Source: Gemmatimonadota bacterium (GTDB taxonomy: Bacteria; Gemmatimonadota; Gemmatimonadetes; Gemmatimonadales; GWC2-71-9). Taken from it: a DNA stretch of 64,000 bases. Every line of letters starts with the position of its first letter. The stretch's first letter is position 1. Where the stretch lies: positions 32,001 to 96,000 of the forward strand of contig JBDHAB010000010.1 of NCBI GenBank assembly GCA_039588295.1, in the 5' to 3' direction. Shown piece after piece: positions 1 to 64,000 of this stretch. The translations under genes were made by a program, and so were the position numbers. Below the pieces are notes generated by a model that searched no databases, was not told the DNA's origin, and was given only the letters and a program-made list of their open reading frames with translations.

Positions 1-1345
1 TGAACTGCAGGCTATACTGCGACCGCACGTTGTCCTGCCACCAATCGATCGCATTGTGGATGATCTCCGGCGGCGTGCTCCGGAAGCCGCGGAAGTCAGG
101 GTCGTCGCGCAGATTCGCGTTGGCGAATAGCGTGGCCCACCAGATCCCGCCGCACCCGGCCTCACAGGCGAGGTTAGTGCGTCCTTGGCTGTACCCGACG
201 TTGGCAGTGAGGTCCCAACTTGGATCGGGGGCGATCGTCACGTTGGCGCGGGTGCTCAGCCGCCACAGCCTGTTGCTCACCTCGACGCCCTTATCATTGT
301 CGTAATCGGCGCTGACGAAGTAGCGGACCTGATCGGTCCCGCCACGGAGGCTGGCACCGTACCCCTGGAGGCGCCCAGTTGAGAAGATCGGCGGGTTGCC
401 CCGCTCCTTTTCGAGGGCCTGGATGTTCATCTCGTACGGCTCGCCCGTGACCGGGTCGAACCCCCAGGTTCCAGGAATCCGGCCCTCCGGGTTCGAGAAC
501 CAAGTGGCACCCTGACGGGTGGTCAGATTGAAACTTGGCGCACCCGTCCGGCCCCGCTTCGTGATGATCTGAATCACGCCGTTGGACGCTTCCGTGCCGT
601 ACAGCGTCGCGGCCGCCGGCCCCTTGATGATCTCGATGCTCTCGATGTCCTCAGGGTTGATGTCGTTCAGGCGGTTAACGATGCCCGAGCCGAAGGCCTG
701 CACACTGATGCCCGCTCCGACCGCGTTGTCGAGCCGTACACCATCCAGATAGATGATGGGCTGCGTGCCGAGCGAGAAACTCGACGCCCCGCGCACGCGG
801 ATGGTGGGTCCGGCACCGACCTGTCCAGTGCCCGGCGTCACGACAACCCCCGGAGCGCGGGCGTTGATCAAATTGCTGACATCTGGTACTGGCGCGACTT
901 CCATCAAAGCCTCGACGCCAATCGAACTCACGCTGTTACCGACCGAGCGAGCCTCCTGCACGCCGGCCGCGGTACCGGTGATCACGAACGCGTCCAGGCT
1001 AATGGCCGCGGGGTTCATTTGAATCCGCAGCCCACCGGTGCCAATCTGAACCGTCTCCGTGACCGGGCCGAAGCCGATCAGCATGACTCGGAGCGTGATC
1101 GTGCCGGTTGCCGGTAGCCCGCCGATACGGAAGTTCCCCGCGGCGTCGGTCAGCGTCACGAAGTTGGTCCCGGGCACGACCACGCGGGCATTGGCAATCG
1201 GACTGCCTTGCTCATCCACGACGGTCCCAGAGACCGAACCCGTCTGCTGGGCCATCGCAGATGTCCCGACCAACAAGGAGAGTAGCGCGAAGAGGCTACC
1301 CAGACTTGCCAGGCTCAGTCGGGCACGCACACGACTTCGCTGCAT
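1..1345 (-). CDS. SusC/RagA-family TonB-dependent outer membrane receptor (N-terminal part; runs off the window's left edge)
   Basis: Absent from the ORF track; translated by hand from ATG at 1345 (GGAGG RBS upstream). MQRSRVRARLSLASLGSLFALLSLLVGTSAMAQQTGSVSGTVVD is a signal peptide plus CarboxypepD_reg-like domain. Plug motifs follow: IRVRGASSFSLGTQPIIYLDGVR and LNDINPEDIESIEIIKGPAAATLYGTEASNGVIQIITKRG. Confidence 0.92.
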   Translation of the reverse strand, partial: MQRSRVRARLSLASLGSLFALLSLLVGTSAMAQQTGSVSGTVVDEQGSPIANARVVVPGTNFVTLTDAAGNFRIGGLPATGTITLRVMLIGFGPVTETVQIGTGGLRIQMNPAAISLDAFVITGTAAGVQEARSVGNSVSSIGVEALMEVAPVPDVSNLINARAPGVVVTPGTGQVGAGPTIRVRGASSFSLGTQPIIYLDGVRLDNAVGAGISVQAFGSGIVNRLNDINPEDIESIEIIKGPAAATLYGTEASNGVIQIITKRGRTGAPSFNLTTRQGATWFSNPEGRIPGTWGFDPVTGEPYEMNIQALEKERGNPPIFSTGRLQGYGASLRGGTDQVRYFVSADYDNDKGVEVSNRLWRLSTRANVTIAPDPSWDLTANVGYSQGRTNLACEAGCGGIWWATLFANANLRDDPDFRGFRSTPPEIIHNAIDWWQDNVRSQYSLQF

Positions 1346-1448
1346 CGCACGCCTCCATGGAAAGAGGGTCCTCAAAAACGCCCCGGCCGAGGGTGCGGGT
1401 GACCTAACACCCACCAGCCGCTCCCGGCAAGGGGCTGCAGGTTTCGTA

Positions 1449-1476
1449 TGCAACTTTGGATGCATCTGATGTTGCA
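1449..1476. promoter_or_regulatory. 28-bp imperfect palindrome upstream of the SusC-like gene, candidate transcription-factor operator
   Basis: TGCAACTTTGGATGCATCTGATGTTGCA; 22 of 28 positions match its own reverse complement; AT-richer than the flanks. Confidence 0.45.
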
Positions 1477-1630
1477 CCAAAAAAACCCGGGCTGCCCACT
1501 CGCCGGGTGGCTCTGCTACGTATGTCGTTCCATTCCAACACCTTGCGTAATTCACGAATGCTCGGCCGCAGCCGACTACTGCCCATAATACGCGCCGGTC
1601 ACTACCGCCGCAAGAAGCCAGAGACGGGAC

Positions 1631-2383
1631 CTAATCCCTGCCCTTCGTGGTGATCAGGATGACCCCGTTGACGGAACCCAGGCCGTAGGCCGTCGCCTCT
1701 GCCCCCCGCAGAACTTCGATCCGCTCGATCTCGGCAGGGTTCACGAGATCGAAGATGCTGGGGCCCACGAGACCGAGCCAGGGCGACCCCGTCGCATACT
1801 CCACTCGGATACCGTCGATGTAGACCAACGGGTGCCCCGGCACGCTCACACTCCGTGCGCCGCGAAGCCGGATACGGATGCCCGAGCCCACCTGGCCGCT
1901 GCCACGCCGCACTTCGAGTCCGGGGGTCGCCGCGTCGAGAGCGTCGCCGAGGGATGCCACCGGCACCGTTTCCGGCAACGAAATTTCCTTCGCCTTGCGC
2001 CGCGGGCCCACAGGCTGCCGGCCAGCGACGACCAGGCTGTCGAGCAGCACGGTCAGAACGGGAAGGCGGAAGTGAGCCACCGTCATTCGGCCGGGGTACA
2101 CCGCGACTTCGTCCACCAGCGTCGCATATCCCAGCCGCTCAACGCGAAGACGGTATGTCCCCGCCGCCAAGTTGATCAGGCGGTATCGCCCGTTCCCGTC
2201 GGTGGACGCATTGATTGCCGTTCCTTCGACCGACACGGTCACGCCGACCAGGGGTGCATCCGAGGCTGCTTCGCGAACGGAGCCGTGCACCACCCCAGGC
2301 TCCTGCGCCACGATGTCGCTCACGCCCAGGCAGAGCAGGACGACCGCTGAGAGACCGAGCGGACTCCTCAACGTCGTGTCCAT
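1631..2383 (-). CDS. Exported protein with carboxypeptidase-regulatory-like domain and TonB-receptor plug domain, no beta-barrel
   Basis: Signal peptide, VHGSVRE...TDGNGRY...RLGY, then plug IRLRGARS...PLVYIDG...NPAEIERIEVLRG...NGVILITTK followed almost immediately by a stop. Start placed at ATG 2383 (GGAG upstream). Confidence 0.8.
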   Translation of the reverse strand: MDTTLRSPLGLSAVVLLCLGVSDIVAQEPGVVHGSVREAASDAPLVGVTVSVEGTAINASTDGNGRYRLINLAAGTYRLRVERLGYATLVDEVAVYPGRMTVAHFRLPVLTVLLDSLVVAGRQPVGPRRKAKEISLPETVPVASLGDALDAATPGLEVRRGSGQVGSGIRIRLRGARSVSVPGHPLVYIDGIRVEYATGSPWLGLVGPSIFDLVNPAEIERIEVLRGAEATAYGLGSVNGVILITTKGRD

Positions 2384-3132
2384 AGGACGATCACTCCGCA
2401 CATGCCCTGTCCCGCGGTCAGCTCCAGAGGAACCTCAGACAACCGCCGGTAGATCTCGACGCCCTCGAGTTGCTCCGGTCGGATGGACAAGGCGACACCC
2501 TCATTCGATCGGACGCCATCAACGTAATAGAGCGGGGAGCACTTGCCGGGTAGGCGGAGGGTCCACTGCAGATTCCCAAGGTACTCGACATCCAACGACG
2601 GGATGCCACGCATGAGATCGACGAATGCGTCCGCGCGTCGAGCTTCGATCTCCTCCCGGTCGATAAACAGCCCGGCACCTTCCGCCCGTCTCCGGTAGAA
2701 ATCCCGCATCACGCCCGCGATCAGCCGGGTACGCTCAGCTTCGACAACGATTTCCGGCATTTGGACCGGGATGGGTTCGAGCACGATTGGGACATCGAGA
2801 ATGTTGGTTTCCACCGAATCGAACCGCACCCTGAACATCGCTGTCCGGTAACCAAGCCGCCAAATCCTGATCGTGTGCTCGCCTCCAGGGAGGCCGTCGA
2901 TCCGGAATGACCCGTGGTCGTCGGTGGTTGCAAAGCGGTCGGTCCCGAGGGCGGCGGCGAAGGCCGCGACGACTGGCTCTCGGGTTCTCGCGTCGAGCAC
3001 GCTTGCCACGAATGTGAAACTCCCTTGGGCGCTCTGCGCGGCCACCTCGGAACGGAGCCCGCTCAGGAGCACACTGACCGCGATGGTCAGCCGCAAGCCA
3101 GATCGGAATGGGGTAGTCATCAGATTGGACAT
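2368..3132 (-). CDS. Exported protein with carboxypeptidase-regulatory-like domain and plug-like domain, no beta-barrel
   Basis: Signal peptide, TDDHGSFRI...RLGY, C-terminal CSPLYYVDG...EGVEIYR...CGVIVLWTR. Confidence 0.75.
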   Translation of the reverse strand: MSNLMTTPFRSGLRLTIAVSVLLSGLRSEVAAQSAQGSFTFVASVLDARTREPVVAAFAAALGTDRFATTDDHGSFRIDGLPGGEHTIRIWRLGYRTAMFRVRFDSVETNILDVPIVLEPIPVQMPEIVVEAERTRLIAGVMRDFYRRRAEGAGLFIDREEIEARRADAFVDLMRGIPSLDVEYLGNLQWTLRLPGKCSPLYYVDGVRSNEGVALSIRPEQLEGVEIYRRLSEVPLELTAGQGMCGVIVLWTRR

Positions 3133-3148
3133 GTCCGAGAAATACGAT

Positions 3149-3160
3149 TATGTATACAAA
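3149..3160 (-). promoter_or_regulatory. TGTATACA palindrome overlapping a -10-like CATAAT; candidate GntR/FadR-family operator
   Basis: The minus strand reads TTTTGTATACATAAT about 20 nt upstream of the 3132 start; resembles GT-AT-AC type GntR boxes. Confidence 0.45.
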
Positions 3161-3337
3161 ACGGTTACCGTGCTCCGCAGCCGCTCCGGAGCTACCTGTT
3201 CGTTCATACCGGGGCGCGCTGCCTCGGTTCCCCACAATGTACAGGTCCCGCCGGATGGGGTCGATGATGCGGAGGGCGAAGGTAGGCGGGACGACGGTGG
3301 TCAGGGCTTGGCTCGCAGCTCGCGAAAAGGGGGCTTC

Positions 3338-4351
3338 ATGCGCGTACTCACTCCCTTCGTGCTGAGTGCAACACTGGCAGCGCTCAGCCTCCCCACCACG
3401 GCGCAGGCGCAGGGCGACCCCGGGCTCCCGAATCTAGAACAGGAGATCGCCCGACTCGCCGAGCTTGCCCAGGGCAGCGTCGGCGTGGGAGCGATCCACC
3501 TCGAGACCGGACGGGCGGCGTTCTTGAACCGTGGGGAGCGATTCCCCCTGGCGAGCACGTACAAGGTACCGATCGCAGTCCAACTCTTGACACTCGTCGA
3601 CGAGGGAAAGCTCTCGCTCGACAGCATGCTCGAGCTGAGACCGGGCGACCTGCACCCGGGGAGCGGCACGTTGACACGGCTGCTCGACGATCCCGGCGTG
3701 ATCCTCTCGGTGCGAAACCTCCTCGAGCTGATGCTGCTCATCAGCGACAATTCGGCCACCGATCTGTGCCTGCGAACCGCCGGCGGCGGTCAAGCGGTGA
3801 CCCAACGGATGCGGGCACTGGGGATCGACGGGATCAGCGTTGACCGGCCGACCGTCAATCTGATCGCCGACTACCTCGGCATCGCGGATATGCCGCCGCC
3901 GTCGGAGTGGACCACGTCCACCTTCGAAAGCCTATATGAGGCGACGACGGAGGCCCAGCGAGATTCGGCTGAGGCGGTGTTCGACGCCGATCCGCGCGAT
4001 ACCGCAACACCCGAGGGCATGGCTCAACTGCTCGCGCGCCTCTGGCATGGCGAGATCCTCAGCGACTCCAGCACCGCACTGCTCCTCGACATCATGCGTC
4101 GCAGCACGACCGGCGCAAATCGGCTCAAGGGCTACCTCGCCCCGGGAACGGAGGTCGCCCACAAGACCGGAACGATCGGTGGCACGACCAACGACGTCGG
4201 CATCATTACGCTGCCCGACGACGCGGGCCACGTCGTCACCGTCGTATTCGTCAAGGAGTCGGTGATCGAAGTGCCGGAGCGAGAGCACGTGATCGCCCAT
4301 ATCGCACGTGCGGTGCACGACTACTTCGTGTTCAACCCGGGTCTCGATTGA
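3338..4351 (+). CDS. Class A beta-lactamase-like serine hydrolase (atypical omega loop)
   Basis: Signal peptide; FPLASTYK (SxxK), ISDNSA (SDN), DPRDTATP, AHKTGT (KTG). True start is ATG 3338, not 2873. Confidence 0.85.
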   Translation: MRVLTPFVLSATLAALSLPTTAQAQGDPGLPNLEQEIARLAELAQGSVGVGAIHLETGRAAFLNRGERFPLASTYKVPIAVQLLTLVDEGKLSLDSMLELRPGDLHPGSGTLTRLLDDPGVILSVRNLLELMLLISDNSATDLCLRTAGGGQAVTQRMRALGIDGISVDRPTVNLIADYLGIADMPPPSEWTTSTFESLYEATTEAQRDSAEAVFDADPRDTATPEGMAQLLARLWHGEILSDSSTALLLDIMRRSTTGANRLKGYLAPGTEVAHKTGTIGGTTNDVGIITLPDDAGHVVTVVFVKESVIEVPEREHVIAHIARAVHDYFVFNPGLD

Positions 4352-4406
4352 TTACCGGGCGGCGCGGGGGATCGTCGTGCAAGGCACCCTACGGGTGGAG
4401 GTCTGC

Positions 4407-6050
4407 ATGAGACGCCGTACTCGCTCGGTCATCGCGCTCGTGGCATTCGGGCTCGGCAGCTGCGCCGCCCCGTCGTACGACCTCGTCGTGGCTGGCGGGA
4501 CGATAGTGGACGGCTCCGGGAGTCCCGGGTTCACGGCTGACATCGGTATCACGGACGGACGCATCGTCGAGATCGGCGATCTCTCCAATCAGCGGGCGCG
4601 ACGCACGGTCGATGCAACGGGCCTCGTGGTCGCCCCTGGCTTCATCGACATGATGGGTGGGAGCAGCCTGCCGCTCCTGCGCGATCCCGTGAGTGCGGAG
4701 AGCAAGCTGCGGCAAGGCATCACGACCATGCTGGCCGGCGAAGGCGGCTCGATGGCTCCGATCGACGATCGCCTCCGAGCGACGTACGAGGAGGAGCGGG
4801 GCTTTCGTCCGACATGGACCACGTTCGCGGAGTACTTCGCACTGCTGGAGGAAACCGGAATCCAGCTCAACGTGGTCCACAACGTGGGTGCGGCTCAGGT
4901 TCGGCGCATCGTCATCGGTGAGGAGGATCGTCAGGCGACGCCCGAGCAGCTGGCCGCAATGAAGGCACTCGTTGCGGACGCCATGCGGGACGGGGCGGTC
5001 GGCCTTTCTACGGCATTGATCTATCCCCCGGGCTCCTACGCGAGCACCGACGAGCTGATCGAGCTGGCAAGGACCGCCGGGGAGCACGGCGGGGCCTACC
5101 TCACCCACATGAGGAATGAGAGCGGGCAAGTCCTCGAGGCGATCACGGAGGCCATTCGCATTGGCAGAGAAGGCGGCCTCCCGGTTCACATCTTCCACCT
5201 GAAGGCGGCCGGGCGCGAGAATTGGCCGCTGATGACAGAGGCCATCGGGCTCATTCAACAGGCGCGCGACGAAGGGCTGCAAGTGACCGCCGACGTGTAT
5301 CCGTACATCCGCAACGGTATCGGACTCGGCTCCTTCCTCCATCCTCGGCACTACGCGCGGGGCGAGGACGCGTTCCTACCCACCTTATCCGATCCCGAAG
5401 TCCGACAATCGCTGCGACGCGAAGTCGAGACGACAGCCGACTGGGAGAACTGGTACCGACACGTGGGCTTCGACTGGACCAACGTGCTCATCTCGGGCGT
5501 GGGGCGCGAAGGCGACACGTCCATTGTCGGTCTCACTATTCAGGAGGCGGCCGATCAGCGCGACCGAGAGGTGTGGGACACGTTCTTCGACCTCGTGCAG
5601 ACGGGTCGGGTCAGCGTGAACCCCAAGAGCATGAACGAAGAGCAGAAGCACGAGGCAATGCGCGCGCCGTTCATGTGCTTCGATACCGATGCCTCACCGA
5701 CCAACCCCACAACGGTCGCCAGCGCACACCCACGCGCGTTCGGGTCGTTTCCGCGCGTGCTCGCCAAGTACGTGCGAGAGGAGGGAGTGATCAGCCTCGA
5801 GGAAGCGATCCACAAGCTGGCCCTGCTGCCGGCACAGATACTCGGACTCGATGACCGGGGCCACATCGCCGCCGACTTGGTCGCCGACCTCGTGGTCTTC
5901 GACGCCAACCGGATCCAGGACCGCGCAACGTTCACGGCACCCTTGCAGTACGCCGAGGGAATCGACTACCTGGTGGTGCGGGGCGAATTGGTCATCGACG
6001 ACGGTGCGGTAACGGCGGCACGACCGGGGGAGGTCATACGACACCGGTGA
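4407..6050 (+). CDS. N-acyl-D-amino-acid deacylase (D-aminoacylase) family amidohydrolase, probable lipoprotein
   Basis: LGSC lipobox-like; GGTIVDGSG, DATGLVVAPGFID, QGITT, THMRNE, HIFHLK, HPRAFGSFPR, ADLVVFD. Confidence 0.88.
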   Translation: MRRRTRSVIALVAFGLGSCAAPSYDLVVAGGTIVDGSGSPGFTADIGITDGRIVEIGDLSNQRARRTVDATGLVVAPGFIDMMGGSSLPLLRDPVSAESKLRQGITTMLAGEGGSMAPIDDRLRATYEEERGFRPTWTTFAEYFALLEETGIQLNVVHNVGAAQVRRIVIGEEDRQATPEQLAAMKALVADAMRDGAVGLSTALIYPPGSYASTDELIELARTAGEHGGAYLTHMRNESGQVLEAITEAIRIGREGGLPVHIFHLKAAGRENWPLMTEAIGLIQQARDEGLQVTADVYPYIRNGIGLGSFLHPRHYARGEDAFLPTLSDPEVRQSLRREVETTADWENWYRHVGFDWTNVLISGVGREGDTSIVGLTIQEAADQRDREVWDTFFDLVQTGRVSVNPKSMNEEQKHEAMRAPFMCFDTDASPTNPTTVASAHPRAFGSFPRVLAKYVREEGVISLEEAIHKLALLPAQILGLDDRGHIAADLVADLVVFDANRIQDRATFTAPLQYAEGIDYLVVRGELVIDDGAVTAARPGEVIRHR

Positions 6051-6111
6051 CAGTGAGCCGCCCGCTGGGCGGGAACGATACATCGAACACGGCGAACCTG
6101 GAGCGGGCGCC

Positions 6112-7227
6112 ATGAACATGGAACCGATTGTGGTGCTTGGAGGGGGGCATGGGGCCCATGCAATGGCCGCGGACCTGACGCTGGCAGGGTATGAGGTGCG
6201 CTTGTGTGAGCATCCGCGCTTCGCCGAGCGATTCGGCCCGACGATCAAGGGCGGCGAGATCGAGCTCAGCGGCATCGGCCGCACCGGCAAGGCACGGCCG
6301 GCGATGGTCACGACCGACTTTGCGACCGCGTTGAACGGTGCAACGCTGATTAACCTCTCGATCCCCGCGTTCGGCCATGATCTGTTCTTCGAAGCCATGA
6401 TCCCTCACTTGACCTCTGAACAACTGATCGTGGTCTGGGCCGGGGACTTCGGCTCCTTGAGGCTGGCGCACATGATCGCGCAGCGCCCGGGTGCGTCGCG
6501 GCCGGTGATTCTGGAGGGCAGTACCCTTCCGTATGGCACCCGCCTCTCCGGACCGGCTCGTGTTGACATGCTCCTGTTCGCCAACCCGATTCTCGTCGCG
6601 GCACTTCCGGGAACCGAGACCGGAGTCTGGCCCGAGGCCCTGCGCACACTCTGGCCAGGCGTCAAGCCGGCAGAGAACGTGCTGCAAGCGGCGTTCGCGA
6701 ATCCCAACCCGATCGTTCATCCGCCGGGGGCACTGCTCAGCGTCGGACGCATCGAATACTCGGGCGGTGAGTTCTACATGTATCGCGAAGGCATGGGACC
6801 GGCGACCCGCCGCGTGGTCTACGGCATCTATCAGGACTCCTGTGCCGTGGCGGAGGAGCTCGGCTTTACGATTCCGGGCTACCCCAAAGAGGACTTCGAC
6901 AAACCCGCGAGCATCATGGGCGAAGTATTCGAGTGCCCGGGCAACCGCTACGACGTGATCGCCAATGTGAAGGGTCCGACTACGCTGCAAGACCGGTACC
7001 TGACCGAGGACCTGCCGTGCGGGTTGCTGCCGATTGCTCAACTCGGCGACAAGCTCGGTGTCCCCACGCCGACGATCGATGCGATCATTCAGCTCGGTAG
7101 CCTCGTCTGCGAGCGAGATTTCTGGCAGGTCGGCCGTAGCCTCGCGTCGCTCGGCCTCGACACCATGAAACCGGACGAGATCATAGGCTACGTCACGAAC
7201 GGCCCTACCGTCCCCGGCGCGCGATAG
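6112..7227 (+). CDS. NAD/NADP-dependent opine (octopine/nopaline) dehydrogenase family protein
   Basis: VLGGGHGAHAMAADL Rossmann motif, TLPYGTR, NPNPIVHP, RYLTEDLPCGLLP, GVPTPTIDAII. Confidence 0.88.
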   Translation: MNMEPIVVLGGGHGAHAMAADLTLAGYEVRLCEHPRFAERFGPTIKGGEIELSGIGRTGKARPAMVTTDFATALNGATLINLSIPAFGHDLFFEAMIPHLTSEQLIVVWAGDFGSLRLAHMIAQRPGASRPVILEGSTLPYGTRLSGPARVDMLLFANPILVAALPGTETGVWPEALRTLWPGVKPAENVLQAAFANPNPIVHPPGALLSVGRIEYSGGEFYMYREGMGPATRRVVYGIYQDSCAVAEELGFTIPGYPKEDFDKPASIMGEVFECPGNRYDVIANVKGPTTLQDRYLTEDLPCGLLPIAQLGDKLGVPTPTIDAIIQLGSLVCERDFWQVGRSLASLGLDTMKPDEIIGYVTNGPTVPGAR

Positions 7228-7261
7228 GCAGCGACACGACGCCCGACCCACGCACCCCGAG

Positions 7262-8395
7262 ATGATGCGCCTACGGCCTCAGATTCTCACGCTCGCGGCA
7301 TGCGCCGTTCTCGCCGTTGCCTGTGGCGACGGCTCCACCGGGCCCATCACCCGGCCTCCGGTTCCGTCACTGGAGGAGACGCTTCGCAGCTATCGGAACG
7401 CGAACGGACTCCCCGCCATCGCCGCTGCGATCATCCGAAGCGACAGTATTGAAGAAGTGGCCGCCGTAGGGGTGCGGCGCCTTTCCACCACTGACAGCGT
7501 GACCGTCGACGATGAGTTCCACATCGGCTCCGACACCAAAGCAATGGTGGCAACAGTTGCAGGGACATTGGTGGAAGACGGCGTCCTGGAGTGGTTTCAC
7601 ACCCCGGTCCACATCTTCCCGGACCTGGCCGATACGATCCACACAGATCTCCAGTCCATCACGCTGCGAGACCTGCTCACGCACCGAGCCGGCCTCCAGC
7701 CATTCACGACCGGCGCAGAATGGAATTCGGTCCCGGCATTTCCTGGCACGCCGGTCGAGCAGCGGAGGGCTTTCGTTGCGTGGTTCCTGAGCCGCCCACC
7801 GTGGGGCACGGTCGGCCAGTACGAATACTCCAACGCAGGGTACTCGATTGCAGCAGCGATGTTGGAGGAGATCACGCAACGGGCGTGGAACGAGCTCTTG
7901 CAGGAACGGCTCTTCACGCCACTCGGAATGACCACCGCCGGCTTCGGCTGGCCAGCCTTCAACGATCCCAACCAGCCGTGGGGCCACTGGGTCGTGTCCG
8001 GCTCCCTCGAGCCACACCCACCGGATGACGCGTACCAACTGGGCGAGTTCATCGGGCCGGCCGGCGATGTCCATGTGTCCATCACCGACTTCGCGCGGTT
8101 CGTGCAGATGCATCTTCGGGGCTTTCGGGGACAGGACGGGATCCTGAAATCGGAAACCGTGCAATACCTCCATGACCCAGTGGGCAGCTACGCGCTCGGC
8201 TGGGGAGTGTACTCCACGGGCGGTCACTCGATCAGCTCGCACAATGGGAGCGCCGGGACCTTCTACGCAACGATGGCATTCAGCCGCTCGCGCGACTGGG
8301 GTGTGGTGATAGCGACCAACGCGGGTGGCTCGAACGCCCAGTCCGTATGCAGCACGCTTCTCAGCGTGTTTCTCAACCGGTATTCCAACGACTGA
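7262..8395 (+). CDS. Serine hydrolase, beta-lactamase class C / D-aminopeptidase-like (S12), lipoprotein
   Basis: LAVAC lipobox; FHIGSDTK (SxxK), LLTHRAG, YSNAGY (YxN), PLGM, HNGS. Confidence 0.85.
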   Translation: MMRLRPQILTLAACAVLAVACGDGSTGPITRPPVPSLEETLRSYRNANGLPAIAAAIIRSDSIEEVAAVGVRRLSTTDSVTVDDEFHIGSDTKAMVATVAGTLVEDGVLEWFHTPVHIFPDLADTIHTDLQSITLRDLLTHRAGLQPFTTGAEWNSVPAFPGTPVEQRRAFVAWFLSRPPWGTVGQYEYSNAGYSIAAAMLEEITQRAWNELLQERLFTPLGMTTAGFGWPAFNDPNQPWGHWVVSGSLEPHPPDDAYQLGEFIGPAGDVHVSITDFARFVQMHLRGFRGQDGILKSETVQYLHDPVGSYALGWGVYSTGGHSISSHNGSAGTFYATMAFSRSRDWGVVIATNAGGSNAQSVCSTLLSVFLNRYSND

Positions 8396-8490
8396 CGTGG
8401 CCGCGCTCCGATCGTCGCCTTTCGAATGGTGTGTGGCGATGATACCCTATCCAGCCGCAGTCGAAACACGCCAACGGCGGGGGTGAGTGG

Positions 8491-9192
8491 ATGAAGACCA
8501 TCGGGATTTTCGGCGGATTGGGGCCGGCCTCCACAATTGCCTACTATCAGTACATCACCGACAAGTACTACGAGGAGTTCGGCGACTACGGATACCCGCA
8601 GATTCTGATCTACAGCCTCAACTTCCAGAGTATCATCGATGTCGGCTACGAAGCTGCGGACACCATCAAGCGCGCCATCGAGGCCCTGCACCGTGCCGGC
8701 GCCGATTTCGCCGTAGCCTCGTGCAACTCCATCCACATCGTGCGTGACGACGTTGTGGGCGACATCCCGATCCCCTGGATCAGCATCATCGACGTGACGG
8801 CAGAGCACGTCCGGGCGGCCGGGATGAACAAGGTGGGACTCCTGGGAACCGTCTTCACCATGGGGAAGGGGTTTTACCAGCGAGGGCTGGCCAAGCACGG
8901 TATTGAGACGATCATCCCGGACCCCAGCGATCAGAAACGCGTCAACGAGATCATCTTCAACGAGCTCGTGCGGGGGGTGTTTACGGAGGAGTCGCGACGG
9001 GTCATGCTGGAGTCTATCGAGCAGCTGAGTGCGCATGGTGCGCAGGGTGTCGTGCTGGGATGCACCGAGATTCCGCTGTTGGTGAAGCAGGAACACACGG
9101 GGGTACGGGTCTTCGACACCATGACGCTGCACGCGCAGCGAGCGCTGGATCTCGCGCTCGAGCGACCCGCCGGTGTTCCCGGCACCGGCTAG
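8491..9192 (+). CDS. Aspartate/glutamate racemase family amino-acid racemase (RacX/YgeA-like)
   Basis: IGIFGGLGPASTIAYY; two catalytic cysteines in SCNSIH and LGCTEIP; GLLGTVFTM. Confidence 0.9.
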   Translation: MKTIGIFGGLGPASTIAYYQYITDKYYEEFGDYGYPQILIYSLNFQSIIDVGYEAADTIKRAIEALHRAGADFAVASCNSIHIVRDDVVGDIPIPWISIIDVTAEHVRAAGMNKVGLLGTVFTMGKGFYQRGLAKHGIETIIPDPSDQKRVNEIIFNELVRGVFTEESRRVMLESIEQLSAHGAQGVVLGCTEIPLLVKQEHTGVRVFDTMTLHAQRALDLALERPAGVPGTG

Positions 9193-9303
9193 CGATTGCC
9201 GCACCACGTGATGACGGATAAGCTCTGGAGCAACATGCGGGACACGGCCGCTCCGGCGTCCGGTGTTGTCGGACGCTTGACCCTCTTTTCGAGGAGCATA
9301 CCC

Positions 9304-10986
9304 ATGCGTCGCTTGGCGTTGTTCAGCTTGGTCACTCTGGTAGGATCCGCCTGCACGGCGGACTACGACATCATCATCCGGAATGGGATGGTATACGACG
9401 GCACCGGAGCAGCACCTATCGTGGCCGATGTTGCGATCGCCGACGACACGATTGCTGCCATCGGCTCACTCGCTGGCGTGCGGGGTCGCCTCGAAGTCGA
9501 CGCGCAGGGAATGGCGGTCGCCCCCGGATTCATCAACATGTTGAGCTGGGCAACCGAGTCGCTGATCGAAGACAGCCGCTCGCAGGGCGACATCCGGCAA
9601 GGCGTCACCCTCGAGGTGATGGGAGAGGGGTGGTCGATGGGACCGCTGAACGACCGGATGAAAGAAGAGGCTGTCGAGGAACAAGGCGACATCACGTACG
9701 ACATTGAATGGACCACGCTCGGGGAATACCTCGAGTATCTGGAACAGCGTGGCATCGCAGCGAACGTGGGGTCCTTCGTCGGTGCGACGACGGTGCGGAT
9801 TCACGAGATCGGATACGAGGACCGTCCGCCGACCGCCGAGGAGCTCGACCGCATGCGTGGCCTCGTTCGCCAGGCCATGGAAGAAGGGGCGTTCGGGCTC
9901 GGCTCGTCGCTCATCTATGCTCCCGCCTTCTACGCGAAGACCGATGAGCTGATCGAGCTCGCCAAAGTCGCCGCACAATATAACGGCATGTACATCTCAC
10001 ACATGCGCAGCGAGGGAAATCAACTCCTCGAAGCGTTGGAGGAGTTGATCACGATCGCGCGGGACGCGGGCATCCGGGCGGAGGTCTACCACCTGAAAGC
10101 CGCGGGTCAGGCAAACTGGGAAAAGATGGATGCCGTCATTGAACGGGTAGAGCAGGCCAGAGCGGAAGGTCTCGAGATCGTGGCCGACATGTACACGTAC
10201 ACGGCGGGGGCTACCGGCCTTTCGGCAGCGTTTCCCCCCTGGGCTCACGAGGGGGGGCACGAGGCCTTGATCGAGCGGCTCAAGGACCCCGCCACCAGGG
10301 CGCGCATTGCGCACGAGATGGTGACGCCCTCTGACGAATGGGAGAACCTGTATCTGGCAGCCGGCTCGGCCGACCGCGTGCTCCTCGTGGGATTCAAGAA
10401 CCCCGATCTCAAATCGCTCACAGGCAAGAGCCTCGCGGAAGTGGCAGAAATGCGTGGGAAGCCGCCAGCGGAGGCCGCCATGGACCTGGTGGTCGAGGAC
10501 GACAGCCGCATCGGGACCGTCTACTTCATGATGTCCGAGGAGAACGTCAAGAAACAGATTGCACTGCCGTGGGTCAGCTTCGATTCCGACGCGGAGTCCA
10601 TGGCGCCAGAGGGAGTCTTCCTGCTCTCGAACCCACACCCACGAGCATACGGCAACTTTGCGCGGCTGCTCGGCAAATATGTCCGCGAAGAGCAGGTGGT
10701 CCCGCTCGAGGAAGCCATCCGCAAACTCACATCGCTGCCCGCACAGAACCTCCGCATCGAGCGGCGGGGAACCCTCGCGGTCGGCAACTACGCCGACGTG
10801 GTAGTGTTTGACCCGGCCACCATCATCGACCACGCCACGTTCGCGGAGCCTCACCAGTACGCGACCGGCATGATTCACGTGTTCGTCAATGGCGAGCAAG
10901 TGCTCCGGAACGGTGAGCATACCGGCGCGACGCCGGGACGCGTCGTGCGCGGTCCCGGCTGGACCGGAGGGACGGCTACGGAATAG
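9304..10986 (+). CDS. N-acyl-D-amino-acid deacylase (D-aminoacylase) family amidohydrolase, probable lipoprotein
   Basis: GSAC lipobox-like; NGMVYDGTG, APGFINMLSW, QGVTLEV, SHMRSE, YHLK, HPRAYGNFAR, ADVVVFD. Confidence 0.88.
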   Translation: MRRLALFSLVTLVGSACTADYDIIIRNGMVYDGTGAAPIVADVAIADDTIAAIGSLAGVRGRLEVDAQGMAVAPGFINMLSWATESLIEDSRSQGDIRQGVTLEVMGEGWSMGPLNDRMKEEAVEEQGDITYDIEWTTLGEYLEYLEQRGIAANVGSFVGATTVRIHEIGYEDRPPTAEELDRMRGLVRQAMEEGAFGLGSSLIYAPAFYAKTDELIELAKVAAQYNGMYISHMRSEGNQLLEALEELITIARDAGIRAEVYHLKAAGQANWEKMDAVIERVEQARAEGLEIVADMYTYTAGATGLSAAFPPWAHEGGHEALIERLKDPATRARIAHEMVTPSDEWENLYLAAGSADRVLLVGFKNPDLKSLTGKSLAEVAEMRGKPPAEAAMDLVVEDDSRIGTVYFMMSEENVKKQIALPWVSFDSDAESMAPEGVFLLSNPHPRAYGNFARLLGKYVREEQVVPLEEAIRKLTSLPAQNLRIERRGTLAVGNYADVVVFDPATIIDHATFAEPHQYATGMIHVFVNGEQVLRNGEHTGATPGRVVRGPGWTGGTATE

Positions 10987-11033
10987 GGTGAGAACCGCGC
11001 AGGCCGGATCCCGTCCGGCCCGCAGCGCAGTGA

Positions 11034-11411
11034 TTACCGTCGGCGGGTGATTGGGATCCTCCGATCGAGGTCCGGCTCGATCACCAGCTGGAGGATGTCA
11101 CCGCGGTCGACGTTCATCGATTCCGTGAAATAGGATCCCACTGAGATGAGCTGGATCTCGATTCTCAGTTCGGGGCCCGTCCAGCGAAATGTGAACGTTT
11201 CCTCGGCATTGCTCCGGACCGTTCCGAGCCGAATCCGCTGTGAGCCGATGAGGGCGTAGAGCGTGGCCTCGTAGAAGTTCTGGTTTGTGGCCTCGAGAGT
11301 GAGCTCGTTGGACGAGGCCGGTGCCAGCTCATCGTAATCGCCGCTCGCCGCTGAACTGCATGCGGCGATTCCTATGAGGAGCACAATAGCACGTGGCTTG
11401 CCTGCCATCAT
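11034..11411 (-). CDS. Hypothetical small lipoprotein
   Basis: IAAC lipobox followed by a beta-rich domain (RIRLGTV); GGAG RBS upstream. Confidence 0.6.
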   Translation of the reverse strand: MMAGKPRAIVLLIGIAACSSAASGDYDELAPASSNELTLEATNQNFYEATLYALIGSQRIRLGTVRSNAEETFTFRWTGPELRIEIQLISVGSYFTESMNVDRGDILQLVIEPDLDRRIPITRRR

Positions 11412-11528
11412 CGTTCTCCGCTCCCGTGGTGACTGCAGCGGACTCCCGGTCGCTCCGCTCCGACGCCCAAACGGTCTGCAACTTCGTACCCCGCGGGCGT
11501 CCGGGTGATCACGGCACCGCACACTACG

Positions 11529-12593
11529 CTACAGAAGCTCCTCCAGACCAAGTGCGCCTGCGTAGGCAAACAGCGCCGGCAGCCCTCCGGTGTGCACGAA
11601 GACCACCGTGCGGGAAGCCGGGATCGCGCCTCGTCGGATGTGGTCAATCAAGCCCGCCATGGCCTTGGACGTGTACACCGGATCGAGCAGCACCCCGTCA
11701 CACCGTCCCACAAGCCGCATGGCTTCCTTCGCGGCGTCGGTGACCACGCCGTACCCGGGGCCGACATAGTCCACGATACTGGTGATGTCCCCGGGGGTCA
11801 GACGCGTCGGGAGCCCGAGGATCTCCGCGCAGTCATTCCCGATCGAGGCAATCGATGTCGGAAACGTCCACCCGGGTGCAATGGGCTTCGGGAGCGCCGG
11901 CAGGCCGACGATGCGAACCGGGGATTCGACATGCTTGGCGGCGATCGCCAGCCCCGCCTGCGTTGCGTCAGAGGAGCTGACCCAGATTTCGTCGACTCCA
12001 AGGTTCAGAGTTTCGGCTTGCTCGATGAGCTCGACAAAGGTATGCACGTAGGCGCAGGCGTATCGTCCGAGTCCCGACTCGTCGCCGCAGCGGCCGACGT
12101 AGACCTTCTTGCCGGTTGCTTCCAGCTCGCTTCCCCGTTGGCGCACGCGTTCGCCGTGGACCACCCAATCGACGCCCTCGATGATCTCCACCGTCGCGCC
12201 GACCAAGAGATCGAGCAGTATCCCACCCTGGATCTCATCATCGCGCTCCCCGCGGACCTTCCGAAGGATCAAGTGGCATTCGAGACCCAGCTTCGCGCAT
12301 GCGGCCGCCAATTGTCGGCAGTAGTTCGACTGCACTGCCGCACCCGCCACCACCGTATTCACTCCTCGTTCGAGGGCGTTGGCCAACACGTACTCGAACA
12401 TGCGAGTCTTGTTGCCACCCGTCGCCAGGCCCGTGAGATCGTCGCGCTTCATCCATATCTCCGGGCCACCGAGCTCGCGCGTCAGCCCCGCACAGGACTC
12501 GAGCGGTGTCGGCAACGCGGCGAGGGAAACCCGTGGTAAGGATGCCAATGCGCTTGTCAGCTCAGCGAGCTTGTCGGGCCTGGCATTTCTCAT
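11529..12593 (-). CDS. D-cysteine desulfhydrase / ACC deaminase family PLP enzyme
   Basis: PTPLE, WMKRDDLTG, GGNKTR (PLP lysine), QSNYCR, GPGYG, LLDPVYTSKA, FVHTGG. Start is ATG 12593. Confidence 0.9.
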   Translation of the reverse strand: MRNARPDKLAELTSALASLPRVSLAALPTPLESCAGLTRELGGPEIWMKRDDLTGLATGGNKTRMFEYVLANALERGVNTVVAGAAVQSNYCRQLAAACAKLGLECHLILRKVRGERDDEIQGGILLDLLVGATVEIIEGVDWVVHGERVRQRGSELEATGKKVYVGRCGDESGLGRYACAYVHTFVELIEQAETLNLGVDEIWVSSSDATQAGLAIAAKHVESPVRIVGLPALPKPIAPGWTFPTSIASIGNDCAEILGLPTRLTPGDITSIVDYVGPGYGVVTDAAKEAMRLVGRCDGVLLDPVYTSKAMAGLIDHIRRGAIPASRTVVFVHTGGLPALFAYAGALGLEELL

Positions 12594-12661
12594 GACCGCT
12601 CCTGTCCGAGCGCGCTGCGAAGGGGGCTCGCCGCGGCGCGTCAGCTCCGTGGTGTGCGGGC

Positions 12662-13114
12662 CTACAGGGTCGTCCTCATTATCAGATAGGGCGCCGCTGA
12701 GAAGCCCACCCGTTCGTACGCGTGGATGGCACCGTGGTTGTTCTCGTGAACGTAGAGGCGAAGCTCGATGGCGCCGTGGCGGCGAGCCTCCGTGACAACC
12801 GCTTCCAACAGCCGCTTCATGAGACCGCGTCCGCGGAACGCCGGCTCGATGAACATGCTCTGGATCCACCAGTAGTGACCGGCGTTCCAATCACTCCATT
12901 CCCGGACTACCGAGGCACTGCCAACGACCGCACCGTCTTCCGTCTCCACGACCCAATAGGTCGAGAGGGACGGGTCCTCGAGCCCAGCCCTCACCGCATG
13001 TTGCACGACGGCGTGATCCTGAGTGCGACCCTCAGCTTCACGGGCCTCGGCCAGCGTGAACGCTACCAGTGATTCGAGGTCCCGCTGGTCTGCCTTTCTC
13101 GCGCGTACCGACAT
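12662..13114 (-). CDS. GNAT family N-acetyltransferase
   Basis: EWSDW, WWIQS, acetyl-CoA motif EPAFRGRGL, LRLYVHENNHGAIHAYERVGF. Confidence 0.88.
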   Translation of the reverse strand: MSVRARKADQRDLESLVAFTLAEAREAEGRTQDHAVVQHAVRAGLEDPSLSTYWVVETEDGAVVGSASVVREWSDWNAGHYWWIQSMFIEPAFRGRGLMKRLLEAVVTEARRHGAIELRLYVHENNHGAIHAYERVGFSAAPYLIMRTTL

Positions 13115-13179
13115 GCACGCCCCTCCTCCGCTCGAGACGGCGCGGCGGCACATGCCGTCACGGGAGCAGATGCCGCCGT

Positions 13180-14850
13180 CTACTGAATTCGTCTCGCGGT
13201 TTGATCCCGGCCACCCTGGTGCAGAATCAGGGCGGTCACCACTGCCTCCTCGTTCCGCACAAAGGTGATCTGCGCATCGACCACCTTGTAGAAGAACTTC
13301 GTCTCCGACTCCGCAAAGACCTGGTATCGTGCCTGGCCAGTAAGTTGTGCCATCAACTTCCCGTCCTCCGTGGACACCTCCAACACCACTCCCGGCGCCA
13401 GCTCGTACATGCCGACGTAGTCCTCGAGAAGCGTCGGGTCGACCGCGACCTCTACCCTTGGGGGAGGCGGCTGGTACTCGGCACCCACCTTGCGCAGGGT
13501 CCGGTCGGCACCACCCTGATGGAGGACCACGGCCGTCACCTCTCCGTCCTCGTTCTCTACGAAGGTGAGTTGCGCGTCGACAACGGTGAGGAAGAACTCT
13601 GTTTCGGAGGCGGCGTAGATCGGGAACCGCTGTTGCCCCTCTACGTGCACGGTCAGCTGGCCGTCCTGCAACGCAATGTCCGCGAGGACGCCGGGCTGGA
13701 ACTCGTACTTCCCCACATAGCGCTCGAGAATGGCCGGATCGACGTCTACCGGTACCTTGATCTCGCGGAGAGGACTACTGGGATCGAGTAGGTGAAATCC
13801 AATGTCATCGGGACTGGTGGACGTGTTCGACAGTACCACAACGCCAATCTGGCTATCGTCGACGAAACCCGCGAAACTCCGATAGCCACCCGTTCCCCCG
13901 TTGTGCCAGACAACCTCGCGCTCCCCCCTGCGCAAATGCCACCCGAGGCCGATACGCATGTTTGGTGAGCCTGCATCGTGACGAGCCTCGTGGGTTGTCC
14001 GCATCGCAGAGTGGAGCCGGCTCCGGCGCAGTCCCATGTTGGCAGCCAGGAACGCGAGCATGTCACGAGCGGTCGATCGTAGTGCGCCCGCCCCCGCAAG
14101 CGTTGGAATATCCCAGTTCGCCACTTCCGTGGTTCCACTGTGCCCGGGTGCGAGACGGCTGCGCATCGAGGATGTGAGCGCAATCCTGGTATCCGACATG
14201 CCGAGCTCGCTCGCGATGCGTTGCTGAATCAGCTCGTCATAGCTCGCGCCCGCTGCCAGCGTGAGGATATGGCCCAACAATCCGACGCCATAGTTGGAGT
14301 ATTCGTACTCCGCACCGACATCCCGGCGAAGCGTGTGGTTCGACAAGAATTCGTACAGTTGCTCCACCGAGTAGTCGGCGTACGGATTGCTCGGGTCGGC
14401 CGGCGCGAAGTTGTCGGGCATTCTGGGAAGACCCGATGTCTGGGTGGCGAGATGCTCCAAGGTGATGGACTGATCGTTGCGCATTGGAGCATGCACGGCA
14501 TCTGGAAGATATCGCTCGATGGGATCGTCGAAGGCCACCTCTTCCCGCTCGACCATGTCCGCCAGGAGGAGCGAAGTGAACACCTTCGTGATCGACCCGA
14601 TCTCGAACACCGTGTCTTCATCCGGTGTGCCGCCGTCAGGAAGTGCCGTCTTCCCATAGGCGAAATACCGAGTCCCCTTCGGACTCACGACCCCGACTAC
14701 GATGCTCATGTTGTGACCGTGATCCACCCGTGCGCGGATCGACGCTTTCACGTCCTCCGGAACGTCGGGAGCTTGCGCCTTGCATGGAGAGAACCCTACA
14801 AGAAGGCCCGTCGCGGCCACGATCGACGCGGATCGGAGATCGAGCTTCAT
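13180..14850 (-). CDS. Serine hydrolase (S12/AmpC-like) with two C-terminal DUF3471-like domains
   Basis: FEIGSITK, LATQTSGLPR, YSNYG, WHNGGTGGY; two repeats of VDPxxLExYVGxYExxPG...SETxFF...QITF...LHQGG. Confidence 0.88.
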   Translation of the reverse strand: MKLDLRSASIVAATGLLVGFSPCKAQAPDVPEDVKASIRARVDHGHNMSIVVGVVSPKGTRYFAYGKTALPDGGTPDEDTVFEIGSITKVFTSLLLADMVEREEVAFDDPIERYLPDAVHAPMRNDQSITLEHLATQTSGLPRMPDNFAPADPSNPYADYSVEQLYEFLSNHTLRRDVGAEYEYSNYGVGLLGHILTLAAGASYDELIQQRIASELGMSDTRIALTSSMRSRLAPGHSGTTEVANWDIPTLAGAGALRSTARDMLAFLAANMGLRRSRLHSAMRTTHEARHDAGSPNMRIGLGWHLRRGEREVVWHNGGTGGYRSFAGFVDDSQIGVVVLSNTSTSPDDIGFHLLDPSSPLREIKVPVDVDPAILERYVGKYEFQPGVLADIALQDGQLTVHVEGQQRFPIYAASETEFFLTVVDAQLTFVENEDGEVTAVVLHQGGADRTLRKVGAEYQPPPPRVEVAVDPTLLEDYVGMYELAPGVVLEVSTEDGKLMAQLTGQARYQVFAESETKFFYKVVDAQITFVRNEEAVVTALILHQGGRDQTARRIQ

Positions 14851-14943
14851 GTTCACCTCACAGTGTGCGAAGACCATCGTTCACGAAGTGTGCGGTCCAC
14901 CCGACATCGGCCGCACACCCGACACGGACGTGACGCTGGGAGT

Positions 14944-16539
14944 TCACTCCCGGTGGATTCGCAGGATGGGGTAGACCCGTGCCTCCTCGAGCGCGTCATC
15001 GAGCACGTTCCAGTTCACCACTCCGTCGTCGGAGCGGGGCTCCAACAACGAGAATACGAGCTTGGCAAGCGGCTGATCGAGCGGCACCTCCATCGTGCCA
15101 ACCGGTACGGTGACCTCCGTGGCCTCATACCGTCCGAACAGCGTCCGCTCACGGTGACCCTGGAACTCCCGCGTTGCCTGCGTCGTCGAGTCAACGACAA
15201 ACCGTTCCACCGTTCGTCGCTGTTCAGCGTCGAGCCGCCGCATGCCGATCCCGTGCGCCTCGAGGAGCGCCACGACAGTACGGAGCTCCGGCGGCACCAG
15301 ATACGACGTGGGGACGCGAACTACCTCGAGCGCCCGGAACGTCCCGAACGAGGGCATCCGCTCGGGGATCGCGACGTTGAGCCGCCGGTACATGGGACGG
15401 CCGGTATAAGGATTCGCCTCCTGTTCGACTTTCCCAAGGAGGATCTCGACCGAATCCGGTGAGCGCTCGAAGGTCGCTCGCAGTGCCAGATCCGTCCCGA
15501 TCAGGGATACCCGGTCGGCGGTTTTCGCGGCGTCGCGAATCGCCGTCGTGTGTTCGAACGCAAACTCGACCACCTCCTCCACGAATCGCAGCGTGGCGAG
15601 AATCCGCTCCTCAAAGGTGGCATAGGCGTAGGCCTCACTCAGGATCCCAAACCGGTTTCTGAGGCCGATGTAGTTCGTGTTGAACCGGGGCCGATGGTCA
15701 AACGTGTACCACCCGCGTTCCGCCGAGCCGCTGCGCCACGGGAGGTTGCCGTAGTAGTAGTAATCCCAACCGTCTGTTGCCTTCACCGCTCGAGTCACGG
15801 CCGGTAGCCATTCTCCACGCAGCAGTTGTGTGATTGCGGAGGGGGTGTTGGGATGGAGCGGCGGCGCGTAGAGCAGATGGTAGGCGCGGCGCGTGCCGTT
15901 GGTGGTATGAAGATCCATGAGCACGTGCGGATCCCATTGACTCATGAAGGAAACCAGCGACCGGGCCTCAGGTGATTCCAGTTTCATGTGATCGCGGTTG
16001 AGATCGAGCCCCTGGGCGTTCGCCCGCTGACCCATGCCACCGACCGGTCCGTGCTGGCCCGGGCGGTTCGTCAGCCGCACCCGCTCGTTGCCGTCGGCAT
16101 TGTAGATCGGCGCGATCAGGAGGATCAGTGAATCGAGCCACTCAGCGTGGCTGCCTTCGGCGAGCGCTCGGATGAGCATGAGCGCCGCTTCCTTGCCGGC
16201 CACCTCCCCCGCATGAATGTTGGCCTGGACGAACACCCGTAGCTTACCGGAGCGACGCACGGCTGCGGGCTCCGCGGGCTCGACGTCCCCCACGACCACG
16301 AGTGGCAGCGAGCGGCCTTCCAGCGAGTAGCCAAAGGATGTGAGCCGGATCCGCGGCGACCGTTCGGCAGCGTGTTGAATGAAGGCCATCACGTCCGCGT
16401 AGCGGCTGGTCTCCTCAAACCCGGTGCGTTCGGCCCGCGTGACCAGTGGACTGGAGGATGACGCCAGTTGCGCCTCGATCGAGCCCGCCCACAACGCCAT
16501 GGTGACCAACCCGATCCCCAGCGTCCGCAGTCCCGACAT
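14944..16539 (-). CDS. M14 family zinc metallocarboxypeptidase
   Basis: Signal peptide; IHAGE (HxxE), YNADG, DLNRD, DLHTTNG, ILSEAY. Confidence 0.88.
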   Translation of the reverse strand: MSGLRTLGIGLVTMALWAGSIEAQLASSSSPLVTRAERTGFEETSRYADVMAFIQHAAERSPRIRLTSFGYSLEGRSLPLVVVGDVEPAEPAAVRRSGKLRVFVQANIHAGEVAGKEAALMLIRALAEGSHAEWLDSLILLIAPIYNADGNERVRLTNRPGQHGPVGGMGQRANAQGLDLNRDHMKLESPEARSLVSFMSQWDPHVLMDLHTTNGTRRAYHLLYAPPLHPNTPSAITQLLRGEWLPAVTRAVKATDGWDYYYYGNLPWRSGSAERGWYTFDHRPRFNTNYIGLRNRFGILSEAYAYATFEERILATLRFVEEVVEFAFEHTTAIRDAAKTADRVSLIGTDLALRATFERSPDSVEILLGKVEQEANPYTGRPMYRRLNVAIPERMPSFGTFRALEVVRVPTSYLVPPELRTVVALLEAHGIGMRRLDAEQRRTVERFVVDSTTQATREFQGHRERTLFGRYEATEVTVPVGTMEVPLDQPLAKLVFSLLEPRSDDGVVNWNVLDDALEEARVYPILRIHRE

Positions 16540-16707
16540 GTGCTCCCCAGCGAAGAAGTCGAACGAATTTAGTCGGACAGCCCTCGATTGTCGCCCGCGG
16601 TACGTGAATCCTCGACGTGGCCGCCCCACCAAAGGAGGAGGCCACCCCTCTGCATCGGAGTGGCCACTCAGCGTCGCGCGACGCCACCTCGGTGCATCAG
16701 CGGCCCG

Positions 16708-17178
16708 CTAACGCGGGGCCAGCGCAAAGCCGAGTAGCGTGGGTTCGACCAGGCGCACGAAGTCGGCGAACGGCAGTTTGATCAGTTCCGTGTGGGTGCA
16801 CGCATTGAACGCGATCTCGTCATCCTCGGCAAGACGTTCCTCGACATACACGGGCATGCCGTAGAGATTGCCGAACGGCGGCATTGCGCCAACCTCACAT
16901 TCCGGGAATTGGTCGCGGAAATCTGCTTCGGCGGCGAGCTCGACCTTGGCACCGCCGATGCCCTGCCCCAGGCGGCGGAAATCGACCTGCATCGGCGCAG
17001 GCAGCACCGCCATCGCCAACTTGCCATCAACCTTGATCACCACAGTCTTCGCCAACTCCTTCCCAGGCACGTGCGCTGAGGCGGCGGTCTTCTGCGACGT
17101 ATAGGTCGGCGAATGCGCTATGGTCTCGTAGCGAACTTTGTGCTCCTCGAGAAACTCCTTGAGCTTGCTCACCGGCAT
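16708..17178 (-). CDS. YbaK/EbsC family aminoacyl-tRNA deacylase-like protein
   Basis: LAKTVV, CEVGAMPPFGNLY, IAFNACTH. Confidence 0.88.
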   Translation of the reverse strand: MPVSKLKEFLEEHKVRYETIAHSPTYTSQKTAASAHVPGKELAKTVVIKVDGKLAMAVLPAPMQVDFRRLGQGIGGAKVELAAEADFRDQFPECEVGAMPPFGNLYGMPVYVEERLAEDDEIAFNACTHTELIKLPFADFVRLVEPTLLGFALAPR

Positions 17179-17283
17179 GGCGTCACCCCCTGGACCGTTA
17201 CCTTCCTCTAATCCTGACGTTCGTGCACCCGCTCTCGCAAGACGCAAGACCTTCATCCCGGTTTCACAGTCGTTTAAGGTCTG

Positions 17284-17299
17284 CGGCACCATCTTTGCA
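17284..17299 (+). promoter_or_regulatory. Candidate sigma54 (-24/-12) promoter
   Basis: CGGCAC-CATCT-TTGCA matches YGGCAC-N5-TTGCW with exact spacing. Confidence 0.55.
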
Positions 17300-17309
17300 T
17301 CGCTGGTGG

Positions 17310-17594
17310 GATCGGTCGCGCATCCCACCCACCCCAAGGTGGCGCGCTGGGGTGCCTTGCGAGAGGAACACTTTGCGACATGCTCCGACTCGCGGCGCTC
17401 ATGTCGGTGAACCGTGCGGTCGCGGCCGAGTCCGCATGGGAATGGAAGCCGGAGCTTCCCATCGCCCTACCCAGCGACCAGAGCGAGCACGCGGCGGCGA
17501 GGGAAAGAAGAACGGCGGGAGCAATCCTCCGTCCCCGGCATAACCGGTATGCGGGGCGTCCAGAAATCCAGCACGGACGCCCCGATTTCTTTTT
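17310..17594 (+). ncRNA. Candidate sigma54-dependent structured small RNA
   Basis: Lies between the sigma54 motif and an intrinsic terminator; contains a series of hairpins and no convincing ORF. Confidence 0.35.
17552..17594 (+). terminator. Rho-independent terminator
   Basis: Perfect 10-bp stem CGGGGCGTCC/GGACGCCCCG followed by ATTTCTTTTT. Confidence 0.7.
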
Positions 17595-17738
17595 GCACAC
17601 AATGGAGGGTTCCCACCCCAGGCCGGTCCCGCCCACACCCCTCATCCAACGCAGGTTCACGGAGTGACCCTGAGTGACACCCTAAGGTATGGTCAGGAAA
17701 CAGACCGAGTGCCGACCGGCCGCCACGAGGAATCATCC

Positions 17739-18233
17739 ATGGGCACCAACGCTGACCGCCATCTCCTTCTCTGCAAGGCGATCGGTTTCGTCCTCATTGC
17801 GGCGACCTTAGCGGGATGCACCGACCAGCCTCTCGACTCGGGCGACGGCGACTTCCACCCGATCCCGACCATCCTGGTCCAGTCGCTGCACACCGACCCG
17901 TGGCCCAACGCCCCCTATCACGTGAGCGACGCGCAGGTGGTGGGCAACACGCTATTGCTCGACGTGACCTACGGTGGGGGATGCAGGGAGCACGTGTTCC
18001 AGTTCGTGGTCTCCACCACGTTCTTGGAGTCCAACCCGGTGCAGGCACCTTCCCTGCTGGCCCACGACGACAACGACGACGCGTGCGACGCGTTGCTGCG
18101 GGGTCGGTTCAGGACGAATCTCTCGGCGCTACGGGTAACCTGGCAGCAGGCGTACCAGGCGCAGTCCGGCGCCATCCTGCTCGGGTGGAGGACGCCGGAT
18201 AGCACGTTGCACTTCATTCGCTACGAATTCTGA
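17739..18233 (+). CDS. Hypothetical lipoprotein (NigD C-terminal-like motif pattern)
   Basis: LAGC lipobox; VTYGGGCREH...FLESNPVQ...LAHDDNDDACDAL with paired cysteines; GAGG RBS. Confidence 0.65.
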   Translation: MGTNADRHLLLCKAIGFVLIAATLAGCTDQPLDSGDGDFHPIPTILVQSLHTDPWPNAPYHVSDAQVVGNTLLLDVTYGGGCREHVFQFVVSTTFLESNPVQAPSLLAHDDNDDACDALLRGRFRTNLSALRVTWQQAYQAQSGAILLGWRTPDSTLHFIRYEF

Positions 18234-19499
18234 CTAGGGTTGGCCCATCTGGCACGCGCCCGACTGCGTCGGACCCGGTCGGTCGGTGACCCGAAGGCGA
18301 AACCGACCGTCGGTCTCGGCAGGAACGGTGTTTGGGATGACGCGAAATGTGCCGGGACGCGCAGCTGTGAACGTGATACGGGCGTTACACCCGCCCGCCC
18401 CATCGTCATCCATCAGCACCTGCCGGAAGCCCGTGCCGACGATCATCAAGTAGGCGTCAAACTCATCAGACAGGAGATCGACGGTGACCTGTTGTCCTCG
18501 CTCCAGCTCCAGGCGCCACGCCTGGACATAGCTATCGTCCCAACTCTTGGCGTCCGACGATGTCAGCTCGCCGTCGACCGTATGACCCACGGTCAGCTGC
18601 CCTTCGAACGGAAGGCCGTTCAGCAGTGCAACTTTCCCCGCCTCGGCACACTGGCCCGGAGTGACCGGACCCGGCTCGGCCGTCACCCGTAGCTCGAACC
18701 GCCCAGTCTCCTTCGCGCCGTTGGTGTTCACAATGACCCGATAGGTTGCGCTCGCGGGAGCCGTGAACGTCACGCGCGCGTTGCAGGCTCCCGCCCCGTC
18801 GTCGTCCGACAACACCTCGAGTCCGGTGCCCGTGATCATGAGAAACGCGTCGAAGTCGTCTGAGACGAGATCGATCGTCGCACTGACGTCTTGACTCATT
18901 CGCACGTCCCACGCCTGCGCATACGAGTCGTCCGTGAGCAGGCTATCCATCGCGGTGAGCTCACCCTCCACCCCCGATCCTATCTCGAGGGTCCGCCCCA
19001 CCGAGGGGAGTGCTGCAAACCAGTCTGCGAGCGCCGCAGGGTTACCGCACGCACCGGTTGTGACCGGGCCCGGCTCCTCCGAAACCCGCAGTCGAAACCG
19101 GCCTGTCGTCTCACCACCCACGGTGTTGGCGATCACCCGATACATGCCGTCCTCCGGTGCCGTAAACGTGATCCGCGCATCACACGCACCCGCACCGTCG
19201 TCATCCCTGATTGCCTCGTCGAGCCCGGGCCCCATGACGAAGAGAAAAGCATCGAAATCATCGGACAGCAGGTCGACCGTCACCTGTGTCCCTTCGCGCA
19301 ACTCCAGGCCCCACGCCTGAGCATACGAACTGTCAGCCAGGCTGACGTCCGCCGCCGTGAGTTTGCCGCGCGCCTCCGACCCAAGCTCGAGCCGACGCGC
19401 GCCGACGGACAAGGACCCGACCCCGGTCTGGGCCAGCGCCGGTCCGCTTCCCACGAGCATGAAGGCCACGGCGAGACAGATTCTCGACCGGATAGTCAT
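18234..19499 (-). CDS. Exported protein of three tandem PPC (pre-peptidase C-terminal)-like domains
   Basis: Signal peptide; three copies of GxLT..D...DSYxQAW...DLxSDxFDAxL...DDDGAGxCxARxTFTA...GRFxLRV...PGP...C. Confidence 0.82.
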   Translation of the reverse strand: MTIRSRICLAVAFMLVGSGPALAQTGVGSLSVGARRLELGSEARGKLTAADVSLADSSYAQAWGLELREGTQVTVDLLSDDFDAFLFVMGPGLDEAIRDDDGAGACDARITFTAPEDGMYRVIANTVGGETTGRFRLRVSEEPGPVTTGACGNPAALADWFAALPSVGRTLEIGSGVEGELTAMDSLLTDDSYAQAWDVRMSQDVSATIDLVSDDFDAFLMITGTGLEVLSDDDGAGACNARVTFTAPASATYRVIVNTNGAKETGRFELRVTAEPGPVTPGQCAEAGKVALLNGLPFEGQLTVGHTVDGELTSSDAKSWDDSYVQAWRLELERGQQVTVDLLSDEFDAYLMIVGTGFRQVLMDDDGAGGCNARITFTAARPGTFRVIPNTVPAETDGRFRLRVTDRPGPTQSGACQMGQP

Positions 19500-19593
19500 G
19501 GAAATCTCCTCCGGAAGTTCGTAGGCGGTGGCGAGTGCCGCCCTGGCAAGGTGCTGGCAGAGCGCGAGGACTGCAACAACTCCAATCGACAGA

Positions 19594-21723
19594 TCACTGG
19601 GCTCGCCCGCTGCCAAACCGCTCGTCGAGCAACCGCAAACCCGCCGGAGCGCCGATGATCGTCAACCGGTCGCCCTCGCGCAGCACCGTGCGGCCCTGCG
19701 GCACGATCATCTCACCATAGCGGCGAATCAACGCGATCAAGCACCCCGGTGGCAGTGCAAGCTCGTTGATGGCATGACCGACCAGCGATTCCGTAGAGGT
19801 TCCGGACCGCAGCTTCAGCGAGAAGAATCGATCATCGCGCAGGAGCGTCTCCTTGAGCTCTTGCTCGTGCCGACTTTCGAGCCACGCGGGCATGAAACTC
19901 CCCTCCTCCACCCGACCCGCGAGCTGCGCGAGAATCCGTAGATGCCGACCGGGGTCGGCCTCACCGCTCACCAGGAAGAAGACGGCACGGATCGGGACGT
20001 CGGCCGCCTGCCGGACCATGTCCTCGTCCTCGACCGGTACCCGCACGCCTTCGGTACACCGCACCAAGACCATCTCCGACGACCGGAGGGACGGCAGACG
20101 CGTGTGCAGCAGTGCCGCACCGTGTGAGACCGGCGTGCCACCCATCCGCACGCCGCGGCCAAATGCCTCGAACAACTCGTCGCCTCGCACAGGAAGCCGG
20201 CGATCCAGACGATCGGACGCCTCGCGGATGATGTCCTCGAGCTTGACCGAGACGATGAAATCGAGGACCGTTGCCCGCGCCACCACTTGGTCAAAGGGAT
20301 CCTCAGCGCGGAGGCCTTTTTCTTTCATCAAATCGCGCAATTCGCGATCCAGGCCCGCGTAGCGACGGCGCCCGAGACGCGCGAAGACGTGGTAGATCGC
20401 TCCGTCACGGCCGATGCGCGGCTTGGCGTAATAGGTGTACCACCCGAAGCAAAGTGCTGTCACGCCGAGCGTGAAGAGCACCGGGAGCCACCCCATTTCC
20501 GCCACCAGCACCACCGGCACGAAGAGGCCCACGAGTTGCGTCCATGGATAGAGCGGCGATCGGAAACCGGGATCGTATGCCTCGATCCCGCTCTCCCGCA
20601 TCACGATGACCGCAACGTTCAGCAACCCGAAGAGCAGTAGTTGCAGCGCGCTTGCGAGCTTGGCCACTTGTACCACGTCGAGGACGAGAAGGAAGAACAC
20701 CAACAGACCGCACGTCACCAGAATGGCGAGCGCTGGCGTACCGAAGCGACCGGTCGTCGCGAGCGGAGCGGGGAAGATGCGATCCCGCGCCATGGCCAGT
20801 GGGTAGCGTGACGCGGAGAGGATCCCCGCGTTCGACATCGATGCGAAGGCCACGATTGCCGCTCCCACCATCAGGTAGACCCCCACCCTCCTCGGCAACC
20901 ACCCCGGCAATGCCTCCGCCGTATCGGCCACAGGGGTGAGGCTTCCGCTCAGCGCGTCGACGCCGAGGACCGACAGCATGATGAACACGCCCGCCACATA
21001 GACCGCCACGACAGTCGCCAACGCCAACATCATTCCAAGTGGAATGTTGCGCTCGGGATCCCGGACCTCCTCCGCAAGACTCGCGACTTTTGTCAGGCCG
21101 ATGTACGACACGAACACCAAGCCGACCGTGCCCAACAGGCCCTCCAACCCGTTCACGGTCTCTGGCGTAAATGACACGCCGGGCTCCCGCGCCGACGTTC
21201 CCGTCAGCACAGCGTACAGCCCGTGGATGATGAAGAATGACAGGATCGAGAGCAGCGTGATCACCAGGACACGAATCAAGCCGCTCGACTGGCTCGCGCC
21301 AAACATGTTGAGAAGCATGAACACGATCGTGAACGCCACCGCCATCGGGAGCATGGGCACGTCGATCACCAGGGCGACGTACACAGTCATGCCGATCAGT
21401 GCAAACGCACTCTTCAGCACGAGCGCCAGCCAGGTTCCCACACCACCGATGGTTCCCACCAACGGGCCCAGCGTCCGATCCAGGAAGTAGTACGCGCCGC
21501 CGGCGCGCGGCATGGCGGTCGCAAGCTCCGCCTGACTCAGCATGGCCGGCAGGATCAGCAGACCGGAGAGGCCGTACGCCAACACCACTCCCGACCCGGC
21601 GCTGGCCGCGGCGACACCGGGGAGTAAGAAGAATCCCGACCCGATCATCGCGCTCGTGCTGATCACGTACACGTCGAACAGCGTGAGCTGCTTCTGGAGC
21701 CTCGCGAACTCAGGAAGTGCCAT
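19594..21723 (-). CDS. APC-family amino-acid permease fused to PTS EIIA-like and TrkA-C (RCK_C) domains
   Basis: MIGSGFFLLPG, AELATAMPRAGGAY, AEEVRDPERNIP, SRYPLAMARD; EIIA-like TPVSHGAALLH...HLRILAQLA; C-terminal LIALIRR...VPQGRTVLREGDRLTIIG. Confidence 0.85.
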   Translation of the reverse strand: MALPEFARLQKQLTLFDVYVISTSAMIGSGFFLLPGVAAASAGSGVVLAYGLSGLLILPAMLSQAELATAMPRAGGAYYFLDRTLGPLVGTIGGVGTWLALVLKSAFALIGMTVYVALVIDVPMLPMAVAFTIVFMLLNMFGASQSSGLIRVLVITLLSILSFFIIHGLYAVLTGTSAREPGVSFTPETVNGLEGLLGTVGLVFVSYIGLTKVASLAEEVRDPERNIPLGMMLALATVVAVYVAGVFIMLSVLGVDALSGSLTPVADTAEALPGWLPRRVGVYLMVGAAIVAFASMSNAGILSASRYPLAMARDRIFPAPLATTGRFGTPALAILVTCGLLVFFLLVLDVVQVAKLASALQLLLFGLLNVAVIVMRESGIEAYDPGFRSPLYPWTQLVGLFVPVVLVAEMGWLPVLFTLGVTALCFGWYTYYAKPRIGRDGAIYHVFARLGRRRYAGLDRELRDLMKEKGLRAEDPFDQVVARATVLDFIVSVKLEDIIREASDRLDRRLPVRGDELFEAFGRGVRMGGTPVSHGAALLHTRLPSLRSSEMVLVRCTEGVRVPVEDEDMVRQAADVPIRAVFFLVSGEADPGRHLRILAQLAGRVEEGSFMPAWLESRHEQELKETLLRDDRFFSLKLRSGTSTESLVGHAINELALPPGCLIALIRRYGEMIVPQGRTVLREGDRLTIIGAPAGLRLLDERFGSGRAQ

Positions 21724-21976
21724 CGATCTGGTCAGAACGGCCTAGGCGTATTAGCTTCTGCGCCCGGCGGCGCTGCGAATCAGCCACAACGGGCGGCGGA
21801 CCCGTGCGGCAGGACGGAACGCACCCCAGTCGTGGGGGCTCCGTCCCGGGGCCGCGGTCCCCGTCTGGCGTGTTGGCCGGAACACGATCATGCGGCTCGC
21901 AGCTATGAGGGTCAGTAACAGTACGCTTGGCGCCCGGGGATGGCCAGGCGGCGCCAAGAGCCCGAACGGACCAATT

Positions 21977-21992
21977 CGGCACGGAACTTGCG
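21977..21992 (+). promoter_or_regulatory. Candidate sigma54 promoter for the TreT-like gene
   Basis: CGGCAC-GGAAC-TTGCG with exact -24/-12 spacing, ending 13 nt before ATG 22006. Confidence 0.45.
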
Positions 21993-22005
21993 CTCAGAGA
22001 GGGAC

Positions 22006-23445
22006 ATGGAGCTCGTCCAGATACCAACGCTCTCGTTCGACCGGTTTGGCCCGATTATCGGGCGAACCGCGGCCGACCGGCTGCGCTCGACGGTGGCGGA
22101 TGCCCGCGAGATCCTCGATGGACGGATCGTGTGGCACGTCAACTCGACGCGAACGGGAGGGGGGGTTGCCGAGATGCTCCAGACCCTTCTCGGATACGAG
22201 CGCGGGGCCGGCCTGGACGCCCGCTGGATGGTGATCGACGGTGACCCCGAGTTCTTCGCCCTCACCAAGCGAATCCATCACAGTCTGCACGGGCGCAACG
22301 GTGACGGCCTGAGATACAGCGAGCGCGATCGGGATCACTACCGCGCGGTAGCGCACCACAATACGAAGCAGGTCCTACGGCACGTCCGGCCGAACGATGT
22401 TGTCGTGCTGCACGATCCGCAGACAGCCGGGCTAGCGCCGGCGCTCCGTCAGGCAGGCGCAGTGGTTGTGTGGCGATGCCACATTGGCTGTGACAGACCG
22501 AACCACGTCGTCCACGACGCATGGCAGTTCCTCCAGCCCCACCTCGACGACGCCCATGGCTTCGTATTTACACGACCGGGATACGTCCCACCGTGGGCTC
22601 GCGATGCGCAGACGTTCATCATCCCGCCGGCCGTCGACGCGTTCTCCGCCAAGAATGCGCCCATGGCCCGGTCAGTGGTTCGCGGCGTCCTCGGCCATAT
22701 CGGCTTGCTGCGCCGCGGCAGCTACCCTGGCGAGATGGTGTTCATCCGCACCGACGGGTCGACCGGTCGGGTCGAGCGACGCGCGAAGATCCACCAGACG
22801 GCGCCGATCCCGGGGTGGAACGTTCCGATGGTTGTCCAGGTCTCGCGCTGGGATCCGCTGAAAGACATGCTCGGCGTGATGCATGCCTTTGCCCAGAGCG
22901 ACCACCTGGGAGATGCGCACCTCGCACTCGTCGGACCCGATGTCAGCGGAGTGAGCGACGATCCGGAAGGTGCGGGCGTACTCGAGGAGTGTATCGAGGA
23001 GTGGTACGCGCTGCCGCCGGCCGCGCGTGAGCGGGTGCACTTGGTGACACTGCCCATGGACGACATCGAGGAAAACGCGGTGATGGTCAACGCCATTCAA
23101 CGCCACGCCACGGTGGTCATCCAGAAAAGCCTCCAAGAGGGATTCGGGCTCACGGTCACGGAGGCGATGTGGAAGGGTCGGCCGATCATCGCGAGTGCGG
23201 TCGGGGGCATTCAAGATCAGATCGTGGACGGCGTACACGGTCTGTTGCTGCAGGACCCCACAGACCCTCGGGGGCTCGGCCACCGGCTCGAGCGCCTGCT
23301 CAAGGATCCACAACTGGCGCGCCGTCTCGGCCGGAATGCCCGGCGGCGGGCGATCAATCACTTTCTCGGCCCGCGCCACATGACTCGATTCGTCGACCTA
23401 CTCTACGCAGTGGAAGGTAGGACTCGGCGGTCGCGCGCCGCCTAG
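22006..23445 (+). CDS. treT: GT4 glycosyltransferase, trehalose synthase TreT-like
   Basis: HVNSTRTGGGVAEML, LHDPQ, WRCHIG, QVSRWDPLKD, QKSLQEGFGLTVTEAMWK. Confidence 0.8.
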   Translation: MELVQIPTLSFDRFGPIIGRTAADRLRSTVADAREILDGRIVWHVNSTRTGGGVAEMLQTLLGYERGAGLDARWMVIDGDPEFFALTKRIHHSLHGRNGDGLRYSERDRDHYRAVAHHNTKQVLRHVRPNDVVVLHDPQTAGLAPALRQAGAVVVWRCHIGCDRPNHVVHDAWQFLQPHLDDAHGFVFTRPGYVPPWARDAQTFIIPPAVDAFSAKNAPMARSVVRGVLGHIGLLRRGSYPGEMVFIRTDGSTGRVERRAKIHQTAPIPGWNVPMVVQVSRWDPLKDMLGVMHAFAQSDHLGDAHLALVGPDVSGVSDDPEGAGVLEECIEEWYALPPAARERVHLVTLPMDDIEENAVMVNAIQRHATVVIQKSLQEGFGLTVTEAMWKGRPIIASAVGGIQDQIVDGVHGLLLQDPTDPRGLGHRLERLLKDPQLARRLGRNARRRAINHFLGPRHMTRFVDLLYAVEGRTRRSRAA

Positions 23446-23476
23446 GCCGGCAGATCTCCCGGAGCCCGCCGCTGGC

Positions 23477-24451
23477 TCATGGCGAGGCTCTGATCCACGC
23501 CATCCCATCCGGCTCGTCGCCCGCCACGATCTCACCGTCCAACTTCCACTCCTCCAGATCGACCACCGAGATCTTGTCGTCCTGCGTGTTGGCGACATAG
23601 GCCGTGCGATTATCCGGCGCTATCAGAATCCCAACCGGCACGACGGCCCACCGCTGCAGATCCACCGCCGCGACTTCGTTGCTGCGCGCGTTCGACACGA
23701 GCGCCTCGCGGCCATCGGGCCGCACTTTCACCCTGATCGGGAAGTCTCCTACGGGAAGTGAGCGGGACACGGTGTTCGTCGCGACGTCGATCTCGGTCAA
23801 CGTCCCGGCACTGCGATTCGTGACATACACCTTGTCGCCATCAGGCGACATATCGATACCCTCCGCTCCGGCGCCGGTGGCGAGCTGCGCCAGGACGCGA
23901 CCCGCGACCCAGTCGACCGACGTGACATTGCCGCTGCCAATGTTGGCGGTGTACACCCGACGGGCCTCCTCCGCCACCACCACCATGTGCGTCACCTGTT
24001 GCCCCGTCTCGATCGCTTGCAGAATCTCGCGATCGGCAGGGTCGAGTTGGAGGACGTGGCGCGACCCTTCCGTCGTCACCCATACGGTCCCGTCGCGCGC
24101 TACCGCGATACCATGCGGACGGGTGTGGCGGCCGAGGTCGATCGTCCCGAGCGGTGTCCCGGCGGCGAGATCCACGATGGTGACGGTATTGCCCGGGTCG
24201 CTACCCGTTCCGTAGTCACTGACGTACGCCAATCTGCCATCGAGCGACGTCGCGACCTCATGCGGCGCAAAGCCGGTTGGGACCGTCATGAGCTCGGTGC
24301 GCGTTGCCGGATCAATCACCGATAGGGTACTGGCGCTCTTGTTGACGACGAGCAACCGTTGGGCTACGACGGTCTCCGGTGAGACCATGCATGCAGCCAA
24401 CACGGCTGCGAGGGTAGCCGTGGCGAGCACCGGCAGTGCCTTCGCGGTCAT
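23477..24451 (-). CDS. YVTN/YncE-type beta-propeller protein
   Basis: Signal peptide; repeats TGFAPHEV, RPHGIAV, GAEGIDMSPDGDKVYVTN, AYVANTQDDKISVVD. Confidence 0.85.
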   Translation of the reverse strand: MTAKALPVLATATLAAVLAACMVSPETVVAQRLLVVNKSASTLSVIDPATRTELMTVPTGFAPHEVATSLDGRLAYVSDYGTGSDPGNTVTIVDLAAGTPLGTIDLGRHTRPHGIAVARDGTVWVTTEGSRHVLQLDPADREILQAIETGQQVTHMVVVAEEARRVYTANIGSGNVTSVDWVAGRVLAQLATGAGAEGIDMSPDGDKVYVTNRSAGTLTEIDVATNTVSRSLPVGDFPIRVKVRPDGREALVSNARSNEVAAVDLQRWAVVPVGILIAPDNRTAYVANTQDDKISVVDLEEWKLDGEIVAGDEPDGMAWIRASP

Positions 24452-24594
24452 GTCATGTCTCCGTGCTCGGGGGATTGGTGTATGCCTCAATACCGCCTGC
24501 CCACTTTGTCGTTTCCGACCTCACCGTATGCAGTACCGCGCATCGGCGGGTTCCCCAGAACCCACACGGACGGAACCGCCCAAACAACGCCAGC

Positions 24595-25068
24595 CTAGAG
24601 CTTGGAAAGCTCCGTGTTCACGCGTGCCTCTGACTCGGGATCGAGCGACGCTCGCGTGGTCTCCATGGGGGCCAGCCGCCGACTCGTCACGCGGAGCCAG
24701 AGGAGCAGCCCTATTCCCCCTGCCACGATGACGCCGATCGGGACGAGCCACGCCATGGCGCCCCGGGGCGACCCGAGGATCTCCTCACCATACGTGTCGT
24801 AGAGCTCGTCCAGCACATCCTGACGGCTGGCGCCCGCGTGGAGCTTGGCTCGGATAGCGTCTCGGAGATCGGCAGCCTCCGCCGACGGACAGTTGGACAG
24901 CAGGCGACCCGGACAGAACGGACTCATGACCGTGTTGAAGATGTAGCTCGCGTCCCGATCGACCGCTCGCTGGTCCTGCGCCTCCAGGCTCGCCAGCGCC
25001 AGCGGAGCAAGCGCGAGTAGCACGAGCATGGTTCGTCGACGTCGGTAGTTCGGCATCGCCCTCTCCAT
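24595..25068 (-). CDS. ccmH: Cytochrome c biogenesis CcmH-like protein
   Basis: Signal peptide; MSPFCPGRLLSNCPS, LRDAIR, YGEEIL, WLVP plus a TM helix; strong GGAGGAGG RBS. Confidence 0.72.
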   Translation of the reverse strand: MERAMPNYRRRRTMLVLLALAPLALASLEAQDQRAVDRDASYIFNTVMSPFCPGRLLSNCPSAEAADLRDAIRAKLHAGASRQDVLDELYDTYGEEILGSPRGAMAWLVPIGVIVAGGIGLLLWLRVTSRRLAPMETTRASLDPESEARVNTELSKL

Positions 25069-25264
25069 GATATGACCTCCTCCCCGCTCCCTTCTCCCAC
25101 AGCGTCACGGGCGTTCCCACCTCAACCAGACAGGAACGCTGCAGACAAATGATACGACCCCCCGTGAGCAGATGCGACTCCCGAGGGACGGTTGATCGTA
25201 CACCTTGCCACCGTTGTGGTTCGGCGAGACGTTTCGCCGTAGACGATCTGCGCCGAGGGAATCA

Positions 25265-25963
25265 ATGCGAGTCAGGTCTGGAACGAGCGGTTACGCGTAC
25301 AAAGCATGGAAGGGCAGCTTCTACCCGGATGACTTGCCGAACGACCAGATGCTGCAGTTCTACGGTACCCAGTTCTCGACCGTGGAGATCAACAACACCT
25401 TCTACCGTATGCCCTCCCAGAGAGTCTTGCTCCAGTGGGCTGACCAGGTGCCGGCCGACTTCGCGTTCGTGCTCAAGGCATCGCGCCGGATTACCCACCA
25501 ACTGCGTCTCAAGAACACCGAACAGCCGTTGCGCTACCTACTCGACAACGCCGCCTCCCTTGGCGCAAGGCTGGGCCCGATGCTGTTTCAGCTGCCGCCG
25601 AACCTCAAGAAGGACATGACGCGGTTACAGGAGTTCCTGGACCTCCTGCCGAAACACGGAAAGTTCGCGTTCGAGTTCCGGCACGAATCGTGGTTCGATG
25701 ACGATGTGTACGGCACCCTTGGAGCGGCGGATGCCGCGCTCTGCGTCGCAGACACGGAGGACGGCGCAACCCCGTTCGTGGCGACGGCGGCATTCGGCTA
25801 CCTGCGGCTGAGGCGGGAGCGGTACGCCAAGCGCGAGCTGGAGCGTTGGGCCAAGCAGGTGCTGGGCCAGCAGTGGAGCGAAGTGTTCGTGTTCTTCAAG
25901 CACGAAGACGAGGGGGCCGGCCCCAAACTCGCGAGACGGTTTCTCGAACAGGCCGGCGCCTGA
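25265..25963 (+). CDS. DUF72 (YecE-like) protein
   Basis: GTSGYAYKAWKGSFYP, VEINNTFYRMP, KASRRITH, LFQLPP, EFRHESW, YLRLR, FFKHE. Confidence 0.9.
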   Translation: MRVRSGTSGYAYKAWKGSFYPDDLPNDQMLQFYGTQFSTVEINNTFYRMPSQRVLLQWADQVPADFAFVLKASRRITHQLRLKNTEQPLRYLLDNAASLGARLGPMLFQLPPNLKKDMTRLQEFLDLLPKHGKFAFEFRHESWFDDDVYGTLGAADAALCVADTEDGATPFVATAAFGYLRLRRERYAKRELERWAKQVLGQQWSEVFVFFKHEDEGAGPKLARRFLEQAGA

Positions 25964-25983
25964 TCCACGGTCCGACCCACCCG

Positions 25984-26397
25984 TTAGCTGCCACCCAGCT
26001 TCCGAATTCGCTCCCACTGGCGCTTTGTCGCGGGAGAGACGGACAGGCGGGACATCCGGACGAGCGGCAGGTCTTCGAACGCCGAGTCCGCCTTGATGGT
26101 CTTCAAGTCAACCGGCGTCTTGAGTTGCCCCATCGCTTCGATGTCCACCACTACGAAGCGCGCGTCGCCTGCACCCGGGTCGGGATAGGGTTCCGACGTG
26201 ATCCGGGCTTCACCGATCACGGCCTTTTCCTTGCCCGAGTGATAGATGAACGCACGGTCCCCAGGGCTCATCCGTCTGAGGTGCTTGAGAGCTAGGTTGT
26301 TGCGCACTCCGTCCCACATCGTCGACCCGTCGCGCTCGAGCTGTTGATAGCTGTACGACGAAGGTTCCGTCTTGAGGATCCAGTAGTTCGCCATCAT
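25984..26397 (-). CDS. EVE domain protein
   Basis: YWILKTEP, WDGVRN, GDRAFIYHSG, YPDP, LVRMSRLSV. Confidence 0.92.
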   Translation of the reverse strand: MMANYWILKTEPSSYSYQQLERDGSTMWDGVRNNLALKHLRRMSPGDRAFIYHSGKEKAVIGEARITSEPYPDPGAGDARFVVVDIEAMGQLKTPVDLKTIKADSAFEDLPLVRMSRLSVSPATKRQWERIRKLGGS

Positions 26398-26401
26398 GAC
26401 C

Positions 26402-27103
26402 TCACAGAGCTTCGATCCACTGCACGGCGACGTCGGTCAGTTCATCCATCACGTGCTCCTGAGTTCTACCCGAGCGCTTCAGGACCTTGAACGAGTGGTC
26501 GCCCCCCTCAACGAGATAGAGCGTCGCCCGAGATCCCAGCCGCTGGCACAGCGGTCGCAGGAACTCCAAATCGGCGAACGCATCGCGCGTGCCTTGGAGG
26601 AACAACATTGGCAGCCCGACGTTCACCAAATGCTCGCCTCGAGTCACGCTCGGTTTGCCGGGTGCGTGAAGCGGGAATCCAAAGAATACCAGGCCCTGCA
26701 CACCCGGGAGCGTCTCGTCCGCAGCAGCTTGCGACGTCATCCGGCCGCCGAACGATTTCCCCCCGGCGACGATGGGCACGTCCGGCACCCGCGCCCGGGC
26801 CGCGGCGACGGCGGCCCGAACCGTTGCTTGCGCAATCGCGGGTGAATCCGGACGATTGCGACCAGCCTCCATGTAGGGAAACTGATACCGCCATGTGGCC
26901 ACTCGGTATGCGCTGAAGGCGTCTGCCACCGCCGCGAGAAACGGATGGCGCATTCCCGCGCCCGCGCCGTGGGCGAGCACGAGGAGCGCGCCGGGATTGG
27001 GAGGCTGCGTCAGAAGCGCCGATACTGGACCCTGCGACCCCGCGTCGAAGGTCAGCGTTCGCATGACCGGCCGCTCCGGGCGCTTGCGGTGCTTCGAGCT
27101 CAT
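26402..27103 (-). CDS. Alpha/beta hydrolase (KANL3/Tex30-like)
   Basis: LAHGAGAGM, FPYME, nucleophile elbow GGKSFGGR, GFPLH, QGTRD, GDHSF; ATGA overlap with the ligD stop. Confidence 0.85.
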   Translation of the reverse strand: MSSKHRKRPERPVMRTLTFDAGSQGPVSALLTQPPNPGALLVLAHGAGAGMRHPFLAAVADAFSAYRVATWRYQFPYMEAGRNRPDSPAIAQATVRAAVAAARARVPDVPIVAGGKSFGGRMTSQAAADETLPGVQGLVFFGFPLHAPGKPSVTRGEHLVNVGLPMLFLQGTRDAFADLEFLRPLCQRLGSRATLYLVEGGDHSFKVLKRSGRTQEHVMDELTDVAVQWIEAL

Positions 27104-29622
27104 TGTGCCTCCTGCAGTCGACTCAGCGCGCGCGCCAAATCTGGCTTGCTTTCCAACACCTCGCGTAACGGATCCTGGCCAAGACGTTTCATCCGGCGCA
27201 CCGCATTGCGAATCGTGAAGCGATCGACGGTGAGCCGGCGGTTCACCTCCCCCCACCGCAATGGCATGGAGACCGGAGCTCCGGGAACCGGCCGAACACA
27301 GAACGGCGCCACGAGCAACTTCCCGTGACCGTTCTGCAGGTAGTCCACGTACACGCGCCCGTCGCGTCGGGTTGGCGAGCGTGCGATCGTGGCGATCTCG
27401 GGGAGCTCGGACACAACAACTCGCGCCAGCAGCTCGCCCAGGGTACGTGATTGTTCATGGGTGCACTGACGTCCCAGCGGGAGCAGCACATGCAGGCCCT
27501 TCGATCCGCTCGTCTTCACGAAGTTGGGGAGCTCGATGTCCTCACACAACCGATGGACCACCCGCGCGATCTCTACCACATCCGTGAACGGCGCCTCACC
27601 GGGATCCAAGTCGAGGATGCACCAGTCGGGTCGCTCGAGCGAGCTGACACGGCTGGCCCAGACGTGCAGCGGGATCGAGCCCAAGTTGATGACGAACAGC
27701 AGGGACGACTCGTCGTCACAGACGAAGTACCTCAGTTCGCGCTCGCCCTGGTCACTCCACACACGCTCCGTGCGAAACCAGTCGGGTGCAAAGTCCGGCG
27801 CGTCTTTCTGAAAGAAGGACTTGCCCGTGATCCCATCCGGATATCGTGTCATCACCAGCGGACGGTCCCGCAGGTACGGCAAGATCCACGGTGCAATGCG
27901 GCGATAGTACTCGATCAGATCGCCCTTGGTGTAGCCCTCTTCGGGCCAGAACACCTTGTCCAGATTGGTGAACCGCAACTCGGCAACTTGGACCGACGCT
28001 GAGGCTACGGTTTCCGGCAAGTCTGCTTCGTCCCCATCCCGTCTCCTGGGACCGGGGTGCTCACAGTCCTTGGGCAGCTTGTCGTCCCGAAAGCGCAGGA
28101 ACACCGGCTGCCGCAGCAGCGTCTCGTCGGTCCACTCCTTGTAGCGGACCTCGCACACCACCGCCGGCTCCACCCAGACGTGCCCGGCTCCGCTCGGAGC
28201 GCCGGCGCACGGCGCATCCGGTCGCCGCGTGTTCTCGAGCGCCTGCCGTACTTGATGCAGCTCCGCCTCGGCGAAACCGCTCCCCGCCCTCCCGACGTAC
28301 ACCAACTCCTCTCCGTCGTAGGCTCCGAGGTGCAGCGCACCGAAGCCCGAGCGCGAGCCCTTGGGCTCGGTGAACCCCACCACCACAAAGTCGTCCGTGC
28401 GGTCGGACCGTACCTTGATCCACTGGGCGGAGCGGCCCGCTCGGTACTTGGAATCCGCCTTCTTGGCGACGACGCCTTCAAGGCCGAGTTTGCGAACTTC
28501 CTCGAAGAATGCCTCTCCGTGCTGGTCGATATGGTCGGCGTAGCGAATGGGACCCACCGTCGGCAGCAGCTCTCGGAGCACGGATTTCCGCTCGACGAGA
28601 GGCAGAGACCGCAGATCGAAATCCTCGAAGCCCAAGAGATCGAAGGCGTAGAACGTCGCGGGGTGCGCCGCGGCCGCCCGTCGAATGTCGATAGGGCGGT
28701 TGAACCGGGCGCGCTTCTGCAGGCGCTGAAAGCTCGGCCGCCCGGACTCGTCGTGCACCACCACCTCTCCGTCCAGCACCAGGCCATCGAATGGCAGGTG
28801 CCGAAGCGTCCGCGCGATCTCCGGAAACGCCTGCGTAGCGTCCCGGCCGCTCCGTGTGAGTAGCAGCGGCTCGCCACCGTCGAGCGATGCGACGAGGCGA
28901 TACCCGTCGTACTTGAGCTCGAAGACCCAGTTGGGCTTTGAGAACGGACGTACCCGCGTTTCGGCGAGCATGAACTCGACATCCTCCGCTCGAACGGTGC
29001 GCCGCTTCGCCTGCCCACCATGCAGCGCCGCACGGATGTCTTCCTCGGGCGCGGCTCCTTCCCCCAGCTGCTCCACGGTCAAACCCGACAGAATGGAATC
29101 CTCCGCGAACTCCTCGTCACGGTCAGCCGCAAGGTGATCCCGCTCCTTGATCAGCAGCCAGTCCTTCTCACTCTTCTTGATCTTCACGAGCGTCCAGGCC
29201 CCGCGGAGTTTATAGCCGCGCAACTCAAACAGGAGCTTCCCCTTCTCGAATCCCTCGGCGACGTCGGACAGCGGGACCCACACGCCCCGGTCCCACACGA
29301 TCATGGCGCCGGCGCCATAGTTGCCCTCGGGAATCAACCCCTCGAAGTCCACATACTCAATCGGGTGGTCCTCGACCTTGACGGCGAGGCGTTTGTCGGT
29401 GGGATCCCGCGACGGTCCTTTGGGCACCGCCCACGACTCCAGGACGCCGCCTAACTCGAGCCGCAGATCGTAGTGGAGCTGTCGCGCGGCGTGCTTGTGT
29501 ACCACGAACACCTGGGCTCCCGTGTCGCCGACGGTTCCTGCCGGCTCGGGCGTCCGGTCCACCGCGCGCTTGGCACGGTAGCCACCAAGGCGATTCGCGT
29601 TCTTGTCCTGCTTGTCAGGCAT
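27100..29622 (-). CDS. ligD: NHEJ DNA ligase D (phosphoesterase-ligase-polymerase)
   Basis: PE domain HAARQLHYDLRLE...SWAVPKGP; ligase ELKYDGYR, LDGEV, EGVVAKK; POL domain TNLDKVFWP, RYPDG, DLDP, KTSGSKGLH, DYLQN. Confidence 0.96.
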   Translation of the reverse strand: MPDKQDKNANRLGGYRAKRAVDRTPEPAGTVGDTGAQVFVVHKHAARQLHYDLRLELGGVLESWAVPKGPSRDPTDKRLAVKVEDHPIEYVDFEGLIPEGNYGAGAMIVWDRGVWVPLSDVAEGFEKGKLLFELRGYKLRGAWTLVKIKKSEKDWLLIKERDHLAADRDEEFAEDSILSGLTVEQLGEGAAPEEDIRAALHGGQAKRRTVRAEDVEFMLAETRVRPFSKPNWVFELKYDGYRLVASLDGGEPLLLTRSGRDATQAFPEIARTLRHLPFDGLVLDGEVVVHDESGRPSFQRLQKRARFNRPIDIRRAAAAHPATFYAFDLLGFEDFDLRSLPLVERKSVLRELLPTVGPIRYADHIDQHGEAFFEEVRKLGLEGVVAKKADSKYRAGRSAQWIKVRSDRTDDFVVVGFTEPKGSRSGFGALHLGAYDGEELVYVGRAGSGFAEAELHQVRQALENTRRPDAPCAGAPSGAGHVWVEPAVVCEVRYKEWTDETLLRQPVFLRFRDDKLPKDCEHPGPRRRDGDEADLPETVASASVQVAELRFTNLDKVFWPEEGYTKGDLIEYYRRIAPWILPYLRDRPLVMTRYPDGITGKSFFQKDAPDFAPDWFRTERVWSDQGERELRYFVCDDESSLLFVINLGSIPLHVWASRVSSLERPDWCILDLDPGEAPFTDVVEIARVVHRLCEDIELPNFVKTSGSKGLHVLLPLGRQCTHEQSRTLGELLARVVVSELPEIATIARSPTRRDGRVYVDYLQNGHGKLLVAPFCVRPVPGAPVSMPLRWGEVNRRLTVDRFTIRNAVRRMKRLGQDPLREVLESKPDLARALSRLQEAQ

Positions 29623-29758
29623 CGGGGTTGGCGCACCTCGGATCGGTTCCGGCCGCATAATCTGGACGGTAAGGCAAACAAAGACAATGCGTTAGGGGGA
29701 AGGGCCCGGCACGCGATTCTTGCCAGCGGGCCCGGAAGCCCTTATAGTGACTCCCCTT

Positions 29759-30619
29759 ATGAGCGCACGCCCCATCAGTACCGCAACGGTCTCCTTCGGA
29801 CTCGTGTCCGTCCCGGTCAAGCTGTATTCGGCGGCCGAGTCTGCGTCTCGGATCTCGTTCAACTGGCTCCACAAGGACTGTGGCTCCCGACTGCGCCAGC
29901 AGTACGTCTGCAAACAACATGGCGAAGGGGTGGAGAAGGAGGACATGGTCAAGGGCTATGAATTCGCCAAGGAGCAGTATGTCGTCTTCACGCCCGAGGA
30001 GCTCAAGGCGCTGGAGCAGCGTTCCACCGAGTCCATCGAGATCGTGGAGTTCGTGCCGGCGGATCAGGTCGAGCGCCGCCTCCTCGCCAAGGTCTACTAC
30101 CTCGGTCCCGACAAAGGTGGCGATCGAGCCTATCGCCTGCTGAGCAAGGCGTTGCAGGAAACCGGATTGTCCGCCCTCGCCAAGTATGCGGCGCGCGGCA
30201 AGCAGTACCTCGTCCTCGTCAGGCCGCAAGACGACGGGCTCGTCATGGAGCAGCTGTACTACGCCGACGAAGTCCGGCCGTTTTCCGAAGTGCCGCTCGG
30301 GGAGGGAGAGGTCAAGAGCGACGAGCTCAAGCTCGCGGTGCAGCTCATCGAGCAGGCCGCGTCCGACACGTTCCGACCCGAGAACTACGAGGACGAGGTT
30401 CGCAAGCGGACCCTGGAGCAGATCGAGCAGAAAGTTGCCGGTGAGGAGATCACCGCGGCACCGACCGAAGAGCCGAAGACACAGATCATCGATCTGATGG
30501 CTGCGCTCAAAGCGAGCTTGGCGAAGAGTGAGGAGCGGGCACCCGGGCGAAAGGCGGCCAAGCGCGCAGCCGCCGGACAGCGGAAGGCGACCTCCACGCG
30601 CCGCCGCAAGAAGGCCTGA
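29759..30619 (+). CDS. ku: NHEJ Ku protein
   Basis: VSFGLVSVPVKLYSA, MVKGYE, YYLGP, AYRLL, IIDLMAALKASL and a basic tail. Confidence 0.95.
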   Translation: MSARPISTATVSFGLVSVPVKLYSAAESASRISFNWLHKDCGSRLRQQYVCKQHGEGVEKEDMVKGYEFAKEQYVVFTPEELKALEQRSTESIEIVEFVPADQVERRLLAKVYYLGPDKGGDRAYRLLSKALQETGLSALAKYAARGKQYLVLVRPQDDGLVMEQLYYADEVRPFSEVPLGEGEVKSDELKLAVQLIEQAASDTFRPENYEDEVRKRTLEQIEQKVAGEEITAAPTEEPKTQIIDLMAALKASLAKSEERAPGRKAAKRAAAGQRKATSTRRRKKA

Positions 30620-30850
30620 GCGAGCCCGGCGCTCACTCCGAGCGCCACTGAGCATCTGAGTTCCGCTCGGCCCGTCCCGCACTTCAGGTCACCATCAGTC
30701 CGACCCACCCGAAGTACGAGAGAGGACGTTCGCATCCCTCGGGATCCGGGAGATAGGCACCTCCAAGCAGTCACCGCTTGACCATCGAGGGATGCGGGCG
30801 TACTTCACCTCCTCCAGGGACACAACGACTCAAGCCACGGAGGCGTACCG

Positions 30851-31279
30851 ATGAAATCCGAGGATGGGATGTTTCAAAATCTCGCGCACAACGCCTTACG
30901 GATCGCCGTCGGTCTGATGTTCTTCACCCACGGTGCCCAGAAGCTGTTGGGCTGGTTCGGTGGGTTCGGCGATGGCGGCACAGCGGAGCTGCTCTCGCGC
31001 TTTGGTGTTGCCGGGGTGCTGGAGACCTTCGGTGGTCTTGCCATCATCTTCGGCCTGTTCACGCGGCCTGTCGCGTTCGTCCTCTCCGGCCAGATGGCGG
31101 TGGCCTATTTCTGGATCCATGCGGGTCGCGGCGGCATCTGGTGGTGGGAGAACCGCGGTGAAGTCGTGGCGCTCTACGCATTCGTATTCCTGTTTCTCTC
31201 GGCCGTCGGCGGCGGGAATCTCAGCCTCGATCGGTGGCTGAAGCAGCGCCGCACATCGCCGGAGCCGAGTGGAGCGTAG
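30851..31279 (+). CDS. DoxX family membrane protein
   Basis: LRIAVGLMFFTHGAQKL, GLFTRPVAF, MAVAYF, ENRGE, GGGNLSLD. Confidence 0.9.
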   Translation: MKSEDGMFQNLAHNALRIAVGLMFFTHGAQKLLGWFGGFGDGGTAELLSRFGVAGVLETFGGLAIIFGLFTRPVAFVLSGQMAVAYFWIHAGRGGIWWWENRGEVVALYAFVFLFLSAVGGGNLSLDRWLKQRRTSPEPSGA

Positions 31280-31387
31280 GCAGTCCCGTGCAGACTGGGC
31301 CGAGCGAGTCCACCGAGTGGGCAGAACTTTTCGACCCCCGACGCCGTTGGTACTGTTAGATCCGACCTGACGCTGCTCGAGTAAACC

Positions 31388-33007
31388 ATGGCCCAAAAGA
31401 ACATAGCCGCTGCCCTCACCCCGTCGGACGCCCCGGCGGCTGGGACGTTGATCTCACTGCCCGCCGACGTGCTCGAGCAGTCCTGCAAACGAGTCGCTGC
31501 GCTCGGCGTCGTGTTGGCCGTCCTCTGGGCGTTCGCGCTCTTCAAGGGGAACGTGGTCACCCCGGCGTTCACGGAAGACATGCCGATTCACGGCCATGCG
31601 TTTCCGTGGCCCGGGAATCTCATCGCGATCGTCGGTCTCGGGATGTCACTCGGGCTGGTGGTACTGGCCGGCCGCCTGCACCACCGCCCCAACTTCCTGC
31701 TCGACCTCAGCTTGGGGTTCTATGTCGCGACTGCGTTGCTGATCGGCATCCTGAACCAGTGGCAGCCGGAGCTCCACCCCGGCCACATCTCCTGGATCTG
31801 CGTTGTCATTCTCGCCTATCCGGCCATCGCCCCAAATACGCCGGGCAAGATCCTTGTCGCGGGCCTCATCGCGGCATCCATGGACCCGCTGGGTCTCCTC
31901 CTTGCCGGTCTTCGTGGCGCGGAGATGCCGGAGACGCAGCTCGCACTGTTCTGGAGTTTTCTGCCGAACTACATCTGTGCGCTGATCGCCGTCGTGCCGG
32001 CACACATCATCCGGGGGCTTGGCCGTCATGCCCGAAAGGCGCGGGAACTCGGATCCTACAAGTTGGGTGAGGAGTTGGGCCGCGGCGGCATGGGAGAGGT
32101 GTACCGCGCCGAACATCGGCTGCTTGCGCGCCAGGCCGCGATCAAGCTGATCCGGCCTGAGGTCTTGGGGGCGCGAGATCCCGACGCGGCCCGGGTCATG
32201 GTAACGCGCTTCAAGCGGGAGGCGCAGGCCGCGGCGACGCTGCGTTCGCCACACACTATCGAGCTGTACGACTTCGGAATGACCCAGGACGGTGCCTTCT
32301 ATTACGTCATGGAGCTGCTCGATGGCATTGGGCTGGACCAGCTCGTGGAGCGGTTTGGACCCATCCCCGCTGAACGCGCGGTCCAGTTCGCGCATCAGGC
32401 CGCGCTGTCACTTGCGGAGGCCCACGCCCGAGGCTTGATCCATCGCGACATCAAGCCATCGAACATCTTCACGTCGCGCATGGGACTCCAGGTGGACTAC
32501 ATCAAGGTTCTCGACTTCGGCTTGGTCAAGGCCGTGGAAAGTCGCGATCAGGCCTTGCTGACGGCGCCGCAGATGACGACCGGCACCCCCGCTTACATGG
32601 CGCCCGAACTCGCGCTCGGGGAGAGCAACATCGACGGACAGGCCGACATCTACGCGCTGGGAGCTGTCATCTACTGGCTCCTGACCGGGAAGCTGGTGTT
32701 CGACGCCGAATCTCCCGTGAAGATGATGTATCGCCATGTGTCCGACCCTCCCGAGCCCCCCTCTCAGCATACCGAGCTAGCGATACCGGACCAGCTCGAG
32801 GCGCTCATCATGGCGTGTCTCGCCAAGAGCCCCGGTGATCGTCCCGGTGGAGCGGGCGAGCTCGCTGGGCTCCTGGCGGCGATCCCCGTCACGAACCCGT
32901 GGACGGAACACCGCGCACTGCGTTGGTGGGAAACCCATCTTCCCGAGACGCCCCGTTCGGCCCCCTGCGACCGCGGCGAGCTCGCGGCGGAATACAGCCC
33001 GGCATAG
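31388..33007 (+). CDS. Ser/Thr protein kinase with an N-terminal multi-TM sensor
   Basis: About six hydrophobic segments, then LGRGGMGEVY, AIK, HRDIKPSN, DFGL, GTPAYMAPE, DIYALG. Confidence 0.92.
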   Translation: MAQKNIAAALTPSDAPAAGTLISLPADVLEQSCKRVAALGVVLAVLWAFALFKGNVVTPAFTEDMPIHGHAFPWPGNLIAIVGLGMSLGLVVLAGRLHHRPNFLLDLSLGFYVATALLIGILNQWQPELHPGHISWICVVILAYPAIAPNTPGKILVAGLIAASMDPLGLLLAGLRGAEMPETQLALFWSFLPNYICALIAVVPAHIIRGLGRHARKARELGSYKLGEELGRGGMGEVYRAEHRLLARQAAIKLIRPEVLGARDPDAARVMVTRFKREAQAAATLRSPHTIELYDFGMTQDGAFYYVMELLDGIGLDQLVERFGPIPAERAVQFAHQAALSLAEAHARGLIHRDIKPSNIFTSRMGLQVDYIKVLDFGLVKAVESRDQALLTAPQMTTGTPAYMAPELALGESNIDGQADIYALGAVIYWLLTGKLVFDAESPVKMMYRHVSDPPEPPSQHTELAIPDQLEALIMACLAKSPGDRPGGAGELAGLLAAIPVTNPWTEHRALRWWETHLPETPRSAPCDRGELAAEYSPA

Positions 33008-33055
33008 CCCACGGCGCAGGGGACGCCGCGACGTTCGCGTGAAAGGAGTCGAGAG

Positions 33056-34483
33056 ATGAAGGTGAGCATGGCCGCGACGCTCGTCGCGGCAGTCGTCATC
33101 GGTGGTACCGCACGCATCACGCTTGCACAGCAGTCCCCGTCCCGTACGGCGTCCCCGCTGACGGAGCTGAGTGCGGCCTTCGAGGATCTCTCACGACGGG
33201 TCTCACCGGCCGTGGTGCAGGTGTGGGTCAGCGCGTTGGCGCCGGTCCGCGTGGGCGCAGGGCGAGGGGTCACACCGGTGCTCGGCCGAGAGCGCCGCAG
33301 CGGGTCGGGGCTTCTCGTCTCGGCGGACGGGTACATCCTCACGAACGCCCATGTGGTCGAGGGCGCGCGCCGGCTCGCGGTCGTGCTGGCGCGGCCGGCT
33401 GCCACCGATGCACCGGGACGTTCGATTCTCAAGCCGATCGGCGAGCGGGTTGAGGCCCAACTGGTCGGCGTCGACCGGGAGACCGACCTCGCGGTCCTCA
33501 AGATCGTTGGCATCGACCTTCCGCATCTCGAGTTGGCGGATTCCGATAGCCTCCGCGCCGGCCACCTCGTCCTCGCATTCGGCAGCCCACTCGGGCTCGA
33601 GAGCTCCGTCACGATGGGGGTGGTCAGCGCCGTCGGCCGGCAATTGGAACCCGATCATCCGATGGTCTATATCCAGACGGATGCCCCAATCAATCCCGGC
33701 AACAGCGGTGGTCCCCTCGTCGACACCGAGGGACGCGTTGTCGGCATCAACACGCTGATCTTCTCGCGCTCCGGTGGGAGCGAGGGCATCGGGTTCGCCG
33801 CGCCGAGCAACATCGCACGCGCGGTATTCGAGCAGATCCGCGACGCCGGTCGCGTGCGACGCGGGGTCATCGGCGTCAACGCCCAGACCATCACGCCAAC
33901 CCTCGCGGCGGGTTTGCGGCTCTCCCAAGGCTGGGGTGTGGTGATCAGTGATGTGTACCCACGCTCTCCCGCCGCGCGGGCCGGCCTCCAGCCCGGCGAC
34001 GTGATCGTGTCGCTCAACGGCAAAGCCATGGAGAACGCGCGGCAGTTTGACGTCAACGTCTACCGCCGCACCGGGAGCGTCATCAATCTGGACATTCGCC
34101 GCGGCCTTCAGCGGTTCGGTGCACAAGTGCTCGTCGTGGAGCGAGACGACGATCCGGCCCGCGTCGCCGATCTGGTGAGCCGCGACCGCAATCTGATAGC
34201 CGAGCTCGGCGTATTGGCGCTCGACGTGAACGAGGAGATCGCACGGATGCTCCCGTGGCTCCGCCGCACCGGGGGCGTCGCGATCGCGGGCCGCGCTGCC
34301 GGCGCACCGCGCGTCGACACGGGCCTCGAGCCCGGCGACGTGATCTACGCGGTCAACGGCCAGGCGGTGTCGTCCCTATCCCAGCTCTTGACCCTGCTCG
34401 GGGCGCTCGACCCCGGCGATGCCGTTGTGATGCACGTGGACCGAAGGGGAGCGCTGCGGTACTTTGCCTTCGAGATCCAGTGA
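33056..34483 (+). CDS. HtrA/DegQ trypsin-like serine protease with two PDZ domains
   Basis: Catalytic triad TNAHVV, TDLAV, INPGNSGGPL; PDZ SPAARAGLQPGDVI and GLEPGDVI. Confidence 0.93.
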   Translation: MKVSMAATLVAAVVIGGTARITLAQQSPSRTASPLTELSAAFEDLSRRVSPAVVQVWVSALAPVRVGAGRGVTPVLGRERRSGSGLLVSADGYILTNAHVVEGARRLAVVLARPAATDAPGRSILKPIGERVEAQLVGVDRETDLAVLKIVGIDLPHLELADSDSLRAGHLVLAFGSPLGLESSVTMGVVSAVGRQLEPDHPMVYIQTDAPINPGNSGGPLVDTEGRVVGINTLIFSRSGGSEGIGFAAPSNIARAVFEQIRDAGRVRRGVIGVNAQTITPTLAAGLRLSQGWGVVISDVYPRSPAARAGLQPGDVIVSLNGKAMENARQFDVNVYRRTGSVINLDIRRGLQRFGAQVLVVERDDDPARVADLVSRDRNLIAELGVLALDVNEEIARMLPWLRRTGGVAIAGRAAGAPRVDTGLEPGDVIYAVNGQAVSSLSQLLTLLGALDPGDAVVMHVDRRGALRYFAFEIQ

Positions 34484-34493
34484 CGGGGCAGCG

Positions 34494-35927
34494 ATGGGAG
34501 GTATGGAAAGCGTGGGCAAGGCCCTTGGAGTCCGTCATGCGGCTCTAGCGCTGGTGATCGGGTTGGCCGCGATCCGACCCGCGCCAGCGCAAGAACGACC
34601 CGACGCACCTGATACGCTCGTGCAAGAGACCGTTTCCGGTGTCGGCGTCAGCTACTGGGGCTTCATCCCACCCGCCGAAGACTCCTCACTGGCCGTGCTC
34701 AGCAACCGACGCATGCCGGTCTGGGAATCCATCCTGGTGTATCCCTACCGCGTCATCGCATTCCCCTTCAGACTCCTCGCGGACGGCGTCGGAGCGACCG
34801 TGGAGTTCGCCGCAGAGAACCCAACACTGCGTCGTTTGTTTGCGTTCAAGCCCCGAGCCTTCGTGGTCACACCTGACTTCGGCATCAGCACCCAATCCGG
34901 CACGAGTGTCGGAGTGTTGTTTCGCCACTCAGCGCTGCTTGCGCCGGGCAATGAGCTCCGACTGCGACTCTCCACCTCCACACAGGGTGATCAGCGGCTC
35001 ACGCTTGGCCTGCGGTTCCCCGTCTCGGCCCATGGGCTGCTGACCATCGGCGGCGGGCTTCGCGATCGGGCGAATACCAGGTTCTTTGGCGTCGGCCCAG
35101 ATGCCGTCGCGACGGACGAGTCGCTCTTCCGAACGCGTTCGGCATGGGCGGGGGCCGCCTATCGCCAGACGCCCCTGCCGAACGTTTCACTCGAGGGCAC
35201 GGTACTGCTTTCGCGCATCAGCACCGACGAACCGGGTGGCGACTTTCGCCCGTCGATCGTTGACCAGTTCGCCGGTCGGCTCCCCTCGGGGTTCGGTACC
35301 GGCACAACCGGAATCTCGGCAGGCGTCACGCTCACCCACGAGGATGCGCCAACCACGGGTCGACCGGCGCATGGTGGGATCCGCCGCGTCCGCGCCTCGC
35401 ACTTCTGGGGCACGAGCGACGACGAGACCCGGTTTTGGAGTTTCCGTGCGGAGGCCCAGCAGTTCTTTCGACTGTGGTTTCCCGCCAACGTGCTCGCGCT
35501 GCGGGCGGTCGTCGCCTGGCTGGAGCCGGTCGGTGACCGGGATATCCCCTTCCAGCGACTCACCACCAACGACGATCCGGATCTGTTGCGCGGCTACCAG
35601 GACTTCCGCTGGCGCGACCGTGGTCTCGTGGCGTTCTCCGCCGAGTATCGCTGGCCGATTTGGGCGTTCAGCTCCCCGGACAGCCACGGACTGGATTTCT
35701 ACTTGCTTGGTGACATCGGCCAGGTGTTCGACGAGTTCGACTCAATGACCGACGACCTCACGGTGTCGTACGGAGCCGGTATTCGAGTACTGATCAGCAA
35801 CGATTTCGTTGTCCGCTTCGAGTATGCGAGGAGTGACGAGCGCGGGATGTGGCGGCTGCAGGCAAAGCAGGTGTTTCAGTTCACCAGAGGGCTCTTCCAT
35901 GGGCGCGACCCGGCTCCCGAACGCTAG
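34494..35927 (+). CDS. Omp85 (BamA/TamA-like) outer-membrane beta-barrel without evident POTRA domains
   Basis: Signal peptide; amphipathic strands; LLRGYQDFRWRDR (VRGF/Y-like loop 6), AEYRWPI, DIGQVF, YGAGIR. Start uncertain (34494-34512). Confidence 0.75.
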   Translation: MGGMESVGKALGVRHAALALVIGLAAIRPAPAQERPDAPDTLVQETVSGVGVSYWGFIPPAEDSSLAVLSNRRMPVWESILVYPYRVIAFPFRLLADGVGATVEFAAENPTLRRLFAFKPRAFVVTPDFGISTQSGTSVGVLFRHSALLAPGNELRLRLSTSTQGDQRLTLGLRFPVSAHGLLTIGGGLRDRANTRFFGVGPDAVATDESLFRTRSAWAGAAYRQTPLPNVSLEGTVLLSRISTDEPGGDFRPSIVDQFAGRLPSGFGTGTTGISAGVTLTHEDAPTTGRPAHGGIRRVRASHFWGTSDDETRFWSFRAEAQQFFRLWFPANVLALRAVVAWLEPVGDRDIPFQRLTTNDDPDLLRGYQDFRWRDRGLVAFSAEYRWPIWAFSSPDSHGLDFYLLGDIGQVFDEFDSMTDDLTVSYGAGIRVLISNDFVVRFEYARSDERGMWRLQAKQVFQFTRGLFHGRDPAPER

Positions 35928-37617
35928 GTGGCGTCCAGGCGCCCTCGTGGCAGCCGTGGCGATCCTGGCGGCCGCGGGGTATGCGGATCCGCCGCTCCGC
36001 GACGCCCCCATCATCTGGCACGTCGATGACCGGCGTGATATCCCGCCCCCAGCGCCACGTGACCCGCACGGCCTGCGGGCGGGTATCGATGCCATGTTCT
36101 TCCGGCCGACCGGCCGGATGTTCAATCCGGCCCGATGGGTTCGCCGCGTGGGAACCCTGTTCGGCGGCGATCACGTTGCTCACGCTTCGAACGTGAACAG
36201 CCTCGACGAGGTTCCGAACTCCTCCTGGTTCACGAACCGGATCGGGCTGTTCCGTGTGTCACCCGGCGAGGCGGCGCGCGGACCACTCACCAGTCTCGGT
36301 CCCGACCGAAGCGGCCAGTGGACCGTCGTGCGAGCGAAGACGGAAGGAGTGACACCGGGCTTCAACATCCGTGACGCCCGCGGCGACGTGTACGTCATCA
36401 AGTTCGATCCACCGGGCCACCTGGGTATGGCCACCGGTGCCGGTGTGATCTCGGGCCGCATCCTCCACACGATCGGATACAACGTCCCGGAAGACCGGGT
36501 AGTCCATTTCGATCGTGACCAGCTCGTCGTGGGCAGCGACGTTACGATCACCCCACCTGATGGGCCCCCTCGCCCGATGACGGAGCAGGACTTGGACGAC
36601 ATCTTGAGCCGCGTCGAGCGCTCAGCCAACGACAGGTGGCGTGCGCTCGCGAGCAAATTCCTCAGTGGCACCCCGATTGGCCCGTTCGACTGGCGCGGCC
36701 GGCGTAAGGACGACCCGAACGATCGGATCGACCACGAGGATCGACGTGAGCTCCGCGGACTCCGCATGTTCGCAGCCTGGATCTGTCACTTCGACACCAA
36801 GCAGGGTAACACGCTCGATATGTACGTCGACGAGGGCGGCCGCCGATTTGTCCGACACTACTTGATCGACTTCGCGAGCACACTCGGTGCGGGAGCGCTG
36901 GGTCCCGTCGCCACCCACTGTCTGGAGTACGACAGTGACGTCGGGATGACGATCGGCCGTGCGCTCGCCTTGGGACTGTGGGAGGACCCGTGGCGCCGCA
37001 TAGAGCGACCGGACGGACTGGCTGAGATCGGGTATTTCGAGACCGACGCGTTCTACCCAATGGCGTTCAAGCCGCTGCAACCCAACTCAGCGTTCGCCAA
37101 CATGACCGACCGGGACGGCTACTGGGCTGCCAAGATCATCTCGGCCTTCACCGACGAGCATCTCGAGGCGATTGTGGCCACTGGGAGCTATCCGAGTCCC
37201 GAAGCGGCTGAGTGGATCGTCCGCGCCCTCGGTATCCGCCGAGACGCGATCGCACGCTACTTCTTCGACCGGGTGGCTCCCCTCGATTTCTTCACGACCG
37301 ATGACGGCGTGCTCCGGTTCCACGATCTCGGCGTGGAGCGGGGCATCTACTCCGCCGCAACAACGCTCTACCGGGCACGCGCAGCCGCGGTGACTCGAGA
37401 GCGAGTTCGCAGCGGGTGGACATCGTGGCTCAGCCTCGATGACACGCTGGTGAACCTGTCAGCGACGAACTCTCTCGTAGCGCCACCCGGAGGGGACACT
37501 GGGCGCTATCCGTTCCTCGCCGTGGAGGTTCAAGCGTCACGGCAGGGACGGTGGAGTGAGTCCGTGGTGGTGTATCTCTCGCGATCGAGCTGGCGGGTGG
37601 TCGAGCTCTCGCGCTAG
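35899..37617 (+). CDS. Exported hypothetical protein with HipA/PI3K-like atypical kinase motifs
   Basis: Hydrophobic N-terminus; KTEGVTPGF, YVIKFD, IGYNVP, HFDTKQGN (DxxxxN), YLIDFA; overlaps the Omp85 gene by 29 nt. Confidence 0.6.
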   Translation: MGATRLPNARWRPGALVAAVAILAAAGYADPPLRDAPIIWHVDDRRDIPPPAPRDPHGLRAGIDAMFFRPTGRMFNPARWVRRVGTLFGGDHVAHASNVNSLDEVPNSSWFTNRIGLFRVSPGEAARGPLTSLGPDRSGQWTVVRAKTEGVTPGFNIRDARGDVYVIKFDPPGHLGMATGAGVISGRILHTIGYNVPEDRVVHFDRDQLVVGSDVTITPPDGPPRPMTEQDLDDILSRVERSANDRWRALASKFLSGTPIGPFDWRGRRKDDPNDRIDHEDRRELRGLRMFAAWICHFDTKQGNTLDMYVDEGGRRFVRHYLIDFASTLGAGALGPVATHCLEYDSDVGMTIGRALALGLWEDPWRRIERPDGLAEIGYFETDAFYPMAFKPLQPNSAFANMTDRDGYWAAKIISAFTDEHLEAIVATGSYPSPEAAEWIVRALGIRRDAIARYFFDRVAPLDFFTTDDGVLRFHDLGVERGIYSAATTLYRARAAAVTRERVRSGWTSWLSLDDTLVNLSATNSLVAPPGGDTGRYPFLAVEVQASRQGRWSESVVVYLSRSSWRVVELSR

Positions 37618-37621
37618 GCCG

Positions 37622-39208
37622 CTAGGAAGGCGAGAACTCGGGCAGGTTCGCGCACCACCACTGCGTGGCATCGTCCGAACTCCACCGATCCCCCACGTCA
37701 CATGTGCTGAGACGCTCCGCGAGTTCCTGCCCATCGCGCGGTCTCGCCGCCGGTTCCTTTTCCAAGCATGCGAGGATCAGCGCATCCAACGATGAACTGA
37801 CCTCAAACTCCGAGCGCTGAGACGGCGGGAGCGGCGTGTTCCGGATATGGGCGAGCATCATCTTCATAGGCGTGTCGGCTTCAAAGACCAACTGACCCGT
37901 GAGCAACCAGTAGGCCACGCAGCCAAGGGCATACAGGTCGGACCGCCCATCCACGTCTTCGCCCCGGGCGAGCTCCGGAGACATGTAGGCTGGGGTCCCG
38001 GTCGTAATGTCCGGTGCGGTGAGCTTGGCCTGGTCACGCTCATCTTCGAGCCGTCCCTTGACCAGGCCGAAATCGAGCACCTTTACGAAATCCGCCTCGA
38101 GTCCTACCCAACACGCGTACAGGTTCGCCGGTTTCACGTCGCGATGCACGAGCGCCCTGGCGTGCGCCTCGGCCAGTGAGTAACACGCCTGTCGCAGCAG
38201 GTAAACCACACGTGCAGGTCGCATGGGCCCAAACCGGTGCACCAGGGTTTCGAAATCGAGCCCCCGCAGCAGCTCCATCACGTAGTACAGGCTTCCCTCT
38301 CCGGTCACACCGAAATCGTACAGCGCAATGGTGTGCGGCGAACTGAGACTTGCCGCCGCCTCCGCCTCACGCTTGAACCGGCGCACGACCGTGTCTACCG
38401 GCTCCAGTTCATTCGCACTCAGCACTCCAGGGCGAATGAGCTTGACCGCAGCGGGTCGTCGCAGCATACGATGCCGGGCGGCGTATACCTCGCCCATCCC
38501 TCCTTTGCCTAGGAGATCTCCCAGGCGATAACTGCCCAGCTCACGCGCGTCACGCACCTGATGTCCCAGCCGCGTGATGATGTGGGCCGGGATGACCGCC
38601 AGGAGTGCGCAGATGTAGTTAGGCAGATACGTCCACAGAATCACCGGGAACGAGGGGGTGGCAATCCCCCGTAAGTTGGTGATCCAGAGCCCCACCGGAT
38701 CCATGGATGCCGCGGCCAGCGCTGCGAGTAAGGTTCGGTTTCGCGTGTGTGGCACGATCATGGGATGCACGAGCACGAGCACGCAGATCCACGACAGGCC
38801 CTTCGTATTGGGTGTCCACTGATTCACTAGCCCGATGGCGAACGCCAATCCGACCTCGTACCAGAGTCCGAGATCGAGCGAGAACACACAGTCGCAGGCG
38901 TGCCATCGGGTGTAGGCGAACAGCGCGAGTGAGAGCAGGATGACTGCGGCAGCAACCGGATTGCCCGGCCACGGCCAGGCGTCATCGAGCGGGAGGCCCG
39001 GAGAGAGAATGGGGCTCACGACGTTGTTCATCAGGAGCGAGAGCCCCCACAGCGCCGCCCACATGAGACACGCGACGCCCAGCCGCCGCGACGCGGCTTC
39101 GAGAAGGTCGGAAGGCAACGCATCTGCAGCGCCTGCTGGCGTGGTGCGCAGTGCGCCTTCGACGGACGGTGTGGCGGTCATCGCTGGACCCGTGGCCGTT
39201 CGATTCAC
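37622..39208 (-). CDS. Ser/Thr protein kinase with an N-terminal multi-TM sensor (paralog of 31388..33007)
   Basis: Shares LPxDxLE, WPGN, NQW, SWICV, AASMDP and LPNYICAL with the first kinase; GKGGMGEVY, HRDVKPAN, DFGL, GTPAYMSPE. Confidence 0.92.
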   Translation of the reverse strand: MNRTATGPAMTATPSVEGALRTTPAGAADALPSDLLEAASRRLGVACLMWAALWGLSLLMNNVVSPILSPGLPLDDAWPWPGNPVAAAVILLSLALFAYTRWHACDCVFSLDLGLWYEVGLAFAIGLVNQWTPNTKGLSWICVLVLVHPMIVPHTRNRTLLAALAAASMDPVGLWITNLRGIATPSFPVILWTYLPNYICALLAVIPAHIITRLGHQVRDARELGSYRLGDLLGKGGMGEVYAARHRMLRRPAAVKLIRPGVLSANELEPVDTVVRRFKREAEAAASLSSPHTIALYDFGVTGEGSLYYVMELLRGLDFETLVHRFGPMRPARVVYLLRQACYSLAEAHARALVHRDVKPANLYACWVGLEADFVKVLDFGLVKGRLEDERDQAKLTAPDITTGTPAYMSPELARGEDVDGRSDLYALGCVAYWLLTGQLVFEADTPMKMMLAHIRNTPLPPSQRSEFEVSSSLDALILACLEKEPAARPRDGQELAERLSTCDVGDRWSSDDATQWWCANLPEFSPS

Positions 39209-39320
39209 GTATTGTCATGGGTCGCCGATTCCGAGATCCGAGCGGGGTGCGCCGCACCGCTACCGCCGAACGACACGATGATCTCGGACGGCGGATCGCG
39301 AGCGACCCCCGACAGCCCGA

Positions 39321-40778
39321 GTGACGAAGACGCCCGACCCCGAACTGCGGAATTCCGAGCACCCACCCGAGGCCTGGCATCCTGCCCGGCGCGCCGCGCG
39401 AGCCGTGTTCCAACCCATCGAGCGGTTCCTCCACGTGGAAGCGGCGAGTGGTGTGCTCCTGATCTTGGCCGCCGCAATCGCGTTGGCTTGGGCCAACTCG
39501 CCGTGGGCGCAGCACTACGACGACCTCTGGCACACGCCCCTGCGCGTAGGTGTCGCCAAGTGGACGATCGAGCGATCCCTGCATTTCTGGATCAACGAGC
39601 TCCTCATGACCGTGTTCTTCTTGCTCGCGGGGCTCGAGATCAAGCGTGAACTGGTGCACGGGGCACTGTCCGACCGCCGGCGTGCCGCGCTGCCGGTCGC
39701 CGCTGCAATCGGTGGCATGCTCGTACCGGCCGCGATCTACGTTGCGCTCAATACGTCCGGCGCGACCGCGAGAGGCTGGGGAGTACCGATGGCCACCGAT
39801 ATCGCCTTCGCGGTAGGCATCCTGGTGCTGCTCGGCAACCGTATTCACCCGGCGTTGCGCGTCCTCCTCTTGGCGTTCGCGATCATCGATGATGTGGGCG
39901 CGATTCTCGTGATCGCCCTCTTCTACTCCAGTGGCTTCGCGCCACAGGGCCTGGTGCTCGCCGCCGGCGGGCTTCTCTTAGCCTTGCTCTTTCTGTGGAC
40001 AGGCGTTCGCCCGGGACTCGTGTTCACCGCTCCGCTGCTCGTCATGTGGGCCGGGCTGTACACCGCGGGAATTCACCCGACGATCGCCGGGGTCGTGCTT
40101 GGGCTCCTCATTCCGGTCCGCGCCTGGTACGGACCCGAAGGCTTTGTGCGGGCCGCCCGTGACGCGCTGCATGAGTTCGCGCAGCGTGTCCAAGCCGGCG
40201 TGGGGGATCACCAGCTGCTCCAGCCGCTGGGGCAGATCGCGGAGGCGCAACGCGAGGCGGTGGCCCCCGGAGTGCGCGGCGAAGCGGCACTCCATCCCTG
40301 GGTAGCATACGGGATCATGCCCCTCTTCGCACTGGCCAACGCCGGCGTCAACGTGAGCGGAATCAGCCTCAATGCGCCGGGCGCAGGCACCGTGCTCGGT
40401 GGCGTGACCCTTGGGCTTCTCATAGGCAAGCCGCTCGGCGTGCTGTTCGCCAGCTGGCTGGGCACGCGCCTCAGGCTTTGCACCCTACCCGAAGGTGTAA
40501 CGTGGGGTGGCATGGCCATTGTTGGCGTCGCGGGGGCGATCGGCTTCACGATGGCTATCTTCATCGGTGAGCTCGCGTTTGCTGATTCGGAGTACCTCGC
40601 GGTGGCGAAACTCGGCGTATTGCTCGCCACCGCAGTTGCGGGCGCGGTCGCCCTCGTGGGCGGGCGTCTCCTCCTGCCAGCCAAGCCGGCGACCGTACCC
40701 ACCGGCCTCACCGAGAGCGTCGCGGAGCGGTCAACGAGCCTGTGGTCCGCAGACGCGCAGAGAACTGTCACGCATTAG
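39321..40778 (+). CDS. nhaA: Na+/H+ antiporter NhaA
   Basis: [61 protein letters not shown]. Confidence 0.93.
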
Positions 40779-40795
40779 AGAACGGTGACGAGATC

Positions 40796-42241
40796 ATGAA
40801 CGCTGCACATCGCTCAAGTCCGGTCGATCGATTCCTGCGACTCTTCACCGATATTCGGGCGGGGGAGAGCCGCACGGCCCTGCTGCTGATGTTGAACATC
40901 TTCCTGATCTTCGTCGCCTATTCGATCATGAAAGTGCTGCGAGAGGTGCTGGTCCTCAGTCAGGGGGAGGTCGAGAGCAAGGCCATATCGGCCGGCGGTC
41001 AGGCACTTGTGCTGCTGGCAGCCGTTCCACTCTACGGCATGATCGCGTCACGCGTGCCGCGTCGCCGCCTGATCAACATCGTCACCGTCTTCTTCGTGGT
41101 GTGCCTCGGGGCGTTCTATGCCTTCTACACACTGCAGATGCCGATCGGCATCGCGTTCTACATCTGGCTCGGGGTTTTCAACGTGATGGTGATCGCCCAG
41201 TTCTGGGCGTTTGCCAACGACGTGTATACCACGGACGAAGGCAAGCGGCTGTTTCCCATCATCGGCTTTGGATCGGCCTCGGGTGCCGTAGTCGGAGCGT
41301 GGGCCGCTGGTGTGCTACAGAGTGCGGTTGGCATCGGGTTCGCTCTGCTTATTGCTGCGGGCCTCCTCCTTCTCGGCGTGGCCGTCTCGAACATGGTCGA
41401 CAGCAGGGAGCGGCGGCGGACCGAGGCACACCTCCCCGAGATACACACGACGGGCACGATGCCCGCGGCCACTGGACAGTTCCGTGCAGCCACCGGCGAG
41501 TTCCGCGTGCCGGACGAGGACTACCAGCGGGAGAGCGGCACATTCCGGGCGATCGCGTCAGAGGAGGCAGTGGCGGACGAGCCCCCGACATCGACGGGAG
41601 GTGCGTTCCAACTCGCGTTCCGCAACCGTTACCTGCTGTTGATAGCGCTACTCGTGTTGCTCCTCAATTGGGTCAATACGAGCGGAGAGCTGATTCTCTC
41701 CGCATTCGTGACCGAGGCGGCCGACCGTGCGGTCGCGGCCGGGGAAGCGACACGGGAGGAGGTTCTCGGGCGCTTCTATTCCGGGTTCCAGGGCACCGTG
41801 AACCTCGTTGGGATGCTGGTCCAGCTGTTTCTCGTCTCGCGGATCATCAAGTACTTGAACATTCCGGTTGCGCTCCTGATCCTGCCCATCGTGTCCTTTG
41901 CTGCCTACTCGCTGATCCTCTTCGTTCCGCTGCTCGCAGCGGTCCGGTGGGCGAAGACCGGAGAAAATGCTACCGACTACTCACTGAACAACACGGTGCG
42001 GCACGCACTGTTTCTGCCCACAACACGAGAGGAGAAGTACAAGGCCAAGCAAGTGGTCGACTCGTTCTCACAGCGCATTGGCGACGTAATGGCAGCAGTG
42101 ACGTGGCTGGGTGGCGCGGCGCTCCTGGGGTTCGCCTATACGCAGCTTGCTACGGTCAATCTCGTGCTCGTCGGCGTCTGGATCGTCATTGCCGTGCTGA
42201 TCGGGAGACGCTACAGGAGGCTGGCTGCTGTAGCCGCCTAG
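40796..42241 (+). CDS. NTT/TLC (Npt1/Npt2-like) MFS nucleotide-transporter family protein
   Basis: AYSIMKVLRE, QFWAFANDVY...EGKRLFPIIG, DYSLNNTVRHALFLPTTREEKYKAK...DSF..RIGD. Confidence 0.78.
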   Translation: MNAAHRSSPVDRFLRLFTDIRAGESRTALLLMLNIFLIFVAYSIMKVLREVLVLSQGEVESKAISAGGQALVLLAAVPLYGMIASRVPRRRLINIVTVFFVVCLGAFYAFYTLQMPIGIAFYIWLGVFNVMVIAQFWAFANDVYTTDEGKRLFPIIGFGSASGAVVGAWAAGVLQSAVGIGFALLIAAGLLLLGVAVSNMVDSRERRRTEAHLPEIHTTGTMPAATGQFRAATGEFRVPDEDYQRESGTFRAIASEEAVADEPPTSTGGAFQLAFRNRYLLLIALLVLLLNWVNTSGELILSAFVTEAADRAVAAGEATREEVLGRFYSGFQGTVNLVGMLVQLFLVSRIIKYLNIPVALLILPIVSFAAYSLILFVPLLAAVRWAKTGENATDYSLNNTVRHALFLPTTREEKYKAKQVVDSFSQRIGDVMAAVTWLGGAALLGFAYTQLATVNLVLVGVWIVIAVLIGRRYRRLAAVAA

Positions 42242-42295
42242 CAGCTGCCGGTGGCATCCACTAGCCTCCAGCGAGGACGCGGGTAACGACCGGGG

Positions 42296-44530
42296 CTACT
42301 CGTCCGTTTCCGGCGGCTTCTTCCGGAGGGCCTCAAGGTTCAGCGCGATCGACTGGTTGGAGGCCAGGAGGTCTTGGAGCACCTGGTCAGCCGAGCGACG
42401 CTCCTTGATGTGCGGCCGAGTGTCCTCGAGGAACGGCCACAGCGGACGGCGGATCTTCTCGGGCAGCAAGGTCTCCAGGTACTCCAACGCCGTACCGCGC
42501 AAGAGTTGGTCGTCCGTATGGAGCCCGCGAAATGCGACCTTGAGGGGCTGACGGGGCAGCACGAGCGCGAGCACGGTGAAAACGTGTTCCAGTCCCCGAT
42601 TGGCCCGCTTGCGCAGCATTTCATCCATCACCGGCGACCACGCCTCGTCCTCTGTCTGGTCCAGCACCCGGTGGCTCTCCCACACCCCCTTGTCGACTGC
42701 CACCTCTCGCAGAACGGCGGCGAACGCCCGCTCCCGGTCTACCACCAGCGTGTGGTTGAGATCGAGCAGTCGGCTCAGGGCTCGGCCGCAGCGATAGCGC
42801 ACCTCAAACCGCGGGTCCTCCAGCCCGCGGAGCAGACCGTCCACTGCGCGTTCGGTTGGACAAGCGGCCAGCACGAGTGGGATTCTGCGGCGAACCGCGA
42901 ACTCCTCACTGGGATCGACGAGGTGATCCACCAGCTGCCCCGTGGCCTCCATGGCAGCATCCCGCAGGGCCACAATCGCATCACGCAATACGTCGTCCCA
43001 GGCCAGCAAGGCGATCGCGTGGGGGACGAGCGCCGGAGTCAGCGGTCCGGCTCGGAGAACGGCCCGGGTTCGGCTGACGTGACGCGACCTCAGCTCGACG
43101 ATCCGGTCGATTTCGGCATCGCGCGGCCCACTCGGTCGCAGCTCGGCGGCCGCCTCACTTACCTCGCCCGCCCCTGCATCCGGCGCGGCGGGTACACTCG
43201 CGCGCACTTTGGTGAGCCCGAGGTCGGCGGCGCTCTGGAGCACCGTGGTGCGCGTAATGGCATCCTGCACTTCATCGAGATCGAGTTGCACCGCGCGCGA
43301 CAGCAGGCTCTTCTCCAATGTGCGCACGTAGCCCGAGCGGAGGCGGAGCGCGAGCACAATCGCCACAATCGAGAGCACAACAGCGAACCCGAGTAACGTG
43401 CGTAACGCCGCCGCCGCCGCCACAACCAGGAGGGTGAGCTGCACGAGACCGCCCCCCGCGACATCGCCCAGCCGGACAACACCCACGTCCACCAAGGCTT
43501 TCGCGGCTCGCTTCTTCACCGGGGCGACAGGAGTGAACAGGAGCTCATACCCGGCGCGATACAGCCCATTGCGTGTTACCGCCTCCATGCTGCGCGCGAT
43601 GGTCGCGCTTGGGAAACCGGGGACGGCGATCGCCCCGATGCCGCCCAGCGCTGCACCAAGCGGCAGCAGCGAAACGGTCCGCGTGAGTCCCAAGTGCTGA
43701 AGTGCTGGACGGCTGGCGAGCGCCTGGACGACGACCGTGAGCAGCGCAACACCCGTGTAGAACACGGCAAAGACCCTGGTCAGCGACTGTTCCCCTCCCC
43801 CGAACTCCTCCGTCACGCTCGCTTTGAACACGTAATCGATGAGCACTTCGCTCACCGCGAGAAGCAGAACGAGCGCTACGAGACCTCTCAGATAGGACGT
43901 TTCCGCGATCACCTTGAGACCGGAGCGCGCTGGTGGCTCGTCTTCCCGCTTGACGGCCACCGGCTGATCACCCGGAGTACGCACACTGAAGACCAGTACG
44001 GCGCAAAGAAGGTGTAGGCCCGCAAGGATCGGGAGCATCGTCACGACAGACGGAAGTCCCGCGGCCAAGAGACCCCCGAGCAGTCCGCCCACAGTCCCAC
44101 CAGCCGCGATGCGGCCGATGTACCGTTTGGCGGTCCGCGGGTCGAACCGCTCGTTGACCACCGACCAGAAACCGGAAACCAGGACCGCACCGAGTGCCCC
44201 GTAGTGCAGATAGAGGATGATTGCGACGGCCTGACGGTACGATCCAACGAGGGCCCACTCGGCAAGCAGGAGGGCCGCGCTGAGCACGAACGCGGCCTGA
44301 ACCAGACGTCCTGGTCCCCAAGAGGTCATCCATCGGGCCGCGATCAGGGCGGTCACGACCGACACCACGGCCGACGTCACGACCATCCTGGGGAGGTCGG
44401 AAACGTCAAAGCTGGACAGGAACAGCCCGTCGCGCGTTGCCTTCGCCGCCATCTGGAAGGCAATCATCGTACCCGCAGCCAGCACGGCGGCGATGTACGC
44501 TTGTCCAGAATCGCGTGAACCAGTGGCCAC
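42296..44530 (-). CDS. NTT-like MFS transporter with a C-terminal HEAT-repeat region
   Basis: KATRDGLFLS, FWSVVNERFDPRTAKR, YELLFTPV...KRAAKALVD..VRLGD; HEAT-like VRRRIPLVL, LEDPRFEVRYRCGRAL, LRGTALEYL. Confidence 0.72.
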   Translation of the reverse strand: MATGSRDSGQAYIAAVLAAGTMIAFQMAAKATRDGLFLSSFDVSDLPRMVVTSAVVSVVTALIAARWMTSWGPGRLVQAAFVLSAALLLAEWALVGSYRQAVAIILYLHYGALGAVLVSGFWSVVNERFDPRTAKRYIGRIAAGGTVGGLLGGLLAAGLPSVVTMLPILAGLHLLCAVLVFSVRTPGDQPVAVKREDEPPARSGLKVIAETSYLRGLVALVLLLAVSEVLIDYVFKASVTEEFGGGEQSLTRVFAVFYTGVALLTVVVQALASRPALQHLGLTRTVSLLPLGAALGGIGAIAVPGFPSATIARSMEAVTRNGLYRAGYELLFTPVAPVKKRAAKALVDVGVVRLGDVAGGGLVQLTLLVVAAAAALRTLLGFAVVLSIVAIVLALRLRSGYVRTLEKSLLSRAVQLDLDEVQDAITRTTVLQSAADLGLTKVRASVPAAPDAGAGEVSEAAAELRPSGPRDAEIDRIVELRSRHVSRTRAVLRAGPLTPALVPHAIALLAWDDVLRDAIVALRDAAMEATGQLVDHLVDPSEEFAVRRRIPLVLAACPTERAVDGLLRGLEDPRFEVRYRCGRALSRLLDLNHTLVVDRERAFAAVLREVAVDKGVWESHRVLDQTEDEAWSPVMDEMLRKRANRGLEHVFTVLALVLPRQPLKVAFRGLHTDDQLLRGTALEYLETLLPEKIRRPLWPFLEDTRPHIKERRSADQVLQDLLASNQSIALNLEALRKKPPETDE

Positions 44531-44736
44531 GAAGACTCCTTTGAGACCCGGCCGTCGGTGCGTCCTCTAAACTAGCGCCTAGGAACCGGATCGCGACGGT
44601 CCAGCTTCCAACCATGACGTGGTCTCACGCCCACGCAACTGGCCAAGACCGGTCCCTAGTCGTCAAATTGTTGGATTGTCCCGCCGGTTGACCGGGACAG
44701 CACCCAGATCTCATTGCAGCAGGAGGGTGATCCCGC

Positions 44737-45348
44737 ATGGGTCGTGCGGCGTTGCTGACGGCTTCGGCGCTTCTCGCGCTGGCCTGCCGTCCACAGCAGG
44801 CGGAGCAGGAATCTGCGCAATCCGTAGCTGTGGATCCGACGCCGCGCGTGGTGTTGGAGACGACGAGCGGGCAGATTGTGGTGCAGCTCGACCGCGAGAA
44901 GGCCCCGACGACCGTCGAGAACTTCTTGGCGCACGTCGACATCGGGTTCTACGACGGCCTGATCTTCCACCGCGTGGAGCGGGGCTTCGTCATCCAGGCT
45001 GGCTACTACACACCTGACATGCGTCGCGCGAGCACGTCGGCGGCCCCCATCATGAACGAGGGCCAGAATGGGCTGCCAAACGTTCGAGGCAGCGTCGCCA
45101 TGGCAAGAACGGACTATCCCCATAGTGCAACCACGCAGTTCTTCATCAACCTGAAAGACAATCCGTCCCTCAACGCGGATCAGTATGGCGACGGTTTTGG
45201 ACACGCCGTGTTCGGACACGTCGTTGACGGTATGGATGTCATCGATCGGATTGCGGCCGCGCGGACGAACCGGCGGGGAACAAATCTGTACCTTCCCGTG
45301 GTACCAATCGTCATCAATCGCGCGTTCGTTCTCGACGAGGACGCGTAG
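44737..45348 (+). CDS. Cyclophilin-type peptidyl-prolyl cis-trans isomerase, lipoprotein
   Basis: LALAC lipobox; APTTVENF, FYDGLIFHRV, FVIQ, RGSVAMAR, SATTQFFIN, AVFGHV. Confidence 0.92.
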   Translation: MGRAALLTASALLALACRPQQAEQESAQSVAVDPTPRVVLETTSGQIVVQLDREKAPTTVENFLAHVDIGFYDGLIFHRVERGFVIQAGYYTPDMRRASTSAAPIMNEGQNGLPNVRGSVAMARTDYPHSATTQFFINLKDNPSLNADQYGDGFGHAVFGHVVDGMDVIDRIAAARTNRRGTNLYLPVVPIVINRAFVLDEDA

Positions 45349-45447
45349 CCCACATCGCGGTCTGCCCACTCACAGCACGAGGTTCCGCGGCGCCGGATCG
45401 ACGCTTTGTCTGAGCCTCACCAGGACACGAGCCCCACATCGGTGCGT

Positions 45448-48400
45448 ATGGCGAATCGAACGAACTCACTCGAGTGGAAGCCGGCGATCTGCGGGATCTG
45501 CCCAGCAGGCTGCTGGGTCGAAGTTGGTATGGACAATGGGACCCTCGCCGATATCCGGCCCGATACGGGCCACCCGCTCGGCATGATCTGCCGCCGCGGG
45601 CAGCACGCCCCGGAGATCGTCCATTCCGAACATCGACTCCGTTACCCCATGAAGCGCAAGGGTCCGAAGGGCACGCACGAGTTCGAGCGCATCGACTGGG
45701 ACGAGGCGTACGACGTGATTGTCGAGAACCTCAACCGCATCAAGCGGGAATCGGGCCCGGAGGCCGTTGCGGTCTACACGGGCCGTGGCGCGTTCGAGCT
45801 GTCGCTGTGCGACATGTTCCAGCCAAAGGATGTCGCGGTGTCGTCGGCTTCCAATGTGCTGTTCCCCTTCGGTTCCCCAAACACGATGGGGGTCGGCGCG
45901 TTGTGCTACGTGTCGTTCGCGATGCTCGCACCCCACCTCACCATGGGACGCATGCTCGTCAACATGTTCACCGACATGGAGTCGGCCGAACTGTTGGTGG
46001 TTTGGGGAGCCAACCCCGCCACGGACTCGCCGCCCCTGGACATGGCCCGACTCGAGGCGGCAGCCAAGCGTGGCGCCCAGATCGTCGTCATCGATCCTCG
46101 ACGAACCGAGACCGTGGCCCGCACCAACGCACAGTGGATACCGATCCGGCCTGGGACAGATGGCGCGCTGGCCTTGAGTATGATCGAGGTGCTCATTGAT
46201 GACGACCTGTACGACGAGGAGTTCACGGATCGTTGGTGCCACGGATTCGACGAGCTCCGTCGCTACGTCCAGCACTTCACGCCCGAAGTCGCGCAGACCA
46301 TCACCGGGGTCTCCGCCGAGACCATTCGCGACCTCGCGCGTCGAATTGGGCGGGCGACGGGTGCGTGTCCCGTCATGTACACCGGCCTCGAGTATTCCAA
46401 CAGCGGCGTGCAGGCCATCCGCGCGGTCCTCACGCTCTTTGCACTGAGCGGGCACCTGGACGTCCCCGGCGGGATCGGCTTGGCAATGCGTGACACGCAC
46501 TTCCCCGTGAACCGCTCATGCAATCAACCCAACCCCGACCTCGACCGCGCGGTGGCTCGAGACCGATACCCCATCTACAGCAACTATCGCGGAGAGTCGC
46601 ACGCGAGCGGACTCGTGACGTCCGTGCTCGAAGGGGAACCCTACCGCATACGCGGGCTCTTGATTCACGGTGCGTCGATCCTCACCTCCTGGCCACAGAC
46701 ATCCATGTGGCGCGAGACGCTCAGTGCACTTGACTTCGTCGTGTGCATCGACCGTCAGCTCACCGCAGACGCCGCGTACGCCGACGTCGTGCTGCCGGCC
46801 ACGACGATGTTTGAGATCGATTCGTACATGGTGTACGGACCCATCTTTCGGCTGAGGGAGAAGGTCGTTGCACCGGTCGGAGAAGCGCGCAACGACTATC
46901 TGATCATGGCCGAGTTGGCGAACCGCCTGGGATACGGACACCTCTATCCACAGACTGAGGACGAACTCGTTCGGGCGGCACTCGACGGATCGGGCTACAC
47001 GTTGGAGGACGTCCGCGCCGCCGGTGGCTGGGTGAAGCTCGCCACTCCGATGATGGAGTACAAGAAGTGGGAGAAAGGCGGACTTCGCGCGGACGGGGCA
47101 CCCGGGTTCGAGACACCCACCGGGAAGTTCGAGATCTGGTCGTCGGTGCTCGAGGACTATGGCTACGAGCCGCTACCCAAATACACCGAGCCGACCGAAG
47201 GACCCATCGCGCAGCCCGAACTCCTCGAGCAATACCCCCTCGTATTCAACTCGGGCGCCCGACCACACACGGACTTTCGTTCACAGCATCACGGCATTCG
47301 CGGTCTGGTGCAGGACAATCCGGAGCCGACGGTCGAGCTCAGCGTCCAGGATGCCGAGGCGCGCGGGATCACACATGGTGATCTCGTCGAAGTTCGCACG
47401 CAACGCGCGAGCGTACCATTCCGCGCCCGTGTCACGGACGACATCGTCCAGGGGGCCGTCGAATGCAACATGGGCGGCGGCACGCCCGTCGGTCCCCAGG
47501 CGTGGAACGAGTGGAACGTCAATGAGCTCACCGATCTCCACAACGCGGACGAGGTATCGGGCTTCCCCGTCTACAAGGCGCTGCTGTGTGACGTGGTGAA
47601 GGTGGCAGACGGCCACGGGAACGGAAGTCCAACTGATGGCATGGCCGCTGCGTGTGGACCCACGGTGCTCGAGAACGTAGTTCCGCGGAAGCCTCCCGAG
47701 CGGCGCATCTATCTCGACAACAACGCGACCACCGAGGTGAGCGAGGCCGTGCGGCTCGCCATGGCGCCGTTCCTGGAAGGCGTGCACGGCAATCCCTCCA
47801 GCATCCACGGCGCCGGCCGGGACGCCCGCGCCGGGATCGAGACGGCACGTCGTCAAGTGGCGCGCCTGCTCAACGCTCGCCCCCGCCGCATCATCTTCAC
47901 CGGTGGCGGCTCGGAGGCCGACAACCTCGCGATCAAAGGCATCGCGTTCGCGCGGCGGGAATCCGGGAAACACATCGTGACGAGCGCCATCGAGCATCCC
48001 GCCGTGTTGCAGGCCTGCAGATTCTTGGAAACGCTAGGCTACGATGTCACCTACTGCCCAGTGGATGAATTCGGGCTCGTCCATCCGGACACGCTGCACC
48101 AGGCGCTTCGATCCGATACCATCCTGGTGTCGATCATGATGGCGAACAACGAAGTCGGTACCATTCAGCCCATCAAAGAGCTGTCCGCGATCGCGCACGA
48201 CCGCGGAGTCCCGTTTCACACAGATGCGGTCCAGGCCGCCGGCAAGATACCCATCGACGTCGCGGAGCTTGATGTCGACATGTTGTGCGTTTCGGGCCAC
48301 AAGTTTCACGGGCCGAAGGGCGTGGGTGCGCTCTACGTGAAGAAGGAGATCGAGCTCACCCCGCTCATTCACGGTGGCAAGCAGGAGGGGGGTGTCCGAG

Positions 48401-48858
48401 CGGGCACCGAGAACGTCCCGGCCATCGTGGGCATGGGCAAGGCTGCGGAGCTCGCGCTCGCCGGCCTGCGAGATGCTCCAGCGGTCGCGGACCTGCGAGA
48501 CCGGCTGCAGCACGAGATCCAGCTCCTCATTCCCAATGCAGTGGTAAACGGTGCAGTCGGGATGCGCCTGCCCAACACCCTGAACGTGACCCTGCCGGGT
48601 CTACGGGGAGAGTCCCTGGTCGTGGCTCTCGATCAACATGGGGTGTCACTTTCGTCGGGCTCGGCCTGCAAGTCAGGCTCGCCGGAGCCAACACACGTGC
48701 TCATCGCGATGGGGAAAGACGTCGAAGACGTGCACTGCGCCGTCCGGATGTCGCTGTCGCGCGAGACGACCGAATCGGACATCGCCGCCACGGCGGCCGC
48801 GCTGAGCCAGGTGCTGGAAGAAATGGAGACCACGGTCCGCTTTCTGCCCTGCAAATAG
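45448..48858 (+). CDS. DMSO-reductase-family Mo/W-bisPGD oxidoreductase fused to a C-terminal IscS/NifS cysteine desulfurase
   Basis: Fe4S4 site CGICPAGC...MICRRG; RLRYPMKR, WGANP, VIDPRRT, IRPGTDGAL, ADVVLPA, TPTGKFE. From ~47700: IYLDNNATT, GNPSSIH, FTGGGSEADN, ANNEVG, HTDAVQ, SGHKFHGPKG, RAGTEN, SSGSACKS. Single open frame. Confidence 0.9.
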   Translation: MANRTNSLEWKPAICGICPAGCWVEVGMDNGTLADIRPDTGHPLGMICRRGQHAPEIVHSEHRLRYPMKRKGPKGTHEFERIDWDEAYDVIVENLNRIKRESGPEAVAVYTGRGAFELSLCDMFQPKDVAVSSASNVLFPFGSPNTMGVGALCYVSFAMLAPHLTMGRMLVNMFTDMESAELLVVWGANPATDSPPLDMARLEAAAKRGAQIVVIDPRRTETVARTNAQWIPIRPGTDGALALSMIEVLIDDDLYDEEFTDRWCHGFDELRRYVQHFTPEVAQTITGVSAETIRDLARRIGRATGACPVMYTGLEYSNSGVQAIRAVLTLFALSGHLDVPGGIGLAMRDTHFPVNRSCNQPNPDLDRAVARDRYPIYSNYRGESHASGLVTSVLEGEPYRIRGLLIHGASILTSWPQTSMWRETLSALDFVVCIDRQLTADAAYADVVLPATTMFEIDSYMVYGPIFRLREKVVAPVGEARNDYLIMAELANRLGYGHLYPQTEDELVRAALDGSGYTLEDVRAAGGWVKLATPMMEYKKWEKGGLRADGAPGFETPTGKFEIWSSVLEDYGYEPLPKYTEPTEGPIAQPELLEQYPLVFNSGARPHTDFRSQHHGIRGLVQDNPEPTVELSVQDAEARGITHGDLVEVRTQRASVPFRARVTDDIVQGAVECNMGGGTPVGPQAWNEWNVNELTDLHNADEVSGFPVYKALLCDVVKVADGHGNGSPTDGMAAACGPTVLENVVPRKPPERRIYLDNNATTEVSEAVRLAMAPFLEGVHGNPSSIHGAGRDARAGIETARRQVARLLNARPRRIIFTGGGSEADNLAIKGIAFARRESGKHIVTSAIEHPAVLQACRFLETLGYDVTYCPVDEFGLVHPDTLHQALRSDTILVSIMMANNEVGTIQPIKELSAIAHDRGVPFHTDAVQAAGKIPIDVAELDVDMLCVSGHKFHGPKGVGALYVKKEIELTPLIHGGKQEGGVRAGTENVPAIVGMGKAAELALAGLRDAPAVADLRDRLQHEIQLLIPNAVVNGAVGMRLPNTLNVTLPGLRGESLVVALDQHGVSLSSGSACKSGSPEPTHVLIAMGKDVEDVHCAVRMSLSRETTESDIAATAAALSQVLEEMETTVRFLPCK

Positions 48859-48870
48859 CGCAGACAGCGA

Positions 48871-49311
48871 TCACAGCAGCTTGAGGAAGTACGAGAGCGC
48901 GGTCGTCTCCCGCTCCATGCGCCAACCAGTCACCGTGGAGTACCGCATGCGAAAGTATCGTACGCTCTTTCCCGTCGGTGGAGCCGCACCGTCCACCAGA
49001 ATCTCCGCACGGACGATCACATCATCGGAGCGGCCCCGAGCTTTGACACTGCGAAATGTGACGCGATCGCGGGCCAGCACCTCTGCGGCAGCCTGCTCAG
49101 CCACAGCCCGATCTCCGGCATCGAGCGCTTCCCGCAGCGCCGGCAATCCCTGCGCCTGATACTCTGCCGCCAGCCAGAACTTGAGCTCGGCGGCGGCCTC
49201 GGTCGCGAGCGTCGTACGCATCGCATAGTACCGGTAGCCCACCACCGCACCCACAAGAATCAGGACGGCAATCGCCTTCCATCCCGTCACGTTCAGCTTG
49301 ATTTCACCCAT
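48871..49311 (-). CDS. Hypothetical protein with a single N-terminal TM helix
   Basis: Fills the gap between its neighbours; starts 9 nt after the upstream stop; WKAIAVLILVGAVVGY anchor. Confidence 0.6.
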   Translation of the reverse strand: MGEIKLNVTGWKAIAVLILVGAVVGYRYYAMRTTLATEAAAELKFWLAAEYQAQGLPALREALDAGDRAVAEQAAAEVLARDRVTFRSVKARGRSDDVIVRAEILVDGAAPPTGKSVRYFRMRYSTVTGWRMERETTALSYFLKLL

Positions 49312-49320
49312 GGCTCGTCC

Positions 49321-50391
49321 TCACCGGGGGCCGCGACATCGCCGAAATATCTCCCGATCCGCCTTCCTCGCATCGTTGATGATCTCGTAAAAATCATCGT
49401 AGTATTCGAGCATATCTTCGAGCCGCTTCGGATCGAGACCCTCCTGACCGCGATGCAGCGCGTATATCGCTTCACGCTGCTCGTTGAAACGCGGAAACAC
49501 CGCTGCAACGTCTTCCTCAGGACGGCACACGCCCCAGTACCGTCGTTGGCGCACACTCCGGATGCCGAGCACTTGCGCGGGTTTCGCATACGGTGCTGCG
49601 ATCACACCGGACCAGTCAAAGTCGTATGCAACCGGCAGCACCGGACCGGCCATCGTCCCCACGAGGACCGTGTTATGGCAGCAGTATTCCCGACCGCCTT
49701 CGGTATGAAACGGGTCCCAGTCCGTGTTACCCATGAAGAACTGGAACAGCTCGAACAGGATCAGCTGCTCTTGATCCATCTGGTCGGGAAGAACCTGGCG
49801 GACCGTCAACACCTCCCAGCCATTTCGCGCCGCCATGGCATCTTCGGCTTCGATAAAAAACGCATACTTGGTGATGGGGTCGCGGTCGTCCTCGCTGTCC
49901 ACATACGTCATGCGCAGGAGACGCACCCTGAAGCTCAAGTCAGTGAACAGACTGTACGTGCGATAGATGAGGTATTCCTGCAAGGCGAACTGCTCGTACC
50001 TGTCGCTCCGGTCCTGACAGTGCGTAACGAGCTTGAGCTTGTCCTGCCCATGGAACAGGGTGTTCTCCACCTGCGATTTCTTGAAGTTCAGCTGCAGCGG
50101 CGGGAAGTTGCAGGTGCGTCGCTGAAGGCGAAACCGCCCACGCGTTCGCACCTGGACGTCCAAGGTAACCGGACTGCCGTCGGCTCCATCGTAGCGCAGA
50201 AGCCCGTCACGGTACGTGGATTCGTCTCCGCGGTCTCGAAAGATGGTGTTGAAGGGCGCCTCAACCACAATGGCCAGCACGTTCTGCGTCTGGAACAGGG
50301 GGGCCGGAGCCAGCGAGTCGGTCTGTGCCCGCAACAGGGGGGTGGCGAGCAGCAGGGCACCAACCGATATCGGGAAGACGAGCGTACGCAT
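49321..50391 (-). CDS. Exported CotH-like atypical kinase
   Basis: Signal peptide; VRTRG, KLKLVTHC, LQEYLIY, GNTDW, HNTVL, PVAYDFD; motif order as in CotH kinases. Confidence 0.6.
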   Translation of the reverse strand: MRTLVFPISVGALLLATPLLRAQTDSLAPAPLFQTQNVLAIVVEAPFNTIFRDRGDESTYRDGLLRYDGADGSPVTLDVQVRTRGRFRLQRRTCNFPPLQLNFKKSQVENTLFHGQDKLKLVTHCQDRSDRYEQFALQEYLIYRTYSLFTDLSFRVRLLRMTYVDSEDDRDPITKYAFFIEAEDAMAARNGWEVLTVRQVLPDQMDQEQLILFELFQFFMGNTDWDPFHTEGGREYCCHNTVLVGTMAGPVLPVAYDFDWSGVIAAPYAKPAQVLGIRSVRQRRYWGVCRPEEDVAAVFPRFNEQREAIYALHRGQEGLDPKRLEDMLEYYDDFYEIINDARKADREIFRRCRGPR

Positions 50392-50512
50392 AACGACAAT
50401 CTCCGTGCTGGAGAACAGCGACCTTCTCCACTAAGTATAGTGAGTGTCATGCACGTCAGATCAAGACGCCCTTCCCCTGTCTCCTCCTCGCCGCGGCACG
50501 CAGGGTCGTGAC

Positions 50513-51133
50513 GTGACACCGCAGCGCAGGACTAGACTCCAGCAGGTGACACTGGTCGCGGTGGCGTTCGAGCTGACGCTCCTCGTCCTGGCAGTCGTCC
50601 TCGGTTGGCTGCTGGGCACACGCCCCCTCGGAATGGTGCGGCTCGGCTGGTCCGGCGTCCTGGTGGGGGTCGCCGCAACCGTGCCTCCGCTCGTGCTCAT
50701 GAAGTGGCTGTTCGACACGAATTGGCAGCCGCTCAGGCGGCTTCGAGAGGAGGTTGACCAGACCCTGCTTCCTCTGTTCGGTCGGTGCTCGACCGCCGAT
50801 CTTGCGATCATTGCCGTCGCGGCTGGCGTCGGCGAGGAGGTACTATTCCGCGGCGCACTCCAGTCAGCGGCCGTGACGCTCGCTGGACCAGCGCTTGGAC
50901 TCATCCTGACGAGCGTGCTGTTTGGCCTCGCCCACCTGATAACGCCGACGTACGCCTTCTTGGCCGCGCTCTTGGGTTGCTACCTCGGGGGCCTCGCGAT
51001 GCTCACCGGAGGGCTCTGGGTACCGATTTTCGTCCACGCGCTCTACGATTATGTCGCGCTCGCCGTCTGGCTCAGGACGCATCCGCAACAGCCAACGGAT
51101 GAGCCGGGTCCGGGACCATCACTGAAGCGGTAG
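50513..51133 (+). CDS. CPBP (Abi/CAAX type II) intramembrane metalloprotease
   Basis: GEEVLFRG, LFGLAH, VHALYD. Confidence 0.9.
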   Translation: MTPQRRTRLQQVTLVAVAFELTLLVLAVVLGWLLGTRPLGMVRLGWSGVLVGVAATVPPLVLMKWLFDTNWQPLRRLREEVDQTLLPLFGRCSTADLAIIAVAAGVGEEVLFRGALQSAAVTLAGPALGLILTSVLFGLAHLITPTYAFLAALLGCYLGGLAMLTGGLWVPIFVHALYDYVALAVWLRTHPQQPTDEPGPGPSLKR

Positions 51134-51790
51134 AATCGTCTTTCCCTCCGCCCAACGGGCAACCGCGTCGAGATAGCTCATCGCCGGCAACTCAACCCGC
51201 AGCTGCTCCCTGACCGATCGGACCGCTTCCAAGGCGGCGGCAATCTGCTCGACAGGCGCATCCTCGCTGATCCCTCCACCGTCTTCGAGTCCCACCGACG
51301 TCAGCCGCTCAGGTTCCGAAAGCTCGGCCACGTCGACCCAGACGGGGGTCGTCCCCCACTCGGTGAAGAACGAGCGCCGGACCTTCCGCACGGTGACGAC
51401 TTCGAGCTCCGGAGCGAGCCCGCGCAGATATCCGAGCAATGACGCTGCGTCGAGCGGGCTCGCTGGCGCAGCCACGGACACCCCCAACGCAGCGGCAATG
51501 TGGGCAACGAGTGCGGGGGACGCCGGCAAGTGGTGCTCATCCATGGGAGATTCGACCCAGATCTGATACGCTGAATCCTCGGAGCGCGTCCACAGGCGCT
51601 TGAATTTCAGAACATCACCTGCGGGTCCCGACCGCAGCTTCACATTGACCGAGAGTCCGGGACGCCAGAGATACCGGTCGGCCACTGGAAGGCCGGTCTG
51701 AGTCGTCGGAGAGAGTTGCTCGACGCGACGGCGGACCGTCGGTTCCAGGCGGCCGAACCCGCGCCACTCCCAGTGCATGCCGTACGTCAT
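51119..51790 (-). CDS. Hypothetical protein, possibly CYTH-like (triphosphate tunnel) fold
   Basis: N-terminal WEWRGFG (ExR), DRYL, NVKLR, LKFK, VRKVRR, GLE: pattern of basic and acidic tunnel residues. Confidence 0.5.
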   Translation of the reverse strand: MTYGMHWEWRGFGRLEPTVRRRVEQLSPTTQTGLPVADRYLWRPGLSVNVKLRSGPAGDVLKFKRLWTRSEDSAYQIWVESPMDEHHLPASPALVAHIAAALGVSVAAPASPLDAASLLGYLRGLAPELEVVTVRKVRRSFFTEWGTTPVWVDVAELSEPERLTSVGLEDGGGISEDAPVEQIAAALEAVRSVREQLRVELPAMSYLDAVARWAEGKTILPLQ

Positions 51791-52022
51791 GGTTCCACGT
51801 CCGTGGCCCGTGGCTGAGGTCGCTCAGAACGTCAAACTACGGCGCAATCGTGAGTCGCTCCAAGTGATCCGTTGTCGCCCGTAAGATAGAACCGCCCTTT
51901 CTTGTAAGGAGTCGTACCCGGCAACCTGACCGTTACGACCTCTTCCTCACTCTCAGCACATAAACGCTGGAGACGACGTGGAGGTTCACCGTCCGATTGG
52001 TGGACCGGAATCGTCCCCGCCG

Positions 52023-52739
52023 CTAGACGATGTTTCGGACGAGCACGACGAGGCCCGTGATGCCCGATACCACGAGCACCGCGGTGCGAACGTACCCGCG
52101 GTCGAGGGTCCGAGCGGTGTGGCGGGAGACCAGGAATCCAAGCAGGATCCCGGGCACGAGTAGGGAAGCCAAGCGCGCCTCGGGCCGGCCGAAGCGACCG
52201 ATCAGGTGGAGCGCGACGACGGACATTCCCACGCCGACAACGAAGAACGCCGACAGCGTGCCGCGAATCCGAGCCCCGGTCTCACGTTGATACAGGAGTG
52301 CCATCGGTGGGCCGCCGATCGAGACCGTCGTCCCCATGAAGCCCGCCAGGAGACCGGCACCCAAGAGCGTGTTGGCACGGACGGCAACATGAACACCCGA
52401 CGCGCTGAGCGACACCGCGGCCAAGACCAGAATGCCGAACAGAATCGCGATCTGCTCTGACGGCACAAGCGTCAAGGCCAACGCCGCCAACGCGATCCCG
52501 CCGGCCCTGCCGAGCAGTGCCCACTTGAGATCCCCGAACCGAATGGCGTGCCACTCGCGGTGCGTGAGCAGCAGTGTCAGGACAATGGACGACAAGAGGA
52601 GCGGTCCGGGAATGAGTCGAGGTTCGATCAAGACGAGCAGCGGCACGGAGAACAAGCCGAGGCCGAACCCGATCGACCCTTGGAGCGTGGCGCCGATGGT
52701 GACCACGGCCGTGGCGAGCGCGATTTCGGCCAGCGTCAC
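52023..52739 (-). CDS. Sulfite exporter TauE/SafE family protein
   Basis: LQGSIGFGLGL, GFMGTTVSIGGPP, IRGTL; about eight TM segments. Confidence 0.85.
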   Translation of the reverse strand: MTLAEIALATAVVTIGATLQGSIGFGLGLFSVPLLVLIEPRLIPGPLLLSSIVLTLLLTHREWHAIRFGDLKWALLGRAGGIALAALALTLVPSEQIAILFGILVLAAVSLSASGVHVAVRANTLLGAGLLAGFMGTTVSIGGPPMALLYQRETGARIRGTLSAFFVVGVGMSVVALHLIGRFGRPEARLASLLVPGILLGFLVSRHTARTLDRGYVRTAVLVVSGITGLVVLVRNIV

Positions 52740-52815
52740 CGTCGACTCGCCGGCACCACGCGGAAGGCGCTGAGTGGCGTGATCGCTGATCTCATCGACG
52801 TGCGACTGAGCGAGT

Positions 52816-54762
52816 CTAGGTGGTTCGACTGCGGTGTACGTGGAGTACCAGCAACCCCATGATCAGACCGATGGTCGCGAGAGCGAGTATCTGCTGACCG
52901 GCATCGGGGAGGGCGACCGGGAACCCGCGAATGGGCTCCCCACCGCGGGCACCGACCCAGAGCGCCAGGAGCACGCCGGTGAGACCGCCACCGCCGACGA
53001 GCCCTGATCCGAACAGCACCCCCTCTTCGCGCCGGCGTTCGGCCTCCTCGGGCGCCTGGTTTCTCGTCAGGGTCCAGCGCAGGAGACCTCCGACGAACAC
53101 TGCGGCCATCGTGGAGAGCGGGAGATAGACGCCGACGGCGAAGGCCAAGACCGGGATGCGGAAGAGCGATGCGACGAGCCCGATTCCCACCCCGATGAAG
53201 ATCATCGCCCACGGCAGGTTCTGATCCAGCACGCCGTCGATGACCAACTTCATCAGGACAGCTTGCGGCGCGGGAAGCTCGGTCCCGCCGAGTCCGCCAG
53301 GCACGCTCTGGTGCAGCATCGTCACCACGAGGCAGACGACGCCGGCCGACGTCACCACACCGATCAACTCACCGATCTGTTGGAACCGTGGTGTCGCACC
53401 GAGCACGAAGCCGGTCTTGAGATCCTGGGAGGTATCGCCCGCAATGGACGAGGCGATGCACACAGAGGTGCCGACCATCAGTGCCGTGGCCTTGCCCGCG
53501 AGATCGGTCCATCCCATGAGAAAGAACACGAGACTGGTGCCCAGCAGGGTGGCGATGGTCATTCCCGATGTCGGATTCGAGGTGACGCCGACGAGACCGA
53601 CGATCCGCGAGCTCACAGTGACGAAAAAGAACGCAAAGACCGCGATCAACACAGACGCGACGGCCCTCACCAAGACGGAGTCGAGAAAGCCTAGAACCCC
53701 GGGAACGAGCGTGAGCAGCAGCAGCACTGTCGCAAGCCACACGAGCACGGTCTTGAACGACAGGTCGCGATCCGTCCGTTCGACGGCGGCCCCGATGCCG
53801 GAGGTGAGCTGGCCGAGCCCGAGCTTGAACGACTCGATCATCGTGGGAATCGACCGGATGAGCGTGATGATCCCACCGGTCGCCACCGCACCGGCGCCGA
53901 TATAGCGCACGTAGCGATGCCAAATGTCCCCCGGAGCCATGTCCCGGATCAGTTGCTCCGTCTCCGGGTAGAGCGGCGCGGTCAAATTCGCTCCCCAGAG
54001 ATTGATCAATGGGATGATCACGAATGCGGACAGAGCGCCCCCGGCCACCATCACCGTGGCGATCCGGATCCCCAGGATGTATCCCACACCGATCAGTGGC
54101 GGCGACACGCTGATGGCGAGGTTTGCCTTGAAGCCAAGCGCGAGCTGAAACGTGCCCTGCACGAACTTGAAGCCGTCGGTGATCAGCTTGAACAGCATCC
54201 CGACGCCGAGACCCCAGAACACACCCGCCGCTTGTCGGCCGCCACCCTCGGCCGCCACCAACACCTCGGCGCACGCCATGCCCTCCGGATAGGGGAGCCG
54301 GCCGTGCTCGCCCTTGATCAGATACCGGCGCAGCGGAATCATGAACAACACGCCGATCAAGCCGCCCGCCATCGTGAGCAGCGTGATCTGCCGCCACGCC
54401 GGCGCCATCCCCCAGATGAACAACGCGGGAATCGTGAACAGCACACCCGACGCGACCGATGAGCTCGCCGACCCGACCGTCTGAGACATGTTGCTCTCGA
54501 GGATGGTGTGGCGGAGCCCAAAGGCCTCGAACAGCCGAAACGCCACCACGGTCAAGACGGCGACCGGGATCGAGGTACTGATGGTCAGTCCCGCCTTGAG
54601 TCCCAGATAGGTGTTGGCCGCACCGAACACGACACCAAGGAGAATACCAGCGACCGCCGATTTGACCGTGAATTCGGCGAGCGTCAGTCCGTACGTGTAC
54701 GGGACGTGCTGCTCGCCGGGCTTGAGCTCGTAGGCGGTCGGGGGGAGTTTCTTGCCGTTCAT
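52816..54762 (-). CDS. OPT family oligopeptide transporter
   Basis: NTYLGLKAGLTISTSIP, ESNMSQT, LPYPEG, SNPTSGM, GDTSQDLKTG, LPAPQA. Confidence 0.93.
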   Translation of the reverse strand: MNGKKLPPTAYELKPGEQHVPYTYGLTLAEFTVKSAVAGILLGVVFGAANTYLGLKAGLTISTSIPVAVLTVVAFRLFEAFGLRHTILESNMSQTVGSASSSVASGVLFTIPALFIWGMAPAWRQITLLTMAGGLIGVLFMIPLRRYLIKGEHGRLPYPEGMACAEVLVAAEGGGRQAAGVFWGLGVGMLFKLITDGFKFVQGTFQLALGFKANLAISVSPPLIGVGYILGIRIATVMVAGGALSAFVIIPLINLWGANLTAPLYPETEQLIRDMAPGDIWHRYVRYIGAGAVATGGIITLIRSIPTMIESFKLGLGQLTSGIGAAVERTDRDLSFKTVLVWLATVLLLLTLVPGVLGFLDSVLVRAVASVLIAVFAFFFVTVSSRIVGLVGVTSNPTSGMTIATLLGTSLVFFLMGWTDLAGKATALMVGTSVCIASSIAGDTSQDLKTGFVLGATPRFQQIGELIGVVTSAGVVCLVVTMLHQSVPGGLGGTELPAPQAVLMKLVIDGVLDQNLPWAMIFIGVGIGLVASLFRIPVLAFAVGVYLPLSTMAAVFVGGLLRWTLTRNQAPEEAERRREEGVLFGSGLVGGGGLTGVLLALWVGARGGEPIRGFPVALPDAGQQILALATIGLIMGLLVLHVHRSRTT

Positions 54763-54877
54763 CGGTGTGATCCTTTGCGCGGCGACCGAGAGTCCGGCGA
54801 ATCTTCACCCGGATGCGCTGCTTCGCAACCGTCACGGACGACCCTCACCGCCGCTCCAGGTGTATCATTAGGACCCT

Positions 54878-55594
54878 ATGATCGCGGTTTTTGTCCAATC
54901 GGGCCTGGCTGAGGCGGTGCAGCATCAGCCGCTGCTGGCGCTGGCCTCTCTGTTCGGCGCCGGAGTGCTCACGAGCCTGACGCCCTGCATCTACCCGATG
55001 ATCCCGATCACGGCGGGCGTGCTGGCGGCGAGCGCCGGACCCGATCGCTCCCGGAGGCGGGTCGTGGGACTCACCCTCACCTACGTCTCCGGTCTCGCGC
55101 TGCTGTACGCGTTCCTCGGAATGCTGGCAGGCCTCACGGGATCCTTGTTCGGCACGGTTTCGGCCAGTCCATGGGCGCGGTTCGCGATCGGGAACCTTCT
55201 GCTGCTCTTCGCCCTTGCCATGTTGGACGTCTTTCCGGTCTCTGCACCGCGGCGGCTGGTCGCGTGGGCTGGCAACCTGGGCGGCGGCTCGTACCCCGCG
55301 GTATTCCTGCTGGGAGCGACGTCCGGGATCGTGGCGGCACCGTGCGGAGCTCCGGCATTTGCCGTGGTGCTCACCTGGGTGGCGGCGACGGGAAGCGCGG
55401 TGCTTGGGTTCGTCTACCTGTTCGTCTTCTCGATTGGGATGACCACACTGCTGGTGGTCGTCGGGCTGTTCTCGGGAACGCTCGCGGCGCTGCCGCAACA
55501 AGGGAAGTGGATGGTGTGGATCAAGAAGGCGGCAGGTGTGGTCATGCTCGCTATGGCGGAATACTACTTCATCCTCATGGGGCAAGTGTTGTGA
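54878..55594 (+). CDS. ccdA: CcdA/DsbD-beta transmembrane thiol-disulfide electron transporter
   Basis: SLTPCIYPMIP and AAPCGAP catalytic cysteines; G.WM..IKK..G. Confidence 0.88.
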   Translation: MIAVFVQSGLAEAVQHQPLLALASLFGAGVLTSLTPCIYPMIPITAGVLAASAGPDRSRRRVVGLTLTYVSGLALLYAFLGMLAGLTGSLFGTVSASPWARFAIGNLLLLFALAMLDVFPVSAPRRLVAWAGNLGGGSYPAVFLLGATSGIVAAPCGAPAFAVVLTWVAATGSAVLGFVYLFVFSIGMTTLLVVVGLFSGTLAALPQQGKWMVWIKKAAGVVMLAMAEYYFILMGQVL

Positions 55595-56118
55595 CGTCAC
55601 AGAAGTTCAACGTGTGGTTCGGCACGATGGTCTTCACGGCGGCGATGTTGACCGGGTCGACCGCGTTGCACGCCCAGGCGCAGAACGCCGTGGGAATTCC
55701 GGTCGGCAGTACGCCGCCGGCAGTCGAAATCGAGGACTTGGACGGCAACACCGTGTCGTTGGATCGCTGGAGCGGACGGCGACCGGTTCTTCTCGAGTTC
55801 TGGGCGACCTGGTGTCCGGTGTGTGCCAAGCTGCAACCGGAAATCGACGCCGCGCACGAGCGGTTCGGCGATCAGGTAGAGTTTGTCGTCGTGGGGGTTG
55901 CAGTGAATCAGACCAAGCGATCCGTCAGACGACATCTCGAGCGGCATTCCCTGACCTTTACCGTCTTGTGGGACACGAAAGGGCGGGCCACGCGGGCGTT
56001 CAAGGCACCGACCACATCGTATGTCGTGATTCTGGATGCGGACGGCACGGTGGCATACACTGGCGTGGGCGCCGATCAAGATCTCCAAGGGGCGCTTGCG
56101 CGCATGCTCGACGAGTAG
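55591..56118 (+). CDS. TlpA-family exported thioredoxin-like disulfide reductase
   Basis: GTG start overlapping the ccdA stop (GTGA); signal peptide; LEFWATWCPVC. Confidence 0.88.
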   Translation: MTSQKFNVWFGTMVFTAAMLTGSTALHAQAQNAVGIPVGSTPPAVEIEDLDGNTVSLDRWSGRRPVLLEFWATWCPVCAKLQPEIDAAHERFGDQVEFVVVGVAVNQTKRSVRRHLERHSLTFTVLWDTKGRATRAFKAPTTSYVVILDADGTVAYTGVGADQDLQGALARMLDE

Positions 56119-56127
56119 CCTAGCGGC

Positions 56128-56724
56128 TCACCCCTCTGGAGCCTCCTCCTGTGGCGCGACTCGGTCGATAGCGTCCTCCAGTTCGTCATACGCTGTTGGA
56201 TCGATCTCCCGAAACGGCGCGGCGACGTAGGCGATACGACCCTCCGGCGTCACCACGAACAAGGTACGGTTGTCGAGCGGGCCGCTGGGCCGATCGACGA
56301 ACGCACCGAACTTCTGACCAACAACCGCCCCAACGTCACTCCCCAACAGGAACGGAAACTCGTCGTCCCGTGCCCACGAGGCGAGCGCCTCCGGGCCATC
56401 GGTGCTGATGGCGATGAGGACCACGTCTCGCCCGTTGCGGAACAGCTTCGCGTACTGATCACGGTACGCGTGCAGTTGGATCGTTCAGCCACCGCTCCGT
56501 GCGCGGAAGAAGAAGGCCAGCACGACTGTCTTCCCCCGAAAATCACTCAACGTGATCGGATCACGCAGTACGCCGTAGCGAGTGGCGCCCGGAATCTCGA
56601 AGTCGGGTGCCGGAGCACCTACCGCGAGCGGGATGGACACACGACGTTCCTGTCCGCCGGCGGTCGGTGCGGCCATCATCGCACCGATTCCGAGCACGAC
56701 GAGGCTCATAGCTGTTCGGGTCAC
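56128..56724 (-). CDS. Exported peroxiredoxin (BCP/AhpC-TSA-like) selenoprotein, Sec encoded by in-frame TGA at 56485-56487
   Basis: GTG start with GGAG RBS and signal peptide. VGAPAPDF...LSDFRGKTVVLAFFFRARSGG-TGA-TIQLHAYRDQY...AISTD...FPFLLGSD...NRTLFVV joins track ORFs 56485..56784 and 56128..56424 in one frame. Confidence 0.85.
56449..56470 (-). promoter_or_regulatory. Candidate bacterial SECIS element
   Basis: mRNA CGCGUAC-CGUGAUCA-GUACGCG: perfect 7-bp stem starting 14 nt after the UGA; the loop starts 21 nt after the UGA and has GU at loop positions 2-3. Confidence 0.7.
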
Positions 56725-56818
56725 ACGGCACTCCTGTGAAGAGACACGACTCCTGTGGGATGCGCAGTATAGCGGTCGGATCATGAGCGGCGCCAGCTGC
56801 CGCGGGCCCCGCCAGGCA

Positions 56819-58384
56819 CTACTTCAACAACTCGCGAATCTCACGCCGTGCCGCCAGCTCCGCATCGATCTGCTCCCCGATCTCGCGCGCCCGCTCCAGG
56901 TCGGTCGTGAGATCCTCCATGGTAGCAACACCTGCCTGCACACGGAGCAGGCCCAGGCGTACGTTCTCGAGTGCCGCCACGGCGGTCTGGAGCCTCTCAC
57001 CCGTCTCGCCTCGCCGCCTCAACAACTCGGCGTCCTGTTCGAGCCGGCGTATCACCTTCGGCACGTCAGTGAGGCGCTGCCGCATTTCGCCGGGAAGCGC
57101 CTCGTACACGTCGACGGCGGCCCGGCCCAACACCAGTTCCGTCGCGTCCGTAGAGGGCAGGGCGCGCCGCTTCGGGGGGCGAACGCCGAACCCCGCCACC
57201 CGGAAGAACGTTCGGCCGAACCAGCCGGCCCACAAGCGATTCCACAGGCCGTTGACGCGTCGCATGAACTTCCCCGACCCCACCGCTTCCGCCTCTTCCT
57301 CGAGCGATTCCGCTTCGGCAAGCAATGCCGCGCGAATGTCGTCGAACGAGTAGCCCACTCTCAGCATACGGCGCGCCACGGCAATCAACTGAATGAGCAG
57401 CGCGAGCAGAATGAAGTTCATGAGTCCCGAGGCGCCCTCGGCCCGCTGCGACACCATTGCCGCCGTAATGAACACCGCCGTCGTCACCTCGGCGTTCCGC
57501 AGGAAGCTGCGTATCAGGGGCGGCGCTCTGAGTTCCCGACCACGGAGCTGACCAATCGATTCCGCCAACGCCTCGCCGGTGGGGAACCGCGCGGACGGTT
57601 CCTTCTCGAGACACCGACCGATCGCCTCGGAGAGTTTGGCTGGCACCTCCTTCCGCAGCGACACTACGGCCGGCGCCGGCTCCGCTACGTGCTTGGCCAG
57701 CAGCGCCGGCACATTGGCCGCCTCAAACGGTCCGCGACCGGTCAGCGCGAAGAAGGCGGTGGCTCCCAGCGAGTACAGGTCGCTCCGGCCGTCCACCACG
57801 TCCCCGGACGCTTGCTCCGGGCTCATGTATCTCGCAGTCCCGACGACGTGTCCTCCCCTCGCCGGCTCAGCGGCTCGCTGCACCTGCGCGATCCCAAAAT
57901 CAGTCACCAATGCACGACCGGTCGCCTGGTCCAGCATGATGTTGTCCGGCTTAATGTCGCGGTGGACGACCTTCCGCTGGTGGGCGTACGACAGAGCCCA
58001 CGCCACTTCCTGCAGCAGTCGCATCACCTCACGCGGTGACATTGGACCCGCACGGGCCACGCGCTCACGCAGCGTCTCGCCGTCGACGTAGCCCATCACG
58101 AAGAACACGAGATCGCCGTGTTCCTCGACGGTGTGAATCGGAACGATGTTGGGATGGGAGAGCCCGGCGGCCGTCCGCGCCTCCCGCAGGAACCGCTCCC
58201 GACGCTCCGGCGCAGCGGCGAGCTCAGGGGGTAGCAGCTTCAGGGCCACCAGTCGATCGAGCGCCACGTCTCGTGCGAGGAGCACAACCCCCATGCCCCC
58301 TCGCCCCAATTCGCGCTCAATCGAGAATCGTCCCGCAACCGTCTGCTGCAGCGCCAGGAACTCGGGACTGACCGATGCCGTCAT
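56819..58384 (-). CDS. Ser/Thr protein kinase
   Basis: LGRGGMGVV, VALK, HPNIV, HRDIKPDN, VTDFGIA, GTARYMSPE; C-terminal hydrophobic and helical region; GAGGTG RBS before ATG 58384. Confidence 0.92.
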   Translation of the reverse strand: MTASVSPEFLALQQTVAGRFSIERELGRGGMGVVLLARDVALDRLVALKLLPPELAAAPERRERFLREARTAAGLSHPNIVPIHTVEEHGDLVFFVMGYVDGETLRERVARAGPMSPREVMRLLQEVAWALSYAHQRKVVHRDIKPDNIMLDQATGRALVTDFGIAQVQRAAEPARGGHVVGTARYMSPEQASGDVVDGRSDLYSLGATAFFALTGRGPFEAANVPALLAKHVAEPAPAVVSLRKEVPAKLSEAIGRCLEKEPSARFPTGEALAESIGQLRGRELRAPPLIRSFLRNAEVTTAVFITAAMVSQRAEGASGLMNFILLALLIQLIAVARRMLRVGYSFDDIRAALLAEAESLEEEAEAVGSGKFMRRVNGLWNRLWAGWFGRTFFRVAGFGVRPPKRRALPSTDATELVLGRAAVDVYEALPGEMRQRLTDVPKVIRRLEQDAELLRRRGETGERLQTAVAALENVRLGLLRVQAGVATMEDLTTDLERAREIGEQIDAELAARREIRELLK

Positions 58385-58394
58385 TCGCGACACC

Positions 58395-59963
58395 TCATTC
58401 ACCATCTGGATGGTCCGGCTGCCGCCCTCGATCCAGCACTATGGCCTCGAGCCGCGCCATAAGATGGGAGAGTCGTTCGAACCGCCGCCGGATTTGTCGC
58501 TGGAACGCCCGACGCACGGCAAGGAAACTCACCCCGAATACACTGAGGCTCGTGCCACCCGCAATGATCGCCGCGACGAGATCGGACGCTCCCGCGCCGT
58601 CCGCAATCGCCCCGGTGATTCCCAGCAGCACGAGTGAGCCGACGGACAGGGGAAGGAGCACGAAGGTCATTGACGTGCGCTCGTTGTCCGAGATTCGAAT
58701 CCGCGTCTTGTCGCCGGCCGGACTGATGAACACCTGCGCGGCCCGTCCGGTTCCCTTGGACGCGGAACTCCAGACCAATGACGTCCCGAGTGTCTCGTTG
58801 AGTTGGCCCATCTCCCCCAACGATACGCGGATTTCCTCGAGCAGTGAGGCGTAGTCGACTGGGGTGACCTTGGCGTCCACGAACCGTTGGAGGTCGAGCT
58901 GCGGGGAGACGCCAAACACGCCGCCCGGAACCGGGCCCTCGTGCCCAACCTCCAACGCTTTGGCTGCGGCCGCAACTTCGTCGGGCGGGATGCCCGCTTC
59001 AGCGGCCGCCCGCTGGATGCCGGCTAGAGACATCGCCTCATCTTCATCAGTGAGCTTGCTCCCATCGGACTCCGCCGCGCGCGCGAGGATCGCACGCGCC
59101 TGGGTGGAGCCAAATCGCTCCCCCCCCTGGAGACCTCGTGCCATGGCGCTGGCAAAGTCCCCGGGGCTGGCAAACCGGAGCTCCCGGCGCAGCGCTAGCG
59201 CCTTGACCAGCACCTGCTCGAGTCCCCCAGGCAACCGGTCCAGCCGCTCACGATGCTGCGGCGGCACATCGGCAAACCGTCCCAGCTTGACGGCTTCGTC
59301 CGGCAGCCACATTCCGGGGGTCTCTCCGATGAGCATCTCGTACGCAACGCACGCGAGACTGAAGACGTCGGTCGTGGCGTCCAGCCCCGCACGCCCCGCC
59401 GCTTGCTCCGGGCTCATGTATCCTGGCGTCCCAATGGGAAACCCAGACTGTGTCAACTGGGCGCCGCCAGCGGACACGAGTGCCTTGGCAATACCGAAAT
59501 CGGTGACCACGGCGTGGCCTTCGGAAAACAGGATGTTCTCCGGTTTGACGTCCCGATGAACCACACCTCGCCGGTGCGCGTAGTCGAGCGCGTCCGCGAC
59601 CTCCTGCACGACCGGCAGCGTGTGGCGTGCGTCCATCACCTTCTCCCGGTTAAGGCGCCTGCGGAGCGACTCACCCTCGACAAAGGGCATCACAAAGAAC
59701 AGAAAGCCCACCGCCTCTCCCGAATCGATCAGCGTCAGGATGTGTGGATGATTGAGTTGGGCGACGAGCTGGATCTCGTGAAGAAACCGCTCGCTCCCCA
59801 CACTGGCGGCGAGTTCAGGATGCAACACCTTGACGGCCACGGACCGCCCGTGTTTCCCATCGTGCGCGAGGTAGACCGTCGCCATCCCGCCACGCCCCAG
59901 CACCCGCTCGAGCTCATACCGATCCGCGATCGCAGCCTTCAGAGCCTCGGAGAAATCCTCCAT
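58395..59963 (-). CDS. Ser/Thr protein kinase with C-terminal TM helices
   Basis: LGRGGMATVY, AVK, HRDVKPEN, DFGIA, GTPGYMSPE; helical LAGIQRAAAEAGIP segment and two C-terminal TMs. Confidence 0.92.
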   Translation of the reverse strand: MEDFSEALKAAIADRYELERVLGRGGMATVYLAHDGKHGRSVAVKVLHPELAASVGSERFLHEIQLVAQLNHPHILTLIDSGEAVGFLFFVMPFVEGESLRRRLNREKVMDARHTLPVVQEVADALDYAHRRGVVHRDVKPENILFSEGHAVVTDFGIAKALVSAGGAQLTQSGFPIGTPGYMSPEQAAGRAGLDATTDVFSLACVAYEMLIGETPGMWLPDEAVKLGRFADVPPQHRERLDRLPGGLEQVLVKALALRRELRFASPGDFASAMARGLQGGERFGSTQARAILARAAESDGSKLTDEDEAMSLAGIQRAAAEAGIPPDEVAAAAKALEVGHEGPVPGGVFGVSPQLDLQRFVDAKVTPVDYASLLEEIRVSLGEMGQLNETLGTSLVWSSASKGTGRAAQVFISPAGDKTRIRISDNERTSMTFVLLPLSVGSLVLLGITGAIADGAGASDLVAAIIAGGTSLSVFGVSFLAVRRAFQRQIRRRFERLSHLMARLEAIVLDRGRQPDHPDGE

Positions 59964-60088
59964 GGCTCGTAAGCTACCGGGGCACCGGCGAGACACACCA
60001 GATGTGTCCTCCGGCGCACCCCCATTTGGGCCCAGCCCCCACCCAGTCAGGCGGCTGGACTGCGAGTCCTAGCGCACGGGAGCCAAAA

Positions 60089-60105
60089 CCGATAAGATTT
60101 ATCGG
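60089..60105. promoter_or_regulatory. Perfect inverted repeat CCGATAA-GAT-TTATCGG between the divergent kinase and globin genes
   Basis: 7-bp arms with a 3-bp spacer in an AT-rich patch, 24 nt before the globin ATG. Confidence 0.45.
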
Positions 60106-60129
60106 ATTAATCAGGCCCGATACCCAGCA

Positions 60130-60561
60130 ATGCCAAAGCCTCCCGTCCAGCCCCAAGTGTCGGCAGCAGCGATCGAAGCAGCGCAGGCGAGCTTCGCGCG
60201 CTGTAACGCCGAACCGGAGTTCTACGAGAGTTTCTACCGGAACTTCTTCAGGAAGTGCCCGCGGGCGGAGCCAATGTTCGAGAACACCGACTTCCGCCGG
60301 CAGCACCGGTTACTGCGGCATGCGATCGGGATGCTCCTCATCTTCCCAAATCAGACCGAGGCGGACCTTGGCTTGCTGATCCGAGTCGCGGAGCGGCACA
60401 GCCGACGCGACCTCGATGTGGATGCGTCCTTCTACCCCCTGTTCGTCGACGCCCTGGTCGATACTGTGCGAACGTATGACCCGTACTTCACTCGCGATAT
60501 CGGCCACGCGTGGCGTGCCGTCCTGGCGCCCGGCGTTGAGTACATGATCTCCAGGTACTGA
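60130..60561 (+). CDS. Single-domain globin
   Basis: FYESFY (B10 Tyr), PMF (CD1 Phe), TDFRRQ (E7 Gln), AERHSR (F8 His), YPLFVDAL, AWRAVL. Confidence 0.82.
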   Translation: MPKPPVQPQVSAAAIEAAQASFARCNAEPEFYESFYRNFFRKCPRAEPMFENTDFRRQHRLLRHAIGMLLIFPNQTEADLGLLIRVAERHSRRDLDVDASFYPLFVDALVDTVRTYDPYFTRDIGHAWRAVLAPGVEYMISRY

Positions 60562-60608
60562 GGCGGCAACCACGATGTCGCTTCGCACCTTCCGGATTCG
60601 TCGGCCTC

Positions 60609-63053
60609 ATGGGCTCGTGTAGCCGCTGTGGAGTCGGCCTACCTGCGGACGCGCATTTCTGCATCCGATGCGGCGCGTTGGCGACCGTCCATCAGAGCGA
60701 TGCCGAGACACAGCGCATCGCGGTAGAGACGACCTCCCAGGGCACCCTGCTCGACGCGCTACGCCGGGCAACGCTCGGGGAGTACGAGGTCCTGGGTGAA
60801 ATCGGCCAAGGTGGGATGGCAGTGGTGTTCCTGGCACACGACATCGCCCTGGACCGCAAAGTCGCGATCAAGGTCATCTCGCCCGCCCTGCTGATGATGG
60901 ATGCCGGGATTCACGAGCGGTTCCTGCGGGAGGCTCGTACCTCGGCTTCCCTCAGCCACCCTCACATCATCCCGGTGTATGCGGTGAAGCGAGAGAGGGA
61001 CCTCGTGTACTTCGTCATGAAGTATGTCGTGGGACGCAATCTCGAGTCGGTCATGCAGCAAGTCGGGTCGATGCCCATTGCCATTGTTCAGACGATCCTG
61101 AACCAGGTCGGTGGTGCGCTCGGGTATGCGCACCGGCGTGGGGTCATCCACCGCGACATCAAGCCGGCCAATCTCATGCTGGACGAGGACGGGTGGGCCG
61201 TGGTCACCGACTTTGGCATCGCGAAGGTCACCGAGGAGAAGGCGCTGACGATGACCGGCGGCACCGTCGGCACGCCGGCGTACATGAGCCCGGAGCAGTG
61301 CGCAGGCACGGAGATTACCGGGGCGGCCGACCAGTACTCGTTGGGGGTGGTCTCCTACGAGATGATCTCCGGGCACAAGCCGTTTGCCGGAGAGTCGGCG
61401 ATGACGCTCATGTACGAGCATTGTCACGCCGAGCCCACGCCGATTCAGGAGTATCGGCGGGATTGCCCGTCGGAGATCGCGGATGCCATCATGCGAATGC
61501 TGGCGAAATCGCCGGCCGACCGGTGGCCCAGCGTCGAGGACGCGATCGCGGCCATCGGTGAGGCCAGCGACACCGGTCAGCGGACCAGCATTCGCACCAA
61601 GATGCTGGGGCTCGCTAAGGATCCGGAAGCCCAGGCACTGCTCCAGAAGTTCAGCACCCCGCGCACCCCAGTTCCGCGACGTAGTGCTCGCACGGACGAC
61701 GATGACGCCACCGCTGGGGCCTCGTCGGCGGCGCCGTCGCGCACGCGCTTCTTCCTGTGGGGCATCCCCGTCGCGACCGCAGCGCTCGCGGCGACGGTGT
61801 TCGTGATTCAAGGAGGGAATTCGGACGAGCCGGTCTCCCGACCGGAGGCTCTGGCCGCGGTAGCGAGCGACACCGGCTCAATGCCCGGCGGGGTTGCCAG
61901 CCTCGAGATTCTCCCGTACCCGGAGTCGCTGGCCGTCGGCGAGGCGTTTCAGCTCCAGACCGTCGGCAGGGACGCCAGCGGCAATACGCTCGAGGATCTC
62001 GGCATCGTCTGGGAGTCCGGCAATCCCGCCGTTGCGACGGTCTCTCCCCAGGGCGTGGTGACCGCATCGGGTGCGGGGCTCGCGGAGCTCACGGCACGCT
62101 ACGACACGCAGTCCGTCACCGTCACGTTACGAGCGGTTGCAGCCCCAATCGCACCCACTCCACCCACTGCCGCGCCCGCACGAAGCCGGCCGCCGCCCGT
62201 CGCAACACTCGAGCTCCCCCGCGGCACCCGGGAGGCACTGGTCGGAGATCGGTTTCAGCTGCGGGTGGTCGTGCGGGATCCGTCTGGCAGGGAGCTCGCC
62301 GGCCGGCCGATCAGGTGGTCCTCCGACCGACCTGCGGTCGCAACCGTGGACCAGGGAGGATCCGTCACCGCCCTCAGGGAAGGTTTGGTCACGATCACCG
62401 CCTCCAGCGAGGGTCGGTCGGCAGCCGCCGTCGTCTCCGTGGCACCGCTTCAGGCCGCGTCTCTCTCGCTGTCACCGGATAATCGGACCATCACGGTGGG
62501 CGAGACACTCCAACTGTCCGCGACACCGCAGGACGATCGCGGCAACCCGATGACCGGACAGTCCGTGTCCTGGACGTCGAGCCATCCGAATGCGCTGCAA
62601 GTCTCTCCGACCGGTCTCGTGGCCGCGGTTGCCCCTGGGTCGGCCACGGTAACGGCCCAGACAGGGCGTGCCTCCGCGAGCGTGCGGGTTGTGGTCGCGG
62701 CGCCGGTTACCGCCCCCCCAACGGACCCGCCCGAGGATCCGCAACCGGCCATCGAGGCGGTCCTGGAGAGCTACCGCCGAGCGATCGAATCGCGCGATCT
62801 GTCTCAGCTCCGCCGCGCCTATCCTGGCATGACTGCGGAGCAGGAGCGCGCGTTCCGCAACTTCTTCGCGAACGTTTCACAACTCGTCGCTCGCCTCACC
62901 ATCGTCGAGCTCCAAATCTCGGGTGATACAGCTCGGGCCCAGGTGGAGGCGACCTACGAGTTTCGGACGAGCAGGACAGAGACCCAGGACTTCGCATTTG
63001 TCGCAACGCTGGAGCGGGGGCGCACCGGCTGGCAACTCGTGGAAGTCCGCTGA
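60609..63053 (+). CDS. Membrane Ser/Thr kinase with N-terminal zinc ribbon, three Big_2 Ig-like domains and an NTF2-like C-terminus
   Basis: CSRC...FCIRCG; IGQGGMAVV, HRDIKPAN, DFG, GTPAYMSPE; TM FFLWGIPV; three WxSxxPxVAxV..xG.V.A...G repeats; C-terminal IEAVLESYRRAIE...GWQL. Confidence 0.9.
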   Translation: MGSCSRCGVGLPADAHFCIRCGALATVHQSDAETQRIAVETTSQGTLLDALRRATLGEYEVLGEIGQGGMAVVFLAHDIALDRKVAIKVISPALLMMDAGIHERFLREARTSASLSHPHIIPVYAVKRERDLVYFVMKYVVGRNLESVMQQVGSMPIAIVQTILNQVGGALGYAHRRGVIHRDIKPANLMLDEDGWAVVTDFGIAKVTEEKALTMTGGTVGTPAYMSPEQCAGTEITGAADQYSLGVVSYEMISGHKPFAGESAMTLMYEHCHAEPTPIQEYRRDCPSEIADAIMRMLAKSPADRWPSVEDAIAAIGEASDTGQRTSIRTKMLGLAKDPEAQALLQKFSTPRTPVPRRSARTDDDDATAGASSAAPSRTRFFLWGIPVATAALAATVFVIQGGNSDEPVSRPEALAAVASDTGSMPGGVASLEILPYPESLAVGEAFQLQTVGRDASGNTLEDLGIVWESGNPAVATVSPQGVVTASGAGLAELTARYDTQSVTVTLRAVAAPIAPTPPTAAPARSRPPPVATLELPRGTREALVGDRFQLRVVVRDPSGRELAGRPIRWSSDRPAVATVDQGGSVTALREGLVTITASSEGRSAAAVVSVAPLQAASLSLSPDNRTITVGETLQLSATPQDDRGNPMTGQSVSWTSSHPNALQVSPTGLVAAVAPGSATVTAQTGRASASVRVVVAAPVTAPPTDPPEDPQPAIEAVLESYRRAIESRDLSQLRRAYPGMTAEQERAFRNFFANVSQLVARLTIVELQISGDTARAQVEATYEFRTSRTETQDFAFVATLERGRTGWQLVEVR

Positions 63054-63132
63054 GAAACGCACCACTCACTGATCGGAATGGACCGGCGGTCATCGTCGTC
63101 TGGACCGAAGCACACTCGATTCCGGAGGGGGT

Positions 63133-64000
63133 ATGAAGCGTTGTATCAGCGTGGCGGTGGTGGCGTTGGTGCTCGGCACCACACCGCTAGTCGGACAGGG
63201 GCTGCGCGACCAGATCGGTCAGCTCTTCATCTTTGGATCGGGCGAGGAGGCACTGTTCCTCGCCGGAACAGCCGACCCGAGCAATCCCACCAACGTTCAG
63301 GTGCATGGTGACCATTTCATTCCTTCAGCCGTCGAGAGCAACGGGACGCTCATCTCGTTCCTCACCACGGCGATCAGCGCGAGCGTGGCAAACCTGCCGA
63401 TCAGTTCCACGAGCGGCGGTCGCACGTTCCGCTTCGAGGGAGGGGTCCCCGTCGCCACCACCACATCTCCTGGCCCGATCCTCGCCGAGCGGGCCAACAC
63501 GCTGGGACGTGGCCGAGTCCTCGTCGGCGCGACCGTCAACGTGTTCAACTTCAAGACCGTCCGAGGCGTGGGCCTGGATGACCTGACCCTTACGTTCACG
63601 CACGAGAACACGGACTTCCCGAACTGCGACGTCATATTCAGCGGCGACTGTTCGCTCTACGGCATTCCGAGCTTCGAGAATGACCTCATACAACTCGATC
63701 TCTCGCTCGATCTGCGCGTCGTATCCGCACTGTTCGCCGTGACGTACGGACTCCTGGACTGGGTCGATATCAGCGTCGCGCTCCCAGTCGTCACAACTTC
63801 GCTGAGGGGGACGAGTACCGCGCAGGTAATCCCGTTCGGGGGACCCGACGTCAACCACTTCTTCGAAGGTTCGCTCGCGAATCCGGGTCTTTCCTCCACC
63901 CGTTTCGTGGACGGGTCGGCGACGGGTCTCGGCGACGTCGCGGCGCGTATCAAGATCGCCCTGGGCCAGTCCGAGCGTGCCGCGTTCGCCATCCTGGGCG
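63133..64000 (+). CDS. Exported, probable outer-membrane beta-barrel protein (partial; runs off the window's right edge)
   Basis: Absent from the ORF track. GGAGGGGG RBS, ATG 63133: MKRCISVAVVALVLG...NLPISSTSGGRTFRF...PGPILAERANTLGRGR...TYGLLDWVDISVALPVV...GLGDVAARIK; no stop before the window end. Confidence 0.72.
   Translation, partial: MKRCISVAVVALVLGTTPLVGQGLRDQIGQLFIFGSGEEALFLAGTADPSNPTNVQVHGDHFIPSAVESNGTLISFLTTAISASVANLPISSTSGGRTFRFEGGVPVATTTSPGPILAERANTLGRGRVLVGATVNVFNFKTVRGVGLDDLTLTFTHENTDFPNCDVIFSGDCSLYGIPSFENDLIQLDLSLDLRVVSALFAVTYGLLDWVDISVALPVVTTSLRGTSTAQVIPFGGPDVNHFFEGSLANPGLSSTRFVDGSATGLGDVAARIKIALGQSERAAFAILG

Follow-up and report, generated by a model that had tools for sequence, protein, structure and literature searches.

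An exported selenocysteine peroxiredoxin candidate of Gemmatimonadota, with an active-site proline replaced in most selenium forms and kept in the cysteine forms

An open reading frame interrupted by a stop codon at the very position of its catalytic residue may be a broken gene, or an intact one in which the stop is read as selenocysteine (Sec). The question is raised here by a locus on the minus strand of a 64,000-nucleotide stretch of a Gemmatimonadota genome (the window), where an ORF track gives two fragments, 56485..56784 and 56128..56424. As the initial annotation had claimed, the two share one frame and the 60 nt between them hold no stop. Translation of the minus strand from 56724 to 56128 gives 198 codons, from a GTG start to a terminal TGA, with one internal TGA at codon 80 (56487–56485). 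An AGGAG resembling a Shine-Dalgarno sequence and possibly acting as one lies 6 nt upstream of the GTG (56731..56735, minus strand), within a 9-nt direct repeat present in two copies upstream of the start codon (window 56731–56758); a search for promoter-like sites and terminators near the gene ends found none. For the reasons given below, the gene at 56724..56128 is almost certainly a single intact gene with a recoded UGA.

Its product belongs to a known kind of enzyme. Residues 35–166 match Pfam AhpC-TSA (E 3e-23), the top fold matches of the structure model (pLDDT 89) are BCP and AhpE, and profile and model together place the protein in the peroxiredoxin variant of the thioredoxin fold. The best matches by both sequence and structure are BCP/PrxQ enzymes (Sulfolobus Bcp4 3hjp, 2ywn; Aeropyrum 2cx3) and AhpE of Mycobacterium tuberculosis (1xvw), with TM scores of 0.77–0.78 on the query and 25–32% identity. 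Aligned to these structures, U80 (56485..56487, minus strand) falls on the peroxidatic cysteine, a placement also borne out by the homologues and the model, and Ser77 (56494..56496, minus) on the Thr/Ser of the motif. The downstream arginine of NRTLFV, said earlier to be intact, is Arg153 (56266..56268, minus), which aligns with the catalytic arginine and is invariant, as R128 of the mature chain, in a 97-row alignment. Where the proline of PxxxT/SxxC is expected, alignment to 2ywn, 2cx3 and 3hjp puts Phe73 (56506..56508, minus), the sequence around codon 80 reading FFFRARSGG-U-TIQ. The Thr/Ser and the peroxidatic Cys/Sec in helix alpha-2 and the catalytic arginine of a canonical peroxiredoxin are thus in place by alignment and model, and its proline is not; the Cys orthologues carry the complete motif. 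Judged from these residues, the protein is a variant that should work like a peroxiredoxin and not a motif-complete member. It contains no cysteine at all, hence no resolving one. Its scores stay below the NCBIfam equivalog cut-offs (PrxU NF040737, 44.6 against 270 bits; BCP NF006960, 54.8 against 140; PrxQ NF053650, 32.2 against 260), which five Cys homologues miss as well.

Homologous loci were gathered from a sequence search (the 80 closest) and from sampled genomes (100); with the window locus they numbered 181, of which three duplicates were dropped to leave 178 distinct loci. The catalytic codon is TGA in 131 and Cys in 46, so that the proposed check of this column returns Cys or TGA at 177 of 178 genomic loci; the remaining one (L168 in G064), an exported and distant paralog, has Asp in place of the catalytic residue. 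All but three of the 80 closest loci are labelled Gemmatimonadota, the others being one Chloroflexi and two unclassified. Within the phylum, 259 of 301 sampled genomes (the unpublished G155 counted in) have a match at E ≤1e-20, and at least 182 of the 301 one with an internal TGA, by a hand count among the matches listed with the catalytic codon checked in part. No relative was found in viral contigs. In public protein sets the family is broken into fragments (e.g. UCF39719.1), with C-terminal halves making up 26 of the 120 best matches, and what is restored here is apparently a phylum-wide envelope antioxidant gene that databases hold in two pieces.

The hairpin proposed as a bacterial SECIS element spans 56470–56449 on the minus strand and begins 14 nt past the UGA, with a perfect 7-bp stem and an 8-nt loop, CGUGAUCA, which carries GU at positions 2–3 and begins 21 nt past the UGA. 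The bSECIS model, in the available text of a 2026 review (PMC13188914), has a loop of 3–9 nt with G in its first two positions, a spacing of 16–37 nt, a stem of 4–16 bp and a minimum free energy of at most -7.5; the hairpin has 8 nt, G at position 2, 21 nt, 7 bp and -13.1 kcal/mol in a local fold. Taken alone, the 88-nt fold after the UGA is no better than shuffles (z 0.30), but under the spacing and G rules a hairpin of at least 7 bp follows only 71 of 5719 random TGA triplets of the genome (1.2%). Conservation strengthens the case. All 131 Sec forms have the six inner stem pairs intact as Watson-Crick pairs, and none of the 46 Cys forms does. The stem is encoded by six codons, the rare CGT and GAT included, which are identical in 124 of the 131; codon use in the rest of these genes predicts a share of 0.005. 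At the closing pair, Watson-Crick pairing is seen in 105 of 131 (C-G 47, U-A 38, G-C 19 and one more), as compared with a mean of 41 and a maximum of 58 in a shuffle that ignores relatedness; all other stem positions are invariant and so offer no covariation. Although 76 of the Sec loci were found by peptide patterns, one of which overlaps the hairpin, the 54 retrieved by whole-protein searches have the same stem. The conservation of the element across homologues is far beyond chance, and the earlier description of a perfect hairpin with a GU-containing loop can be extended to one that is conserved and covaries at its closing pair. An Rfam search of 54500–57200 gave no relevant family and a single chance snoRNA match, and a two-sequence consensus fold added nothing.

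The means to decode such a codon are at hand. At 96% completeness, the genome yields matches above cut-off for selA, selB and selD together with a single tRNA-Sec(UCA), which answers the suggestion that selA, selB, selC and selD be looked for; its selD itself carries an in-frame TGA, and beyond the gene at 56724..56128 at least six redox genes of the genome do. A de novo genome-wide scan for TGA and hairpin returned 484 candidates, too noisy for a selenoproteome, and family searches used in its place brought out five further redox genes in which TGA stands where a Cys of catalytic appearance would be; three of the 11 AhpC-TSA matches (besides the gene at 56724..56128) and two of the three AhpD-like matches are TGA-bearing. 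In a survey of 80 genomes, selected so as to cover many Cys forms and related among themselves so that the counts are not independent, selA is present in 53, and every one of the 37 genomes with a TGA form is among these; in the other 27 no selB match passes the cut-off either, and no TGA form occurs. The same division runs within genera: in g30, G188 has selA and the Sec form, and G124 and G145 have neither selA nor Sec but the Cys form, while g44 sets three selA-positive Sec genomes against three selA-negative Cys genomes.

Taken together, these observations leave little doubt, as far as sequence comparison can decide, that UGA80 is decoded as selenocysteine. A nonsense mutation or sequencing error in a broken gene might have been suspected, given that no near-identical contig from another run, among the DNA contigs searched, spans the TGA codon and that databases hold fragments. 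That reading is refuted by conservation and retains a negligible probability: the same TGA occurs at 131 loci throughout the phylum, both halves of the gene are conserved, and the hairpin is kept at synonymous sites and tracks selA and selB. Contigs of two relatives, from two studies, also bridge the TGA without a listed difference. Scarcely more credible is a UGA read as Trp or Cys through another genetic code or a suppressor tRNA, since this gene and 41 of the 131 Sec forms also end in a genuine TGA stop, and the sole UCA tRNA found is tRNA-Sec. The two database proteins with Trp at the site that would speak for it, P0013 and P0092, come from contigs of about 1 kb and cluster with 83-residue members ending at the TGA, and their Trp is likely a read-through by the gene caller. 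Three other database proteins (P0010, P0022 and P0149) have Leu at the Sec position with an aromatic at -7 and the hairpin-coded peptide intact, which may reflect mutation, error or a calling artefact.

The proline of the motif, reported earlier as replaced by Phe, is missing from 121 of the 131 Sec forms. At residue -7 these have Phe (74), Tyr (42), Pro (10), Ile (2), Val (2) or His (1), which makes 116 of the 121 replacements Phe or Tyr; all 46 Cys forms, 16 of them distant paralogs, have Pro. A stricter statement, that every Sec form lacks Pro (79 of 79 at first), was overturned when wider sampling gave the ten Sec/Pro forms. Among full-length database Cys proteins Pro is present in 89 of 90, the exception being P0038, with Tyr, from a three-member cluster, whose own DNA a metagenome scan did not retrieve. 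A wider profile search, in which 52 of 147 rows had no readable motif, found Pro in 76 of 81 Cys rows with one and other residues in five, their DNA unseen; six of its seven fragments ending just before the catalytic codon are non-Pro. In the metagenome scan all 31 close relatives combine TGA with Phe or Tyr, and 45 distant Cys peroxiredoxins keep Pro. Four unrelated Sec peroxiredoxins from that scan, and a paralog on contig C5 of the genome itself, keep Pro too; together with the ten Sec/Pro forms, they indicate that Sec does not require the loss of proline. The codons at -7 vary, so that the constraint bears on the amino acid and not on the codon. By these comparisons the proline change presents itself as a family-wide trait tied to the Sec state.

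How often the two changed together was approached with a codon-aligned DNA tree that masks residues -8 to +13 and covers 105 of the 178 loci; its bootstrap is not fully settled. It holds all ten Sec/Pro rows, 36 of 46 Cys/Pro rows and 59 of 121 non-Pro Sec rows (thinned at 74% identity), and leaves out ten distant Cys/Pro paralogs and the Asp row. On five starred branches a non-Pro Sec form is sister to Cys/Pro forms (L052/L092, L173/L115+L118, L186/L114, L110/L117 and L171/L112), and L084 sits within a starred clade of 45 rows made up of 42 non-Pro Sec and three Cys/Pro forms, with zero Sec/Pro rows. Across 13 independent Sec-versus-Cys pairs on starred branches, proline changes the same way in a mean of 9.7 and the opposite way in none (sign test p ~0.002), and a single clade for all non-Pro Sec rows is rejected (p-AU 2e-6). 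A four-state likelihood test favours dependence with a likelihood ratio of 65, its p value being only indicative with two rates at their bound and the Cys/non-Pro state missing from the tree. A masked protein tree of 272 rows, with five supported independent pairs, gave 3.5 the same way and none opposite, which is not significant (p 0.125). Sec/Cys and proline have thus switched together on at least five well-supported branches, probably through repeated Sec-to-Cys reversions.

Such a coupling likely has a biochemical cause, and the reading in which it does not is rather improbable. The latter would invoke block exchange with Cys/Pro paralogs, or Pro-bearing Sec ancestors followed by independent losses of Pro. 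It draws on the proximity of the Pro-site and catalytic codons, 21 nt apart, on the coexistence of Cys/Pro paralogs in some genomes, on the existence of the ten Sec/Pro forms, and on the closest pair being less alike in the motif window (0.83) than in the stretch behind it (0.94). That same pair, L052/L092, 82% identical, nevertheless differs by TTC to CCC and TGA to TGC with its hairpin broken and has the same three codons directly behind the Pro site, a pattern more readily explained by point changes than by block exchange. A further objection is the clade in which three Cys/Pro rows lie among 42 non-Pro Sec rows and no Sec/Pro row. In genus g50, three tandem pairs of Sec/Pro and Cys/Pro paralogs were observed (L127/L128, L133/L134 and L144/L145, in G228, G202 and G083).

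As to the direction of the switches, it is implausible that one 18-nt hairpin core arose independently time after time, and one gain of Sec followed by many returns to Cys is the simpler reading. Among reverted genomes, G124, G145, G171 and G109 are also without selA and selB, and G027 and G046 still have them; the rare CGT codon is retained in three of the 46 Cys forms. On the tree, regain of proline appears well supported inside clades without Sec/Pro rows, and less so in the clade that holds them. A 2006 survey counted, for peroxiredoxins, five Cys-to-Sec and zero Sec-to-Cys events in the text available to us (PMC1794560), and the available text of the 2026 review describes Sec-to-Cys changes as rare and mostly confined to FdhA and SelD (PMC13188914). 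The present data suggest that such reversions are not rare in this exported Gemmatimonadota family.

An envelope location of the enzyme is suggested by its N-terminus. The signal peptide proposed in the initial annotation would correspond to residues 1–24 (56653..56724, minus strand), a segment of hydropathy 2.6 and no twin-arginine, with cleavage judged by eye to fall before Gln25. Tested by hydropathy, 168 of the 172 homologous loci whose open frame is long enough have a hydrophobic N-terminal segment, where a control region gives 5 of 172; among full-length database proteins the segment occurs in 88 of 94. On this pattern, export is highly probable. The lack of a resolving cysteine also extends over the family, Cys after the catalytic residue being absent at 177 of 178 loci and in 94 of 94 full-length proteins. 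Convergent with the gene on the plus strand lie a TlpA/ResA-like exported thioredoxin with a WCPVC motif (55594..56118, with a provisional start), a candidate electron donor, and upstream of it a CcdA-type (DsbD_TM) membrane electron transporter (54878..55594). Among the 80 closest loci tlpA adjoins 65 and ccdA 64, the pair stands downstream and convergent at 64 and either gene at 65, and contig ends account for two or three of the misses. In another 40 hand-picked loci, examined over flanks of about 2.5 kb, a tlpA neighbour was found for 4 of 14 Sec forms and 8 of 12 distant Cys paralogs, and for none of the 14 close Cys forms; in this sample the ccdA-tlpA site tends to hold some exported peroxiredoxin, and not every family member is linked to it. 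The genes are convergent and do not form one operon. TlpA is a likely candidate for the reductant, with about an even chance of being the right one. An envelope chain of membrane transporter, TlpA and PrxQ has a precedent in ScsB-TlpA-PprX of Caulobacter, as the accessible text describes it (PMC3322552), and caution in assuming that TlpA suffices comes from MsrB, where thioredoxin failed to reduce Sec forms devoid of a resolving Cys in the part of that study available (PMC1278935). On the other side, window 56819–63053 holds three Ser/Thr kinase-like ORFs, only the first of which was domain-scanned, and a globin-like ORF (60130–60561); this cluster is common only to the closest relatives.

The account that we consider quite probable is that of an exported Sec peroxiredoxin, recoded by SelB and SECIS and perhaps reduced by TlpA, in which proline is dispensable with Sec. 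SelB, acting on the in-frame hairpin, would recode UGA80; the precursor would leave by the general secretion route and fold as a BCP/PrxQ-AhpE-like peroxiredoxin. In the envelope, a selenolate held by Ser77 and Arg153 would reduce peroxides and become a selenenic acid, peroxidase activity being itself a probable property of the Sec enzyme. With no resolving Cys, an outside thiol would be needed, most likely that of exported TlpA fed by CcdA. Being fully ionised, more nucleophilic and easier to recover after overoxidation, a selenolate may be able to dispense with a proline shield. The shield in question is that of Cys peroxiredoxins, where the proline ring restricts the access of solvent and protects the sulfenic acid according to the available text of PMC3337327; the thiolate-shielding proline could thus give way to Phe or Tyr in most Sec forms, and lineages returned to Cys would carry it again. 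The preference for Phe or Tyr (116 of 121) suggests a positive role of the aromatic as well.

More tentatively, and with somewhat less than an even chance, the Sec form may be mechanistically distinct, the aromatic at -7 being part of a selenium-specific site and Sec plus aromatic and Cys plus Pro being two peaks between which the family toggled at least five times. A ring contact or a backbone NH would then stabilise or trap the oxidised selenium and make a resolving Cys needless. A selenenylamide-type trap is known from glutathione peroxidase work, and its formation here through the backbone NH gained at -7 is speculation. Were the two peaks real, they would provide a natural, replicated test of proline invariance in peroxiredoxins and of the benefit of selenium. 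Yet another reading accepts a real selenoprotein and takes the loss of proline as the mark of a new job, such as a redox relay, a thiol/selenol oxidoreductase or a sensor, instead of peroxide scavenging. It could appeal to descriptions of this proline, in the available texts, as absolutely conserved in peroxiredoxins (PMC3322552) and as a solvent shield (PMC3337327), and to the aromatic nature of 116 of the 121 replacements as a sign of new constraint. We hold it to be improbable, as Thr/Ser, Arg and the fold are retained and single-copy Sec and Cys/Pro orthologues interchange within genera (g30, g44), which suggests the same job, and we keep to the peroxidase.

Among known systems, Sec-containing peroxiredoxins already figure as a catalogued selenoprotein family, to which the texts available ascribe a conserved PxxxTxxU motif (PMC13188914, PMC5029168, PMC1794560). 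The bacterial ones (PF00578, TxxU/PxxxTxxU), with PrxU of Eubacterium acidaminophilum as the prototype, share with the window protein the peroxiredoxin fold, T/SxxU and a UGA with a 3' SECIS, as far as the sources available to us describe them. The window protein differs from the PrxU type by its score far under the PrxU model cut-off, its signal-peptide-like N-terminus, the absence of Cys and the replaced proline, and its family differs from known Sec peroxiredoxins by repeated probable Sec-to-Cys reversions. BCP/PrxQ and 1-Cys AhpE, unlike it, are cytoplasmic Cys enzymes with the proline. PprX of Caulobacter crescentus, in the accessible text (PMC3322552), is a PrxQ-type enzyme exported as the window protein probably is, and it too has a TlpA-like partner with a membrane transporter of the DsbD class close by; in contrast to the window protein, with its Sec, no resolving Cys, a stand-alone CcdA in place of ScsB and a partnership by synteny only, PprX has Cys, keeps PXXXTXXC and a resolving Cys, and is reduced by ScsB via TlpA. 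A precedent for the coupling is found in the available text on Sec and Cys MsrB (PMC1278935), where residues conserved in the Cys form are unneeded in the Sec form and help its Cys mutant; MsrB is another enzyme, with a resolving Cys in its Sec form, and the forms compared there are paralogs, where the present family offers a pair of states toggled repeatedly. The main texts of the 2026 review (PMC13188914), the 2016 survey (PMC5029168) and deep-Sep (PMC12013277), in the parts available, have no mention of a Gemmatimonad, and the literature searched, with supplements and most subscription papers outside it, contained no report of this family or of a Pro-less Sec peroxiredoxin.

Within a known kind of enzyme, the novelty apparent from these comparisons is the Sec-linked replacement of proline and its repeated switching together with Sec and Cys. 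The "absolutely conserved" proline is broken specifically in a selenium background, and nature supplies orthologue pairs, Sec/aromatic against Cys/Pro, with as much as 82% identity, that bear on two long-standing questions, the role of the peroxiredoxin proline and the active-site features that Sec and Cys each need.

The genome holds further candidates. A second, BCP-like Sec peroxiredoxin (L195, C5:77418–77789) has no obvious signal peptide and keeps the motif proline. Two adjacent genes (L194, C9:14489–14890, and L202, C9:13880–14236) have in-frame TGA in UxxC motifs and form a candidate selenoprotein pair, of which one member is Prx-like with a hydrophobic N-terminus and the other presumably deiodinase-like by its motif. 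Two AhpD/CMD-like genes (L203, C5:74835–75017, and L204, C36:38714–38920) show CxxU with hairpins downstream. All of these lie in the genome of the window (G000), where, within the window itself, an ORF of 1150 residues (45406–48858, plus strand) is a fusion of a molybdopterin oxidoreductase (Fdh-alpha/PhsA-like) with a NifS/IscS cysteine desulfurase.
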